This document shows, piece after piece, positions 1 to 64,000 of a stretch of 64,000 bases of DNA (position 1 is the stretch's first letter; each line of letters begins with the position of its first letter). This DNA is from Thecamonas trahens ATCC 50062 (taxonomy: Eukaryota > Protista > Apusomonadida). Position numbers and translations under genes: made by a program. The stretch is taken from contig NW_013657621.1 of assembly GCF_000142905.1 (NCBI RefSeq), forward strand, positions 1 through 64,000, written 5' to 3'. Below the pieces are notes generated by a model. It was not told the origin of the DNA, made no database searches, and was given only the letters and a program-made list of their open reading frames with translations.

Positions 1-1628
1 TCATGGGCTGGGCAAACAACAAGCCGACCACGCTCCGTCCACCGCAGCCGTGCGGCAGCCTGGGCATCACCGCCCTGGCAGTCGATGCAACGTCGTCGTT
101 CTTCGTCAAGAGCGCGCTGCGGTTCCAGCTCGCCATCAAGCTAACAGCGGAAGCAACAACGCCCTGCCCTGCTCCGCCCAGACGAATGGGACATCCGGTT
201 GCTCGACGACAGCGAGCACATGCCATCACCCCTCCACAGACTCGTTGCCAGATCGCGCACGCTCTCACCACATCCATGCCTCAGTCGGACACCAGCCATC
301 CCCTCTCCCATCGCCACACCCGAGCCACACATGCCGCGCCAGCTCCCAGCCAACGAGCACACGGCCCACACACACACGCGTGTGCTGGACATCCTCTCCA
401 GCCCGATCTACCACCTCACCCTCGCCTCGGCCTCCAATCCCCTCCTCAGCCACCCATCCAACGCCCCCAAGACCAACGCTAAAAAGCCAACCACAAACGA
501 TCCCGATCCCATGGGCCTCACCTCCCCCGAGTCGGACGACCGCAGATCCCTCGTTGGCGAGCTGGCTGCCATGAACCCCCACTGTGCACTCAACAAAGCT
601 GATGCCCGCATTCCATCGCCATCTCAACTTGCATACGACTGGCCGATCGCTCCCTCACCCTGGCCACTGGTCGGCCACGGCCGCGGTTCTCGATGCATCC
701 ACCAACTTGAGCAAGGTGCACGACCCGCCGATGGCAATCAACGCCTTGCTAGTGATGTTCTTGTCGTTTGGGCAGCCACCAACCTTGATCGCCACAAGGT
801 CGCGGCGCTTGTACGCCACCGCAGCCACAACGACGTCGGCCGTCTGATTGCTACCGCGCCAAACGCCGTAGACGCTTTTGGAGAAGGTAACGGCCGGGCT
901 CTCCGGAAGCGTCTCCAGCGCATCCTCGATCGAGTCAACAAAGCTGAGGTCAGCATAAGATTCAAAGTCCATGATGGTTGTCAGCGCAGTTGTGCATGTA
1001 CGTACGGAGGCCGTGAACGTCGGCGAGCTGTGGTTCTCGCCACATCGCAGAGAAGGAACCGAACAAGGTGAGACTCAGCAATGCAATCACCTCTATCCCA
1101 CTCACAGATCAGAGCCCACTCACAGCCGCAACACGCCGGAAGCAGCCACATCTTGCCTCAATCACCCGATCGCCATCTCCTGGCCGGAACCCATTCTGCG
1201 ACCGCTCTGCACCCTCGCCCTCCACCACATGACTACCACGCACACTCTAATACATCGAATGCGTTCATCCTATGCTGAAAATACCCGATCCCGTCTCGCT
1301 CTCGGAAGTCAAGCAGCATGAGGCTTGGTTAGTACTGTGGTGGGGGACCACACGGGAATACCGAGTAACGCATTCTATTTTCTTTTTGCCCAACTGCACA
1401 CCCTCCTTGCCTGCATGCACCCCCGCTGACCCCACCATCGCCACATCAATCATTTCTCGTTCGATTAATCATGCCTAACCCCATCAATTAACTCTCATTG
1501 AAATAATCATACCTTCTCCCCCGGCCCTTCCCCCGGCACTCGCCCGATATCCGAAAAATCGCCCAAACGCCGCCTGTCGCCCTCGCCGTCACACTCACCG
1601 CACACTCCGCACACCTCTCACTGTGCCC

Positions 1629-4600
1629 ATGGACCCCGCTCCAGGGGGCACATGTGACCCCCCGCGCCCTGCACACACACCAGTGCAGCAGGGTACTGCC
1701 AAGCGCCCTCGCCCGCTGCTCACCGCCAACGCCAGCAGGGTCAGCTCGGCCACCCCTTCCTCCGCAGTCCCCCAGAACATGCATATCGAAGCGACGTCAT
1801 CGTCACCAGCCGGGCCGTCCTCCACCAAGTCATACGATGTCTTCCTCTGCCACGGCTCCAACGACAAGGGGCTCATGCTCTCGCTCCGCGACAAGCTCGT
1901 TGCCCTCGGTCTGCGCGTCTTTCTCGACATCAAGTCGCTCGACGCCATGATTGTCCAAGATCCCGCAGACTGCGCCCGGCTTGCCCGTGACTCACACGTT
2001 GTGGTCGTCGTTGTCTCAAAGTACTCAATCGTCACACGGTGGGCCATCGCAGAGGCCAACGCAGCCCTCGCTGATCCGACTTGCAAGGTCTTTCCGGTTT
2101 TTGCCGACGCTGAGCTCTCGCTCGAGACCGTCTCGTCGCCGGCATGGCGTGACGGCCCGCGGGATGCCAGCCACCCTCTACTGGCGTACATGGCGGCGGC
2201 TTTCCCGCCGCAGATCCCGAACAACCGTCGATTCACGGATCTCTGGGAACACGATGAACTCACGCCCGAGCTCAAAGTCGCCCGCATCGGCACTCTCTAC
2301 GCCCTCCTCGAGCGCGGCCTCGCTCCGTACTCCCCGGCTCGCGACAGCGTGGTTGACATGGTCGACGATCTTGCCGACCGCATCCAGGCCATTGTTCCCA
2401 GTTCACCCCTCCGCCCCTCGCCCATGCCGCCGCCACCTAACCCATCTGAGTACTACCCGCTCCCTGACACTCGTGATGCGGTCATTAATGTCCTTCTTGG
2501 TGCGAACAACGTCTCAGTCGTCGGTGTCAACGGGCTCGGTGGCGTCGGCAAGTCGTCACTCGCTGCCGATGTCGCCATCCACCCCGCCATCACCTCGGTC
2601 TTCTCCGTCTTCTGGCTCCCTCTCGGTGAGGACAAGACATCTCCCATCGCCATTGCCAGCCGCATGTCCTACTTCCTGAAGCAAGGCCTCGGTTGCGCAA
2701 TCGATGCACAAGCTGGCCTCAATGACCTCCAACCCATTCTTGCTGCCAAGACCCGGGCCCTCGCCGCCGCCGGCACCCGCATCCTGCTCATCCTCGACGA
2801 CGCGTGGACCACCCGCCAGGCCTCCGTCTTCACCAACCACATCGCAGCCCCGCATGCCGTCCTCGTCACCTCGCGTAACGCCGCTGTTGCTACCAACTCC
2901 GCCTCCTCCATCGAGCTTGGTACCTTTGCCCCGGACGACGCTGCTGTTGTCCTTCGCAACTACCTCGCCAAGGGCTCACCTGAGTGGGCAATCACCCTTG
3001 CTCTCAACGATTCCCGCATCGTCTCCCTCGCGACCTTTTGCCGTGGCCATGCCCTCGCCCTCGCCGTCCTTGGCTCGTCCATTTCTGGCGAGGCTGCGCT
3101 TGACGCCGCTGTTGAGGACGCTGCAGATGCAACTGAGCTTGCCATGGATGAGCACCGCGATGATTGCGGCGGATCGGACGCCAAGTACGCCCACATCTTT
3201 GACATCATCACTTGGACCCTCGGCGGTGCCATCCCCGAGCGTGTTCGCAAGGTGGCGCTGGCTATTTACGCCATGCTCGCCGTCTTTCCATCAGACGCGC
3301 CCATCGACGTCGCCAACTTCCGCTCCGCGATCGACGCAAGCAATATCAAGTTTGCTTGGGCCCTCGATGCCCTCGCCAACACGTCGTTGCTGCGCGTCGT
3401 TGCCACGGATGGCGGCGCCATAACCGTAATCGAGATGCACGATCTGCACCTCGAGTACATTCGCCATCGGCTTGAGGTGTGCTTTGACGACATCCCTTCC
3501 CTTGCTGCCCGTCACCTCGCCGCTGTCGCCGGGGTGCCTCCGCCTGGCGCCACGCCAGAGTCCGCTAGGGTGGCAATGACCTCTGGCACTGCCTCCGATT
3601 GGATCGTCACCCGCGGTATTTCACACATGATTGCAGCCGGAGCGAACCTTGCTGCCGTTGCGGTTGCTCTCTCCTGGCCGTGGATGAAAGCCCGCGCAAA
3701 CGACTCGCTTGGTGGCCTCCTCCATGATCTGCGTTGTGTTGTGCGCCTCGGCCGTGAAGTAGCCAAAGACGTTGACGAGGTCGAGCGTGCGCTGTCGCTC
3801 TCACGCGAGATCATTGAGAGCGGTACGTCACACATCGAAACCGAGCTCGTTGCCCGACTTGCCTATGACAACGCGTCCAACGCCGTGAAGGACCTGGTTG
3901 CTGCTGTGCGCGAAGATGTCCCGTCTAAGGCTCTCATTCCATCGAGAGCCGTGGACCCTGTCGCGCATCGTGGCGCTGAGCGCTTTCGCTTTGATGGCTC
4001 GTCCGGCAATGTCATCAACATCGGTGGCTCGCTGGTTGCTGGTGGATGTGGGAAGAATGTGGACGTACTTGACGTGCAAACTGGTGAACGCGTGGAGGTG
4101 CTGGAGGGCCACACCAGCGATGTGAATGGTGTGATTGCGCTGCCGAGTACGGATGGCCAGCTGCCTGTCCTGGTCTCGTGGTCGGACGACGACACGATCC
4201 GGGTGTGGCATGCTGCGGACGACGGGATGGGCGCCATGCGGTACACCGCGGACAGTGCATTCTGTGAGGTGCTGGAGGGCCACACCAAGTATGTGCAGGG
4301 TGTGATTGCGCTGCCGAGTGCGGATGGCCAGCTGCCGGTCCTGGTCTCGTGGTCGGAGGACAAGACGATCCGGGTGTGGCCTGCGGACGACGGGACGGGC
4401 GCCATGCGGTACACTGCGGACACTGTCGCCTGTGAGATGCTGGAGGGCCACACCAGCAGGGTGCGGGGTGTGATTGCGCTGCCGAGTGCGGACAGCCAGC
4501 TGCCGGTCCTGGTCTCGTGGTCGTGGGACAACACGATCCGTGTGTGGCATGCTGCGGACGACGGGATGGGGATCATGCGGTACACCGCGGACAGGGCCTC

Positions 4601-6491
4601 CTGTGAGGTGCTGAAGGGTCACACCGGCAATGTGCAGGGTGTGATTGCGCTGCCGAGTGCGGATGGCCAGCTGCCTGTCCTGGTCTCGTGGTCGTGGGAC
4701 AACAACACGATTCGGGTGTGGCATCCTGCGGACAACGGGACGGGCGCCATGCGATACACCGTGGACAGTGCGTCCTGTGAGGTGCTGGAGGGCCACACCA
4801 GCGGTGTGAATGGTGTGATTGCGCTGCCGAGTGCGGATGGCCAGCTGCCTGTCCTGGTCTCGTGGTCGTTCGACGGGACGATCCGGGTGTGGCATCCTGC
4901 GGACGACGGGACGGGCGCCATGCGGTACACCGCGGACAGTGCCTCCTGTGAGGTGCTGGAGGGCGACACCGGCGATGTGCATGGTGTGATTGCGCTGCCG
5001 AGTGCGGACAGCCAGCTGCCCGTCCTGGTCTCGTGGTCGTGGGACAACACGATCCGGGTGTGGCATGCTGCGGACGACGGGACGGGCGCCATGCGGTACA
5101 CCGCGGACAGTGCATTCTGTGAGGTGCTAGAGGGCAACACCAGCGATGTGCATGGTGTGATTGCGCTGCCGAGTGCGGATGGCCAGCTGCCGGTCCTGGT
5201 TTCGTGGTCTGGCGGATTTCGGAACACAGACAACACGATCCGGGTGTGGCATCCTGCGGACGACGGGACGGGCGCCATGCGGTACACCGCGGACAGTTCC
5301 TCCTGTGAGGTGCTAGAGGGCAACACCAGCGATGTGCATGGTGTGATTGCGCTGCCGAGTGCGGATGGCCAGCTGCCTCTCCTCGTCTCGTGGTCGAGAG
5401 ACAGGACGATCCGGGTGTGGCATCCTGTGGACGACGAGATGGGCGCCATGCGGTACACCGCGGACAGTGCCTCCTGTGAGGTGCTGGAGGGCCACACCAG
5501 CTGGGTGCATGGTGTGATTGCGCTGCCGAGTGCGGATGGCCAGCTGCCTGTCCTGGTCTCGTGGTCGGAAGACAAGACGATCCGGGTGTGGCATGCTGCG
5601 GACGACGGGACGGGCGCCATGCGATACACCGTGGACAGTGTCTCCTGTGAGGTGCTGGAGGGCCATACCAGCGGTGTGCGGGGTGTGATTGCGTTGCCGA
5701 GTGCGGATGGCCAGCTGCCTGTCCTGGTCTCGTGGTCGGTCAACGGGACGATCCGGGTGTGGCATCCTGCGGACGACGGGACGGGCGCCATGCGGTACAC
5801 CGCGGACAGTGCATTCTGTGAGGTGCTAGAGGGCCACACCAGCGGTGTGCGGGGTGTGATTGCGTTGCCGAGTGCGGATGGCCAGCTGCCTGTCCTGGTC
5901 TCGTGGTCGGCCGACGGGACGATCCGGGTGTGGCATCCTGCGGACGACGGGACGGGCGCCATGCGGTACACCGCGGACAGTGCATTCTGTGAGGTGCTAG
6001 AGGGCCACACCGACGATGTGTGGGGTGTGATTGCGCTGCCGAATGCGGATGGCCAGCTGCCTGTCCTGGTCTCGTGGTCGTGGGACAACACGATCCGGGT
6101 GTGGCATGCTGCGGACGACGGGACGGGCGCCATGCGGTACACCGCGGACAGTGCATTCTGTGAGGTGCTAGAGGGCCACACCGACGATGTGGAGGGTGTG
6201 ATTGCGCTGCCGAGTGCGGATGGCCAGCTGCCGGTCCTGGTCTCCCAATCATACCCTGACGAGACGTTCGAGTGGCACCCCTCCCCCACCGGCTACGCCC
6301 TCCACGCCCGCCACCCTTCCTCCTTCTGGCTCCACGCCCGCCGCTCCACCTCCACCCACCCACGCAACAACTCCACCCGCATCATCATTGCCAACCACAC
6401 CGGCCTCTCCACCCCCCACCCCTCCGACCCCAACCGCCTCCTCGCTGTCGTCTCCAACCGCCCCCCCATCATCCTCCGCCGCCACCCATAA
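1629..6491 (+). CDS. NLR-like STAND protein: TIR + NB-ARC + WD40 repeats (~1620 aa)
   Basis: TIR motifs YDVFLCHGSNDK, LRVFLD, VVVVSKYSIVTRWAIAE and VFPVF. NB-ARC motifs: P-loop GLGGVGKS (~2532-2555), Walker B LLILDDAW, VLVTSRN, GLPL-like CRGHALAL, MHD (3435-3443). Followed by 13 GH..WD-type repeats. The ATG at 1629 was preferred over the GTG at 1623. Confidence 0.95.
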   Translation: MDPAPGGTCDPPRPAHTPVQQGTAKRPRPLLTANASRVSSATPSSAVPQNMHIEATSSSPAGPSSTKSYDVFLCHGSNDKGLMLSLRDKLVALGLRVFLDIKSLDAMIVQDPADCARLARDSHVVVVVVSKYSIVTRWAIAEANAALADPTCKVFPVFADAELSLETVSSPAWRDGPRDASHPLLAYMAAAFPPQIPNNRRFTDLWEHDELTPELKVARIGTLYALLERGLAPYSPARDSVVDMVDDLADRIQAIVPSSPLRPSPMPPPPNPSEYYPLPDTRDAVINVLLGANNVSVVGVNGLGGVGKSSLAADVAIHPAITSVFSVFWLPLGEDKTSPIAIASRMSYFLKQGLGCAIDAQAGLNDLQPILAAKTRALAAAGTRILLILDDAWTTRQASVFTNHIAAPHAVLVTSRNAAVATNSASSIELGTFAPDDAAVVLRNYLAKGSPEWAITLALNDSRIVSLATFCRGHALALAVLGSSISGEAALDAAVEDAADATELAMDEHRDDCGGSDAKYAHIFDIITWTLGGAIPERVRKVALAIYAMLAVFPSDAPIDVANFRSAIDASNIKFAWALDALANTSLLRVVATDGGAITVIEMHDLHLEYIRHRLEVCFDDIPSLAARHLAAVAGVPPPGATPESARVAMTSGTASDWIVTRGISHMIAAGANLAAVAVALSWPWMKARANDSLGGLLHDLRCVVRLGREVAKDVDEVERALSLSREIIESGTSHIETELVARLAYDNASNAVKDLVAAVREDVPSKALIPSRAVDPVAHRGAERFRFDGSSGNVINIGGSLVAGGCGKNVDVLDVQTGERVEVLEGHTSDVNGVIALPSTDGQLPVLVSWSDDDTIRVWHAADDGMGAMRYTADSAFCEVLEGHTKYVQGVIALPSADGQLPVLVSWSEDKTIRVWPADDGTGAMRYTADTVACEMLEGHTSRVRGVIALPSADSQLPVLVSWSWDNTIRVWHAADDGMGIMRYTADRASCEVLKGHTGNVQGVIALPSADGQLPVLVSWSWDNNTIRVWHPADNGTGAMRYTVDSASCEVLEGHTSGVNGVIALPSADGQLPVLVSWSFDGTIRVWHPADDGTGAMRYTADSASCEVLEGDTGDVHGVIALPSADSQLPVLVSWSWDNTIRVWHAADDGTGAMRYTADSAFCEVLEGNTSDVHGVIALPSADGQLPVLVSWSGGFRNTDNTIRVWHPADDGTGAMRYTADSSSCEVLEGNTSDVHGVIALPSADGQLPLLVSWSRDRTIRVWHPVDDEMGAMRYTADSASCEVLEGHTSWVHGVIALPSADGQLPVLVSWSEDKTIRVWHAADDGTGAMRYTVDSVSCEVLEGHTSGVRGVIALPSADGQLPVLVSWSVNGTIRVWHPADDGTGAMRYTADSAFCEVLEGHTSGVRGVIALPSADGQLPVLVSWSADGTIRVWHPADDGTGAMRYTADSAFCEVLEGHTDDVWGVIALPNADGQLPVLVSWSWDNTIRVWHAADDGTGAMRYTADSAFCEVLEGHTDDVEGVIALPSADGQLPVLVSQSYPDETFEWHPSPTGYALHARHPSSFWLHARRSTSTHPRNNSTRIIIANHTGLSTPHPSDPNRLLAVVSNRPPIILRRHP
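4095..6245 (+). repeat. Intragenic tandem array of 171-bp (57-aa) WD40 units, 12 complete plus 1 partial
   Basis: Unit EVLEGHTxxVxGVIALPSADGQLPVLVSWSxDxTIRVWHxADDGTGAMRYTADSAxC recurs; the first two units start at 4095 and 4266. DNA is near-identical outside a few codons. Confidence 0.97.
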
Positions 6492-6684
6492 CACCCCTCA
6501 CACTCCCACCGCATTTACTCCCCTGAGCACCGCGCCCGCATCCTCGCCGCTGCCAGCACATCCGCGGCCTCCTGCGCCATGGGCCTCACCAGCGGATCGA
6601 CCGACCAACGCCGCCGGATGAATCACCCGCCATCGCACTAGCAGCGTTGCTGATGAGGACCTGGCGGCCAACCTCCAGTGTTGC

Positions 6685-6960
6685 TGTCGTCAAACAGAGG
6701 AGCGTGCCAAAGGTGAACATGCCAGCCTCAAAACCTCCTCATCGGCTCCGCGCAGCTGCTCTGGTGTCATGTACGCCACCGATACCATCACCGTCATCAT
6801 CTCCTGACTGTCGTCATGGCGTTGAGCCCGTTGTTGAGGAGGACCACCCACCCGCTCTCGTGGACCACTGCCACCTCACGCGGCTTGAGCGAGCCGTTCC
6901 TGGCACCAGTGATCGCGTTGGCCTCGGAGAGGCAGAGCGCCAGCACTCGATGCCCACGCT
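6685..6960 (-). pseudogene. Decayed protein kinase fragment (subdomains VIb-IX)
   Basis: Across shifting frames: GSLKPREVAVVHESGWVVLLNNGL (~HRDLKPxN..DFGL), VAYMTPEQLRG (~YMAPE), GMFTFGTLLC (~DVFSFG). Catalytic Asp residues are lost, and stops and frameshifts are present. Confidence 0.55.
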
Positions 6961-7145
6961 CCCTGCTCACACCCCGCCACCTACAGCAAGACCTTGACCA
7001 CCACTTGGGACGCGCAAGGCAAAACAAAACACACCAGCATTGCGATTGCTCTCCCGGGCCCGCGATGCCCCTGTTACCCCCGCGATCCAAATCCGCGGCG
7101 CGTTTACCGACATCAGGCTCGCCCGCCGTGCCGTCTGCTCCCTTA

Positions 7146-7553
7146 TCATGACGCTGGTGATTCGCCCATGTCTGGGAGCACATCCGAATTGTCCACCGCC
7201 GCGTGATGCAGCCTCTTCTTGGCCCTCAGGTTGCGCTCACAGCGAGTTTTTGCCGAGTTGCCTGCCAGGTAGCCGCCAGCCAATGCACCGGCGGCAATCA
7301 ACAGCGTCCGTGCCGGCTTCGACAGCGCCGATCGGACCGCAGGCACCCGTGTCGATAGTGCTAGCAGCGGAATCGAGCCCACCGTCGCACCGAGGAGCCA
7401 AGCCCCGGTCGGCTGCGTCCCGCAGAACGCCTTGATCTCTTCTGGAGTCAGCTCTTCGTCGACCGCGTTGAATCGGCTACTACTTCCGGTCATATGGTTA
7501 TCACTGCCGCTGCTGCTGTTGGTGGTGCTGTTGTGGTTAGGATCTGTGGCCAT
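7146..7553 (-). CDS. Small protein with two hydrophobic segments (135 aa); weak resemblance to OCIA/ENOD93-type small membrane proteins
   Basis: ATG-initiated ORF with EELTPEEIKAFC, then hydrophobic segments GAWLLGATVGSIPLLAL and LLIAAGALAGGYLAG, then CE and a basic tail. Confidence 0.5.
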   Translation of the reverse strand: MATDPNHNSTTNSSSGSDNHMTGSSSRFNAVDEELTPEEIKAFCGTQPTGAWLLGATVGSIPLLALSTRVPAVRSALSKPARTLLIAAGALAGGYLAGNSAKTRCERNLRAKKRLHHAAVDNSDVLPDMGESPAS

Positions 7554-8267
7554 GTCTAGTGTTTCCTGTGCAATACGTACACGATCGTCTGTACCTCACG
7601 GGTGGCTGTCCCTGTTTTGTCCCATCGCCAACCTCGCTCGTTTCGTCACGTCATCCCATTGTTCCCCAACTGCCATCATGATGACGCTGACACACGAGTC
7701 GACTCAGATCTCCTCAGCACACTGACTCACTTCCCCTCCCCCCTCCCCCCCCCTCCCTCCTCCCCTCCACCCCCTCCCCTTACTGGGCTAGCGGGCCGAT
7801 CATGATGCTCCGACTGGGGCTGCGTGGGGGGTGCTCCCGATCGCTCGCCACCTCCAGCCACTCGCCAGCCGCCACACGTCAGCCGCCAGCCATCCGCGAC
7901 GAACTGGTCCCTCGTCGGCCGCCGGTCGCTTGCCAACTCAAGCCCAAGATCATACGCCCTGCCCCCCTCCCCCTCGCTGCAATGAGTGCTGCGTTATCAG
8001 CCAGGCTTGAGATGGCCTTGCATCGCCTGCGCTCCCGTGGGCCAGGCAGCCATCAATCCGGAGAGGCGGGCGGTGGTGGGCCGGTGGGTGATGAGGACAT
8101 GGTTGCGAATGGTGTTGGACGGAATGTGGACATGATGCTTGCGAGGAGGCGATGGCGAAAGAGCGAGATCGAAATCGTCCGAGTGATGGCTTGTGCCGCG
8201 AAAAAGACCGACGTCATCGGGTGCAAGACAGTTTAGGAAGGCTTTAATTAGCTCGTCACAGCAACGG

Positions 8268-11200
8268 CTACACAACAATGCCCAGATCCGCAAAGTCCTG
8301 CGCCCGCATCTCGCGCACCTTGGCCGCCACCGCACCATCAAGCCCACCAAGGTACGCCGTCACTGCCTGCTGCTGCCGCCCGCGATGCACCGCCTTGAAC
8401 TGCGCCTCGGTCACATAGTACGACTGCCCGTTCGGATTGAGCCGGCATTGCTTCACATGCGCATGTGCATCGTTGCCGCAGTCGGCCAGACACAGCGCAC
8501 AGAAGCCGGCGTTGCAGCTGTGGCAGCCGAGCGCTGCGCATCCCGAGTAGTCGCAAAGGCTGCGTCGCATCGCGGGCACCGCAGCGTGAGGATGTTGTTC
8601 TGGATGTGGAGCGTCGCCGCGTGCACGTCGCGATCAAAGGCATCCGCCTTGAGGGCTTCCTCCAGCTCCGCCCGCGCCCGCGCCTCCATCTCCTGCTGCA
8701 GCTTGGCTTGGAACACCTCCTGCCGCAGGTCGACAAACGCGACAAAGCTCTCGGGCGCCCACCGCGAGACGTCGTTGAGCGAGAACACCTCCGCCGGGCA
8801 CTCGGCCATCGGACACTTGATCATGCACCCGGCCGCCTTGAACTCCCCGATGGCGTCCGGCGTCAGCGAAGCCTTCACTCGATCGCCGAAGCACTTTCTG
8901 CAGAGAAAGTGCGCAGCGCTCCCGGTCGCCACCCGGCACGCCATGCCCTCGTCAGCCCGGAACCCGTCGCCACACACCACACACCGCTCGGTCGCAGGCG
9001 CCATGAGGCCGAGCGCGCCGAGGACGAGCGACCCAAACATCGCATCGTCATCCACAAGATGTGGCAGCGTCAGCAGCCCGCGCTCACATCCAGCCACCGC
9101 GCCGCCAAACACGCCCGTCACCTGCTCAAAGCCGCAGCCACCAAAGCCCGCCACACCCCACACCGCGCTCACCAGCAGCTGCACCGCCACCTCTTCCAGC
9201 GACAGCACCAGCGTCGTCCACCGCTCCTTTGCGCGCACAGCAGCATCATGGTCCGCTGCATCGCCCTCCAGCCACGACACTGCCGCCAGGAGGCCGTCGC
9301 GGTCGATGGCGGTCGGCGCAAGGACCGCAAGCTGCAGATCGTCGGGCGTGAGTAGCGCAGCATGGACCGCAAGCTCGCCCATCGCCAGCACCCGCCACAT
9401 CGCCTCGTGCAGCGCGAACAGCGCCTCTCTCCGCACGCCAATAAGCATCTCGTACGTCTCGCTCGCAGCACCGGGCGTCTCGCCCGTCCACGCGCTCGCC
9501 CAGCTCGCCCACCGCAGCGCATCCAGGTGATGCGTCGGATCGCGCGACGGCAGCCGCGGCTCGACGGCCGCGGTGTCTGGGCCGCCGGCGAGCATGGTGT
9601 AGACCACGCCCGCAAACTCCAGCGGAACGTGCACGCCCTCCACCACGCACTTACCGATGAGCAGGCCCAGGGCCCGTGCGGTGTCCACATCGTCCACCAG
9701 CAGCGTCCCGTTGGCGCCGGCCACGCAGCCAAACGCAGCCGGATCGGCCTTGATCGCCTCGCACACGCTTGCCACAGCCTCGTCGAGCGTGTCAAACCCG
9801 ATCGCTGTCACGCGTGCCTTCAGCGTCTCCTCGTCCGCCGCGCCGACGTACTGCAGTACCGCTGCCGCATCGCTCCCGTCCACAACATCCCACACCTTGG
9901 GCGCAAGCGAGCTGTCTCCGGAGCGCACCTGATGGCGTGCCGTCCGCTGCGCGTGGAGCGCATGGACCCGCGACGTTGTCCGCGCCCGCGATGCAGCGAG
10001 CGCGTCGAGCTTGGGCACCAGACTCTCGATCACTGCGCTCACCATCTCCATCGTCGGCCGTGTCGCCGGATCCACCGCCACCATGCTCGCCACCACAGGC
10101 GCAAGCAGGCTCAGCACAGGATGGCTGCCGACCGCAGCATCAAGCGCCGCAGAGATCTGCTCGGGATCGCCCAGCGGCAGTTGTGCCACGTGTGCGCCCG
10201 TCAAATGCTCGAGCAAGATGACACCCAGCGAGTACACGTCGACCGCGTACGGATGCTCGAGCTTGGACCACTCGGCCTCCCGAGACTCGGGCGGGGCGTA
10301 GTATGCCGTGCCAAACCCAAACCCGCCCACCGTCGTCATCAGCGTTGCACCCAGCGTCTGCGTCGATTCGACTGCCTTGGCGATACCAAAGTCGCCCAAG
10401 ACAACCTGCGGAACGGCCGGGTCGGCCACAAACACGTTGTCCGGCTTGACGTCGCGATGGACGACGCCGGCCGCGTGGGCGTGCGCCAGTGCAGACGACA
10501 GCTGCCGCCACACTGCCAGTAGCAGCCGGTCGCCGCCAGCAGCGATCGACACGTTCTTGTCCGCCACCCAAGTCCGCAGGTTGCCGCCCGGGTAGTACGG
10601 CATCTCGATCGAGACCGAGTCCGGGCCCTCGAACACCCGTGTCACCTTGACCACGCTTGGGTGGTCCAGCCGCGACGTCGTCGCCGCCTCGCGCCGCATC
10701 TGTTTCAGCAGCTCGTGGTTGGCCGCCTTGGCCACACCCGTCCGCATCGTCTTGACCACAACCTCGGTGCCTGTCGGACCGTGGATTGCCCGGTACACGT
10801 GCATGTCGCCCTGGACGCCGGTCTTCTTCAGAGTTCCGCCTGCGACCGGCGCGTAGTCGTCGGCAGTGGCTCCGGCAGACAGCTCCGGCGCCGAAGGACC
10901 CGCCATCGATGACGCCATCCGCGCGAGGTACGACGGGAGGTGCGCGCGCGCCTCGACATCGGGGAAGTACTCCATTGCTGCCGTCGATTCAAACAGCGAG
11001 CTCACGTCGACCGCCTGATCCTGCACCGCCGCAAGCTGGGCTTCTAGCTCAGCTTTCCTGGCCTCCAGCTTGGCCAACTCGGCCGGGCTGTCGCGTCCAC
11101 GCCGCCGGGCCTTGCGCTTGACCCCACGGATGGCCAACCCATTCTGATCAAGCTCAGTGTCCAGGACGTACATGGTTTCCTTGAGCTCTGGTAACGTCTG

Positions 11201-12766
11201 GAGCGCGCCCTCCAGCTCGTGGCGCAGCGCCAGCAGTGCCTGAATGTGCTGCGTGTCAAAATGGGCACGCTGCAGCTCGGCCGCTGCCGCCGCATACTCG
11301 ACGTTGAGCTCGGCCGCGGCCTGCGGCGTAAGTCTCATCGCCAGGCTCACCGCGGCCTCGTTGGCCGCCCGGCGCAGATCGACTGCCGTCTCAACCGCGG
11401 CGGCTGCCTTGTCAAAGGCTGCCACCGCCGCCGACAGCGCCGCCACCGCGTCGCTCGTCGCTGGAGCCAATACGCTCGTGACATGGTCGGCGTGCGCCTC
11501 CTCGGCCCGCAGCACCGCCACCCACTCGTCGCGCGACGGCAGCGAGGCCTCGCGCACCTGCTCGGAGTGATACTCCTCGGCGCCTTCAACAAGCGCGAGC
11601 GCAGCCCTGGCCGCACACGAGAGTGTGGCCGTCCGGTCTTCGGCAGCTTCCTCGGCGGCGGCGCTGGCCGCGGCAGCAGCCTCAAGCGCGTTGTCGCGCG
11701 CCGCGAGTGCATCAGCCTCCTCAAGCTCCTCGAGGGCGGTCTTGAGCGCATCCTGTCCGCCGTCACACACGCCCTCCATCTTGGCGACCACAACCGACCG
11801 CGCATCAGTAAAGGCCCGGGCTGCCGCTGCCGCCTTCGCCGCCTCCGCCGCAGCACGTTCCGACGCCGCCGCCTTGGTCTCTGCAGCATCAAGGTAGGCG
11901 TCCATGGTGCCCGCAAGCGCCGTCGTCACCTGGATCGGCTCCGGCAGGACGGTGGACTCGGCCAGGTCAGCCCAGCGGGTGTGGAGCTCGTCCAGCGTCG
12001 ACCGCACACCCACAAGCTCGGCGATGGCCGACGAGCCGGCCGAGGCCGCCGCCGCTAGCTCGTCTGCAGCCGGGACAGGTGCGAAAGCGGGGCGCTCGGC
12101 GCCGTTCGCAGCCGCAGCCTCGACAGCAGCCACATGCTCCAGCACCGGCGGCGAGACCAGGATGCACGACGAGATATCAAGTGCAGCCAGGGCGCAGGCC
12201 GCGTCTGGGGTAGTCACACTCAACACGCCCTCGTCGCTGATGTTGGAGCAGTGCGGGACAGCGATGGCTGTCAGCGAGGCCGCCTCCTGGCCAAGGATCT
12301 TCAGAACTTCATCATCTGCCGACGAGAAGCCCATCTTCAGCTCGGCGAGCCCATCCACCGCCGCACACAACTCGCGGAGACCAGCAGGCGTGGGGATGGT
12401 CGTGTGCGAGAGGTCCAGCGAGGTGAGGGTGTTGGGCAGGCGCATGGCGATGATCGCAAGCGCTGAATCAGACAAGCCCGAGCAGCCGACCAGCGAGAGA
12501 GTGGTGAGGCTCGGCGTGGTCGCCAGCAGAGCATCAAAGTCGTCGTCGCTGCGTAGCGCAGTGTAGCCGTTGAGCGAGAGAGTCTTGAGCGCAGCAGCGT
12601 GTTCGGCATTTTCGCCGAAGACGAGTACGAGGTCTGAGGGAGGGACGAGCTGGAGCGAGAGCGAGGGAGGGGTGTGGTCGGGCGGGTGGAGGGCGAGGCC
12701 AGCGGGGGAGGTGGCCAGGGCGGAGGCGACTCCGGAGGGGCGGGTGGTGGTCTTCAGATGGTACAT
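8268..12766 (-). CDS. LRR + coiled coil + Ser/Thr kinase + HECT-like + RING1/RING2 (RBR-like) protein, ~1499 aa, one -1 frameshift at ~8555-8557
   Basis: Cys-type LRRs (LTTLSLVGCSGLSD, LTSLDLSHT, CSNISDEGV). Kinase motifs VVVK, HRDVKPDN, DFG, YYAPPE, DVYSLG. HECT-like ALGLLIGKCVVEGVHVPLEFAGVVY...GCERGLLTLP. RING CVVC..C..HFLCRKC..CPMAEC. Adding one T joins CPRCDAAF to CDYSGCAALGCHSCNAGFCALC in ORF 8268..8579. Confidence 0.88.
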
Positions 12767-12789
12767 GAGAGAAGTGGTTGGGTGGGGGT

Positions 12790-13310
12790 GGGGGGGGGGG
12801 GGGGGGGGGGGGGGGGGAGGAGGGTCGGCCGGCGACGGTCCGTTCCCGGGTCAGCTCAAAAGCGTGCGGCGGNNNNNNNNNNNNNNNNNNNNNNNNNNNN
12901 NNNNNNNNNNNNNNNNNNNNNNNNNNNNNNNNNNNNNNNNNNNNNNNNNNNNNNNNNNNNNNNNNNNNNNNNNNNNNNNNNNNNNNNNNNNNNNNNNNNN
13001 NNNNNNNNNNNNNNNNNNNNNNNNNNNNNNNNNNNNNNNNNNNNNNNNNNNNNNNNNNNNNNNNNNNNNNNNNNNNNNNNNNNNNNNNNNNNNNNNNNNN
13101 NNNNNNNNNGAGAGAGGGTGCCGGCAGGCTTCCCGGTGAAGAAGGAAAGCGGACGACGTCACAATGCCGGAAAGTGCGACCGGAGCCGTTTGGGGCGGGG
13201 CGGGGCGGGGAGGGGAGGGCGGGGAGGGGCAGGGAGGGAAGGGGGGCTGGTTTGGGGTAGTATTGGAAGGTGTTCAGTTTGTAGGCGGGCGGGTGGGTGG
13301 GTGGGTGGGT
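12790..13310 (+). repeat. Poly-G run and G-tract-rich (G-quadruplex-prone) region upstream of the kinase gene, interrupted by an assembly gap (12873-13109)
   Basis: G run of about 27 nt at ~12790-12817; GGGGCGGGGCGGGGCGGGGAGGGGAGGGCGGGG near 13190-13250; (GGGT)n near 13290. Confidence 0.85.
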
Positions 13311-13759
13311 AATGAGTATGGTAGGGCTGTTGGGGTGGTGGAGGGGGAGGCGAAAATTCTGGCCGACACTTTCGGCAACAATTGCCGCCACTGCTACGAG
13401 TCGCTAACACTCGCGGCTGGCTGAGCGAAGCGAAGCGGCTGACACCTTACATAGCTAAGAGCTACGATGGCGTCGACAGAGTCGGCTCCGATGGAGTGGG
13501 AACACACCCGCCCACCCTTTTGATGCCGATGCGCTACGACGACGACGGGCGCCATCTGGGCGCCCGATTCTTACCTTGATATCGTGTGTACGCGAGCCAT
13601 CGAACGGCGCTCACGTACACGCGGTTGACCGTGCCAATCGGCACGATGTGCTGGCAAAGATGGCCAGCACAGTAAATGCGAGGAAATCCCAAGCCGTCGA
13701 GCCAGCGGAGCGACCGCTCGGCCGACAACCGAGAGTATGTATCGTTCATTCAAACATGG

Positions 13760-14290
13760 TTACTCGTAGTTGCGGACGAGGAACTCGTCGCACATGGTTG
13801 TCGCGTGGACGCGGGTGAGCCAGTCGTACATCGCCAGCTCGTCCATGATGCTGCGGGCGGCGCTTTGCTTGGCCTGGTTCTTGGACGGCTTCATCGCCGA
13901 GTACTGCATCATTGGCTCGGCGCCATGGCCCATGACCACAGCCAGCGCACACTGATACATGCCGTCGTCGTCGCGCATCCACGCCGTAACGGCAACATCC
14001 GGGAGCCGAGCGGCAAGGCCCTGCAGGAGCGAGAACGGCTTCTTCCGCCACATGCCCATGGTAGCCCACTCCAGAATGCTCAACTCGGGCGAAGGACGGA
14101 GTCCGATCGGCTCCGCCATATACAGCTCCCAGTCATCGCCCTCGGGTTCGGTCGCCGTCTGTTCCGACCGAACCACCATCTTCTCCACGCCGCTAGTGTT
14201 GCCGCCTGTGTACACCTTGCGCTCGTTTGGACCTCTGAACGGCCAAGGCTTGCCTATCGTTCCCGACGTGCTTCCAGTCTCTGCAGCCAT
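13760..14290 (-). CDS. Double-stranded RNA-binding domain (dsRBD) protein, ~176 aa
   Basis: The C-terminal KKPFSLLQGLAARL...YQCALAV...SKNQAKQSAARSIMDEL fits the dsRBD helix 1, strands and KKxAxxxAA helix 2. The ATG at 14290 is assumed; an upstream exon is possible. Confidence 0.65.
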   Translation of the reverse strand: MAAETGSTSGTIGKPWPFRGPNERKVYTGGNTSGVEKMVVRSEQTATEPEGDDWELYMAEPIGLRPSPELSILEWATMGMWRKKPFSLLQGLAARLPDVAVTAWMRDDDGMYQCALAVVMGHGAEPMMQYSAMKPSKNQAKQSAARSIMDELAMYDWLTRVHATTMCDEFLVRNYE

Positions 14291-14921
14291 GATGTGCTCG
14301 TGGGAAACGTGTGTGGTATGGTGGAGATGCGGCCGTTGCAAGAAAGCGAAAGAAGGCCGTGATTTTGACGAGGAAATCGATGGCCACTCGATTCTCGCCA
14401 CTCGGCTTCTGCCCTCACTTGAGCACTTGAATCTGCCCTCATCTGTCCATCTGCCTCTGGTGAGTGATACACCCTATCTCGCTGATGCTAAGAGTATGTA
14501 CCCTCAACCGAGAGTAATCATCCTGGTCATGGTCTGTAGCTTGGTGTTTACCATCCGCGTCGCTGGTGGTTGTGGTGGCGCACGAGTCATGGAGATCCTG
14601 ACGTAGAGGCCAAAGTGGTGGGATGGGGCCATGGTTGATCCATCGGGTCCGACAAAGGGTGTACATTCGACGAGTTTGGTACGACGGGGTCTGGTCATCT
14701 GCCAATTCCCACCGCGCGTGTTCGTCGAGTACAGAATGCGATCAAAGCGTTGTCGTCCTGCAATCACGGGCAACGTGGCGTTCCGGCAAATATCATTGCA
14801 GGGAAAAGGCGAGGGCAGTTTGCCCCAGGCGATGGATGGCTTCGCCGGCAATGTGATCAAACCCACGGGAGCTCGCTTACCGACCACGCGGTCTAACCGT
14901 CTACCAGGCAATGGCTGCAGC

Positions 14922-17900
14922 CTACATGCGCTCCGCTCCACATCCATCACCCGCAGGATCATGCGCTCGAAGCGCTTGCGCCAGCCGCTGATCCTCAAAG
15001 TCGCCCAACTCACGGTGCACCCGCTCCCAGAACTCCCGCTCACGGATCGAGCGTAGCTGTACGGCGCTCTCGCCGTCCTTCTCCTCCTTGCGGAGTGCTG
15101 CCAGCAACCGCAGCTCCTGCACAAACGCAGCTCCGAGCAGCGCAATCGCTGCGACGATCAAGAGGATGACGACAACCGTGAAGAAGACCTGCTGCGGCGC
15201 AGAAAACATCTCGCCGTGGAACATGATGCCCAGCACGAGAATGCCCACAAGGATCGCGTTCAGCCGCGCCTCGAGCGTGTTGTACATCGGGAGAAAGTAC
15301 GGTTCCAGCCGGAGAAAGGCGAGCGTCGAGGCAAAGAAGACACCGCCGAGCAGCAGGAACTGGAACGAGTACAGCGTCGAGAAGAAGAGCGAGGCGCATG
15401 CGATCCACAGTCGCCGCCCGAGCTGCACCAGCTCAAACCAGAAGTAGTGCCGCCGATACGATCGGTACAGGCCGCCGATCTCGTTCAGCACCCTCGCATC
15501 AAACAGCGCGTCTGCGGTCTTGGCCTTCCATAGCATCCACCCGCACACTGCCGGAATGCCGACCACATACACCATCGTGCACACTCCGCCAAAGCTAGCC
15601 ACCGCCCACCACGTCCCATTGTAGCACACGAGGCTCATGTCTGCATCAAGCAGCCACCTTCCGTCGTACAGCCGTGTGCAGTCAAAGATCGAGAGCGTCG
15701 CCCGCGAGAGCGGCAGGTACATCAGCGGCGAGACCAGCGCCGCCAGACTCTGTGCCGCCTCCTGCATCTCAAACGATGCGTGCGCGCTCCAGAGCATACC
15801 CCAACAGACAAGCCCAAAGAGTGCCACAAACACCATCGGAAGTATCATCACCACCGCGTACTTGGCGTAGAACGAGGTGAGCGTGCACTTGTTGACCAAA
15901 ACGCCGCGTCGAGGTTGAAAACGTCAAACACGCCCAGCGTCGACTGCGCCGCTTCCGGCCAGCTCATCGCCGCGCTTCCAAGTACGCCCAGGACTTGGAA
16001 GAAGAGGAATGCCATCGTCACCGCCCGGGGAATCGAGGTCATCCGTTGAGCGAGCCTGGACCTGCCCTCGTAGTCGTCATCGCGGACAGCCTGGATGCGG
16101 GTGACAATGAACACGCCCGCCGCCGCTGCCGCAATGCCCACAACCACAATCACCGCAGACAAGACGACTGGTGCACCGCTCGGGCACTTGGCACACACTC
16201 CGCGCTTGTCTGTGTGATATCCGCGTGCGCACACGCCGCAGAGCGCTCCCTCGTGGCCGGCCGCGCACTGCGGCGGATCACCGCCGCGGCAAACGTCGCG
16301 CAGTCGACACTCCTCAAACTGGCCGTCGCCCACCGGGTAGAAGCCTGGCATCGCCACAGGTCCATTGGTCCCGCCCGCGCACACGCCGCCCACGGGACAT
16401 GCCTGACATGCCACGTTTGTCGCTCCGTTGAGCGCGTAGTACCCGATTTTGCACACGCACGGCACGCTGCGCCCGGCTGCCGTTACGTTCTTGCTCTCTG
16501 CGCGCCGGAATGCGTTGTCCGGGCACGACTCGCACGATGTTGCCCCCTTGTTGAGATTGAACGCGCCTATTGGGCACGCCATGCAGCCTTTGAGCGAGAT
16601 CTCGTCCGAGAACGTGCCCTCGGAGCACTCGCTGCACTCGAGCGGAAGCCCACTGAGCGAGATAAGGCCCATGCCCAGGCCGCACGGCCGGATCTGCAGC
16701 GACAGCGCTACCTTGGCCACCTCGGGTACACCAACTACACTCACCTCAAGCGAGTACTGCGTCTCGCTGAGCGAATCGAGGGCGTTGCTGTCGGCTGCAA
16801 GTGCTTTGACCGTCGCAAACGAGACTTCCGCGGCGTCCATCAGCCGCGACCGATCGCCACCGGCAAGCACCACCCCGCCCGGCGTATTCGGCTGCGAGTG
16901 CATCGAGATCCGGACGCTAGCATCCACCACAGCCTGTCCAAACACATCGCCGAGGCTTACTGTGGCATCATCTCCGAGTGACGCTCCAGTTGCCCGATCA
17001 AGCGGGCCGACGCTCCGCGCCCTCCTCCTGCTCCAAACCATCGTCACCGGCGGCGATGCTGCCACCGCACCATATCCGCTCGCCGACGACCCGCTCAACA
17101 GCGTTGACGCCGCCATCCCGCCGCCGAGCGAGAGCCACGGCACATCGTCAACAGATCGTGCCTCCGGTGTGTTGTCGGCATCTACAAGCGGCAGCGTTCC
17201 CGCCGGTAGGCAAACAAACACGCCGCCGCCGCCGCGGCTAGCGCTGCTTCCAGCCACGCTCGAGCTCCCTGCGCTGTCAAACCTCACACGCACTCCGCAG
17301 AGCCCCATCGCTCCGCCGTAGCTTGCGCGATTGTCGCTCATTGTCACCACTCCATTGAGCGCCACGGATCCGGCCGTGTCGCTGGCTGGTGGCGCCGGTG
17401 CCAGGCCCGTCGACGACATCGGGCTCGACAGCGCCTCCACAGAGACAACCGCCCCAATCGCTCCGCCCCATCCACCGATGTTGCCGCTTAGCACAAGCGG
17501 TGCGTCGATGGTGGCATCCACCGCTAGCCCCACCACCGCCAGCCCGCCGCCAACTCCGCTCGCCGAGTTGCCCGAGATCGTACTCGATACGCCGCTCCAG
17601 TCGACATCGAGCACAACCGTGGCCGACTCGGAGAGCAGCAGCGCCCCGCCGCCCGAGCCCGAGCCGTAGCTCTCGGACCACCCGCTTGCCACGTTGTTGG
17701 TCAGCGTCACACCCGACAACGACACCGCAACGCTTCCTGATCCCGATCCGAGCACCAGCAAGCCGCCGCCCGAGCCCGTCGCCGTGTTTCCATCAAAGAT
17801 GACGTCGGTCAGGTTCACGCTGCTCGTCGAGCCAATGACCGCCAGCCCGCCACCAGAGTCGCCAGCCACGTTCAACTCAAACGCCGTCCGGAGAGCAGTA

Positions 17901-20770
17901 ATCGACGCGCCAAGCTCAACAAGCACCGCCCCGCCCATCCCGGCATTGATCTGGAACACTGTCCGGTCGGAGGCCAGCTTGTTCGAGCATCCGCGCAGCG
18001 TCACGTCGGTCAGCGTGAGCGACGAGCCGGAGCCGGTCACCCGGAGAGCCGCCACAGCCTCGGCGTCCGACGGGATTGACGTTGCTCCGATGATCGTCAT
18101 GTCTTGCAGCGAGACTTCTGCGCCGTCGCGGATGTCAAACAGGCCGCCGCCGCCATTGGCCCCGCAGTCGATCGTCGAGCCCATGCCGCGGATGGTCACA
18201 GACTTGAAGAGTGGCAGGAGCCGCGTCGAGAAGCACCCGCGATACACGCCGGTCGGCATAACCACGGTCGTCGTTGCGCATCCCGACGCCTCAAGCAGCG
18301 TCTCAGCTACGCACGAGAGAGTAAAGCCGCATCGCGCAACCGCCACCGTCCGCGTCACCCCGGGCAACGGGATCGCCGGCGAGAAGATCGACATCCCAGG
18401 GATCCAGCCGATCTGCGACTCGAGGCCGATGAGAAAGTCGGGTGCGCCGTCGAGGTTAAAGTCGCGAAGGACAAACCGCAGATCGGTGTCTGCATTGGCC
18501 ACAGACATCGGGCGAGGGCTGTACGACGGGCCGGGAAAGTAGATGATGACCGACGCAAACGAGCCCTCCACCACAATGTCCAGTACGTTGTCGCCGTCAA
18601 TGTCCGCTATCTCGATGCCCACGTTGGTCTGATCCGTCGCCACAAAGGTCGAGACCTGTGGATCCACCGGCAGCGGCGTGAGAAAGAGCGGCGAGGTAGC
18701 GCTGCCAAAGTTGTTGCTCCGTGAGAGCGAGTACTTGCCGCCAAATGGGTTCGGCGGCCCGCGGGTGTGGAAGACGAGATCAAGCAAGCCATCACCGGTC
18801 AGATCGCCGAGCGCAAACTCGCCCACTTGCTGCGCCCCGGTCCGTAGCGAAAGCGCAGGCGCGCTGTATCCGTTCATGTTGTTGGCCAGCCACATGATCG
18901 AGCTTGTGCCCGTGTCCGAGAACACCACATCACCGTAGCCGTCGCCGTTGAGATCGCGGACCAAGAGGTATGCCAGACTGCTGCCGGTGTTGGCATAGAC
19001 AGTCGTGGCCGGCCCAAACCCGAGCGCCTCCGTCTCAAGCAACAGGTTCTTGACCAGAAACACCGCATTCGGCGCATCGATGCCCACAACATCCATGTCG
19101 CCGTCGTTTTCTACGTCCACCACCGCCATCGCCGTCGCCGCAGTCGACGTCGACAGCTGGCCGCTCCATTCCAAGGACGAGAAGCTCCCGCCATCGTTGA
19201 TGGCGTAGACGAGCATGCTGCCAGCCGCCGACGACGCAATCACATCGGTGTCGCCGTCCAAGTCAAGATCAACCGCAATCGCAGTCTCGGGTTCTGCCAG
19301 CTCTCCGCCCACCCGCGCCGGGCTGGCCCATGCCCCGCCGAGCCCGTCGCTGTTGCCAAAGACAAACACACCATTATTGGGCGAGCCGATGGCGCCGATG
19401 ATGTCGACATCACCATCACCATCCGCATCCAAAGGTCTCAACATGCGAGGCGAGCCGAGTCCGCCGGCCAGAAACGAGTACTGCAACACGTCCAGTGGAT
19501 CAACGAGGAAGCCAGAGACCGTGTCCGACAGCATCGCCGCCGCCACAATGTCGTCGTCGCCGTCGGCGTCGAGATCGCCCATCGCCACGCCGCTGCACGC
19601 GCTACATGGCGCAATGAGCCGCGACATGCCCCAGACCTCGTCCTTGCCCCGCCCTGCTCCCCCACCGTCGTACCGGTTTGCTACCCAGAACAAGTTGTTC
19701 ACGTTCTGCGACGCAAGCACCAGATCCAGATCGCCGTCTCCGTCCACGTCATGGGCATACACGCCCGAGACCGAGAGCTGGAACGGGAAGCTCCGAGTCG
19801 TCCATCCGCTCCCATCGCCAGCGTTGTTCTCAAACCATCGCAGTCTGCTCGCCGCGGTGCAATGGACTACATCGTTGTCGCCGTCGCCATCAAAGTCTCC
19901 CGTCGCCACCGCCAGCGATGCGCCGACGTCGGCCGAGAGAAGAGCCACCGGCGGCCCATACGTTGTTGCAGCCATCCACGGCAGGTACGCCACCGCATCG
20001 CCGCCGCCGTGCGTGGCAAACACAATGTCAGCCATGCCATCGCCAGTCACATCGCCCAGCGCAAACGTCGTGGCCCTGTCCAGCGCCGCCACTGTCACCG
20101 AGTCGGCGAGCTCGTGTTTGGTCGTGTTGTAGCTCCCGGCGCCGTCGTCGACAAAGGCAGCCAGCTGAAAAGTGATGCCCATCGGGTTGAACGACGGTCC
20201 CTCGAGCGTTACCACATCGTCCAATCCGTCGCCGCTCACATCTGCGTAGTCAACGTGGACCACTCGCCGCAAGTTGGTGGCAAAGATGGTCTCGACAAAG
20301 TTGCCGTTGTTGTCGCCGACGTAGTGGGCGCACCAGTGCGGAAAGTCGGCAGCGCTCGAGCCACGATACCCGTTGCACGCCACCACGCTCGGCACACCGC
20401 TCAAAGTAGACGTGGCCATGACGTGCACAAATCGTGCCCGATGCATGTCAGCCAACTTCGCCGAGGCAGTCTTGACCCACCCGATGCCCACACCGGTATT
20501 CCGCACCCACTCGATGGTGCCCGACTCGTAGCCGGCGACAACAACATCGTTAAAGTCGATCCCGGCGCTGAGGGGTCCTGGTGGCGGAGGCACATCCTTA
20601 TCGCAGTCAACAACGGCAACGCCGGCCGCTCCGTCGATCAAGCCCGAGATGACCTGTGCCGATGGCTGCAGTAGTTTGTCACACGGCACGTCGACGCCGA
20701 CCACTGCCTGCCAAGCCGCTACCAGCGCCACCAGTGCAAGCAGAATGCCCCTTCTGATATACTTTGCCAT
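14922..20770 (-). CDS. Surface protein: signal peptide + FG-GAP/VCBS-type repeats + Pmp-like beta-helix (GGA/FxxN) + Cys-rich repeats + multi-TM domain, ~1949 aa, one -1 frameshift at 15898-15901
   Basis: Signal peptide MAKYIRRGILLALVALVAAW; many DxDGDGDxDL repeats; GGAVLV, FELNVAGDSGGGL, GNTATGSGGGL; CPIGAF and CPVGGVC. Adding one T gives NLDAAFLVNKC, colinear with NFDSSAAFNEC in the paralogue, and joins ORF 14922..15899. Confidence 0.9.
15212..15441 (-). repeat. 230-bp inverted repeat, copy 1 (partner 26484-26713)
   Basis: The reverse complement matches 26484-26713 with 3 mismatches, all synonymous. Confidence 0.92.
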
Positions 20771-21222
20771 GCTTGCGCAAAGACTACGTTGCTTACAATA
20801 GCGATGAGTGTATCCATCATGCCGATGCCCACATTGACGCGCCCTGACCTGCTACAGCGACCAAGCGGGGGATGTGTCGAACGCGACAACGAAATTTCTA
20901 TTGCGACACGGCTCGACATTGACCACCTTCTAACGCTCCTCCTGCTCGACTTGACATCGCAACCGGAGTTTATTGCACACCACATTGTACTCTGGTAATA
21001 GTTGTTTCTGTTACGCTTTTTTGTTGTGCTATAGGTGCCTTGTACGCGGCTACAGGACGAAGGGGGGGTGCGTTGTACAAAGTCCCGCACTTGGCCTGTG
21101 CAGCAAAAAATTCATTTCGGTCACGTGGGTGCAGCCACCGCTCACACGTGCGACAGGGCGCCTCTATCCCGCACGCCTGCACAGCTGCAGACTCAACCAC
21201 ATATCATCTCATCTTTACCTGT
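20771..21222. promoter_or_regulatory. Putative bidirectional promoter region between divergent paralogues
   Basis: About 450-bp, more AT-rich spacer between head-to-head ATGs at 20770 (-) and 21223 (+). No specific motif identified. Confidence 0.45.
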
Positions 21223-24200
21223 ATGGCTTGCTGCCCACCGTACCGAGGCATACTCGCTGTCGAGCTGTTCATCGCCCTGCTTTTCGCCATGATCTCGCTG
21301 CAAGCAGTCACCGCTGTGCCCATCACCTGCAAGCCCGTGCCAGCGACCATGACACCAATCGGATTCGTCGACCAGGGCAACAGCCTTGTCACCGGTCACC
21401 TCGATGCAGATGTTTTTCCTGACGTGGCTGTTGTCTCGGGATTGACAGGCAATCTCGTCTGGTTTCGCAACACCCAGTCGTTTGGCTGGTCATCGGCCAA
21501 CACCATCTCCATCGGCCGGCTGGAGACGCCGAGCTATCTTGTCGGATACGACTCGGGCGGTGATGGCCTCCTGGATTTGGCATCTGCTTCCGATTCGAGT
21601 ACCGACACCACCCTTGACTTTTATCGCAACACCGGTGGCGCCTTTGTCCACGTCGAGGTCGTCCCGCCCGGCACCTCGCCCTACGCCCGATTCACCTATC
21701 TCGTCATGGCCGACTTTACCGGCAACACTCTCGCCGACATTGCCGTCGTCGATTCTGAAGCTGCCACTCCTACCATCGTCCACTTTGTGCAGACCGCGCT
21801 TGATACCTTTGCCGCTGGCGCCTCGATCATTCCCTCGGCCGCCCTGCTCGACAAGCCAGGCGCCATGGCCGTCGCGGACATCGACGGTGACGCAGACTTT
21901 GATCTGGTGGTGGCGAGCCATCACAGCGCGCCGGGCAGTGTGTACTGGCTGGAGAACGGCGGCGGTGGAAGCTTTGTCGACACGGTTCATCCTATTGCCT
22001 TCAATTATCCGCTTCTGGACGAGTCCAGGACGATTGGCGTCGCCGACTTTGACCGCGATGACTTGAAAGACGTCGTCTTAGCCTCGCGCAACAACATCAT
22101 GCTCTGGATCCGCGGCGCCAGCGCAAACGGGACAGCATGGGATCCCCCGCGGTTCATTACTGACGCCCATCTGGATGCACCATCGCAGATTGTCATCGGT
22201 GACATGGACGGTGACGGCGATCCCGACCTTGCCGTGGCAGCAAGGGGCAACAACGTCGCCACCTGGCTCGGCAACCGGTACGATGGCGGTGCCGGGGACA
22301 TTGAGAGCATGTGGGAGGAGCCGCGGACAATTTCAGAGTGCAACACGTGCCAGACCGTTGGCCTTATGGACTTCAACATCGACGGCAAGCTCGACGTGGT
22401 CGTCGCCGATCGCGCCAAGGACAAGCTCCTTCTCGCCCGCAACTCGCCGCTGGACGTCTTTGGCAACACCCTCATGGACCTCTCCACAGACTCGCCCGAG
22501 ACCATGGAGTCGCACGACTTTGACGGCGATGGTGATCAGGACTACCTCGTCTCCTCAGCCTCAACCAACACCGTTAAGTGGATCGAGAACACAGATGGGC
22601 TCGGCGGCACCTTTACCACCCGTGTCCTCGACACTACTCTAACAGGCGTGAGCCGGGCGGCGGCGGCCGATCTCGATCTCGATGGCGACATCGACATCCT
22701 CGCTGTCTCGCCCTCACTCTACAAAGTTGTCTATGGGCTTAACGCAGGCGTGAACTTGTTTGCCGATGTTGCTGCTGCCGGATGGACCGGGACGGCGTTG
22801 CATGTTCCGGGCCTGGCGGTCAGCCTCATTGTGCCAGTCGACATCGACGCCGACGGCGATGTCGATCTCGTCGGCTCCTCGCCCACAGAGCTCTTCTACC
22901 TCACCAATCAGCTCATCGAGTGGGGCAACAAGACCATCGGCTTCTTGCCGCGAAATGTCATCGACACATTCGTCCAGCTGGTCCAGTTCGAGGTAGCGCC
23001 GATGAACGTCGACGTATGGCCGGACATTGTTACGGCCGACAAGACCACCGGCGCCGTCCACATCTACCTCGGCTCGGCCTCGGGTAGCTTCACGGCAGGA
23101 CTCTCTGTAGCTGCGTCAACAGAAGCGGATCCTGTGTCGCTGATCTACGCCGTGGCGCTCATTGATGCTGACAGAGATGGCGATCTCGACATCGCCTGTG
23201 CAGCTGCAGCTGAAGGCTTTGTGCTCCTCATCAACAGCGGCGATGCCGTGTTTGACTCCTCTGTCGCCGGACGGACCAACTTCTCCACCGCTGTGGCCAA
23301 AGATGTCGACGTCGGCATGATGGTGGCCGACTATAATGGCGATAGCATCGACGATCTCATCTACCGCGGCAGGCTCGAGCCCGGCGTCCTCGGCTTCTTC
23401 GAGGGCGTCGGCGATGGCTCGTTCGTCACACAGCTTGTCGACGGCTCGTTCGAGATCTCGCTCTCTACCGGCGTCGACTTTAACCAAGACGGCGCCATCG
23501 ATGGCGTGGCCGAGTACCTCGGCACCATGGGCTGGTTCCGAGGCACAACACTCTTCCGCGTCCTCGATGCCGTCTCGCCGAAGAAGATGATCCTGTCTCT
23601 GGCCAAGCTCGGCTCCACCCTGGCCCGACTGTCCTACTACATCGGCCTCGCCTCGGGCTGTGCCACCGACACCATCGTGCTCCCGCCGCACGCTGCGTTG
23701 TATGGATGCTTTGACACCGGCCCGTATCCGCTGTACAAGTCGATGGTGATTGACGGTAACGGCGCGACCATCGACTGTCGCCTCGGCTCTGGCGGTGGCC
23801 TGTTTGACATCCGCGAGGGCGCGATCGTCACCCTCCGCAACATGACCATTATCGGTGCCCGCGCCACCAAGAGCTCGCCCAACGGGCCGGCCGGGCTACG
23901 GGTCACCGGCAGCGGCTCAATGCTAGTATTGGAGGACGTGGTCGTCAGCCATGGATCGGCTCTTCCCATCGCCGGCGCCGTGTTTCAACTCAATCGCGGC
24001 ATCGGCGGCGGCGTGCTTGTCGAGACTGGTGGGAGCCTGGTAGCGCGGCGATGCAAGTTTGAGAACAACGTAGCGAGCGCTGGAGGTGGCGGTGTGGCTG
24101 CTGTTGGCTCGGATGTGGCCATCGAGATGGAGGACGTAATTCTGACCGGCAACGCTGTGGCTAGTGGCTCTGGCGGTGGCATCCTGCTGCAGAGCAACGC

Positions 24201-27015
24201 CGCCGGGGCGGCACGAGTCGTCTTGACTCGCGTGACGCTCTCGGACAACTCGGCCGGCGGCATCGGATCTGGTGGCGGACTCGCCGTCTCGTGCATCGCA
24301 GCAGCGAGCTGTGAGGTCACGCTCACCGACTGCCGCGTGGCCGGCAACTCGGCGGATGCTGCGGGAGGCGGCGTGATGGCGGCAGGGACGCGGGTGGTCG
24401 GGATGCTCAACGCGACGATGATCGAGTCTAATACTGCCGGCTATGGCGGCGGACTGGCGATCGTCACGGCGCCGGTGTCTGTGCCCGCACTCCTGCCAGC
24501 ATCTTCGCTGATACCCGAAGGCGTGCCGGCGTCCAAGGTGAGCGGCGCGATGCAGATAGTCGGCCCAGGGTCAGCGCTGCGCGGCAACATGGCCGTCTTT
24601 GGCGGTGCCATGCTTGTGTGCTCCGTGCCGGTCACCTTTGATGACGTCCAGCGTGCATCGCTGGACGTTTCAGGCAACTCGGCGAGCGTCGGCGGCGGCG
24701 CGGTCTTTGCCTGCCTCCCGGCCGGCTCACTAGCGGCGGGATCAGGGGCGCGGCTAGATGCGGCTGGCCTCCCATGGCTCAAGCTCTACAATCGCGCGCT
24801 TGGTGCCTTTCAGAGCGTCGAAGAGGTGTTTGGTCCGTTTGTGGATGGCAGCGCGCTCTACGGACAGGTCCTCGCCTCACCACCGCATGTCCTCGAGTGG
24901 ATGGCGTCTCGCGGTAGATACTCGCCAGTGCTGACGCAATCGTCGGGCATCGAGCTCGGCGCCACAGCTCAGATCTGGCCGATAGACGTGTTTGGTCAGG
25001 AGCTTGTTGATCCGGGCATGACGATCGAACTGGAGCTAGTGGCGCCGGGAACGGGCTTCCAGCTCTCTGGCGGCGATCGGTCCAAGCCGATGGGCAGCTC
25101 GTCGCCAGTTTCATTCGCGGACGTGACCGTGGAAGCGTTGGACGGCGACGTGCTGCGGGGCACGCCACCGGTGACAATCCACGCGCGCGTATTGCCCGCG
25201 CAGCAGAGTCCCGTGGGCGTGCTGCAAGCGAACATCTCGGCGTGTATGCCTGGATTCGGCCGGCGGTCTCCCGATGGCGCGCCGATTGTGTGTTCGATCT
25301 GTCTCGAGGGTACGTACTCGGCAGAGCTCTCCACTGCGCCATGCCTCTCGTGCGACGACGGCGCGTCCAACTTTGGCATCGGGGCCACGAGCTGTGAAGC
25401 GTGTCCGCGAGGAACGGAGCGCGACTTGTCTGTCGTCAACACAACCGACGTGACGGCCGACGGTGGCATCAACTTGCCGTGCACATGCTCGCCGGGCTTT
25501 TACTCGCCGCAACGCAAGAAGGATGTGGCGTGCGCGCCGTGTCCTACTGGCGGAGTATGCGATGGCAAGCTCAAACTCCCCTATGCGCAGCCCGGGTACT
25601 TTCCCGGGAGTGATGGCACCTTTGCCGCCTGCCTCAAGGCCGATGCCTGTCTGGGAGGAGATCCGTTCCGCTGCGCGGGTGGCTCTGAAGGCCTGCTCTG
25701 TGCCGAGTGTGTCGATGGCTACTACGTCGACGCCAGCGGTGACTGCCACAAGTGCTCTGATGCCTCGACAGTCTTCCTTGTCCTGTTTTTGCTGGCATTC
25801 CTCGCCTTTGTCTCGGCCGCCGTCTTTGCTGCGCTGCGTCAGGACAACGGCGGGAGCGCGCCTCCGGACACAGGCCTCGCACTGCACACCAGCAAGATCC
25901 CCATCAGCATCACCATCGCCATTGTGTTCTTTCAAGTAGTAGCCGTGGTCGGCGCGACCCTGTTCCGATGGCCGAGTGAGGCTCAGGCAGTGCTGCTGTG
26001 GTTCGGCATTTTTAATTTCGACTCGAGCGCGGCCTTTAACGAGTGCTCGCTCTCCTCGTACTACGCCAAGTACACGCTGGCATGCATGCTGCCTGCTGTC
26101 TTTATGCTAGCAGTCATCACTGCACTCGCGCTAATCCGCATGTGGCGGGGAGTCCAGATCAGCATCGGGCTTGCCGTCACGCGTATGATCCTGGTGGTTG
26201 GCCCGGTGGTGTACCTGACGCTCTCGCGGACAGTCCTCTCTCTCTTCGACTGCACCCAGCTCTTTGACGGCGTGTGGTCGCTCGATGCCGATCGGCGGCA
26301 CCAGTGCTACAACGCAACGTGGTGGGCAGTTGCCTGGCTTGGAGCTATCTTCGTTCTGCTCTACGTTGTCGGCATCCCGGCGTATTGTGCCTTGGTTGTG
26401 TGGCGATCGCGACGTGAGCTCTATCACCATGAGACTATGCAGGCCATCGGAGGCTTCTATCGCTCCTACCGGCGGCACTACTACTGGTTTGAGCTGGTGC
26501 AGCTTGGGCGGCGGCTGTGGATCGCATGCGCCTCGCTCTTCTTCTCGACGCTGTACTCGTTCCAGTTCCTGCTGCTCGGCGGTGTCTTCTTTGCCTCGAC
26601 GCTCGCCTTTCTCCGGCTGGAACCGTACTTTCTCCCGATGTACAACACGCTCGAGGCGCGGCTGAACGCAATCCTTGTGGGCATTCTCGTGCTGGGCATC
26701 ATGTTCCACGGCGCGATGTTCAGCGCCGGCCAGCGGACCTTCTTTACCGTTGTCATCATCCTCCTTGTCGCCGCCGCTATCGTCCTGCTCGTGGTGGTCT
26801 TTGTCCGCGAGCTCAGGCTCGTCGCCGCGCTACGCAAGGAGAAGAAGGACTCGGCAGGCGAGACCGGCGGCATTCAGCTGCACTCGATCCGTGAGCAGGA
26901 GTTCTGGGAGTTTGTCCGCCGCGAGTGCGACGACTTTGAGGATCAGGCCGTCATCGCCATCCTCCATCAGTTCGATCCTGCCCGACGCGACGACGACCGT
27001 AGTCTCGGCTTGTAG
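21223..27015 (+). CDS. Paralogous surface protein: FG-GAP repeats + Pmp-like beta-helix + Cys-rich + multi-TM domain (~1930 aa)
   Basis: Intact ORF. Signal ILAVELFIALLFAMISLQAVTA; DIDGDADFDL and DMDGDGDPDL repeats; IDCRLGSGGGLFDIREGA matches the paralogue; TM domain with LFDCT..DAD..CY, YVVGIP and YWFELVQLGRR. Confidence 0.93.
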   Translation: MACCPPYRGILAVELFIALLFAMISLQAVTAVPITCKPVPATMTPIGFVDQGNSLVTGHLDADVFPDVAVVSGLTGNLVWFRNTQSFGWSSANTISIGRLETPSYLVGYDSGGDGLLDLASASDSSTDTTLDFYRNTGGAFVHVEVVPPGTSPYARFTYLVMADFTGNTLADIAVVDSEAATPTIVHFVQTALDTFAAGASIIPSAALLDKPGAMAVADIDGDADFDLVVASHHSAPGSVYWLENGGGGSFVDTVHPIAFNYPLLDESRTIGVADFDRDDLKDVVLASRNNIMLWIRGASANGTAWDPPRFITDAHLDAPSQIVIGDMDGDGDPDLAVAARGNNVATWLGNRYDGGAGDIESMWEEPRTISECNTCQTVGLMDFNIDGKLDVVVADRAKDKLLLARNSPLDVFGNTLMDLSTDSPETMESHDFDGDGDQDYLVSSASTNTVKWIENTDGLGGTFTTRVLDTTLTGVSRAAAADLDLDGDIDILAVSPSLYKVVYGLNAGVNLFADVAAAGWTGTALHVPGLAVSLIVPVDIDADGDVDLVGSSPTELFYLTNQLIEWGNKTIGFLPRNVIDTFVQLVQFEVAPMNVDVWPDIVTADKTTGAVHIYLGSASGSFTAGLSVAASTEADPVSLIYAVALIDADRDGDLDIACAAAAEGFVLLINSGDAVFDSSVAGRTNFSTAVAKDVDVGMMVADYNGDSIDDLIYRGRLEPGVLGFFEGVGDGSFVTQLVDGSFEISLSTGVDFNQDGAIDGVAEYLGTMGWFRGTTLFRVLDAVSPKKMILSLAKLGSTLARLSYYIGLASGCATDTIVLPPHAALYGCFDTGPYPLYKSMVIDGNGATIDCRLGSGGGLFDIREGAIVTLRNMTIIGARATKSSPNGPAGLRVTGSGSMLVLEDVVVSHGSALPIAGAVFQLNRGIGGGVLVETGGSLVARRCKFENNVASAGGGGVAAVGSDVAIEMEDVILTGNAVASGSGGGILLQSNAAGAARVVLTRVTLSDNSAGGIGSGGGLAVSCIAAASCEVTLTDCRVAGNSADAAGGGVMAAGTRVVGMLNATMIESNTAGYGGGLAIVTAPVSVPALLPASSLIPEGVPASKVSGAMQIVGPGSALRGNMAVFGGAMLVCSVPVTFDDVQRASLDVSGNSASVGGGAVFACLPAGSLAAGSGARLDAAGLPWLKLYNRALGAFQSVEEVFGPFVDGSALYGQVLASPPHVLEWMASRGRYSPVLTQSSGIELGATAQIWPIDVFGQELVDPGMTIELELVAPGTGFQLSGGDRSKPMGSSSPVSFADVTVEALDGDVLRGTPPVTIHARVLPAQQSPVGVLQANISACMPGFGRRSPDGAPIVCSICLEGTYSAELSTAPCLSCDDGASNFGIGATSCEACPRGTERDLSVVNTTDVTADGGINLPCTCSPGFYSPQRKKDVACAPCPTGGVCDGKLKLPYAQPGYFPGSDGTFAACLKADACLGGDPFRCAGGSEGLLCAECVDGYYVDASGDCHKCSDASTVFLVLFLLAFLAFVSAAVFAALRQDNGGSAPPDTGLALHTSKIPISITIAIVFFQVVAVVGATLFRWPSEAQAVLLWFGIFNFDSSAAFNECSLSSYYAKYTLACMLPAVFMLAVITALALIRMWRGVQISIGLAVTRMILVVGPVVYLTLSRTVLSLFDCTQLFDGVWSLDADRRHQCYNATWWAVAWLGAIFVLLYVVGIPAYCALVVWRSRRELYHHETMQAIGGFYRSYRRHYYWFELVQLGRRLWIACASLFFSTLYSFQFLLLGGVFFASTLAFLRLEPYFLPMYNTLEARLNAILVGILVLGIMFHGAMFSAGQRTFFTVVIILLVAAAIVLLVVVFVRELRLVAALRKEKKDSAGETGGIQLHSIREQEFWEFVRRECDDFEDQAVIAILHQFDPARRDDDRSLGL
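26484..26713 (+). repeat. 230-bp inverted repeat, copy 2 (partner 15212-15441)
   Basis: Encodes WFELVQLGRR...GIMFHG identically in both paralogues. Confidence 0.92.
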
Positions 27016-27693
27016 CATGACGGCCGACTCGGATGGCAGCAATAACGCTACGATCTGCTCGCAGTAGTGGCGACAAGGAGCTGGCCGCCCGAGCCGATCG
27101 AGACGAGCGCCAGCAAGTCGCTCTCCCACGATTCAATGCATAGCCGGTGCCAAAAAACGGTGAGCTGTGGCCATGGCTAGTCCCGGTGGGCCGCGGAAGG
27201 CGTGGATAAAAACACTTTTGTCTCGGCAGTTGCCAAACCATCACTGTCGTCACCTACAATGATTACACGTGAACATAGGTGCAGAAAGCGAAATCGACCG
27301 CATGCAACTGTGCTATATGGCTTGTTACACGCTGCATGTGTTGCCAGGATGTATGGCTTGCTCGTATTCTCGGTGTGGCGTCCGACGTGGCAACCATCGT
27401 CTCCGCCAACTGTAAAAATGACTGATCCACCATCGACCCGTCGTCGACTCACACGCTGCAACCATGACTGGCGGACAAGCCTGCCGGCGTCTATCTTCTC
27501 CCCATCCAAGCCCTTCCTCAGTGTACAAGCACCGATCTTGAGCCCATAGACTCTATGCTTGTGCTATCGCGGGCTTTGACTCGTCTGCAAGCGTCTCGGC
27601 GCAACTGAGTGTGTCGGTGAGCCCGGGAACGGTGCTTGCAGGTTGCTCCACGTTGAGCAAGAGGGTACAAGATGTGTTTGTGACGGTTGTATG

Positions 27694-29280
27694 CTACGCT
27701 GCCCGGAGGCGGGTGACGGTGGTGTCGATCCAGGTGGTAAAGTTCGGATCGGTCTCGGCGTCAAAGAGAAGCCGCTGGCGGAAGAAAGGCGCCAGCTGCG
27801 AGTTCAGGATCTGGCCGCGGTAAAACTTGGTTGCGGCGCCCGATCCAGGAGAGGCCCCTGCCTCGTGCTCGATCTTGCGAGTGGTGAAGCCGCGGTGCTC
27901 TGCCCAAGCCTCACACACCAAGCGGGCAAGAGTCGAGGCTGGCACACCGGCAGGGATGATCGTGTTGACCGTCATGGTGTTGCAAGCTACAACGTGGGCC
28001 GGAAGCGCCGCCGGGGTCTGAATGAGCGAAGCCCGGGTGTTGGCGTTGATCCGGGCCTGGAGCTCGTCGCGCTCGGTCTCCAGCTCATCGCGCTCGGTCT
28101 CGAGCTCGTCGCGCTCGGCGACAGCCTCGTCTCGCTCGGTCTCGAGCTCATCGCGCTCGGCCTGGAGCTCGTCTCGCTCGGTCTCCAGCTCATCGCGCTC
28201 GGCCTGGAGCTCGTCTCGCTCGGTCTCGAGCTCATCGCGCTCGGCCTGGAGCTCGTCTCGCTCGGTCTCGAGCTCATCGCGCTCGGCCTGGAGCTCGTCT
28301 CGCTCGGTCTCCAGCTCATCGCGCTCGGCGACAGCCTCGTCGCGCTCGGTCTCGAGCTCATCATGCTCGGCGACAGCCTCGTCTCGCTCGGTCTCCAGCT
28401 CATCGCGCTCGGCGACAGCCTCGTCGCGCTCGGTCTCCAGCTCATCACGCTCGGCGACAGCCTCGTCGCGCTCGGTCTCCAGCTCATCGCGCTCGGCCTG
28501 GAGCTCGTCGCGCTCGGTCTCGAGCTCATCACGCTCGGCGACAGCCTCGTCGCGCTCGGTCTCCAGCTCATCGCGCTCGGCCTGGAGCTCGTCGCGCTCG
28601 GTCTCCAGCTCATCACGCTCGGCGACAGCCTCGTCGCGCTCGGTCTCCAGCTCATCGCGCTCGGCCTGGAGCTCGTCGCGCTCGGTCTCCAGCTCATCAC
28701 GCTCGGCGACAGCCTCGTCGCGCTCGGTCTCCAGCTCATCGTGCTCGGCCTGGAGCTCGTCGCGCTCGGTCTCCAGCTCATCACGCTCGGCGACAGCCTC
28801 GTCTCGCTCGGTCTCGAGCTCATCGCGCTCGGCGACAGCCTCGTCGCGCTCGGTCTCGAGCTCATCGCGCTCGACCTGGAGCTCGTCTCGCTCGGTCTCG
28901 AGCTCATCGCGCTCGGCAACAGCCTCGTCGCGCTCAGCCTCGATCTGGCTACGAATCACGGCGCACTCGCCACACGCCGGGGTAGCCGCCAGGCTCCGGA
29001 TGCCCGCCTCGACCTTGGCCATCATCTCGCCCATCCGCACCGATCGCTCGTCATCAAGCACAATCTGCAGCTTGCCGGCCAGCTCCTCGCTTGGGGTAGA
29101 GGACAGATGGCTGAGCAGAGTGGCAATGAGCGACACAACTGCCGCAGCCCGCCCGTCGCTCTCGCGGTCGAGCACCTGCGCGATCTTGTGCCCAATGTCA
29201 ACGGCAGCCATGAGCTTGTTGCCCTCCTTCACCAGGGTCGCGACAAGCGCAATCGTAGGGTTCTCAGCATGAATCTCCAT
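27694..29280 (-). CDS. Coiled-coil protein with ~42 heptads (AERDELE/TERDELQ/TERDEAV), 528 aa
   Basis: ATG-initiated ORF with non-repetitive N- and C-terminal domains flanking a charged heptad array. Confidence 0.8.
   Translation of the reverse strand: MEIHAENPTIALVATLVKEGNKLMAAVDIGHKIAQVLDRESDGRAAAVVSLIATLLSHLSSTPSEELAGKLQIVLDDERSVRMGEMMAKVEAGIRSLAATPACGECAVIRSQIEAERDEAVAERDELETERDELQVERDELETERDEAVAERDELETERDEAVAERDELETERDELQAEHDELETERDEAVAERDELETERDELQAERDELETERDEAVAERDELETERDELQAERDELETERDEAVAERDELETERDELQAERDELETERDEAVAERDELETERDEAVAERDELETERDEAVAEHDELETERDEAVAERDELETERDELQAERDELETERDELQAERDELETERDELQAERDELETERDELQAERDELETERDEAVAERDELETERDELETERDELQARINANTRASLIQTPAALPAHVVACNTMTVNTIIPAGVPASTLARLVCEAWAEHRGFTTRKIEHEAGASPGSGAATKFYRGQILNSQLAPFFRQRLLFDAETDPNFTTWIDTTVTRLRAA
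28053..28938 (-). repeat. 21/42-bp coding minisatellite
   Basis: Tandem GCCGAGCGCGATGAGCTCGAG ACCGAG... units in two 14-aa variants. Confidence 0.95.
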
Positions 29281-29686
29281 GATGCAAGATGTTCAGGGAG
29301 AAGTAGGGTGTCTGCCTCCCCTCTGCTTGTCCTCTCCACCCAAAACGTCCGGGTTTTATGCCCGCCGCAAAGGAAGTGCGCTCGGAGCGAGAAAAAGCGC
29401 AAAAGTGCAAAAGTGTGCCGCTCGTCCGAGTTGCGCAACACCACCGCCAAGCACAAGGCCATTACCTTGTCATGTGCGCAAACTCACGGTTTTCATACCC
29501 ATCCCACATCGCTGCACTCTTTCCTCTGCGAGAGAAAGGGCCGCGGACTATCCCTTGCAGCTACAAGCAACCACAGCCGCACATGCTGCCTCGTCCGCAC
29601 TCATCCGCACTCTTCCGTCACGAGCGGGCATTATCACACAACAGTCGACCTCTCGGTCAACACAGGTACGTACAGCAGCAGCATAA

Positions 29687-31576
29687 TTGCGGTCAACGCC
29701 GACACAACCAAATCACTTGAAAACCACGGAGTGTTTGTTGCAGACAAACGGAATTGAAACAAACCGGCCAGCAACATGTCCAGGCGGCGATCGCTTTTGG
29801 TCCCAGCCCGGATACTGGAATGCCGACGACGACACGCCGCCGTCGCGCTGCCCCGTGGCCTCGGACTGCCCTGGCTACACGGCGAGCGGGCCATCGGTCC
29901 CTCCTGGATCCAACGCAGGCGTAGATGATGGGAGCTCAGGCTCGAGCGGCTTTGGCTCTTCGGCCAACCATGCGTCTTGTGTTGATGGCCGCACTGGCTT
30001 TGGCTGCACGGCCTGCGCCGAGGACTACCACATCTCCGCCACAGGCATCTGCATCGCCTGCGAGTCGGCGGCTGGCCGGATGATCTTCATCATCCTCCTC
30101 CTCATTTTCTGCCTCATTGCTGCGCTCGTCCTCGCCTGTGCCTCACGACGGACCGCTGGCCTCTTTGTCTCCTTCATCATGGCCATCCAGCTCGTCGCCC
30201 TCGTCCTCCGCTACTTCCTCACCCTCACCGCCGACGCATCGTCCGCCGCCGCCCGCGCCATTCGCTGGTCCGGTATCATCCTCTTCGATCCCGAGGTCTT
30301 TGCCGCCGGCTGCACCCAGCGCTGGTCCGGGCCATACTTTGTCTACCTCTACATCATCCTCGTTGTCATTGTCGCCATCATGCTCCTCATTGGCATGCTC
30401 ATCGCCATCGTCCGCCATGCCCGCCTCGCCAACCGCCCTGCCACCGACGACCTCGAGATCTCCGTTCCCATCTGGGTCCTCGGCGACTCGGAGCTCTCGG
30501 TAACGGGCAGCATCTCGGCCTCGACCTCGCTGCTCTTCCGCCAGGACACCTCCACCACCACCCTCGCCCGCCAGGACACCGCCGGCTCGGCCATCGTCCG
30601 CTACAACTCGTCCGACTCGAACCCGGGCACCCCGCGATCGAACCCGGGCACCCCGCGATCGAACCCGGGCACCCCGCGATCGAACCCGGGCACCCCGCGA
30701 TCGAACCCGGGCACCCCGCGATCGCGCTCGCGCCCGTCGTTGTCGTCCTCTTCCTCGCGCAGCGCCTCCGAGTCCGACACCATGGTCTCGATGTGGAGCG
30801 TTGATATGCCCAACACCGTCTCGCGCCGGTCGTGGATCGGCTACGCACTTGCCTTTATGGCCTCTCTCTTCTACACGCCCGTCACCTACCGGACCCTTGC
30901 CGGCCTCGGCTGCTCCACCTTTGACGATGGTATCTCGCGGCTTGATCACGAGATCGCCACAAAGTGTTACGACGGCTCGCACTGGTTCGCTGCCGTCTTC
31001 CTCTTCTGGCCCATTGTCGTCGTCTATGTTGCCGGCCTCCCGCTTGCTACCCTCGTCCGCGGCATCGGCGTCTACCGCACCGGCCGCGCCATCGCCTCAA
31101 AGCTCCCAGCAGACGCCATGCGGTACAACATCTTCCTTGTCCGCGGCGCGTTCCGCTTCCTCTTTACCGGCTACTTTACATCGTACTCGTGCGCCGGCGC
31201 CGTCCCCTTCTTCCTCGTCCTCGCCATCTCCGCCGTCGCCGCCATGGTCAAGGACAACCTTAGCTTGGAGGTCATCGCCACCGCCCTCACCACCAGCATC
31301 GCTCTCGGGCTCACCGCCTGGACCGCCATCTCACGCTGGCGCGCCGCAGCATCGGCTGTCTCGGCCGTCGCCATCATCCTTGTCATCCTCATCGTCACCG
31401 TCAACGATGCCTCGCCGGCCGCCGTCTCTATCTCGGTCATCGCCCTCGTTCTTGCCGTCCTCATCGCCATCCGCATCGCCTACTCTCGCACCTCACAGAC
31501 AGAGTCCTCCCGCCCACAATCCGATCCGGCCACCTACGACTCGGCCCATCCCCATGGCCGTCCTGCCGCCCGCTAG
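29687..31576 (+). CDS. Cys-rich + multi-TM protein, paralogous to the C-terminal half of the next gene; 5' end uncertain
   Basis: CPGGDRFWSQPGYW..CPVASDCPG parallels CPGGDRFFPLPGFW..CPVPSECPG; LFDPEV parallels LFQPEA; RRSWIGYALAFMASLFYTPV parallels RRSHAIVHAFLLVWASFFTPV. A possible 78-nt GT-AG intron at 29666-29743 would extend it upstream in frame. Confidence 0.8.
   Translation: MRSTPTQPNHLKTTECLLQTNGIETNRPATCPGGDRFWSQPGYWNADDDTPPSRCPVASDCPGYTASGPSVPPGSNAGVDDGSSGSSGFGSSANHASCVDGRTGFGCTACAEDYHISATGICIACESAAGRMIFIILLLIFCLIAALVLACASRRTAGLFVSFIMAIQLVALVLRYFLTLTADASSAAARAIRWSGIILFDPEVFAAGCTQRWSGPYFVYLYIILVVIVAIMLLIGMLIAIVRHARLANRPATDDLEISVPIWVLGDSELSVTGSISASTSLLFRQDTSTTTLARQDTAGSAIVRYNSSDSNPGTPRSNPGTPRSNPGTPRSNPGTPRSNPGTPRSRSRPSLSSSSSRSASESDTMVSMWSVDMPNTVSRRSWIGYALAFMASLFYTPVTYRTLAGLGCSTFDDGISRLDHEIATKCYDGSHWFAAVFLFWPIVVVYVAGLPLATLVRGIGVYRTGRAIASKLPADAMRYNIFLVRGAFRFLFTGYFTSYSCAGAVPFFLVLAISAVAAMVKDNLSLEVIATALTTSIALGLTAWTAISRWRAAASAVSAVAIILVILIVTVNDASPAAVSISVIALVLAVLIAIRIAYSRTSQTESSRPQSDPATYDSAHPHGRPAAR
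30617..30724 (+). repeat. Five perfect 21-bp repeats encoding (SNPGTPR)5
   Basis: TCGAACCCGGGCACCCCGCGA x5. Confidence 0.97.
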
Positions 31577-31636
31577 CGCGGCTGCCGCAGCTGGCAGCTC
31601 AAAATCAAAATCACCTTACCTGTCAAACGCACGCCA

Positions 31637-31638
31637 CA

Positions 31639-31733
<95 letters not shown>

Positions 31734-31740
31734 TACACAC
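31637..31740 (+). repeat. (CA)n microsatellite
   Basis: About 100 bp of CA repeat, ~60 bp after the stop codon at 31576. Confidence 0.98.
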
Positions 31741-31976
31741 ACTACTGTTCTCTCCACCCACCCTCTTCATCCATCCCTCCATGCCCCGCCCTCATCTTCT
31801 CCGTCCCACCCGTGCCAGGATTCCACAGAATATTTACACCACGTGTCGTGAGCCAATTTAACTGCCTTCCGCCTCACCCGCACCGAACAAGCCCGCACTC
31901 AAGGAACATTCGCACACGGACACCCTGTGCAACACCTCTCTGTCGGACTCACTCATCCATAACCATACCCCTCATC

Positions 31977-34900
31977 ATGAGCACACATGCATGGGTGGTC
32001 CGCTTGATGATGATGATGCTCATACTGGTCGCCGCAATGGTTGAGATGTCGACCAGTTGCGGAACAGGCGAAATAACGTTTGGCGAAATAATCGAGTGGG
32101 ACAATACCACGGTGACGTACCCCGTCGCCTCGCGCTCAGGCACCTCGGCTGTTCTTCTTGGCGATGTCAATGGCGATGGCATCGGTGACGCTGCCTTTGG
32201 CTCGCCGCTCGCTGACCTCTCAGATGGCTCGGCCACCATCGTCTTCCTCAACATCGATGGCTCGGCCAACTCGTCCGTCGTCCTCTCGCGGGATACGCCG
32301 GCGCTGACGACGACTCTCTCCACTCAGGCCGGCCAGTTTGGTACTGCTCTTGGTGGCCCGGGCGATCTCAACGGCGACGGTGTGCCTGATCTCCTCGTCG
32401 GCGCGCCCGTCCTGGGAGGCACCGGCACCGTCGTCGTCATCTTCCTCAACGCCGACGCCTCGGTCGGCTCGGTCTCGCTCATCGCCAACAACAACGGCCT
32501 AGGCCTTGCTACCCTTGTCGCCGGCGAGCTGTTTGGCTCGGGCATCGGCATCATCGAGGGTGTGAGCTCGGTCAACTACGCCACGCACACCATGGTCGGC
32601 ATCGGTCTGGCAGCCGGCCAGGACCGGGTGACGACCCAGGTCTACGGCTCGATGCTCATCGCCACCCTCTCGCGGACGGACGGCTCGGTCACAGCCTTTA
32701 CCCTCATTGACCACTCGCAATCGGGCATGAGCGCCGTGACGCTTGGCTCGGGCTTTGGCTCGTCCATCGCTGCCGGCGACGTCCGCGGGTCGGGCAGCCC
32801 GATGCTCGCCGTCGGCGCGCCGCTGTATGACTCTGCCCGCGGACGGGTCTTTCTCGTCGACATGGACTGGGCCACTCCAGCAGCCGTGAGCATGATTGTT
32901 GTCGAGGAGGGCGCTATCGGCTGGAACCCAAGCCCTACCCTCGGCTCGTTGGCCCAGATCGGGACAGGCGTGGCGCTGGCTGACCTCAACGCCGACGGCT
33001 GCGTTGATCTGGCGGTCGGCGCGCCGGGCGCCGAGGAGCTTGGGCCCAACTACGGCGTCCTCGGCATTCTGCTCCTCAACAGCAGTCCGACATCCATCGC
33101 TGTCGAGAGCTTCACCCGCATCTCGTACTCGGCCAATCCGGCCCTGCAGTCGACCGTCTCCGTCGGCGCCGAGCTCGGCTACGCTGTCGCCACGGGCAAC
33201 CTTAACGGCGCCGGCTGTCCGGACGTCATCTTCTCCGGCCCTGCATCCAACAAGGACGCGGGCCATGTCTGGGTGGCAGCCTGTGAGCATGTTGTTCCCT
33301 CCCCGCCGCCGCCGCCGCCATCGCCGCCACCGCCACCCTCTCCACCGCCGCCGCCGCCGCCGCCATCGCCGCCGCCGCCGCCCTCTCCGCCGCCGCCGCC
33401 ATCGCCGCCATCGCCGCCGCCGCCACCATCGCCGCCGCCGCCACCATCGCCGCCGCCGCCACCATCGCCGCCGCCGCCGCCATCCCCACCTCCACCTCCC
33501 TCTCCGCCGCCACCTCCATCGCCACCTCCACCTTCCTCTCCGCCGCCTCCGACTGGATCGCCGCCATCGCCGCCATCCCCTCCTCCGCCGCCATCACCGC
33601 CGCCATCGCCGCCACCATCGCCGCCACCCTCTCCTCCCCCTCCCTCTCCTCCTCCTCCGCCACCGCCACCATCGCCGCCGCCACCACCGCCGCCTTCCCC
33701 GCCGCCGCCTCCTTCCCCGCCGCCGCCACCTCCTTCCCCACCATCACCGTCGCCGCCGCCATCACCGCCGCCGCCGCCTCCTTCACCGCCGCCGCCGCCG
33801 CCATCACCGCCGCCGCCGCCTCCTCCCCCGCCGCCGACGTCGTACACCAACATCACTACGCCAATCATCTGGATCCACACGCCAACCACCTCGCGCCTAG
33901 CCGGAGGCGTCGGCATGGAGCTCTCCACCACACAAGATCAAGCTCCTCAGCTCGACCTCCTCGCTGCGCGCGACGTCTCCCTCTTCGTCGAGACAACCTC
34001 GTCAGCCAGCCCGGACTCGGCCGCCTTTGTCCTGGTGCCCATCACCATCACCGGCGCTCGATCGCTCACCTTTACCTCTCCCGTCACTGCGCGCGTCGGT
34101 TACGCTCACATGCGACTGGCTGTCACAGCATCGTCGACCAGCAGTCGGGCGGCGACGAGGTTGGCGGCCCGTGACGCGGGCGATGGCGCCACCGTCATGT
34201 ACTGGATCACCTACTCGCTGTACTACCTCGAGTCCGAGTGCATCGCCGAGGGCTATGTCCTCTACAACGGCGCATGCACCGCATGTGATGATGCTTTCCC
34301 CGGCGCTTACTGTCCCGGTGGCGATCGCTTCTTCCCGCTCCCGGGCTTCTGGTCTTCATCGACGTCGTCCCCGCCCGTCGCCTGCCCCGTCCCGTCCGAA
34401 TGCCCGGGCACTCCGCGGCATCGGCCCTCCGCGCCTCCATCCACAGCATCCGACAACCCAGTAGACATGCCATCAGGCTTGTTCAGGTGCCGTCCTTCTC
34501 GCTCTGGCCCGCACTGCCTCTCCTGTGCTGATGGCTTCTTCATGTCCGACTACGGCAAGTGTATCACCTGCGACACGCCCGACGCCGTCTCGGCCATCAT
34601 CCTCTGGCTCGCTGTCATCATCCTGGTCATCACTGTCATTGTCTTTGCCGCATGCTGCTCTGTCACCTCCGGTGCCGTCTTTGTCGTCGCTCTCATGGCC
34701 GCCCAGGCTGTCGCCCTTGTCTTCCGCTACATCGTCGCTCTCTCCATCGATCACGCCGACACCTCGTGGCGTCCCACCGCCGCCCTCTGGGCCGCTGTCG
34801 TTCTCTTCCAGCCTGAAGCCCTTCGCCTTGGCTGCCACCTATCCGCAGATCCGCCCTACTTTACCGAGAGCTACATCCGTCTCGTCCTCCTCGCCGCCAT

Positions 34901-36295
34901 TGCCCTCGTCTTTGCCCTCATCTTCGCCCTCTGCTGCGCCTTCTCCTCCTCGTCGTACCCCGGCAAGCCGCGCGGCGCCATCGCCCCGGCGCACGTCGCC
35001 CCGGCTGGAAGTCGAGTGATGTCAAGCGTGCCCGCAAGCATGGCGAGAGCGATGATGATCATGGCCACAGCGATGAACCCGTCCCGCTCGCCCGTCGCCG
35101 GTCCAAGAGCGACGTCGTCCGCCCCATGCACGCCAAGCACAAGCATCGCCGTCGCTCCATCGCCCATGGCGGCACTCACCATCGCAACCATCTGGTCTCC
35201 AAGCAACGTGTCCAGCCCACCTCCTACGTCACACACGTCACTCATGGCGAGCCACGCATCCAATACGTCTCCAACGTCACGTTGAAGACCACCACCGCAG
35301 CTAGCCAGTCCTCCATCCGCACCTCCAAGAACGCGCACCTCCACTCGTTCTCCGTCGCGTCGCTGCCGCCCATGGACTCGTCGTCGTCATCCATCGCCTC
35401 GTCATCATCGTCCGCCCCGTCCTCACCGCGCGCCCACTCATGCCGCGACAAAGCCGCCGCTCACTCTGCCGACTCTGCCCACGCCGATCGTACTGACGTC
35501 CACGCCGCCGACTTTACGCCACGCCCACACCAGCCATCGCCCCACCCCCGCCGTCGCCACCGCCGCGTCGCTCCCATGCCATCGTCCATGCCTTCCTCCT
35601 TGTCTGGGCCTCGTTCTTCACTCCTGTCGCCCATCAGTCGCTGCGCGGCCTCGACTGTGTCGCCCTTGCCGCCGGATCGGACGTCCTCCGCATCCGGACC
35701 GAGACTTCCACCGAGTGCTTTGTCTCCTTGCATCTCGTCCTTCTCTGCATCGCCATCGCCCCCATCTTGCTCTTTTGGGTCATTGCCCTCCCGCTCTACG
35801 TCACCTGTGGCCAAGCCAGCTGGCTTGCTCTTCTCCGTCGGAGCCTCGCCCATCCCCTCTGCTATCACTCGGGCGTGCCGTTTGCACATGCCCTCGGCCT
35901 TGCCATCGCCATCACCTTTGGAGATCGCTGGGCGCCATCGATTGACGCGGTCTTTGTCGGCATTGTTGTCATTGCTGCCCTTGCCGCCTTTGCCCACGCG
36001 TGGGCCTCGTGCCGCCCATGGCGCGCCCTACTCGTCGCAGCTGGGCTCGCTGCCACCCTTATCCTCCTCCTCTGGGCCTCGATAGACCACAACACCCATC
36101 ATCTCACTATCGGCGTGGTAATTGCCTTCATCTTCCTTTCCTGTCTTGCCGCCGGCGTCATCGTCGTCCGCATCGGCGCCTTTACCCCCTACGACGACGA
36201 TGTGCCTGACAAGGACCTGCCGCCGCGCCATCAGGCGGATCCGGCACCGCCGGCCTACCCAGCGCCTGTCCGCACGCGCGCCTCCCTCTTCGACT

Positions 36296-36297
<2 letters not shown>
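31977..36297 (+). CDS. Integrin-alpha-type FG-GAP propeller + extensin-like Ser-Pro stalk + Cys-rich + multi-TM protein, ~1440 aa, two -1 frameshifts (~34941 and ~35513)
   Basis: Signal peptide MSTHAWVVRLMMMMLILVAAM. FG-GAP repeats FGTALGGPGDLNGDGVPDLLVGAP, FGSSIAAGD..LAVGAP and ADLNADGCVDLAVGAP; (SPPPPP)n stalk. TM domain continues through the frames of ORFs 35126..36085 and 35728..36297 and is colinear with the 29687 paralogue. Confidence 0.85.
33298..33837 (+). repeat. Coding (CCG/CCA)n low-complexity tract encoding Ser-Pro(3-6) repeats
   Basis: SPPPPP repeated over about 180 aa. Confidence 0.95.
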
Positions 36298-36326
<29 letters not shown>

Positions 36327-36363
36327 TCTCTCTCTCTCATCATCACCACACTTGGCGCGTCCT

Positions 36364-36880
36364 TTGACCCTTTACGGTACGGAATGGACGTATTTGTCCA
36401 TCGCGCAAGCCGCGCTCTTCGACGCTCCACAGACGTCGCAACGTCCAAACAGTCGGCGATGAAGAGATGGACGCCGCGCGCGGCGCAAAAGGTCCGCGGC
36501 CGCAATCGCTTACCATGAAGCCTCCGGCAGGCGAGGCAGTCGCATCGCAGAGCGGCTTGTTGGGGAAGGTGGTGATGACGAGCAGCCGCTGCATAGGGAC
36601 GCTTCCGCTTGCGCGACGGCGCGGAGCTGACGGCATTGGCGCCAGCAGTGAGGGCGTCGATGATGTCGTAGAGAAAAGCCAAGCGAGTCATGACGGGCGT
36701 GGGCTTGCGTCGGCGTAGAGCGCGTACGCGCTGATGAGCGCGGCGTCCAGAATCCAGTACAGGATGGCGTGCCACCTCTTGCGCGGCCACGCCGACCGGC
36801 AAGCTCGTCCGTCGCAAGACGTCCTCGCGCGCTCCCGTCCCGCCGCTGTGTGTTCAACTCTGCTATGCTCTCCTTCCCGG
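36364..36880 (-). mobile_element. Decayed piggyBac-family transposon 3' end (transposase C-terminus + putative terminal repeat)
   Basis: RKRWHAILYWILDAALISAYALY (~RRWxxxlfxxllDxaxvNAxily), then MTRLAFLYDIIDAL, then Cys-rich HHLPQQAALRCDCLAC...RTFCAARGVHLFIADC. Ends ...CCGTAAAGGG|TCAA on the minus strand (CCCTTT at 36368, TTAA-like flank). Frameshifted, with Cys residues lost. Confidence 0.75.
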
Positions 36881-37056
36881 TCCTCGGGGTCGTCAACTAC
36901 AGGCGCCATCAGCGGCACCCAGTCGGCGGGGCGATCAGCCGGCGGCGTGATCATGATCACGATGGTGATCGGGATCACGCCCCGCCGACGCACACGGCCA
37001 CCCACCCGACGCTAGAGAGAGGACAGAGCAAGCTACGTTGCCCAAAGTCGGCAGTG

Positions 37057-40000
37057 ATGGAGTGGAGCGTATGGAGGATATGTGGTGTGGTTTTGGTGCT
37101 TGTGGGACTGGTAAACCAGGCAGGAGCGGTGTGCCATTGGTGCAATGTCTCGCTGCCACAACAAGTCGCCGTCCGTGTCTCCCGCCTCTCGACGCGCCGC
37201 TCGTCTTTTTTCGAGTCGGGCGCCGTGGCCATGCTCCGCGGTCTTCCTCGGACCAAACTGCCTGCTGCTGAGCTTGCTGCCGGATCTTTTTCGGCTGAAG
37301 CTCTAGTCGCCTATGTCAAGGACATTCTCATCTTGATCCTTCTCTCGGCGGTGCTGACTCTGGCTGCATGCTGCACTCCGTGCTGGTTTTATTCTTGCAG
37401 ACGATGCGGGGCCAGCCGATGCTGTGGTGGTTCGGCTCCCAATCGCTCAGGCTGCAATCTCTTTCCCATGCGCGACAAGCCGTGTCGCGGCTACTCCAAG
37501 AAAGAGCGCAGACTGCCGGCGGCTGCCATGACTGCCGCCGTCATCATCATCTTCTCCGCCGTCTCCTCGGGCACCTATTACAACGAGGTTGTCCATCAGG
37601 GCGTCGGCGATGTCTTTGACGACGCCCTCCTCGGCGCCACCGCCGTCAGCCAACATGTCAACTTTATGGCTGACCTTGTCGAGGCGCTTGGCCTCGACGT
37701 CCAGGACGAGGTCGCCGCCGGCATTCCCGTCATCCTCGCCTCGGCCGCCAACACCTCGTTTGGTCTCGAGATCGAGGACTCGCTCTCGAACGAACTTGAC
37801 GCACTCACGGGCTCCATCACCGACTGGATCGACGCGTCGACCCGCTCAGAGTCGGACGAGTCGGCGGCCAGAACTCGGGCGTCGAGCGCCCACGCCGCCA
37901 ACAGTGACGCACACGCCGCCCTCCAGCAAGCGCTCACGCCGCTGCTTGCCGCGCCCTCAGTCTCGCTCACGTTCGAGACAATATCATCAGGAAGCGTGAC
38001 GCGCTCGTTCCCACGGCCGTACCCTGCACTCGCTGCCCAGCCGCTGCGGCCGGTGGCAAGTGCCGGCGACGCTGCGCTGGCGGCCGACCTCGGTGACCTG
38101 CCGGGCGTCATCGGCCAAGTTGACACTCTGGACGCCGTCATCGACGAGCGCGTTACGGCAGTCAACGAGCTGCTCGAGCGCCAGCTCACCGAGGCGTTCG
38201 ACAGAGCGCAGAGCAACATCGGGAGGGTGGCGTCGCGCATCCGGAACGTCACCGCGCCCGGCGGCGTCGTGCCTCAGACCGAGAAGCTCCTCGGACGGTT
38301 GCAGAATGTGGTGGTCAATGCCGACCGGCGGTACCGGTCGCCAATCTTCTTGGTGGTGGCATGGACGTCGCCGCTGGTGGTCATCCCGTCGATTGTGGGC
38401 CTCATCCTCGCCTTTTGGTGGTTCCGCCTCTCGTGCCCGCACACCACTGCCGCCGTCGGAGCCTTTGTCGTCCTCGCCCTCGTCATGGTCAACCTCACCG
38501 TGTACCTCCCGGTTGTCCTTGTCCTCGACGACTTTTGCACCGACGTCGACTTTATCGTCTTCTCAGCCCTCGACTCGGTCGAGCCCAACGCAACAACTGC
38601 GCTCCAGACCTGCATTGCCGACGAGAACCTCTTTGACGCATTTGACGTCTCTGCCATCATCAGCGAGCCGCTGGCCAGCCTACGCTCCTCACTCGCCGAC
38701 CACCTCAACGCCGTCCTCGACGTCAACTCGATTTTCCCGGACGAGTCCATCACCGGCGCCCGCCTCGCCACCGATGAGGACACCGAAGCCACTCTTGCCC
38801 GCCTCGACGCCCTGGACGCCGAGCTCGCTGCAGAAGCCGCGTACGCCGCCTCGGGCTCGGCCAACGTCACAACCTACAACGACACCCTCGCCGCCGTAGC
38901 CTCGGCTGGGGACGCGGATGCGCGTGCGGCCTGGGAAGCCGCTGTGGGTCTCGACATTGCCGCCGCGCTTGACGCAGCGAACATCGCTCTGGCAAGCGCC
39001 GGCTACGATGCGGTCGTCTTTACTCTCGCCAACGTGACCGCCTTTAACGCCTCGGCCTACTCGGGCATCGGGCCGGCAGGTTTCGAGCTCGAGGTTCAGC
39101 TTGGGCTCAACGCCACGCTGACCGCCGTTGCCGACGCGCTCGCCGACGCGGCATCGAACGCTATGGTGATCTTTAGCGAGAGCGTGCTTCCGGCGCTCAG
39201 CGATGCAGCCGCGGAAGCTGCGGCCGGGCAGGCAAGCTCGGGCAGTGCCCGCGACGAGGCGAACGCGGCGGCGGCGCGCGCGGAGGCATCAGACGTCGCA
39301 GGCGAGTCGATCGACGCCCAGCTGCGGGCAGCGCTGCAGTCCAACCTTGATGATGCAGCCGAGGCGGCGTTGGCCATGCTTGACCGTGGCGTGACTATTG
39401 TCATTGCCGCGCTCCGCAGCGCAGCAACGTGCCGGTACGTCGGCCGGACATACAACGCGTTCAAGACCGATGTGTGTGACTCTGTTCGCGGCGGCCTGTC
39501 TGTCCTCTGGGGCACGCTCGCTCTGCTCTCACTCACGTTTGTCACCGCCATCATTGCCGGCACCCTGCTCTCCAAGCGGGCAGGCTTCCTCTACCCGGAG
39601 GACAAGGTCGTCTCCAAGATGATGGCCAAGGTTCATGGTCTGTCATCGCCGGCCGACTTTGCCGCCGCCCACGATGCCTCGCTCCGTTGCGGCTGCCTCT
39701 CGCGGCACCTGGCTGCCGCTGCCGGCGCTGTCGGCCTTCATCGGTCGGCCTCGGCGCCGTGCTCGCCGGTAGCTGCTGCCGCTGCCGCCAACATGACCTT
39801 TGCCTCACTGGCGGTGACGACTGGCGTGGCGCCGGCACCTCACGACCCGCTGGCGCTCTCGCGTTCGATGGCTTCGGCCGCCGACATTGCCGCCTCGCGC
39901 ACAGCAGGCTACTCGTCGCTCGAGCACACCGAGTCTGGCGACGGCGACGGTGCCGCCGCTGCCACTGAGATGCACTCTGACTCGAGCTACGCCTCCGAGT

Positions 40001-42687
40001 ACGTCAGCTCGTCGGCGGCCGAGTCGGGCATCGAGCTCGACGCCATCCGCTTTGACAGCTTGCCGCCGCCAGCGCCGCCGACGTCGCTTCCGGCACAGGA
40101 CTCGCCGTCGTCGACGACGGGTCTGACAGCGTGGTCGGGAGGCAGCTCCGTGCTTGCCAAAGCCGCCGCAGAGACCGGAGCTGCCGAGGAGCAGGTCGAG
40201 GAGATGGAGGTGGTGGTGACAGACTCGGTGGGAGGATCTGCGCGGCTGGTGATGGCGCACGACCCACCGCCGCTGACGGCCGAGCTTCGGGCGGCCGCCG
40301 AGGCGCTGCTCCCGCAGACGGCCGATGTCGAGGCTGCCGAAGCTGCGGCGGCCGGTGCCGTCCACAGCATGCGGTACACCCCGGTGGTGGCGGTCGACGT
40401 GAGCGGCGGGCGCATGGGGTTGGGCTATGCACACTCGGCCGATGTGGCGGCAGTCGACGGAAGCCCAGCTCGCCCGCAGTACCTCGCCACGATCGACGCC
40501 ACAGGCGGGATCGATGTCAACGAGCTGACGGCGCTCTCGCTGCGGATCTACACCCTCGCCGAGGCGGTGAGCTCGGGCGAGCTGGCCAGCTCTGCACCGA
40601 TGTGGAATGAGCTCCCGCCAGTGGCGACCGCGGTGGCGCAGCTCTCGCCCCTCGCCCGAGCGCAGCTGTGCGAGGCGGTGCAGGAGCTCGACGCCGAGGC
40701 AGCGCGCAAGCTCCGCGCAGCGGCAGACGCACGCAGAGGAGTGCTTCGAGCAGGATGGAGCAAGCCTAACTTGCGGATGATGCTGCAGCTGGTTGCGGCG
40801 GCGTGCGAGACGCCGCTGGAGGCCGATGCGCGGGTGCTCGCCGACTGTTGCGCCGGGCGTGGCGTGGCCGAGGACTGGTCGCCTGAGCTGGCGAGGCAAG
40901 TGGCGTGCTTCATCCTGGCCACGCACGCAGACCTGCCCGGGCTCGCGGCAGCAACGACAGCGGCGTGTGGGTACGACGGCGAGCTCGACGGGCTTGTGGC
41001 CAGCTCGGAGTGGGGCGTTCGCGGAGCGACGAACTCGCTGGCGGCGGTGGCGGCGAGCGTCAGGGCAGCAAGCGTCAAGGCAGTGCTCGGCGATGAAGCC
41101 GAAGCCGCAGACGACGATGATGTGCTGCCACAAGCGGTTCGGAAGCTTGTGGGCGGCGGACGGCGGGCAGCGTCGCGGGTGCTGCATGAGGAGCAGGTGG
41201 AGGCCGACGCGCGCGCGCTGTACGAGGCCGGTGAGGGCAAGACGTTGACGACGGACGTGCCTGTCTTTGTGGGTGTTTTTGTTCGAGCTTCGCCAGCACA
41301 CCTCGCTGCCGTCTCCGCCGCCTACCGCAGCTTCTCGTTCTCGACGCTCATGGCGGCGCTCCGTGACGAGATCGACCCGCCGCTGCTGGACCTCCTCGCG
41401 GCGCTGCTGGATCCTGTAAGCGCGTGCGCGGCGCTGGTCCGCTACGCGCTGGACACCATCAGGAACGACGGCGGCGCGCTGTTCGCCTTCCTGGCCACCC
41501 GGGCGCCACGCCCACTCCGCACTGCACTCCGCCCGGTCTTTCTGGAGCGGTTCTACCTTCCGCTGCCGCGCGTGGTGTCTAGCGCGGTAGCCAACACGGC
41601 GCAGGCGGCGGTCGAGGCGCTGGTGGCGGCCGAGCCCGAGGTGGACGAGGCGGCTCAGGCGCTGCGCAAGCGCCTGGGCCAGCTCCATGTGAACGATGGC
41701 AAGGCCGTGGCGGCACTGGCGTCGCTGCCACGCTTTGTCCGGCTCGGGCTGGCTCTCGGCTACCGGCGATCGTACGGAGTGGCGCTGGCGACGGCGCTGA
41801 AGCAGCGGCTGGGGACACGGACGGCGGCGGTGACGGCGGCGGCGCTGCTGCCACGGCCGATAGCGGCAGCCAACGCGCTGCACCAATTGATCACCGAGGC
41901 CCGCGGCTCCAAGCACGCTGCCACTGCGTCGATCCTTGTGGTCTGCACCCTCCCACACAACGACGTGCTCGCTGCGGCGCGGGCGTACCGGCGGACATAC
42001 GGCAGCGAGCTGCTGAGCGAGCTCGCGCGGTTCTTGCCCAAGCCACTGGTGGCAGGCCTCCGCGCCGTGGCCGACGCTGCCCTGCTGGACGTCTTCTCGG
42101 CGGCAAGCGCGGGCCGCTCGGACGATCTCATGGCGTCGGCGGCGGTGCTCCCGTTGGAGGCCGCGGTGGCCGAGGTGGAAGCGCTGAGCGCGTCCGGCAG
42201 GAGCAGCGCCGTGCTTGGTGCTGACGGCATTCTCGTCCCGCCGCTCTACGCCATGGTTGTCCACGCAGCCGCCAGGCGTGAGGTCGTCACCGACGCCATC
42301 CGACCGGTCCTGCCGGCTGTCGCGTCCGTGGCGCCGCTAGTGGCGCAGCTGGTGGAGGCGCTGGTGGACCCGGTGGCGTATGTGGGCAGCGCCGTCGTCG
42401 CCGTCGTCACGCGCAACGTGGTCAAGCGATGGTGGTCGCCCCACATCGAAGCGCTGATACTTTCGGCGGCGGCAGCGCTTCCGCCAACAGAACTCTGGGC
42501 TCGGGTCCTTGGCGCCCACACCCATGAGCTCCGGCCGCGGCTCTCGGCTGCCCTCTTTGCCGCCCTCAAGCTCTCGCTCGACGGCGGCGCCGGCGGCGAT
42601 GGGCTGGACGGCCAGCCAGGAAGCGACTCGACGGCCGAATTGGCTGACTACAGTGACTCGATGGCGGCAACAACCCGGACGGCATAG
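37057..42687 (+). CDS. Prominin/Tweety-like 5-TM protein fused to C-terminal annexin-like repeats (~1876 aa)
   Basis: Signal peptide; TM1 followed by CRRCGASRCCGG; DDFCTD after TM4; TCRYVGRTYNAFKTDVCDSVRGGLSVLWG before TM5. Annexin repeat EADARALYEAGEGKTLTTD..RASPAHLAAVSAAY, plus further AYRRTYGSELLSEL-type repeats. Confidence 0.82.
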   Translation: MEWSVWRICGVVLVLVGLVNQAGAVCHWCNVSLPQQVAVRVSRLSTRRSSFFESGAVAMLRGLPRTKLPAAELAAGSFSAEALVAYVKDILILILLSAVLTLAACCTPCWFYSCRRCGASRCCGGSAPNRSGCNLFPMRDKPCRGYSKKERRLPAAAMTAAVIIIFSAVSSGTYYNEVVHQGVGDVFDDALLGATAVSQHVNFMADLVEALGLDVQDEVAAGIPVILASAANTSFGLEIEDSLSNELDALTGSITDWIDASTRSESDESAARTRASSAHAANSDAHAALQQALTPLLAAPSVSLTFETISSGSVTRSFPRPYPALAAQPLRPVASAGDAALAADLGDLPGVIGQVDTLDAVIDERVTAVNELLERQLTEAFDRAQSNIGRVASRIRNVTAPGGVVPQTEKLLGRLQNVVVNADRRYRSPIFLVVAWTSPLVVIPSIVGLILAFWWFRLSCPHTTAAVGAFVVLALVMVNLTVYLPVVLVLDDFCTDVDFIVFSALDSVEPNATTALQTCIADENLFDAFDVSAIISEPLASLRSSLADHLNAVLDVNSIFPDESITGARLATDEDTEATLARLDALDAELAAEAAYAASGSANVTTYNDTLAAVASAGDADARAAWEAAVGLDIAAALDAANIALASAGYDAVVFTLANVTAFNASAYSGIGPAGFELEVQLGLNATLTAVADALADAASNAMVIFSESVLPALSDAAAEAAAGQASSGSARDEANAAAARAEASDVAGESIDAQLRAALQSNLDDAAEAALAMLDRGVTIVIAALRSAATCRYVGRTYNAFKTDVCDSVRGGLSVLWGTLALLSLTFVTAIIAGTLLSKRAGFLYPEDKVVSKMMAKVHGLSSPADFAAAHDASLRCGCLSRHLAAAAGAVGLHRSASAPCSPVAAAAAANMTFASLAVTTGVAPAPHDPLALSRSMASAADIAASRTAGYSSLEHTESGDGDGAAAATEMHSDSSYASEYVSSSAAESGIELDAIRFDSLPPPAPPTSLPAQDSPSSTTGLTAWSGGSSVLAKAAAETGAAEEQVEEMEVVVTDSVGGSARLVMAHDPPPLTAELRAAAEALLPQTADVEAAEAAAAGAVHSMRYTPVVAVDVSGGRMGLGYAHSADVAAVDGSPARPQYLATIDATGGIDVNELTALSLRIYTLAEAVSSGELASSAPMWNELPPVATAVAQLSPLARAQLCEAVQELDAEAARKLRAAADARRGVLRAGWSKPNLRMMLQLVAAACETPLEADARVLADCCAGRGVAEDWSPELARQVACFILATHADLPGLAAATTAACGYDGELDGLVASSEWGVRGATNSLAAVAASVRAASVKAVLGDEAEAADDDDVLPQAVRKLVGGGRRAASRVLHEEQVEADARALYEAGEGKTLTTDVPVFVGVFVRASPAHLAAVSAAYRSFSFSTLMAALRDEIDPPLLDLLAALLDPVSACAALVRYALDTIRNDGGALFAFLATRAPRPLRTALRPVFLERFYLPLPRVVSSAVANTAQAAVEALVAAEPEVDEAAQALRKRLGQLHVNDGKAVAALASLPRFVRLGLALGYRRSYGVALATALKQRLGTRTAAVTAAALLPRPIAAANALHQLITEARGSKHAATASILVVCTLPHNDVLAAARAYRRTYGSELLSELARFLPKPLVAGLRAVADAALLDVFSAASAGRSDDLMASAAVLPLEAAVAEVEALSASGRSSAVLGADGILVPPLYAMVVHAAARREVVTDAIRPVLPAVASVAPLVAQLVEALVDPVAYVGSAVVAVVTRNVVKRWWSPHIEALILSAAAALPPTELWARVLGAHTHELRPRLSAALFAALKLSLDGGAGGDGLDGQPGSDSTAELADYSDSMAATTRTA

Positions 42688-44276
42688 TGGTCCGAGGGCG
42701 TGGCAAAGGAGATGGTGGCCGACGGCGGTGAGGCCGAGGCCGAGGCGGAGAACGGCGGTTCTGGTGGCGCGGCAAGGCCGAGAAGCGGCTCGGTGCCCAT
42801 TCGCTCGGCGGATCGGAGGGCGATGCGGCGGAGAAAGACGCGATCAGGCCGCCACGGCTTGCGAAACCTGCGGCTACCCGGGTGGGTGGGCCCAGCGGCG
42901 GCGGCGGCGTCGGTGTAGCCCTCGAGGGCGGCAGCGAGCGAGGCACCCTCGGGCGAGTCGCCGATGTTGCAGTCGCCGGCGAGGAGGAGCGACGGCCAGA
43001 GGCCGATGGCCTCGACGCCGCAGCGCCAGGCCTCGAGGGTGTGGCGCGCAATGGCGATCTGCATCTGGCGCATGGGCGCGGTGTCGTACATCGACTCAAG
43101 GTGGGCGGTGGCGGCGACGACGACCCGCGACGCGGTGCCGGCCACCCGCCAGGCGGCGGTCAGCAACCACCGGCCCATAACGGTTGGCAGCGGAGTGGCG
43201 AGCGCGAGGCCGCCGCGCCATCGCGACAGCATGAGCACGCCGTACTCGTTGAGGACGTCGGCGGCGGTGTCTGGTGAGACACTCGCCGCGTAGCTGGCCC
43301 GGATGGCCGGCGCCGCGAGGAGGAAGGCGGCAAAGGCCGGCGTGGCCTCCTGGATGGCGACGAGGTCGGCGTCGGCGGCGAGTATGAGGTCGATGATGGC
43401 CGGCCAGCGGAGATCGTCGGCGTAGACCGGATAAAAGACATTGTAGCTGAGGATGGTGAGCTCATGGTCCCAGGGCTCGATCGGGTCTTCGGCCTCGTCG
43501 ACGTAGACGGCGAAGTCAGGAGCCGGGAGCGCGGCGAGTTCGACTGATCGTCCGGCATCAAGGACGGCCAGCTGGCGGACAAATCCCGGATTGGGCGCGA
43601 TGGCTGGTCGGGCGGCCTTGACTTGGGCGTGGGCAGCGAGAAAGTCGAGGTCGCAGCTGCGCATGAGGTAGGCGATGACGCAGGCCGCCGAGCGGGAGAC
43701 GCCCGCTGCGCAATGGATGATGACTGCGCGACCGGCGGTCCGGGCGGTGTCGATGGCTGCGCAAACGGCGTCGATGGGAAGCGCAACACAGGGCGCGTCA
43801 ATGATGCCGATGTGGACAAAGTCTGGGCCCGGCGACGGAATGTCGGCGTACGCCGGCGGGGCCGAGGCGATCTCGGCTGCGACCGAGATGACGGTGACGG
43901 CGGCGGCCGGCGCGGCGCTAGCGGCCATGTCGATGTGGAACGGTGCGGCGGCGCCGACGGCCGATGCAAGAAAGAGCGGGCCAAGGCTTGTGTCGTGATC
44001 AGCGTCGACAATGAGGTTGATCTCTGTGTCGACGAGGCCCGGCATGAGGAGCGCGGCCATGTCCTGATCAAGGACGACGTCGTCGATCTGGCCGATCAGA
44101 GCTCTGTCACGGACATCGGCTGCGGCGGCGAGGAGCAGATCGGGCGAATCAGGAAGCCAAGCGTCCGCAGCAGCGTGGTAGGCATACATGGCGAGTGGGG
44201 AGGAGGATGCGATCATTTCCGATGTGGTGGCGGCGTTGCGGGCGGCAGCGGCTGGCGAGGAGGACCACTTTGACAT
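42648..44276 (-). CDS. Dual-specificity phosphatase fused to an endonuclease/exonuclease/phosphatase (TDP2-like) domain (~542 aa)
   Basis: DSP motifs IIHCAAGVSRSA, AYLM and RPAIAPNPGFVRQL. EEP motifs LSYNV, DLVAIQE, TAHLES, LAGDCN, DRVF and SDHY. Confidence 0.92.
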   Translation of the reverse strand: MSKWSSSPAAAARNAATTSEMIASSSPLAMYAYHAAADAWLPDSPDLLLAAAADVRDRALIGQIDDVVLDQDMAALLMPGLVDTEINLIVDADHDTSLGPLFLASAVGAAAPFHIDMAASAAPAAAVTVISVAAEIASAPPAYADIPSPGPDFVHIGIIDAPCVALPIDAVCAAIDTARTAGRAVIIHCAAGVSRSAACVIAYLMRSCDLDFLAAHAQVKAARPAIAPNPGFVRQLAVLDAGRSVELAALPAPDFAVYVDEAEDPIEPWDHELTILSYNVFYPVYADDLRWPAIIDLILAADADLVAIQEATPAFAAFLLAAPAIRASYAASVSPDTAADVLNEYGVLMLSRWRGGLALATPLPTVMGRWLLTAAWRVAGTASRVVVAATAHLESMYDTAPMRQMQIAIARHTLEAWRCGVEAIGLWPSLLLAGDCNIGDSPEGASLAAALEGYTDAAAAAGPTHPGSRRFRKPWRPDRVFLRRIALRSAERMGTEPLLGLAAPPEPPFSASASASPPSATISFATPSDHYAVRVVAAIESL

Positions 44277-44515
44277 GGCCGAAAAAGGGCGTAAAGTGGG
44301 CAACCTGTTTGGGTGTGCAGGGCACGTGGGGATGAAGATAGATGGGAGGGAAGTGGATGTGGTGCTCGGCGTGGGTGTGGAGAGAATTGAGAGTGGGGTG
44401 CGGTGTGTGTGGAGTGGGCAATGCCGGTGGTAGCGGGGGTGGAAGGGGAGGGGGACGACAAAGCGACGGAAAAAAATGGAATGGAAGCGCTGGCGAAAGG
44501 GGGGAAGGCGACGTT

Positions 44516-46039
44516 TTAGGCGAGCGAGGGGTCGGGAAAGCCTGTGAGGGTGAGGACGATGGCGATGACAGCGCGAGTGGTGGTGGTGAGCTGGCCGTCG
44601 ACGTCGTAGCCCGGACGATCGAGGATGTCGCCCTCCTTGTGGTACATGGGGTCGCGGATCCAGTCGCAGTTCTCAAACACGCCCGAGGCCGGGTACTGCT
44701 TGCGGTTGAAGGAGGCCTGATCGGCGCAGCAGACGGGCGAGTAGCAGACGGAGACGTGCGGCTCGTAGAGCGCGATGACGGGCATGAGGATCTCGTTGAG
44801 GACGGCGTTGGAGTCGCGCTGGAGCAAGGCGATCTCCATGGTCTCCACTTCGGGCGGGCGGTAGGCGACCATGTCCGAGTTGATGTACGCGATGATGTCG
44901 TCGCCGGAGTTGTCAGCCCGCCCGGCGTACGCCTTGGAGCCGCGGCGGCCCTGCTCTTCGCCGGACCAGAAGCCAATGCGGACGGTGTAGTTGAGGGTGA
45001 CTGGCGAGGAGGCGAGGACGCGGGCGACCTCGAGGTTGAGCGCGGTGCCAGAGCCATCGTCGTTGGCCCCGGGGGCCGGATCTGTGGGCGACGAGACGTT
45101 GCGCGAGCGCGAGTCGTAGTGCCCGCCGATGATGACGTACGAGGTGTCGAAGCGGCCTGGAAGGGTGGCGATGACGTTGGGCGAGTATCTGTCGCTGTAA
45201 GGCCAGTACTCGACCTCGTACCCGAGAGTCTCGAGCTCGTGCACGAGCCAGTGAGAGACCTTGATGGCGTCGTCCGAGTACGAGTTGCGCGTCACAATGG
45301 TTGACGATACGCCGGTGAGGTACTCGAGTGACGCCCGGAGCTTACCGGCGTCGACCTTGTTTGCCATGCTGACGATGAACGGATCCGGCGTGGTCTTGGT
45401 GAGCATCTTGTCGCGGATGGCGGTCAGCCGGGCCTCAGCGTGCGCCGGCAGCGTCTGGATTGGGCCGTCAATGACCGAGACCTGGGCGTCGACCACGGCA
45501 GCAAGTTGGTCGTCGAGCAGAGCGACAGCAGGCGAGTCGAGGCCAAAGAGAGCCATCGCCGGGGTGCGATAGAGGGCATGGCAGCCGACTACGGCCTCGA
45601 CCTTGCGGCCCCACGCATCTGCGCTCTCACGCCCGTCCCCGGGCACCATCTCGACCAGCACAAGGCTCTTGTTCGCCGCCTCGCCAAAGTACTCCTCCAC
45701 GGCACGTGTGACGACCGTCGCGGGATAGGCGAGGTGCTCACCGCGCGACGCTGGCACGGTTCCGATGGTCACGTCGGCGAGCTCGAGGTAGGGGGTGATG
45801 ATGGAGAGGAGAGCGGCGACCTGCGCCGATGATGCGTGGTTTTCTGTGGTTTGATTCAAATTGTTGGCATGTGCCGGAACCACACCACCCGCATGTGCCA
45901 CTCGCCCTGTCTCCGGCCCACCCGCCGCACCAGGGGTAGGCACAGCCACGAGGATGGGCGCAATGGAGGCGCAGCAGGCGGCGGTGCAGGGGCAGGCGGC
46001 GAGGAGGAGGATGGCCAGGGAGTGGGGGGTGCGGGGCAT
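44516..46039 (-). CDS. Secreted M28 family metallo-aminopeptidase (~507 aa)
   Basis: Signal peptide MPRTPHSLAILLLAAC; motifs GGHYDS, APGANDDGSG, SGEEQG, INSDMV, DQASF and YHKEGD. A short intron near the 5' end is possible. Confidence 0.92.
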   Translation of the reverse strand: MPRTPHSLAILLLAACPCTAACCASIAPILVAVPTPGAAGGPETGRVAHAGGVVPAHANNLNQTTENHASSAQVAALLSIITPYLELADVTIGTVPASRGEHLAYPATVVTRAVEEYFGEAANKSLVLVEMVPGDGRESADAWGRKVEAVVGCHALYRTPAMALFGLDSPAVALLDDQLAAVVDAQVSVIDGPIQTLPAHAEARLTAIRDKMLTKTTPDPFIVSMANKVDAGKLRASLEYLTGVSSTIVTRNSYSDDAIKVSHWLVHELETLGYEVEYWPYSDRYSPNVIATLPGRFDTSYVIIGGHYDSRSRNVSSPTDPAPGANDDGSGTALNLEVARVLASSPVTLNYTVRIGFWSGEEQGRRGSKAYAGRADNSGDDIIAYINSDMVAYRPPEVETMEIALLQRDSNAVLNEILMPVIALYEPHVSVCYSPVCCADQASFNRKQYPASGVFENCDWIRDPMYHKEGDILDRPGYDVDGQLTTTTRAVIAIVLTLTGFPDPSLA

Positions 46040-46100
46040 GTGTGTGAGGGGGGGGTGGAGGGGGGAGAGGAGTGGCTGGTGGAGGGGTGGGAGTGGTGGG

Positions 46101-46500
46101 AGAGGTGGTGGTGGTGATGGTGGTGGTGGTGGTGGTGATGGTGATGGTGATGGTGATGGTGATGGTGATGGCGAGTGGTGATGGTGAGTGGTGATGGTGG
46201 TGGCAGTGNNNNNNNNNNNNNNNNNNNNNNNNNNNNNNNNNNNNNNNNNNNNNNNNNNNNNNNNNNNNNNNNNNNNNNNNNNNNNNNNNNNNNNNNNNNN
46301 NNNNNNNNNNNNNNNNNNNNNNNNNNNNNNNNNTGGTGGTGGTGATGGTGGTGGTGGTGGTGGTGATGGTGATGGTGGTGGCAGTGGTGATGGTGATGGT
46401 GGTGGTGGTGGTGGTGGTGGTGGTGATGGTGATGGTGATGGTGGTGGCAGTGGTGGTGATGATGGCAGTGGTGTGGTGGCCATGGTGGTCATGGTCGTGG
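46101..46500 (+). repeat. (GGT/GAT)n simple repeat spanning an assembly gap (46209-46333)
   Basis: GGTGGTGATGGTGAT... on both sides of the N run. Confidence 0.95.
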
Positions 46501-46598
46501 CCATGGCCCGACAGTCCCAACAACCAAAGGCAGGCGGATTTGGCCAAACTGACACTTGTCGCTGACCAGCTGCAGCCGTCAGTGCGGGCAAGCGGGGG

Positions 46599-48715
46599 AT
46601 GGCGGCAACACATGAGGACAAAAGTCAGAGGTATGATGCGTTGCTCTTCGTACAAGGGGTATCCGAGCGGTTGCGGTCGTACGGTGTCTACCTCTCGCAG
46701 GAGGAGCTCGGACGTGCTCTCGACTCGGCGGGCCTCTCAACCGAATCGGCCGCAGCCGCCGCAGCCGCTGGTCGACAGATCGGCGGCAAAGACGGGCTCG
46801 ATCTTCTGCAGGCGGTGGTTGCACCGCTCCGCACCTCGCTTGTAGACTCGCTTGGCTTGGAGGTCTCGGACGCATGTCTTGTTACTGCTGTTTTTGGTCG
46901 CCCTGACATGCCCGCTGTCGCGCGGGATGCTGCCCAAGGTCGCGTGGCGGCCCGTGACGGCAACGTCTCGGTCGACGACTTTGCCGATGCCATGTACGAG
47001 CTGTTTGATGAGCATGGTGGCGATAAGCCGGGCGGCGATCGGTCGGGCGCAGGGAAGGCCCGGTTCCAGGACGCCGCCCGCCGCGTCATCGCCAACCGCC
47101 ACAAGCCGCGGTCGACGACTTTGCCGATGCCATGTACGAGCTGTTTGATGAGCATGGTGGCGATAAGCCGGGCGGCGATCGGTCGGGCGCAGGGAAGGCC
47201 CGGTTCCAGGACGCCGCCCGCCGCGTCATCGCCAACCGCCACAAGCCGCAAGCATCGCTCGCCAACACGTCGGTCGACGACTTTGCCGATGCCATGTACG
47301 AGCTGTTTGATGAGCATGGCGGCGATAAGCCGGGCGCAGGAAAGGCCCGGTTCCAGGACGCCGCCCGCCGCGTCATCGCCAACCGCCACAAGCCGCAAGC
47401 ATCGACGGCAACGTCTCGGTCGACGACTTTGCCGATGCCATGTACGAGCTGTTTGATGAGCATGGTGGCGATAAGCCTCGCTCGCCAACACGTCGGTTGA
47501 CGACTTTGCCGATGCCATGTACGCGCTGTTTGATGAGCATGGCGGCGATCGGTCGGGCGCAGGAAAGGCCCGGTTCCAGGATGCCGCCCGCCGCGTCATC
47601 GCCAACCGCCACAAGCCACAGGACACATCGGTCGACGACTTTGTGGACAGCTGTCTGCCCCGCCGCAGTCACAAGCGCCACCGTCAATCGCGCGATCGCC
47701 AACATTGTCACCCTCATCGTCGTCGTCGTCGCTCTCGCACATATCCTCAGGCGAGGTCACCCACTCCCATGTTCCCCGACTGTCCCGTCCGCTTCAGCGC
47801 CTCGTCGCCTTCCTCGTCGACGCTCTGCACCTTGATGACGAGCCAGCGTTCTCGCCCCTCATCCGCCCGGTCTCCGAGCTCCGTGATCTGGCCGACTTTG
47901 CTACCGCCCCTGCATCGTTCTCTCTCGCTGCTGTTGCCGTCCTTGGCGTCGATCTCGGCCGTGCGCTCCCGCGCAACCTCTCCAAACCGGCTCTGGTCGT
48001 CGATGCGCTCTTTGCCTATCGCAGCAAGTCTGAGGAGAGTGACAAGGAGCTGCCTGCTTCCGCAGATCCTGATTTTGCTTCTGCCTCGCGCATCTCGCTC
48101 TCTCCCCAGCAGCCCGCATCGCCGGACATGTCGGTTCTATCGGACGCCAACCTCTCGCTCGCTCGTGAGCTCATCGTCGCCCAGCACGAGTACGCTGCCA
48201 CCGTCTCGCTGCGCCAGGCCGAGGCTGAGCGCGCCTATCGTCTGCGTCGCGAGCAGAATGACCTCAACTACCGCATCGCCCAGTTCCGCGCAGCAACTGC
48301 CTCGCTTGCTTCCTCGCCGCAGCCTGGCCTCCCGCTCTCGCTTTCGCCCATCGCCCCGCCGGTCTCGATCGCCTCGGCTTCACCGGCTCCGTTCTACGTT
48401 GCCCCGTCTACGTCGCCTCCGGCATCCCCTGCTTCCGGCCCAGCCCCTCCTCCTGCTGCGCGCTCATCTCCGCCAGCTGACACATCAGCTGACACTCGGG
48501 TCCCGTGCTCACCCTCGCCCCAGAAGGTGTCCACCGCAGCCATCCGCCCGTCGCCGCCGCCATCCGACTCGGAGCTGCGCATGGCAACGTACCTCGGCGA
48601 TCGTGAGCTGCGCATGCAGCGAAACCTTGCTCTCATGACCGGAAGCGGGAGCCCAAGCCTATCGCTCAACTCCACCACACCCGGCTCGTTCCTTCCCCAC
48701 CTTGCCCGCCGTTGA
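46599..48715 (+). CDS. Protein with EF-hand-like ~47-aa repeats and a Ser/Pro-rich, coiled-coil C-terminus; broken by several frameshifts (gene, pseudogene or mis-assembly)
   Basis: DGNVSVDDFADAMYELFDEHGG..RFQDAARRVIANRHKP occurs in successive frames (ORFs 46599, 47132, 47440, 47517), then continues into ORF 47705..48715. Confidence 0.55.
46965..47645 (+). repeat. Imperfect tandem repeat of a ~140-bp unit, 4 near-complete copies plus partial copies
   Basis: GTCGACGACTTTGCCGATGCCATGTACGAGCTGTTTGATGAGCATGG recurs at ~46971, 47111, 47274, 47419 and 47496, with a remnant at 47631. Confidence 0.95.
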
Positions 48716-48884
48716 GGCAGCCGCGTCCCGGTGGAGTGCGCTCCGCTGCACTTTGCAGTTTTGCAAAAATTGTGCGACTCGGGCACACCCGCAAGGCACA
48801 CATAAAACGCCGATAGCTTCTCCTTCCACTCAACTGTCGCAGACACACACAGTCCTCCCTTTTGTCTCGCCACTCATCACCGCC

Positions 48885-49325
48885 ATGCCTGTTGATCCCC
48901 GTTCCCGTGACGCCCTTGAGTGCTCCAGCGAGCGCGAGTGGCGCTCCCGCGTCCGTTGCGCAGCCGCCAAGCGCCGGCGGAAGATGGCACGCACTGCACA
49001 GAAGGAGGGTATGACTGCCCTTCGCCCCTCCCCCAAGGCTGCCCGCAAGTCGGCTGACACGGTGTTCGGCCATGCTGCCGCTGTCCCGGAGCCGCCGACC
49101 AGCCTACGCGCCCCGCCGTCCGTCTCCGCCCCGCCATCTGTCCTCGGCCGCTCCGCGCACACCTGCAGCGGTCCCGACGACGCAGATGCTGTCCGTCGTG
49201 CCTTGGCCAAGATTCAACACTGTTTCCGCGGCGAGCGCAGTGGAGCCCGTCACCATCGGGGCTCTCGCTACGCCGCCTGCTCGGACGTCACGCCCTTCTT
49301 CCCAGACACCACCACCCACCTCTAA
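48885..49325 (+). CDS. Small basic hypothetical protein (146 aa), paralogue of the next ORF
   Basis: N-terminus MPVDPRSRDALECSSEREWRSRVRCAAAKRRR shares a motif with ORF 49514; GCCATG start context. Confidence 0.65.
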   Translation: MPVDPRSRDALECSSEREWRSRVRCAAAKRRRKMARTAQKEGMTALRPSPKAARKSADTVFGHAAAVPEPPTSLRAPPSVSAPPSVLGRSAHTCSGPDDADAVRRALAKIQHCFRGERSGARHHRGSRYAACSDVTPFFPDTTTHL

Positions 49326-49333
49326 ACGCCCCG

Positions 49334-49334
<1 letters not shown>

Positions 49335-49386
<52 letters not shown>
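49335..49386 (+). repeat. (CA)n microsatellite
   Basis: CA repeat about 10 bp after the stop codon at 49325. Confidence 0.97.
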
Positions 49387-49387
<1 letters not shown>

Positions 49388-49513
49388 GCTGATGCCCTCC
49401 CTCTTCTCGCATCTCGGCACCGCCTCGAGTGTGCCGTCGGTCGTGCTTCCGATTGTCCATAGTTTGCGCGATTGCACTGTCCTGCCGTCACACACACCTG
49501 ACTCGCCGTCCCC

Positions 49514-50095
49514 ATGCCCATCGATCCGTCGTCACCGTACGCAAAGGCCTGCGACTCCCATGCAGCCTGGCGCACTCGGGTACACCAAGCCGAAACCCGT
49601 CGCCGCCGCACGCGCTACCGTCGCCTCGAGGCCCCTGCTGTCTCGCCATCGCCGCCGCCGCCGCCACCACCGCTTGTCACACATGCCACACCTAAGCCGA
49701 CCCGGCGTGCCGCCATCGGCCGCTCGGCGCGCATCCGGCGGTCGCCGGCCAGCGACGACATCGCCAGTTTTGATACCTCAGACGATGAGTACAGTACCAG
49801 CGATGATGAGAGCAACGTCCCTAGTTGTGAGTCTTCCAGCAGCAGCGACCTGCCGCTCTTGCCGCCCACTCCAGCGCGCACCGGCGTCGCTAGGGAGATC
49901 GACTCGTGGCGTGGCCTTGTTGTCGGGTACGCCTCCCTGATGGCCAAGTCCGGTATGCAGACCTCCCGTCACCATGCTGCTGTGCAAGTAATGCTCGCTG
50001 AGTCATGCTTCATACAAGCATCCAGCGACTCTGCTGCTACTCCACCTCCCATGGCGCCCATCGGCTACGACGACTTCACCAGCGGGTTCTTTTGA
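49514..50095 (+). CDS. Small hypothetical protein (193 aa), paralogue of the previous ORF
   Basis: N-terminus MPIDPSSPYAKACDSHAAWRTRVHQAETRRRR. Confidence 0.65.
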   Translation: MPIDPSSPYAKACDSHAAWRTRVHQAETRRRRTRYRRLEAPAVSPSPPPPPPPLVTHATPKPTRRAAIGRSARIRRSPASDDIASFDTSDDEYSTSDDESNVPSCESSSSSDLPLLPPTPARTGVAREIDSWRGLVVGYASLMAKSGMQTSRHHAAVQVMLAESCFIQASSDSAATPPPMAPIGYDDFTSGFF

Positions 50096-50103
50096 TGCAC
50101 AAC

Positions 50104-50140
<37 letters not shown>

Positions 50141-50177
50141 ACGCACACGCACACGCACACGCACACGCACACGCACA
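50104..50177 (+). repeat. (CA)n/(GCACAC)n microsatellite
   Basis: Directly after the stop codon at 50095. Confidence 0.95.
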
Positions 50178-50522
50178 AGCATGCATTCATTCCTGATCGT
50201 GGAACAAACAAACCCTCTTTCAACTCAATTCAGTCGTACCCCTCTCAATACCGACAGAAACCGTCTTCGTACGCAGTCATTGCAGCACCCCCCCCCCCCC
50301 CCCCCCCCCCTCCCCAACCCCTCAACCCTCAACCCCTCTCCCCTCTCCCCGACCCCTTCTCCCACCTGTCGCATCCGCGTGGCAACACGCATCCCATTTT
50401 TTTGGGGGGCAACTGTGACGTCCTTGACGTCACACTCAGCACAGACTAAAACACGGCTTCCATTTTCTGGCCGTCATGCAGCAGCTCACACACACCTCTC
50501 TTGCTTCTCTTAAGACACCGGT

Positions 50523-53500
50523 ATGACCTTTGACGCCAAGCTTCTTCAAGCCCTTCTCGAGGGGTACACGGGGGACGACCATGATTTCGATGATGCCATC
50601 GATGTCTGCGACGAGCTGCTGGCTGACGCCGACGACGCCGACGAGTTGGACGACAACTCGGCCCTTGCTACCATCGGTCGTAACAACCTCATTGCCAGCG
50701 CTTTGACCAACGACAGCCGCGATATTTTCCCCTTTGCTAAGGAGTGGAAGTCGCTGTTCTCGGAAGAGACCTCCCTGTCAGCCGACATTCTTCTGCTCGC
50801 CACCATCGCCGCGGCCACCCTGCCGCCCCAGGCGCTGGTCGACGGACTGCTCCGCATGTTGGTCGGCGGCTCGTCGGTCCGGACCGCAGCCGTCTTTGAC
50901 TTTGTTGCCGAAATCGTGGGCACTGTGGGGAACGGGCTCACACTTAGCTCCATTGTGACCAAAGCTGCCGAGCGCGGGCTCTCGTGGGACGTCTTCTACA
51001 CCATCGCCGACGCCTTTGACGTCGCCTCGCGCCTCGCTGTGGCAGATCTGGTCCGTGAGGTGACGGCCAACGAGATCCATCTCCAGCTGCCTCACTCTTC
51101 CACACCGTTCTTCTCCCACTTTGCTACCCTCTTCGTCGACAACGACAACGATAACGATGACGCCCTCGCCGGTCTCCTTGCTTTTGTCCGCGGCGAGATG
51201 CACGGCATCCGTCCTCTCATCTCGGCCATGCTTGAAGCTGCAGCGGCGCCGGACACGGCCTTTGATCTCGTCGAGCAGGCCAACCTGAGTGGTTTTCCAG
51301 AGTCCGATCTCGTCAAAGCCCTCCACTACGCGCTCATTCTTGGCTTCTCTAACGTCCTCGGCACGGGCAAGACCGTCAACGACAACATTGCCCTCGCCCA
51401 GCATGTTGACTCCATCCGTCGCTTTGTGCCGGCCATCTCGCTTGCTCAGCTGGCCTCGGCCGCCACCGACATCGGCGACGACGCCGGGCGAACGCGTGCG
51501 GCCGACGCGGTAGTCGACACGCTCGTCAACGTGCTTGACCTTCTCACGGCAAAGGTGCGCGGGTCGTCCTTCAAGCTCGATGTCCGCAGCTCGCCGTGTG
51601 TTTCCATCTCCCCGCGACCTGGTGACGCGCCTGGCTTGGCGGTCCATCTCCCGCCGGTCGGCGTCTTCTCCATCCAGAAGCCGATCTTCAGGGGTTGCAC
51701 CAGTCGGCTGGAGTGGAAGCCAGTCCAACCCAGCATCGGCTTTGGGCCTGATGCCTACGATCATGGCGAGGACGCTCACGCCGTCGATCCTGTTCTCCAG
51801 TGCCTGACCATCTCTGAGCTGGTCTCCTCCGTCCACAACATCACCATCACGCTCCGGGTCCGCCCCCTCGACATCGAGGTCAACGTCAACTTCTACAAGG
51901 CCCACGGCATGGTCCTGCAGGTCATCCATGCACCGAAGGGCTTTGACGTCGTTGCTCCGACCCGGCTGGACGAGATGCGTGATGGGATCATGGCGTTTGT
52001 TGTCCCTCAGGCCGCGGCCGGCGGGCTGCGCGCGGGAGTGCCATCGCTCCCCAGCGCCCCGCTTGCCATCTCCAAGTTCAACTCGCCGATGGTGAGCGAG
52101 GTCAAGGAGCTTCTGGCTCGACTTGAGCCGGAGGATGGCCCAAAGAGCGGGGTCTTTAGCATCGATCCACACCTCAAGGCGCTCCTCGCGGTCTTTGACC
52201 ACTACCCCAAGCCGGCCCGCCTGCACGAAATCGCGCCCAACAACATCGACGAGGTGTGCAAGCAGCTCCAGGCCCACGCGCCATCGATTGTCACCTACCG
52301 CCTCCTGCGGCTGTGTGGTCTCTCACGGAGCCACATCCAGCAGCTGGTCAACCTCGCTCCCAACCTGGCTACCAACCGCCTTGTCCTGCTGCCGGATCCG
52401 GATCTCCTGCCCATCATCCGCTCCGTCGCCCGCGTTAACAGCGCCATCGTCTTCGCCGCCTCGCTCCGCGATGACGCCACCTTTGAAATCGTCGCCTGCA
52501 AGCCAAACACCCCGCTTGGCGCTGCTCTCTCTTCTCCTCCGGACCCTGAGCTGCTTCAGCCGCGCCCGCCAAACGTCGTCTCAGTCTCGGCCGCCTTTGA
52601 TCGCATCAGACTCGCCAGCAAGCTCGACCCCACCGAGCTGATCGACTCGTCAACAAGCGCAGGCAACTCTGTCGCCTGCCAAGCCATCACCAGGTCCATC
52701 ATTCCGATCGTCATGCGTGGCAACTCGCCGCGTGACATCCTCGAGACATGCGCAAAGTCGAACGTCGACAAGACTCCCTTTGCTGCCATCGTTTCCACCT
52801 GGGACTCGTTGTCGGCCGACAAGCTCAACCTCGCAGCTGTGCTCGGCCTCGACAGCAACATCCGTGTCGTGTTTGTGCCCAATGCCGATCAGACCAAGCC
52901 GGCCACCGTGATGAGTCTCGCTGCTGCTGCTGCTAGCGATCGTCCCGGGAGAGAGCGACTCCGCGTTGTGGTCGTTCTCTGCTTTGCACACACGCCCGAC
53001 GTCCAACTCCTTCACCCGCGCGTGGTTCTGCCGTCCGGCGCCGTGGTCCGAGTCAAGCTGGATCTGATGCGCGTCGCGCTTGCGCCCTCTGACGATCATT
53101 CCCATGCGCCAAAGTCAACCGAAGCGCTTGCCGCCAGCGCCATGATCGCGCTCTGCGGTCCTCACACCAACACTGATCTCTCGGCTCCGCACTCTGGCGT
53201 CAATCCGGCAGTCCACGCTGCGGTCATGGCGGAGTTTTATGCCGCCGACGTTGCAGCCTCGTCGTCGCAGGCCTCAGTCGAGGTGGACGCCTCGGACGAG
53301 CCTGGCGTTGGCCGGGCCCGCCAGATCGCTCGTCTCGTCAAGACCATCGTCGCCTGCGGCGCGGACAACAAGGTCATAGTCCCATCGTTTGCGGACTTTA
53401 CCGTCGCCAACCCGCACTTGGCCACGCTGCCAGCCGCAACGCGCGTGGGAATGTGGCTCCGACAAACGGCTGATGCGGTGCGGGCCCACATCTCCGACCG

Positions 53501-56500
53501 CGACATCTCTAACGCCGTCGCCGATCTGGTCAACGTCGTATCATCGACCAACGTCCTTGAGCTTGCCTCGGCCATTGGCATGGCCACCGGCGACGCGCCG
53601 GGCTACTTTGGCGTCTTTGGCACCTCGCAGAAGATTGCCAGTCTGAGCGAGCTCCACCTCCGCGGCGGCAACCTCGACTACGTCAGCATCACCAACGCCA
53701 TCGCCGATGGCGCAGTCGCTTCGGCGCGCGCTTTGGCAGACGTTGCCGCTCACTCACCGAGCCCGCTTCACATCCTTCTCATGGTCCCACCGCAACGCCT
53801 TGCCCGTATCCTCTCCGCGGCCACGGCCGATGGCCACAGCACCATCCTTGACATGATTGCCGATCTCGGCCTTGCCTCGGGTCTTCGTACCACTGCTCTC
53901 GGCCCCTCCTCTCACCCAATCATCCCGCGCAGCTCTCGGCGGCGCTCCTTGCGTGGGCGGCAACAATCTGGCTCGAAGACGAGCTCGAGCTCACTGCGGC
54001 CACCATCAGCACCATCGTCGACCCGATCATTGCTGCCGGCATTTCTCTCTTCTTCCCGAGCAGGGAAAAGGCTGACGAGAGCCACTACTACAGCCTCCTC
54101 GTCCGCCACCTGGTCGCCACCGGCATTGAGCTGCCGGGACAGCTGCAGCAGATCGTCATGACCGAGACCCTCGACTCGATGCATCTAGGCGCCGAGGAGA
54201 AGGTGATCATCGGCCAGAGCTTTGTAAGCCTCTGCCTCTCTGTGCCGGACAGCCAAGCCTTCCCGCTACGCCGGGATCTCATGGGCTCATTCGCCGAGTA
54301 CAACGAGCGCTCTGCCTCAGAGGCCGGCGCCATCATAGACAAGTATCGCCTCGTGGTGACGAGCGAGGCCACCGTGGCCTTGCTTATGTTGCGGCGCGAC
54401 GACGACGCGGCCAGCTTCTACTGTTTTGTCCAACATCCTGCTCTTCTCGCGCGGATGGGCGCGGGAGACGCGCTGCGGACGGTCGTCGCCCCGCTCGTCA
54501 CTGCCGAGCCGACAAGCGCGTTCCGGCTCGTCCTCGCCCTCATGCACAACATCGAGGTCATGAGGCAACTCAAGAGCGAAGCCGACAATGCCAGCAGCTG
54601 CTGGGCCGCAGACATCATCGATGCGGTTGACCGGCTCCGGATGGCGTCAGAGTGCGGCTTCCTCCTGCCGCCAGCCAGTGACCTTATGGCCCTTGCGCGG
54701 AAAGTGGCTGCCGATCCAACCACCGTCATGACCACCGCCGTCGACGAAGGCAGGGCACTGTTTGAGGTCCTCGCGTTCAAGTTTGCGATCTCGGATGAGC
54801 TGATGGACAGCGATGGCGAGCAAGTGGACAAGGACATTCTCGACACCGCCAAGTCGTTCCACAAGCTTCTGCACCCGGATCTGTGGGCATTTGCGCAGGC
54901 ACAGTACATCGGCCATGAGTTCCGGCTACTCCATGCCATGGCATGGGCGATGAAGCTTGACGAGGTGGACGAGCCGCGGATGCCAACCGCGCCCGACGAT
55001 CTGATACTGCGCCGGTTCTGGGCCTTGGCAGACAAGCTGCCTGAGGTGCGCGCTGCGCTCAACACCGCCACCACTCGCGACTTGCTCTTGACACCAGTGC
55101 CGGCCACCAAGTACCTTCTGGCCGGCCATCATGCCGTCCTCAGCGCCGGCGAAGTCAACGCGCGAGTTGCGTCCGGCCCGATCTCCGCAGACGGTTCCAG
55201 CCTCGTGTCGCGGATCGAGACCGAGTGGATGACGCTGCCCGGGAGGAGCAACAGGCACGACCGGGACAGGTTGTGCTTCGGCCTGCCAAAGACAACGGCG
55301 GCACCCGCAGATGAGGTGATCCGTACCCATCGTCAACAGCTTCTCTCCAGCGCGGCGGCCGGCCTCGTGCTCGATGGCGCCTGGAACGGCTTTGATCTTG
55401 GCTCGGGCGTGTCGGCGTTGTCGGTCGCTACCAACCTGGTGTTCCTTGCCAGGGCGCTGGGCGCAAAGTACGAGACGTATCCATTCATGTCAGGCGAGGA
55501 ATCGGAGAAGATGGTCATGATCTCCAAGCCCGCAGCACTGCTTGAACCGGAGATGCTCGGTAATCTGGAGGTCCTGGTCACGATTGGCTCTGATCCGGAG
55601 GAGATGCTGGCGACGATCGTCGATGAGCTGTCGAGCACCAACCTGGTGGTCGACGCCGAGCTGTCCAAGCTGAAGCACGCCACTGATATCAAGGCACTGC
55701 TGACCGAGGACGAGCGGAAGAGTGGCTTTTTTGCTACTCTCAAGCGCTTGTGGAACAGTATGAGTTCAAAGGCGGCGAGGGCTGCAGCGGCGAAGGTGGA
55801 GGCGGCGCGGACGACCGCAGACGGCATCGCGGCCTCGCTGACACAGTGGTACTCCAAGGCGGTGTGTGACATGTACTACGCACTGCTCGTCATGGAATGG
55901 TTCCACAACACCGGCTTTGATCTTGGCGCTGTCGTTGCAGCGGTCTCCGAGCATGTCATGGGCGACGGCGACGGCGACGTCAACGATGCAGTGCGCGCCA
56001 TTGGGCACGGCGCCAGCATGTGGGCCAAGCACTTTGGGTCAAAACCGTCACACACGGCGGCCGAGACCATCTGCGCCGCCGAGGCAAGGGACTGGCTCCC
56101 GATTGTGGTCAACCACGGGACGGCGCCGACCAGTGGCCATGCGGGGCTCTTTGAGTCCTCACCGGCATCGGTGGCGTGGACAGCGCGCGTCCTCCTTGGT
56201 CCGGCGGCGATGACCTTTGGCGCCATGCGCGAAGACGACATCATGGCCTACAACCAGCGCACCTGGTTCTCGCGGGCAGCCAATCACGCCGCGGTAGCCA
56301 TTGCTGCGCTTGGCGACGACGACACGGCCGTGCTGGAGCTTGTGACGGGGATTTACGCAAGCGTTCAGCTCATGAACAGCGACGCACACACGCTGGCGTA
56401 CGGCCGGATGTTGGCTGATGCAGTTCTCGCGCAGGCCTCCGCGAGCGCGCCCCTGCTGCGCACCGCGCTCCGCAACTTCCCGCCCCCGATCCGGCGCAAG

Positions 56501-59500
56501 ATGGATGAGGTCTTTGCCAAGGCGGGCGTGCCGTCGGTGACTTGGTCTCCTTCGCGCCATGCGCCATTCTGGCCATCTAAGCCGCTCAGCAAGGCGCTGT
56601 CCGAGATTGAGCCGCCGGCCGACGCCGCAGCGAGCGGCACGGCGGCGGGCTGCGATGAGGACGCAACCGCCAGCAAGGAGGATACGGAGTCAATGACGGA
56701 CAAGGCATGGCAGCTGAATCAAGTCACGGTGCTTTCGAAGCCGGCGCGCCGCCGGCGCGTCCAGCATAGTCTCCGCGCCGGCATTGCGTCGAGCGGATGG
56801 AGTGCAGGCGGGCGGGTGGACGCGCGGGCGGCGTCTGCGGGATCGGTCACCAAGGCGCAGCTGCGGTTGGGCCAGTTCTCTACAATCGACGTGTCGGCAA
56901 TGGTACAGGTAACGTCGACGCACGGGATCGTGTCGGTGGTGTCTGTCCGGCCGCTGGCCGAGGTGGTCGCGTTGTACGACATGCGCCACTCGTCGCCAGT
57001 CCTGCATCTGATGGAGGCCAGTGCGATGGCAGGGGACGATCCGCACCTTCGGGTGGTGCGGCAGTTTGGTTCGTCGGAGGAGGCGTGGCGAGTGCTGCTT
57101 GCAGTGCCCATCGGGACGCGGCTGGTGGCATCGGGCTTTGTCCTCACGCGCATCGCAATCTCGTCGAGCTGCGCCATCGACTCGCCGTGGCAGCTCTCGG
57201 TGCTGAGCCCGGATCCGGCGCCGCGGTCGTTCGCCGACGTACTCGCTGCACATCATGCCGGCGTGCTCCCCAGCCAGCTTCCGACCGAGGTCGTCAAGGT
57301 ACTGGACATGCTGGCGAAAGCGATGGTGGCCAAGTACTGTGTGGACATCGCAGAACCGGCGGGTGCCCAGGCGCTCGCTCAGGCGCTCGCCCAGGCGCTG
57401 GCCGCCGTGCCGGACCAGTTTGCGGACGATGTGACGGCGATGCGCGAGGTGTGCAGTGCCTCGAAGATCGACAACGTGCTTTCAACGCTGCCACGACACC
57501 TGCGGGCCGCAGCTAGTGCTGTGCGGTTCTGTAGCCAGAGCAAGCGGATGCTCGTGGCGCTCTTCGAGGCGAGGCCGCAGCTGTCGGGTTACTGGGACAC
57601 CGATCTCGCGCCATCGTGCAGCTACGCCAACGGGTACTGCATCCACGCGCCGTCGGCGCACACGACCCGGTTTGAGGCGTGGCAGGCGGAGACCGAAGTT
57701 TATCCGCGGCCAACGGGCTGGACGGTCTGCGACGTGACGACACTCGAAGCGGTGCCGTTGGAGTGGATTGGAGTCTCGGCCAAAGCGCACGGACGGGAAG
57801 AGGTGGCCAAGCTCGGGCTGGATCTGGAAGACGGATCGCAGATGGCAAACCAGATTGTGATTGGCTTTGTGACGGATCAAAAGGTGGTGGAGCAGCTGGT
57901 GCACGGCGGACATCCCGATAAGCCGCTTGTGGAGCGGATGGCTGCGGCGCGCAAGTGGCTCAGCCTCACGCTGGCGGCACCCATTCCGGCCAGCCTCAAG
58001 CAATGGTTGCTGGACATTGCACGGCAGGACGTGAGCCCTGTTTGGCCAAACGAGATCAACGGCATCACCAAGGTGCTTGCCACTGGCCTGGCGCTGTTGC
58101 TGCGCGACAAGGTGTGCGCCGAGGCGGGAAGCGTGGCGTGCAACAACATGCTCCTCGACGCACAGGCGAGCGAGGAGAGCGCGCTGACGGCGATGACGCA
58201 GCGGACGGCTGGCTACGGAGTGCTCCTCTGCAGGCCCGACGACCTGACGAAGGTGCGGAAGGCCAAGGTGCCGATCGGGCGGGTGCTTGATCTGAGTGGC
58301 GGCGGGATGGACGGCCACGAGATGTACACGTTGATCATGGACGCGCTGGCGGAGCGGCCGTTTGTGTACGTCAAGGGCTTCAACCCAACCGACGACAAGT
58401 ACGTCAAGCTGGTGTGCGAGCACACGCATGACGCGCCGTGGACATACGTCTACATCGAGATGGATGCCGGGCAGCTGTTCCGTGCCGCCGACTCGGATCG
58501 GTTCACCCTGCTCTCGGAGCCGGCGCACCAGAGCGCGTCCGACCAGTCGCTGGGGCAGTCAACCAAGGTGATGGTGGAGACAGAGCGGCGATCGCTTGCT
58601 AACGATGGCGAGCTTTGGGCGATTGCGGAACCAGCGCTGAGTCCCAATCTTGTGACGGAGCGCGACGCAGAGTGGAAGGTGCGGCTGACGAACGCATGCA
58701 CGCGGGGAGTGACGGTCATCGTGTTGTGCTCGGACCCGGGGACGGGCAAGACGACGATGGTCGAGATCATGTCTTCAAAACTGCTCAAGGACGGTGGCAT
58801 CGTCGTTCGCATCGACTGCTCCTCGGTGGAGCTGGAGCGGTCGACGGTGGTGGCTGCGGTGGAGGCGGTGGTACCCATCGACGGGAAGGTGCGGACGGTG
58901 CTTGTGGCCGACGAGTTTGATCGGCTTGACCGGTCGCAGAAGGACGCGCTCTTTGCCTGGGCCCTTCCCAAGCGGGCATGGCTCCAGGTTGTCTGCCTCG
59001 CTAACCGCAAGCACTCGTGCGATGTCGAGCTGCTCGACGCGGCTGTCCTCCACACGCCTTCGCTGGAGTACGAGACCATCTGGGCTCGGCTCAACATCGA
59101 CGAGATGGTGGAACTGATGCCCCAGCTGTGCAGCGGCATCAAGGGCTGCCGCCTCGGAAATGACGTGCGGCGCAAGCTGAAGGAGTGCGCCGTTGCGATG
59201 CGGCTGCTGTTCGGCGAGTCTGTCCTCTCGCTGCGGCACGTCAAGTCGCTGGTGGAAGCGATCTCGGCCGAGACGCCGGGCCCGCTTGCCTCGTGGCTGC
59301 TGGGGCGCGCGTGGCACATCGGCGACAAGATGGCGCACGCGTTTGCAGAGACCTTTGTCAAGAGCTACAAGGGCACACCGACGGGCGGATCGCCGTTGGG
59401 GCTGGTGGCGGCGGCGGCGGTGAGGGCGGCGCAGTGGGGCGTGGTTGGCGTGGAGGTGGCGGCGGCGGACCTGAAGACGTACCCGGAGTTTGTGTCGCAG

Positions 59501-60739
59501 CTGGCGGAACCATACAAGAGCCATCCGCTGGTGCGACTGGCGGCATATCTGCGGACGGTGCTCAAGTGCAACGCCGATCTGGACGGGCTGATGGCGTTCG
59601 AGGTGTGCGATGGGTTCGACTTTCCGCTCTTCTACAACGCGACGGGCAAGAGTGCGGCAAGCGGGGGCCTGGACACGTGGCAGACAATGGTGGTCCCGGG
59701 TACCTTCCTCAGCCTCGCAGAGATCAACGACCGTCTTGAGCGCGGGCTCGAGTTTAACTGGTACGAGATCGGCGAGATGTGGGTCGCCGAGCCGCCGACC
59801 GACCACGCGGCGCTGCGGTCTGTGGCGTCCAACGCGACGTCCATGGCGACGATGCTACAGGCGCTGCCGGCGGAGACCCTGGTGGACATGCTCAACGCCG
59901 ACGATGCATCGTGCGACTTTCTGCTCAAGGTGGCGGGCGCGCTGTCAGCATGCAGCAACATGGAGGAGCCGCTGTACACGGCGGTGTGGGCTGCGATCCG
60001 GCGCTGGCCATTGGCCGACAAGACGCCGAGCGCAGTGGCAAGCGAGGTGTTCACCACGATCGGGACCATCAGTACGGGCCTGCTCGGCCGATGCCTCACC
60101 TGGGCCGCAGTCCACGCGACGGCAATGACTGTGCCGGACCGGGCCAGCGACTGCAACGAGCTCCTCGCGCGGTGCCTCATTCACAGCTCGGGACAGGTTG
60201 GGCTGGCGGCCGGCGAGAGCGACGAGGAGGCCGATGTGGTGGCAACGATGTGGGGCGGGCGGTTTGCACCGCTGCTGGGCGTTGCGCTGGCGATCGTGAG
60301 TGAGGAGATGATGCACGCGGCAGCGCTGCGGGCGGCTGTGTCGCAGCTTGTGGCGCGCGAGCAGGCGCCTGATCCGCGGTGGCCAGGGCTGGTTTGGACC
60401 GTCCACGGTATTGCCCACGGAAGTGGACCGCTTGCGGCGGCCGCCATCACACGCGCATTTGTTGAGTGGGCCGCCGTGTTTGGCTCGGGCGCGCTGCCGG
60501 TGGCGATCCCGGCGGTGGCGACTGCGGTCTTTGCGCGCGCTGTCTCGCTCGAGTGGCAGGTGGCGAGGAGCATTCTAGATGCGGACGAGGGGACGGTGGC
60601 GCCCAACCCCAGAGTGATCCGCGGCGAGACGATCAAGCAGCTGCTGCACGTCGGGTGTCGCGCAGGCGACCGAGTGACCGGCGCGGCGTTTGCGCATCAG
60701 GCACACCGGGAGGCGGTTGCGTCGCTGGCCCGGGATTAA
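50523..60739 (+). CDS. Giant (~3405 aa) protein with an AAA+/STAND-like P-loop NTPase in its C-terminal third; one -1 frameshift at ~53903-53906
   Basis: The frame of ORF 54158..60739 is open back to ~53852 (LSPNHPAQLSAALLAWAA...); one extra C joins it to ORF 50523. Walker A SDPGTGKTT (~58730-58756), Walker B VLVADEFD, sensor-1-like VVCLANR. Confidence 0.8.
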
Positions 60740-60858
60740 ACGTGAATCTGAAGACAACAACAAAGCCCACGAAGACGCTGCGTACAACTGCCGCGACGAC
60801 CGCTGCGACGACCGCAACGATCCTGACAGTGTAGTCGTGGAGGCGGCGACGTTGGGCG

Positions 60859-61200
60859 ATGGTGATGGTGATGGGCATGGGCATGGGCATGGGCATGGTG
60901 ATGGTGATGGTGATGGTGGTGGGCATGGGTATGGTGATGGTGATGGTGATGGTAGTGGGCATGGGCATGGTGATGGGCATGGTGATGGTGATGGTGATGG
61001 TGATGGTGGTGGGCATGGGCATGGTGATGTGCATGGTGATGGTCATGGTGATGGTCATGGGCATGGGCATGGTGATGGTGATGGTGATGGTGGTGGGCAT
61101 GGTGATGGTCATGGGCATGGGCATGGTGATGGTGATGGTGATGGTGGTGGACATGGGCATGGTGATGGTGATGGTGATGGTAGTGGGCATGGGCATGGTG
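60859..61200 (+). repeat. (ATGGTG/ATGGGC)n hexanucleotide repeat running into an assembly gap (61201-61713)
   Basis: Direct reading of the sequence. Confidence 0.95.
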
Positions 61201-61715
61201 NNNNNNNNNNNNNNNNNNNNNNNNNNNNNNNNNNNNNNNNNNNNNNNNNNNNNNNNNNNNNNNNNNNNNNNNNNNNNNNNNNNNNNNNNNNNNNNNNNNN
61301 NNNNNNNNNNNNNNNNNNNNNNNNNNNNNNNNNNNNNNNNNNNNNNNNNNNNNNNNNNNNNNNNNNNNNNNNNNNNNNNNNNNNNNNNNNNNNNNNNNNN
61401 NNNNNNNNNNNNNNNNNNNNNNNNNNNNNNNNNNNNNNNNNNNNNNNNNNNNNNNNNNNNNNNNNNNNNNNNNNNNNNNNNNNNNNNNNNNNNNNNNNNN
61501 NNNNNNNNNNNNNNNNNNNNNNNNNNNNNNNNNNNNNNNNNNNNNNNNNNNNNNNNNNNNNNNNNNNNNNNNNNNNNNNNNNNNNNNNNNNNNNNNNNNN
61601 NNNNNNNNNNNNNNNNNNNNNNNNNNNNNNNNNNNNNNNNNNNNNNNNNNNNNNNNNNNNNNNNNNNNNNNNNNNNNNNNNNNNNNNNNNNNNNNNNNNN
61701 NNNNNNNNNNNNNTT

Positions 61716-62794
61716 ACTGCTCGCGCCCACCGGCGCACGTCAAGCTACTCGGCGAGCGCTACTCGCCCATGCGCGTGCGGGCGCGATCGTCGCTCTCGCC
61801 GCGCACCCGCGAGTCGGCCATCGAGCTGCTGCGGGCCATGTACCCGGACACCCCTCGCGGCGCCCTCGTCACCGTCGCCTACGACTTTCACGAGGGCATG
61901 CTCTTCCCAAACTCGATGCTTGCCCCGCAGCTCGACGCCGAGTACTGCGCAGCGCAGATTGAACCCGGCTACGTGGCGGCCATGGTTGCCGCCGCCACCG
62001 ACAAGGCTCGTCTGCTCGGCGTCTTTGGCTACCTCCCGCCGGCCGGCCCGCACACCCACGACGATCTCGCGGCTCTGGAGGCACAGGCCGCGCACCCGGG
62101 ATGGATCGCGCTCTACGACGTGTACAAGTCGTACTCGAGCCACGGCATCCCGCTCCCACAGGGCCTCCGCCCCGGCGACGGCGAGCTGCTCTCGCGCATG
62201 GCCTTCTTTGCTCTCGACTCGCTCCTCGCCCGCCCGCCGGTCCTCCGCCTCGCCATGGGCCGCCTCGTCGGACACATTGCCGATGTACTCGAGGTCAAGG
62301 CCGGCCGGCCGCCGCGCGGCATGAGCCCGCTGCAAAGTGCTCAAATGGCCAAGGCCAAGCTTGTGGTTCTCTCCGGGCACGACACCACCATCGTCCCGCT
62401 GCTGCACATCCTCGGCCTCGACGCCCACCTCGACGCCTGGCCCGACTACGCCTCTGCCATCGTTCTCGAGCTGCACACCAACACCGCACCGTCGCGTGCC
62501 TATCCGGCTGCCCACTACGTCCACGTCATCTACAATCGCCACACCGCCGCCATCGTCGCCCTCGACGACCTCCTCTCCGCCCTTGACCCATTCCGCCTCG
62601 ACTCGATCGAGCACCTGCACCAGGCCGAGGCCACCGCCGCCGCCGCCGCTGCCGACGCAGGCCGTCCCGACGACCTTGCTGCTGTCGCCGCTCCAGGCAC
62701 GCCGCCTACCCACTCGTGGCACCGCGACTTTAACCAGCCCGCCCTCGCGCACGTCCTCGCCAACGCCGCCACTGCCGCCGCCGCCACAGAGTAA
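61716..62794 (+). CDS. Histidine acid phosphatase (clade 2), 5'-partial because the RHG motif region falls in the gap
   Basis: ARSSLSPRTRESA, LVVLSGHDTTIVPLL, WPDYASAIVLEL and YVHVIYN. Confidence 0.88.
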
Positions 62795-62806
62795 CCAATA
62801 CCAGGC

Positions 62807-63340
62807 CTACGGCGCATCGCCGCCACCCTCAACATCACTCCCGTCACTGCTTCCGTCGCCTGTCGCCGAGGACGCCGAGTCGTCCGACGACGCTACCCAC
62901 TCGGCCGGCGGGAGCACGTTGAGCATGGCCAGCAGCTCGCTGCGGGCCGCGTCGTCGGCGCGCGGCGTGCGCGCGGCGAGGTCGACCGGCCACTCGCCGT
63001 CGTCGTTGACCGCTCGCCGGCTCGCTCCAGCCCGCAGCAGCTCATGTACCGCCGCTACATGTCCTCGCCACGCCGCCACATGCAGCGCCGTCTCACCGCG
63101 CCCGTCGCGACCATCGACAGCCACGCCGTCGGCGCCTGCCAGTGCCGCCACCACCGCCGCGTGCCCGCCCAGTGCCGCCGCGTGGAGCACCGTGCCCGCC
63201 AGTGGCGATGCCGCTTGCAACAGCGGTGCCCGCACTTTGTCCGGTAGCCCCAGAACAAACGCCACAGTCGCCGTGTCGCCTGCAGACGCTGCCCGCAGCA
63301 CAGCCGCGCCCGTGAGGTCGGTGGTCGCCGCGGGCTCCAT
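62807..63340 (-). CDS. Ankyrin-repeat protein (177 aa)
   Basis: GTVLHAAALGGHAAVVAAL, GETALHVAAWRGHVAAVHELLRAGA and NDDGEWPVDLA. Confidence 0.92.
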   Translation of the reverse strand: MEPAATTDLTGAAVLRAASAGDTATVAFVLGLPDKVRAPLLQAASPLAGTVLHAAALGGHAAVVAALAGADGVAVDGRDGRGETALHVAAWRGHVAAVHELLRAGASRRAVNDDGEWPVDLAARTPRADDAARSELLAMLNVLPPAEWVASSDDSASSATGDGSSDGSDVEGGGDAP

Positions 63341-63544
63341 TGACGTGGTGGAGTCTGTAGCGGCGTGTCTGAGGCCCTCAGAGCTGCTCTACAACAGACT
63401 AGACGTGTGCGCGATATGTAGAGGCGTATTGACGAGGCTCGGACGCCATGCAGCCTTGTGGAACTGGAGAACAAGGCGTCAGGGCGGTCTGCGAGCGCTA
63501 ACCCGAAGACGCGGTGGAATAGAGGAGCATGAACCGCCATCTTA

Positions 63545-63695
63545 CAAACGTAAAAAATCATGAAGAATTGTGCTCCAAACAATAAATATATTCATTATAC
63601 ATGTATTTATTAAAAATTATTATGAAATCTATAAATTGTACCACACAGTTATATTATCATATTATCATATTTCTATATTTCTATATATTTATTGT
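63545..63695. other. Strongly AT-rich island
   Basis: About 150 bp of mostly A/T, with short duplications (ATATTATC x2, ATATTTCT x2), in an otherwise GC-rich window. Confidence 0.8.
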
Positions 63696-64000
63696 CGGAC
63701 CACTAGCGCTCATCGGATCGCCTTTTTCCTTTCCCTCTCCCCTCTCCGCGTCAACGACCCCATACACACCACAACACAGTCTGCTACCCACCCACCGTTG
63801 CTATACTATGAGAAGCAGCACCGTTTGATCTACATGGCATTGTGCCTGGTCTGGCCCTGAAAAGCTGCCATGGCAAAGAAATTGCGACGGAATAACCGTC
63901 TCCCGACCCAGAGAGTTGCACCACACCAGCCGACGTACGCACTGCACTACCCCTCCAGCTCCTTGGCCTCGTCGGCAGGCACAAAGTCTTGGTACAGCTG

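What the first reader, a model, noticed from the sequence alone, without database searches (positions are those of the whole stretch)
4095..6245. NLR sensor array: near-identical WD40 DNA repeats with hypervariable ligand-face codons
Seen: 13 units of 171 bp are almost identical, including silent sites, but about five codons vary radically. The two after GHT read SD,KY,SR,GN,SG,GD,SD,SD,SW,SG,SG,DD,DD. The one after the next V reads N,Q,R,Q,N,H,H,H,H,R,R,W,E. The pair flanking the WD Asp reads D-D,E-K,W-N,W-N,F-G,W-N,insert,R-R,E-K,V-G,A-G,W-N. Established: these positions lie on the top binding face of WD40 propellers, and the same pattern (concerted evolution plus diversifying selection) characterises fungal HNWD receptors such as Podospora HET-E/HET-D, which use NACHT rather than NB-ARC. 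Inference: a protist TIR-NB-ARC receptor generates recognition diversity by repeat shuffling, i.e. a variable non-self/pathogen sensor. The 13 units plus a degenerate flanking blade would fit a double 7-blade propeller.
Basis: partly seen in the sequence, partly recalled or inferred. Interest (0 to 1): 0.9.

Follow-up and report, generated by a model that had tools for sequence, protein, structure and literature searches.

The report
Hypervariable WD40 sensor array, protist NLR
A gene of the marine flagellate Thecamonas trahens joins a TIR "executioner" domain and an NB-ARC switch to 13 near-identical WD40 repeats that differ almost only at five ligand-face codons, and it belongs to a family of about 18 such genes sharing one repeat pool: the diversification pattern known from fungal non-self-recognition genes, seen here in a single-celled relative of animals and fungi.

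Summary
Window 1629-6491 (+) is one open frame: TIR_2, NB-ARC (Walker A, Walker B and MHD present), a degenerate blade, then 13 tandem 171-bp WD40 units (4095-6244).

The units are 94.6% identical outside five codons and 50% identical inside them. The organism is Thecamonas trahens ATCC 50062, and the gene is annotated only as "WD repeat protein".

The same unit occurs about 180 times at roughly 18 loci. In 104 clean units, codons 8, 9, 11, 31 and 33 carry 8-13 different residues each. Their nonsynonymous diversity is 0.56, against 0.075 for synonymous sites elsewhere in the unit. Counting on a tree gives dN/dS of 3-7 at these codons.

By the model's strands and a published sequence rule, these codons are the WD40 top-face hotspots R1-2, R1 and D-1 plus their neighbours. 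They match the selected pairs in Podospora HET-E/D.

Units are as alike between loci as within one locus, show no positional orthology, and are internally recombined, so the family shares one pool.

Still inferred:
- the function as an immune or non-self sensor;
- the order of units in this 2010 assembly;
- the 7+7 blade split;
- the C-terminus.

The scan found the same pattern earlier on another copy in this genome (s1-740947). No close relative was found outside this organism, and no paper held here describes the family.

The parts
1257..1376 (+). 5S rRNA gene, about 250 bp upstream of the start codon. It is part of the block that is duplicated together with the gene.
   Evidence: Rfam RF00001: 104.9 bits, full length. 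The upstream 1.6 kb is 89-96% identical at the paralogous loci. The genome has at least 24 5S copies, about ten of them in this position.
1629..6491 (+). Uninterrupted open frame of 1620 codons (TIR, NB-ARC, WD40 array, tail). The public model starts at 1779 and ends differently.
   Evidence: ORF list and translation. The MDPAPG start is conserved in paralogues. P0001 is 100% identical over residues 51-1537.
1839..2117 (+). TIR domain. The glutamate of the W-x-x-x-E motif is invariant in all paralogue versions.
   Evidence: Pfam TIR_2: 39.2 bits (cut-off 28), residues 71-163. E142 is invariant in alignment A1.
1826..2423 (+). Cassette-like stretch (TIR and what follows) that some paralogues replace with two other, very divergent TIR versions.
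   Evidence: blastn aligns coding nt 1-197 and 795-2466 but not 198-794 for C22, C97, C125 and C67. Protein alignment. Unitig loose ends at 1811-1813 and a joint 1811>2423.
2472..3092 (+). NB-ARC nucleotide-binding switch. Walker A GLGGVGKS is at 2532-2555, followed by Walker B LLILDD. The MHD motif is at 3435-3443.
   Evidence: Pfam NB-ARC: 52.1 bits (cut-off 23.5). Motifs read directly from the translation.
3984..4094 (+). Degenerate first blade (FRFDGSSGNVINIGG...GERV) preceding the array.
   Evidence: Translation. The model predicts strands B, C and D here, at low confidence.
4095..6244 (+). Array of 13 WD40 units of 57 residues (171 bp). The last keeps only its first 83 bp. The hypervariable codons are numbers 8, 9, 11, 31 and 33 of each unit.
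6239..6527 (+). Either an intron (public annotation, GT..AG) or the start of a read-through tail that would complete blade 14 (ETFEWH as strand C). Unresolved.
   Evidence: Tail of P0001 mapped. No reading-frame signal: pN is about equal to pS in all three frames. The donor GT is absent in 4 paralogues. AlphaFold builds strands C and D from the read-through tail.
6528..6641 (+). Annotated last exon (37 codons plus stop).
   Evidence: Pooled pN/pS is 0.40 in the annotated frame, against 1.31 and 0.81 in the other two frames. Weak support.

Best explanation
This is one member of a Thecamonas trahens family of STAND/NLR-type intracellular receptors.

Proposed mechanism. The WD40 propellers bind a ligand through their top face. 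Binding releases the NB-ARC switch (ADP to ATP, then oligomerisation). The clustered TIR domains then act as the effector, most likely an NAD+-consuming or signal-making enzyme that stops or kills the infected cell.

How diversity arises. Recognition diversity comes from a genome-wide pool of about 150-180 near-identical 57-residue repeat units. These units are exchanged within and between about 18 loci by unequal crossing-over and short-tract gene conversion. Diversifying selection acts on five top-face positions per blade.

Shown here:
- the domain architecture;
- the shared unit pool;
- the lack of positional orthology between arrays;
- recombination inside units;
- the excess of nonsynonymous change at the five codons, and their placement in the D-A loop and the B-C turn.

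Inferred:
- ligand binding;
- the activation mechanism;
- TIR enzymology;
- the immune role.
For: Architecture. Pfam finds TIR_2, NB-ARC and WD40, all above their cut-offs. Walker A, Walker B and MHD are read from the sequence. The TIR glutamate is invariant across three divergent TIR versions.

Family. The 171-bp unit matches 109 places at about 18 loci, at 85-94% identity. nhmmer finds 180 unit hits.

Diversifying selection.
- In 104 clean units from 17 loci, codons 8, 9, 11, 31 and 33 carry 8-13 residues each (2.6-3.2 bits). Together they hold 44% of all amino-acid entropy.
- piN at these codons is 0.56, against piS 0.075 and piN 0.055 elsewhere in the unit.
- Nucleotide diversity is 0.52 at these codons, against 0.068 at the third positions of other codons.
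- Tree-based counts give dN/dS of 3.2, 4.7, 7.1, 6.2 and 4.4.
- The 104 units show 89 distinct five-residue combinations.

Shared pool.
- Scaffold-site divergence is 5.5% within loci and 6.1% between loci.
- The closest paralogue (C64, 97.3% identical in the NOD region) shows no diagonal of unit identity; values are 86-94%.
- The same in-frame indel variants recur at different loci.
- 76 of 231 site pairs show all four gametes, Rm is at least 7 within 171 bp, and r2 is about 0.01 beyond 15 bp.
- Arrays have 7 to 16 units.

Structure.
- The AlphaFold models (pLDDT 64.6 and 73.2, pTM 0.59 and 0.72) give the regular D-A-B-C strand pattern.
- V10-x11-G12-V13 fits the bulge rule, which makes codon 11 the R1 position, codon 9 R1-2 and codon 31 D-1 (PMC3419727).
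- Podospora HNWD genes show the same two pairs flanking a conserved residue, in the D-A loop and the B-C turn (PMC1805685).
- The best structure match is the highly repetitive 14-blade Nostoc propeller 2ymu, followed by double propellers including Apaf-1.
Against: - There is no experimental or expression evidence. No RNA run of the organism was found.
- Unit order in the array rests on a 2010 assembly. Arrays with such high internal conservation are known to misassemble (PMC12222747). The public runs gave only unitigs of 70-716 bp.
- Most paralogues carry at least one frameshift or an unread gap in this assembly. Part of the family may therefore be pseudogenes.
- The NOD regions of the paralogues are themselves only 4-16% diverged at silent sites. 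The family could be young rather than homogenised, and concerted evolution cannot be separated cleanly from recent duplication.
- Recombination violates the tree used for the counts.
- The models are of moderate confidence, and I had no coordinates with which to measure exposure.
Confidence: 0.7

Rival explanations
1. The same molecular machine, but used for recognising other Thecamonas cells (allorecognition, mating or kin discrimination), as het-e and het-d are in Podospora, rather than for sensing pathogens.
For: The only experimentally characterised system with this exact evolutionary signature, HNWD, is an allorecognition system (PMC1805685; PMC4986451). The sequence signature cannot distinguish between the two kinds of target.
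Against: T. trahens is a solitary gliding flagellate, and I know of no cell fusion in it (my own knowledge, not tested). Fungal authors themselves regard allorecognition as a side effect of immune NLRs (PMC4986451).
Confidence: 0.1
2. A young, partly decaying tandem amplification. On this view the five codons vary simply because they are structurally free, and nothing selects for diversity.
For: Scaffold sites are only weakly constrained (piN/piS 0.73). Global dN/dS is 0.98. Many copies carry frameshifts or gaps. The silent divergence of the whole family is low.
Against: Neutral sites cannot exceed the silent rate. The five codons show 3-7 times the global synonymous rate. Their nucleotide diversity is 0.52, against 0.068 at third positions and about 0.15-0.2 divergence in the downstream flank. 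Conserved scaffold residues (H6, S28, D32, W38, the DHSW tetrad) are kept in nearly all units.
Confidence: 0.07
3. Assembly artefact. Reads from many paralogous arrays were merged, so this particular 13-unit array (number and order of units) does not exist as such.
For: The assembly dates from 2010. About 18 loci share units. Most loci lie at contig ends. High-internal-conservation repeats are known to be unreliable in non-long-read assemblies (PMC12222747). One bin (5644-5824) had no unitig at 98% or better in three of the four runs and almost none (0.97) in the fourth.
Against: Units differ by about 9% on average, and 96 of 104 are unique, which is enough to anchor reads of several hundred bases. 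The frame is intact over 1620 codons. Pieces at least 98% identical occur in an independent 2020 sample and in marine and estuary metagenomes, in 22-29 of 30 bins. The pooled-unit statistics do not depend on unit order.
Confidence: 0.08
4. A non-immune Apaf-1-like or scaffold function (for example developmental or stress-induced cell death), with the WD40 face binding an endogenous partner.
For: NB-ARC followed by a double WD40 propeller is the Apaf-1 layout. Apaf-1 is among the structure matches.
Against: An endogenous ligand would select for constancy. It would not give 89 different five-residue faces in 104 blades, or arrays of 7-16 units. There is no CARD domain; TIR takes its place.
Confidence: 0.05

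Closest known systems
Podospora anserina HNWD/NWD genes (het-e, het-d, het-r): HET-NACHT-WD40
   Same: - WD40 arrays of near-identical units shared by a multigene family.
- Repeat-number variation.
- Unit exchange within and between loci.
- Positive selection on two pairs of codons that flank a conserved residue, in the D-A loop and the B-C turn (codons 7/9 and 25/27 there; 9/11 and 31/33 here).
- Many distinct residue combinations (55 in 69 units there; 89 in 104 here) (PMC1805685).
   Different: - NB-ARC instead of NACHT, and TIR instead of HET (said to be remotely TIR-like, PMC4986451).
- Units of 57 residues instead of 42, with a 15-residue C-D insertion as in RACK1 blades.
- A fifth variable codon (8), and an extra selected site (54).
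- A unicellular apusomonad host.
- No RIP is known here.
- Loci lie at contig ends, each with a 5S rRNA gene upstream.
Highly repetitive WD40 proteins of prokaryotes and lower eukaryotes (Hu et al. 2017; Nostoc propeller PDB 2ymu)
   Same: Internal repeat identity is above 0.7. The conserved DHSW tetrad is present. Diversity is concentrated at the predicted hotspot sites (PMC5587647). 2ymu is the best structure match (E 6.7e-28, 28% identity).
   Different: That work is a catalogue. It neither names this family nor shows a multi-locus unit pool or site-wise selection. No Thecamonas entry was found in its two supplements held here.
Plant TIR-NB-ARC-LRR receptors (TNLs) and bacterial TIR-STAND defence proteins
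   Same: An N-terminal TIR with the conserved glutamate, an NB-ARC with P-loop and MHD, and a C-terminal repeat sensor. The nearest non-family sequences are metagenomic TIR-NB-ARC proteins with LRR, TPR or FGE-sulfatase ends (E 1e-35 to 1e-15).
   Different: The sensor is WD40, not LRR. Identity to these relatives is only about 30%. No orthology is shown.
Apaf-1 (CARD-NB-ARC-WD40 double propeller)
   Same: An NB-ARC followed by about 14-15 WD40 blades in two propellers. It appears among the structure matches.
   Different: Apaf-1 has a CARD effector, ancient diverged blades, a single conserved ligand (cytochrome c) and a single gene.

Membership tests
STAND / NLR-like NTPase of the NB-ARC (AP-ATPase) type | NB-ARC domain above the family threshold, with Walker A, Walker B and an MHD-type motif | tested here: met
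   Pfam PF00931: 52.1 bits against a cut-off of 23.5. GLGGVGKS, LLILDD and MHD are read in the translation.
STAND / NLR-like NTPase of the NB-ARC (AP-ATPase) type | Three-part layout: N-terminal effector, central NOD, C-terminal superstructure-forming repeats | tested here: met
   TIR_2 at residues 73-165, NB-ARC at 284-490, WD40 from about residue 790 in the numbering (frame from 1623), all in one open frame.
TIR domain with enzymatic potential | TIR fold match and a conserved catalytic glutamate | tested here: inconclusive
   TIR_2 scores 37-39 bits (cut-off 28). The glutamate is invariant in three divergent paralogue TIRs. That it is the catalytic residue rests on motif resemblance recalled from plant and bacterial TIRs. 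No activity was tested.
WD40 beta-propeller | WD40 repeat profile, four strands per blade, DHSW tetrad residues | tested here: met
   PF00400: 153 bits. DSSP shows four strands per unit. H6, S28/S30, D32 and W38 are nearly invariant in 104 units.
NLRs with high internal repeat conservation (Dyrka et al. 2014: at least 85% identity over at least 100 residues) | Repeat units about 85% or more identical at protein level over 100 residues or more | tested here: met
   Mean pairwise protein identity of the nine gap-free units is 84.9% across about 740 residues. DNA identity is 90.7%. Borderline on the mean; many pairs are higher.
Podospora HNWD family (het-e/d/r) | HET effector domain | tested here: not met
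   No HET hit at E up to 0.01. TIR_2 is found instead.
Podospora HNWD family (het-e/d/r) | NACHT nucleotide-binding domain | tested here: not met
   NB-ARC matches, not NACHT.
Podospora HNWD family (het-e/d/r) | Concerted evolution of units across family members, plus positive selection at top-face codons | tested here: met
   This is the 'works like' criterion, not evidence of descent.
Plant TNL | LRR sensor domain | tested here: not met
   No LRR family appears in the Pfam scan. WD40 takes its place.
Apaf-1/CED-4 apoptosome proteins | CARD effector | tested here: not met
   No CARD hit.

The most novel reading that the evidence does not exclude
The roughly 18 loci lie near contig ends and possibly near chromosome ends. 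Most are interrupted in this assembly. They could form a donor library from which short gene-conversion tracts continually rewrite the few intact, expressed receptors. Swapping of whole TIR cassettes would be a second layer. This would be a fast, clonally heritable receptor-diversification system in a unicellular eukaryote. It would be nearer in logic to VSG or VLR cassette copying than to ordinary germline NLR evolution.
Probability: 0.12. Interest if true: 0.85.

Novelty: new variant of a known kind. Interest (0 to 1): 0.62.

Why it matters
NLR-type receptors whose sensor repeats are homogenised yet hypervariable at the binding face have been worked out experimentally only in filamentous fungi. 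There their presence was linked to multicellularity (PMC4986451).

Finding the same evolutionary device in an apusomonad has two consequences. It is built from different parts (TIR and NB-ARC instead of HET and NACHT, with a 57-residue blade), and the host is a solitary flagellate on the branch next to animals and fungi. So this way of making recognition diversity is either old or easily reinvented, and it does not need a multicellular body.

The family also offers a small, defined test case of about 18 genes with five codons per blade. It could be used to ask what a free-living protist's intracellular immune receptors recognise, and whether TIR-based cell suicide operates in this part of the eukaryotic tree.

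Tried and rejected
- Read laying on 1300-6700 with four runs (the source sample, a 2020 sample, and two metagenomes) gave only unitigs of 70-716 bp. It shows that the unit sequences exist elsewhere but cannot test unit order or strain polymorphism.
- No RNA run of the organism was offered, so neither expression nor the 3' splice could be tested.
TTAGGG arrays exist on C1 and C2 but not on any contig end that I read next to a family member. 'Subtelomeric' is therefore not established.
- C-terminus: codon-frame statistics could not decide between the annotated intron and a read-through tail.
- Blade number per propeller: Foldseek and VIA-align matched 6-, 7- and 8-bladed rings about equally (TM 0.4-0.58). 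Only the break near the unit 6/7 boundary favours 7+7.
- Relatives outside T. trahens. A search with five units found only the organism's own proteins, and then generic WD40 proteins at 38-40% identity. The NOD search found only about 30%-identical TIR-NB-ARC proteins. The gene context of the best one (P0015) did not tell whether it is bacterial or eukaryotic.
- Targeted mutagenesis of the DGR type was considered and set aside. All three positions of the variable codons and all four bases vary, not adenines only. I did not search for a reverse transcriptase.
- The twelve units first scored as 170 bp: eleven were artefacts of hit boundaries and the twelfth was an unread terminal base, not frameshifts. 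True frameshifts inside units are few, and one sits in a G-run.
- Literature: no paper held in the library links Thecamonas or apusomonads with NB-ARC, NLR or TIR proteins.
Full report
**What is in the sequence**

Tandem Repeats Finder reports a single array at 4095-6244: period 171, 12.5 copies, 88% matches. The repeat finder gives 13 copies spaced 168-186 bp apart.

The array lies inside one open frame, 1623-6491 on the + strand. Translated, this frame reads as a TIR domain, an NB-ARC domain and then WD40 repeats. Pfam confirms all three:

| Domain | Score (bits) | Cut-off (bits) |
|---|---|---|
| TIR_2 | 37 | 28 |
| NB-ARC | 52.1 | 23.5 |
| WD40 | 153 | 27 |

There is no NACHT, HET, CARD or LRR match. 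The P-loop GLGGVGKS, the Walker B LLILDD and an MHD motif can be read directly in the translation.

Nine units have 57 codons. Three carry in-frame length changes. The thirteenth keeps the repeat for only 83 bp. The gap-free units are 90.7% identical in DNA: 94.6% outside five codons and 50.2% inside them.

**Organism and family**

The protein is 100% identical to a 'WD repeat protein' of Thecamonas trahens ATCC 50062, an apusomonad. All other close matches are proteins of the same strain.

Searching the organism's own 28.7-Mb assembly with two units gave 109 matches at about 18 further places, at 85-94% identity, plus one diverged copy at 78%. A profile search of the fetched loci found 180 unit hits in arrays of 7 to 16 units.

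Each locus repeats the whole block:
- about 1.6 kb upstream, including a 5S rRNA gene;
- the TIR-NB-ARC part, at 89-97% DNA identity;
- the array;
- about 0.6 kb downstream.

All 16 loci on larger contigs lie within about 16 kb of a contig end, with the gene's 5' end facing that end. None of the ends I read carries TTAGGG repeats, although other contigs do. Whether the family is subtelomeric, or the assembler simply stopped at a repeated block, stays open.

**Is the variation concentrated, and is it selected?**

From 17 loci I took 104 units of exactly 171 bp with no N and no stop codon; 96 of them are unique.

- Codons 8, 9, 11, 31 and 33 carry 8-13 different residues each (2.6-3.2 bits). Every other codon but one stays below 1.3 bits; the exception is codon 54, at 1.7 bits.
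- The five codons hold 44% of all amino-acid entropy.
- Nonsynonymous diversity at the five codons is 0.56. Elsewhere in the unit, synonymous diversity is 0.075 and nonsynonymous diversity 0.055.
- Nucleotide diversity is 0.52 at the five codons and 0.068 at the third positions of the other codons.
- A counting method on a FastTree of the 96 unique units (parsimony states, Nei-Gojobori paths) gives dN/dS, against the global synonymous rate, of 3.2, 4.7, 7.1, 6.2 and 4.4. The p-values run from 7e-9 to 2e-35. Weaker signals appear at codons 54, 40 and 55.

Recombination violates the tree, but the tree-free diversities say the same thing. Simple relaxation of constraint would give ratios near 1, not 3-7.

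**Where the five codons lie**

AlphaFold2 without an alignment gave a moderate model of the whole WD region (pLDDT 64.6, pTM 0.59). It gave a better one of units 7-13 (pLDDT 73.2, pTM 0.72).

Both models show the same pattern in every unit:
- strand D: unit positions 56-57 plus positions 1-4 of the next unit;
- strand A: positions 10-16;
- strand B: positions 25-30;
- strand C: positions 34-39;
- a 15-residue excursion between strands C and D.

So codons 8 and 9 are in the D-A loop, codon 11 is the second residue of strand A, and codons 31 and 33 flank the Asp of the B-C turn.

Wu et al. 2012 define the top-face hotspots from sequence. R1 is the residue after the first V/L/I of the strand-A bulge (V-R1-R2-V). 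R1-2 lies two residues before it. D-1 precedes the tetrad Asp (PMC3419727). Here V10-x11-G12-V13 and x31-D32 make codons 11, 9 and 31 exactly these three positions. Codons 8 and 33 are their neighbours.

Paoletti et al. 2007 found the same geometry in Podospora. There, codons 7/9 and 25/27 each flank a conserved residue, in the D-A loop and the B-C turn, on the interaction face (PMC1805685).

I had no coordinates, so exposure was not measured directly.

**Shared pool and shuffling**

- At scaffold sites, units differ by 5.5% within a locus and 6.1% between loci. Only 27 of 104 units have their nearest neighbour in the same locus.
- The closest paralogue (contig C64) is 97.3% identical in the NOD region. 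Its units are only 86-94% identical to ours and show no diagonal.
- Blocks of several units in the same order are shared between some loci (C101/C97, C79/C22, C73/C123).
- The same in-frame indel variants recur at different loci: one extra Asn after the WD Asp, loss of His39, a five-residue insert, and a six-residue deletion.
- Inside the unit, 76 of 231 pairs of biallelic sites show all four gametes, at least seven recombination events are needed within 171 bp, and linkage vanishes beyond 15 bp.
- 22 of the 27 recurring first-half motifs pair with more than one second-half motif.

One caveat applies. Silent divergence of the NOD regions between paralogues is only 0.04-0.16. The family as a whole is therefore young or homogenised, and 'concerted evolution' cannot be told cleanly from recent duplication followed by shuffling.

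**Blade count**

One degenerate blade plus 13 units makes 14 blades. The best Foldseek match for the full model is the 14-blade, highly repetitive Nostoc propeller 2ymu. It is followed by double propellers, Apaf-1 among them.

In the second-look alignment, single propellers align either to model residues about 10-384 or to about 385-790. That split corresponds to blade 0 plus units 1-6, and units 7-13. This fits 7+7. However, TM-scores of the half model do not separate 7-bladed from 8-bladed rings, and other family members have 8 to 17 blades.

**Relatives and literature**

An exhaustive profile-free search with the TIR-NB-ARC part found the following beyond the family:
- other T. trahens TIR proteins, including TKL kinases with a C-terminal TIR;
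- metagenomic TIR-NB-ARC proteins with LRR, TPR or sulfatase-modifying ends, at about 30% identity.

A search with five units found no 57-residue unit outside this organism.

No paper held here connects Thecamonas or apusomonads with NLR, NB-ARC or TIR proteins. Hu et al. 2017 noted in general that highly repetitive WD40 proteins of prokaryotes, fungi and protists are diverse at hotspot sites (PMC5587647). The scan itself reported the same pattern on another copy in this genome (s1-740947).

**Limits**

- Unit order rests on a 2010 assembly, and such arrays are known to misassemble (PMC12222747). The public runs are held only as short unitigs. These match 22-29 of 30 bins at 98% or better, in an independent 2020 sample and in marine and estuary metagenomes, but they span no array.
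- Expression is untested.
- The C-terminus is unresolved. The public model splices out 6239-6527. The read-through frame would complete blade 14, and AlphaFold folds it as strands. But this stretch shows no frame signal, the donor GT is missing in four paralogues, and the annotated last exon shows only weak constraint.

**Verdict**

This is a real and well-supported feature. It is an NLR-like TIR-NB-ARC-WD40 receptor whose sensor array follows the fungal HNWD pattern of homogenised repeats with a selected, hypervariable binding face. It sits within a multi-locus family in a unicellular eukaryote.

It is not a member of the HNWD family, because the HET and NACHT domains are absent. It works like that family. 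I class it as a new variant of a known kind.

Noticed in passing
window 1257-1376 (+): A full-length 5S rRNA gene sits about 250 bp upstream of the receptor's start codon, on the same strand. The genome has at least 24 dispersed 5S copies, 20 of them with identical scores. About ten sit in this same position upstream of family members, so roughly two fifths of the 5S genes travel with this gene family.
   Followed up: partly
window 1826-2423 (+); L043, L034, L047, L036: The TIR region exists in three very divergent versions among the paralogues, about 30-40% identical to one another. It lies between a leader and an NB-ARC that are over 90% identical, like a swapped cassette. The conserved glutamate is kept in all versions. 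Unitigs from wild metagenomes break at exactly these borders.
   Followed up: partly
contigs C17, C22, C23, C35, C38, C39, C49, C57, C59, C64, C67 (both ends), C70, C71, C73, C79: All 16 family loci on larger contigs lie within about 16 kb of a contig end, with the gene's 5' end facing that end. None of the ends read has TTAGGG repeats, while contigs C1 and C2 start with them. This could mean a subtelomeric family, or assembly breaks at a repeated block.
   Followed up: partly
window 6239-6641 (+): The gene's end is ambiguous. The public model removes 6239-6527 as an intron and adds a 37-codon exon. The uninterrupted frame instead runs to 6491 and would supply the missing strands of the last blade. 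Paralogue comparison does not decide between the two.
   Followed up: yes
unit codon 54 (for example window 4254-4256 in unit 1): A sixth site has excess nonsynonymous change (dN/dS 3.2, six residues). It lies at the end of the 15-residue C-D insertion, away from the canonical top-face positions. Codon 40 is an Ala/Pro dimorphism.
   Followed up: no
window units 2, 4 and 7 (4266, 4605, 5121) and loci on C64, C67, C79, C22, C35: The same in-frame length variants of the unit recur at different loci: one extra Asn after the WD Asp, loss of His39, a five-residue GGFRN insert, and a six-residue deletion in the A-B loop.
   Followed up: yes
proteins P0016-P0019 (other T. trahens genes): The same kind of TIR domain is also fused to the C-terminus of ankyrin-repeat TKL kinases. 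It also occurs in TIR-NB-ARC proteins without WD40 in this organism.
   Followed up: no
runs X5, X10, X13-X15 (coded): Estuary and marine metagenomes from 2015-2025 hold 26-40% of the stretch's 31-mers, and two of them that were laid give pieces at least 98% identical to this gene. The organism or a very close relative, with the same repeat units, therefore occurs in the wild.
   Followed up: partly
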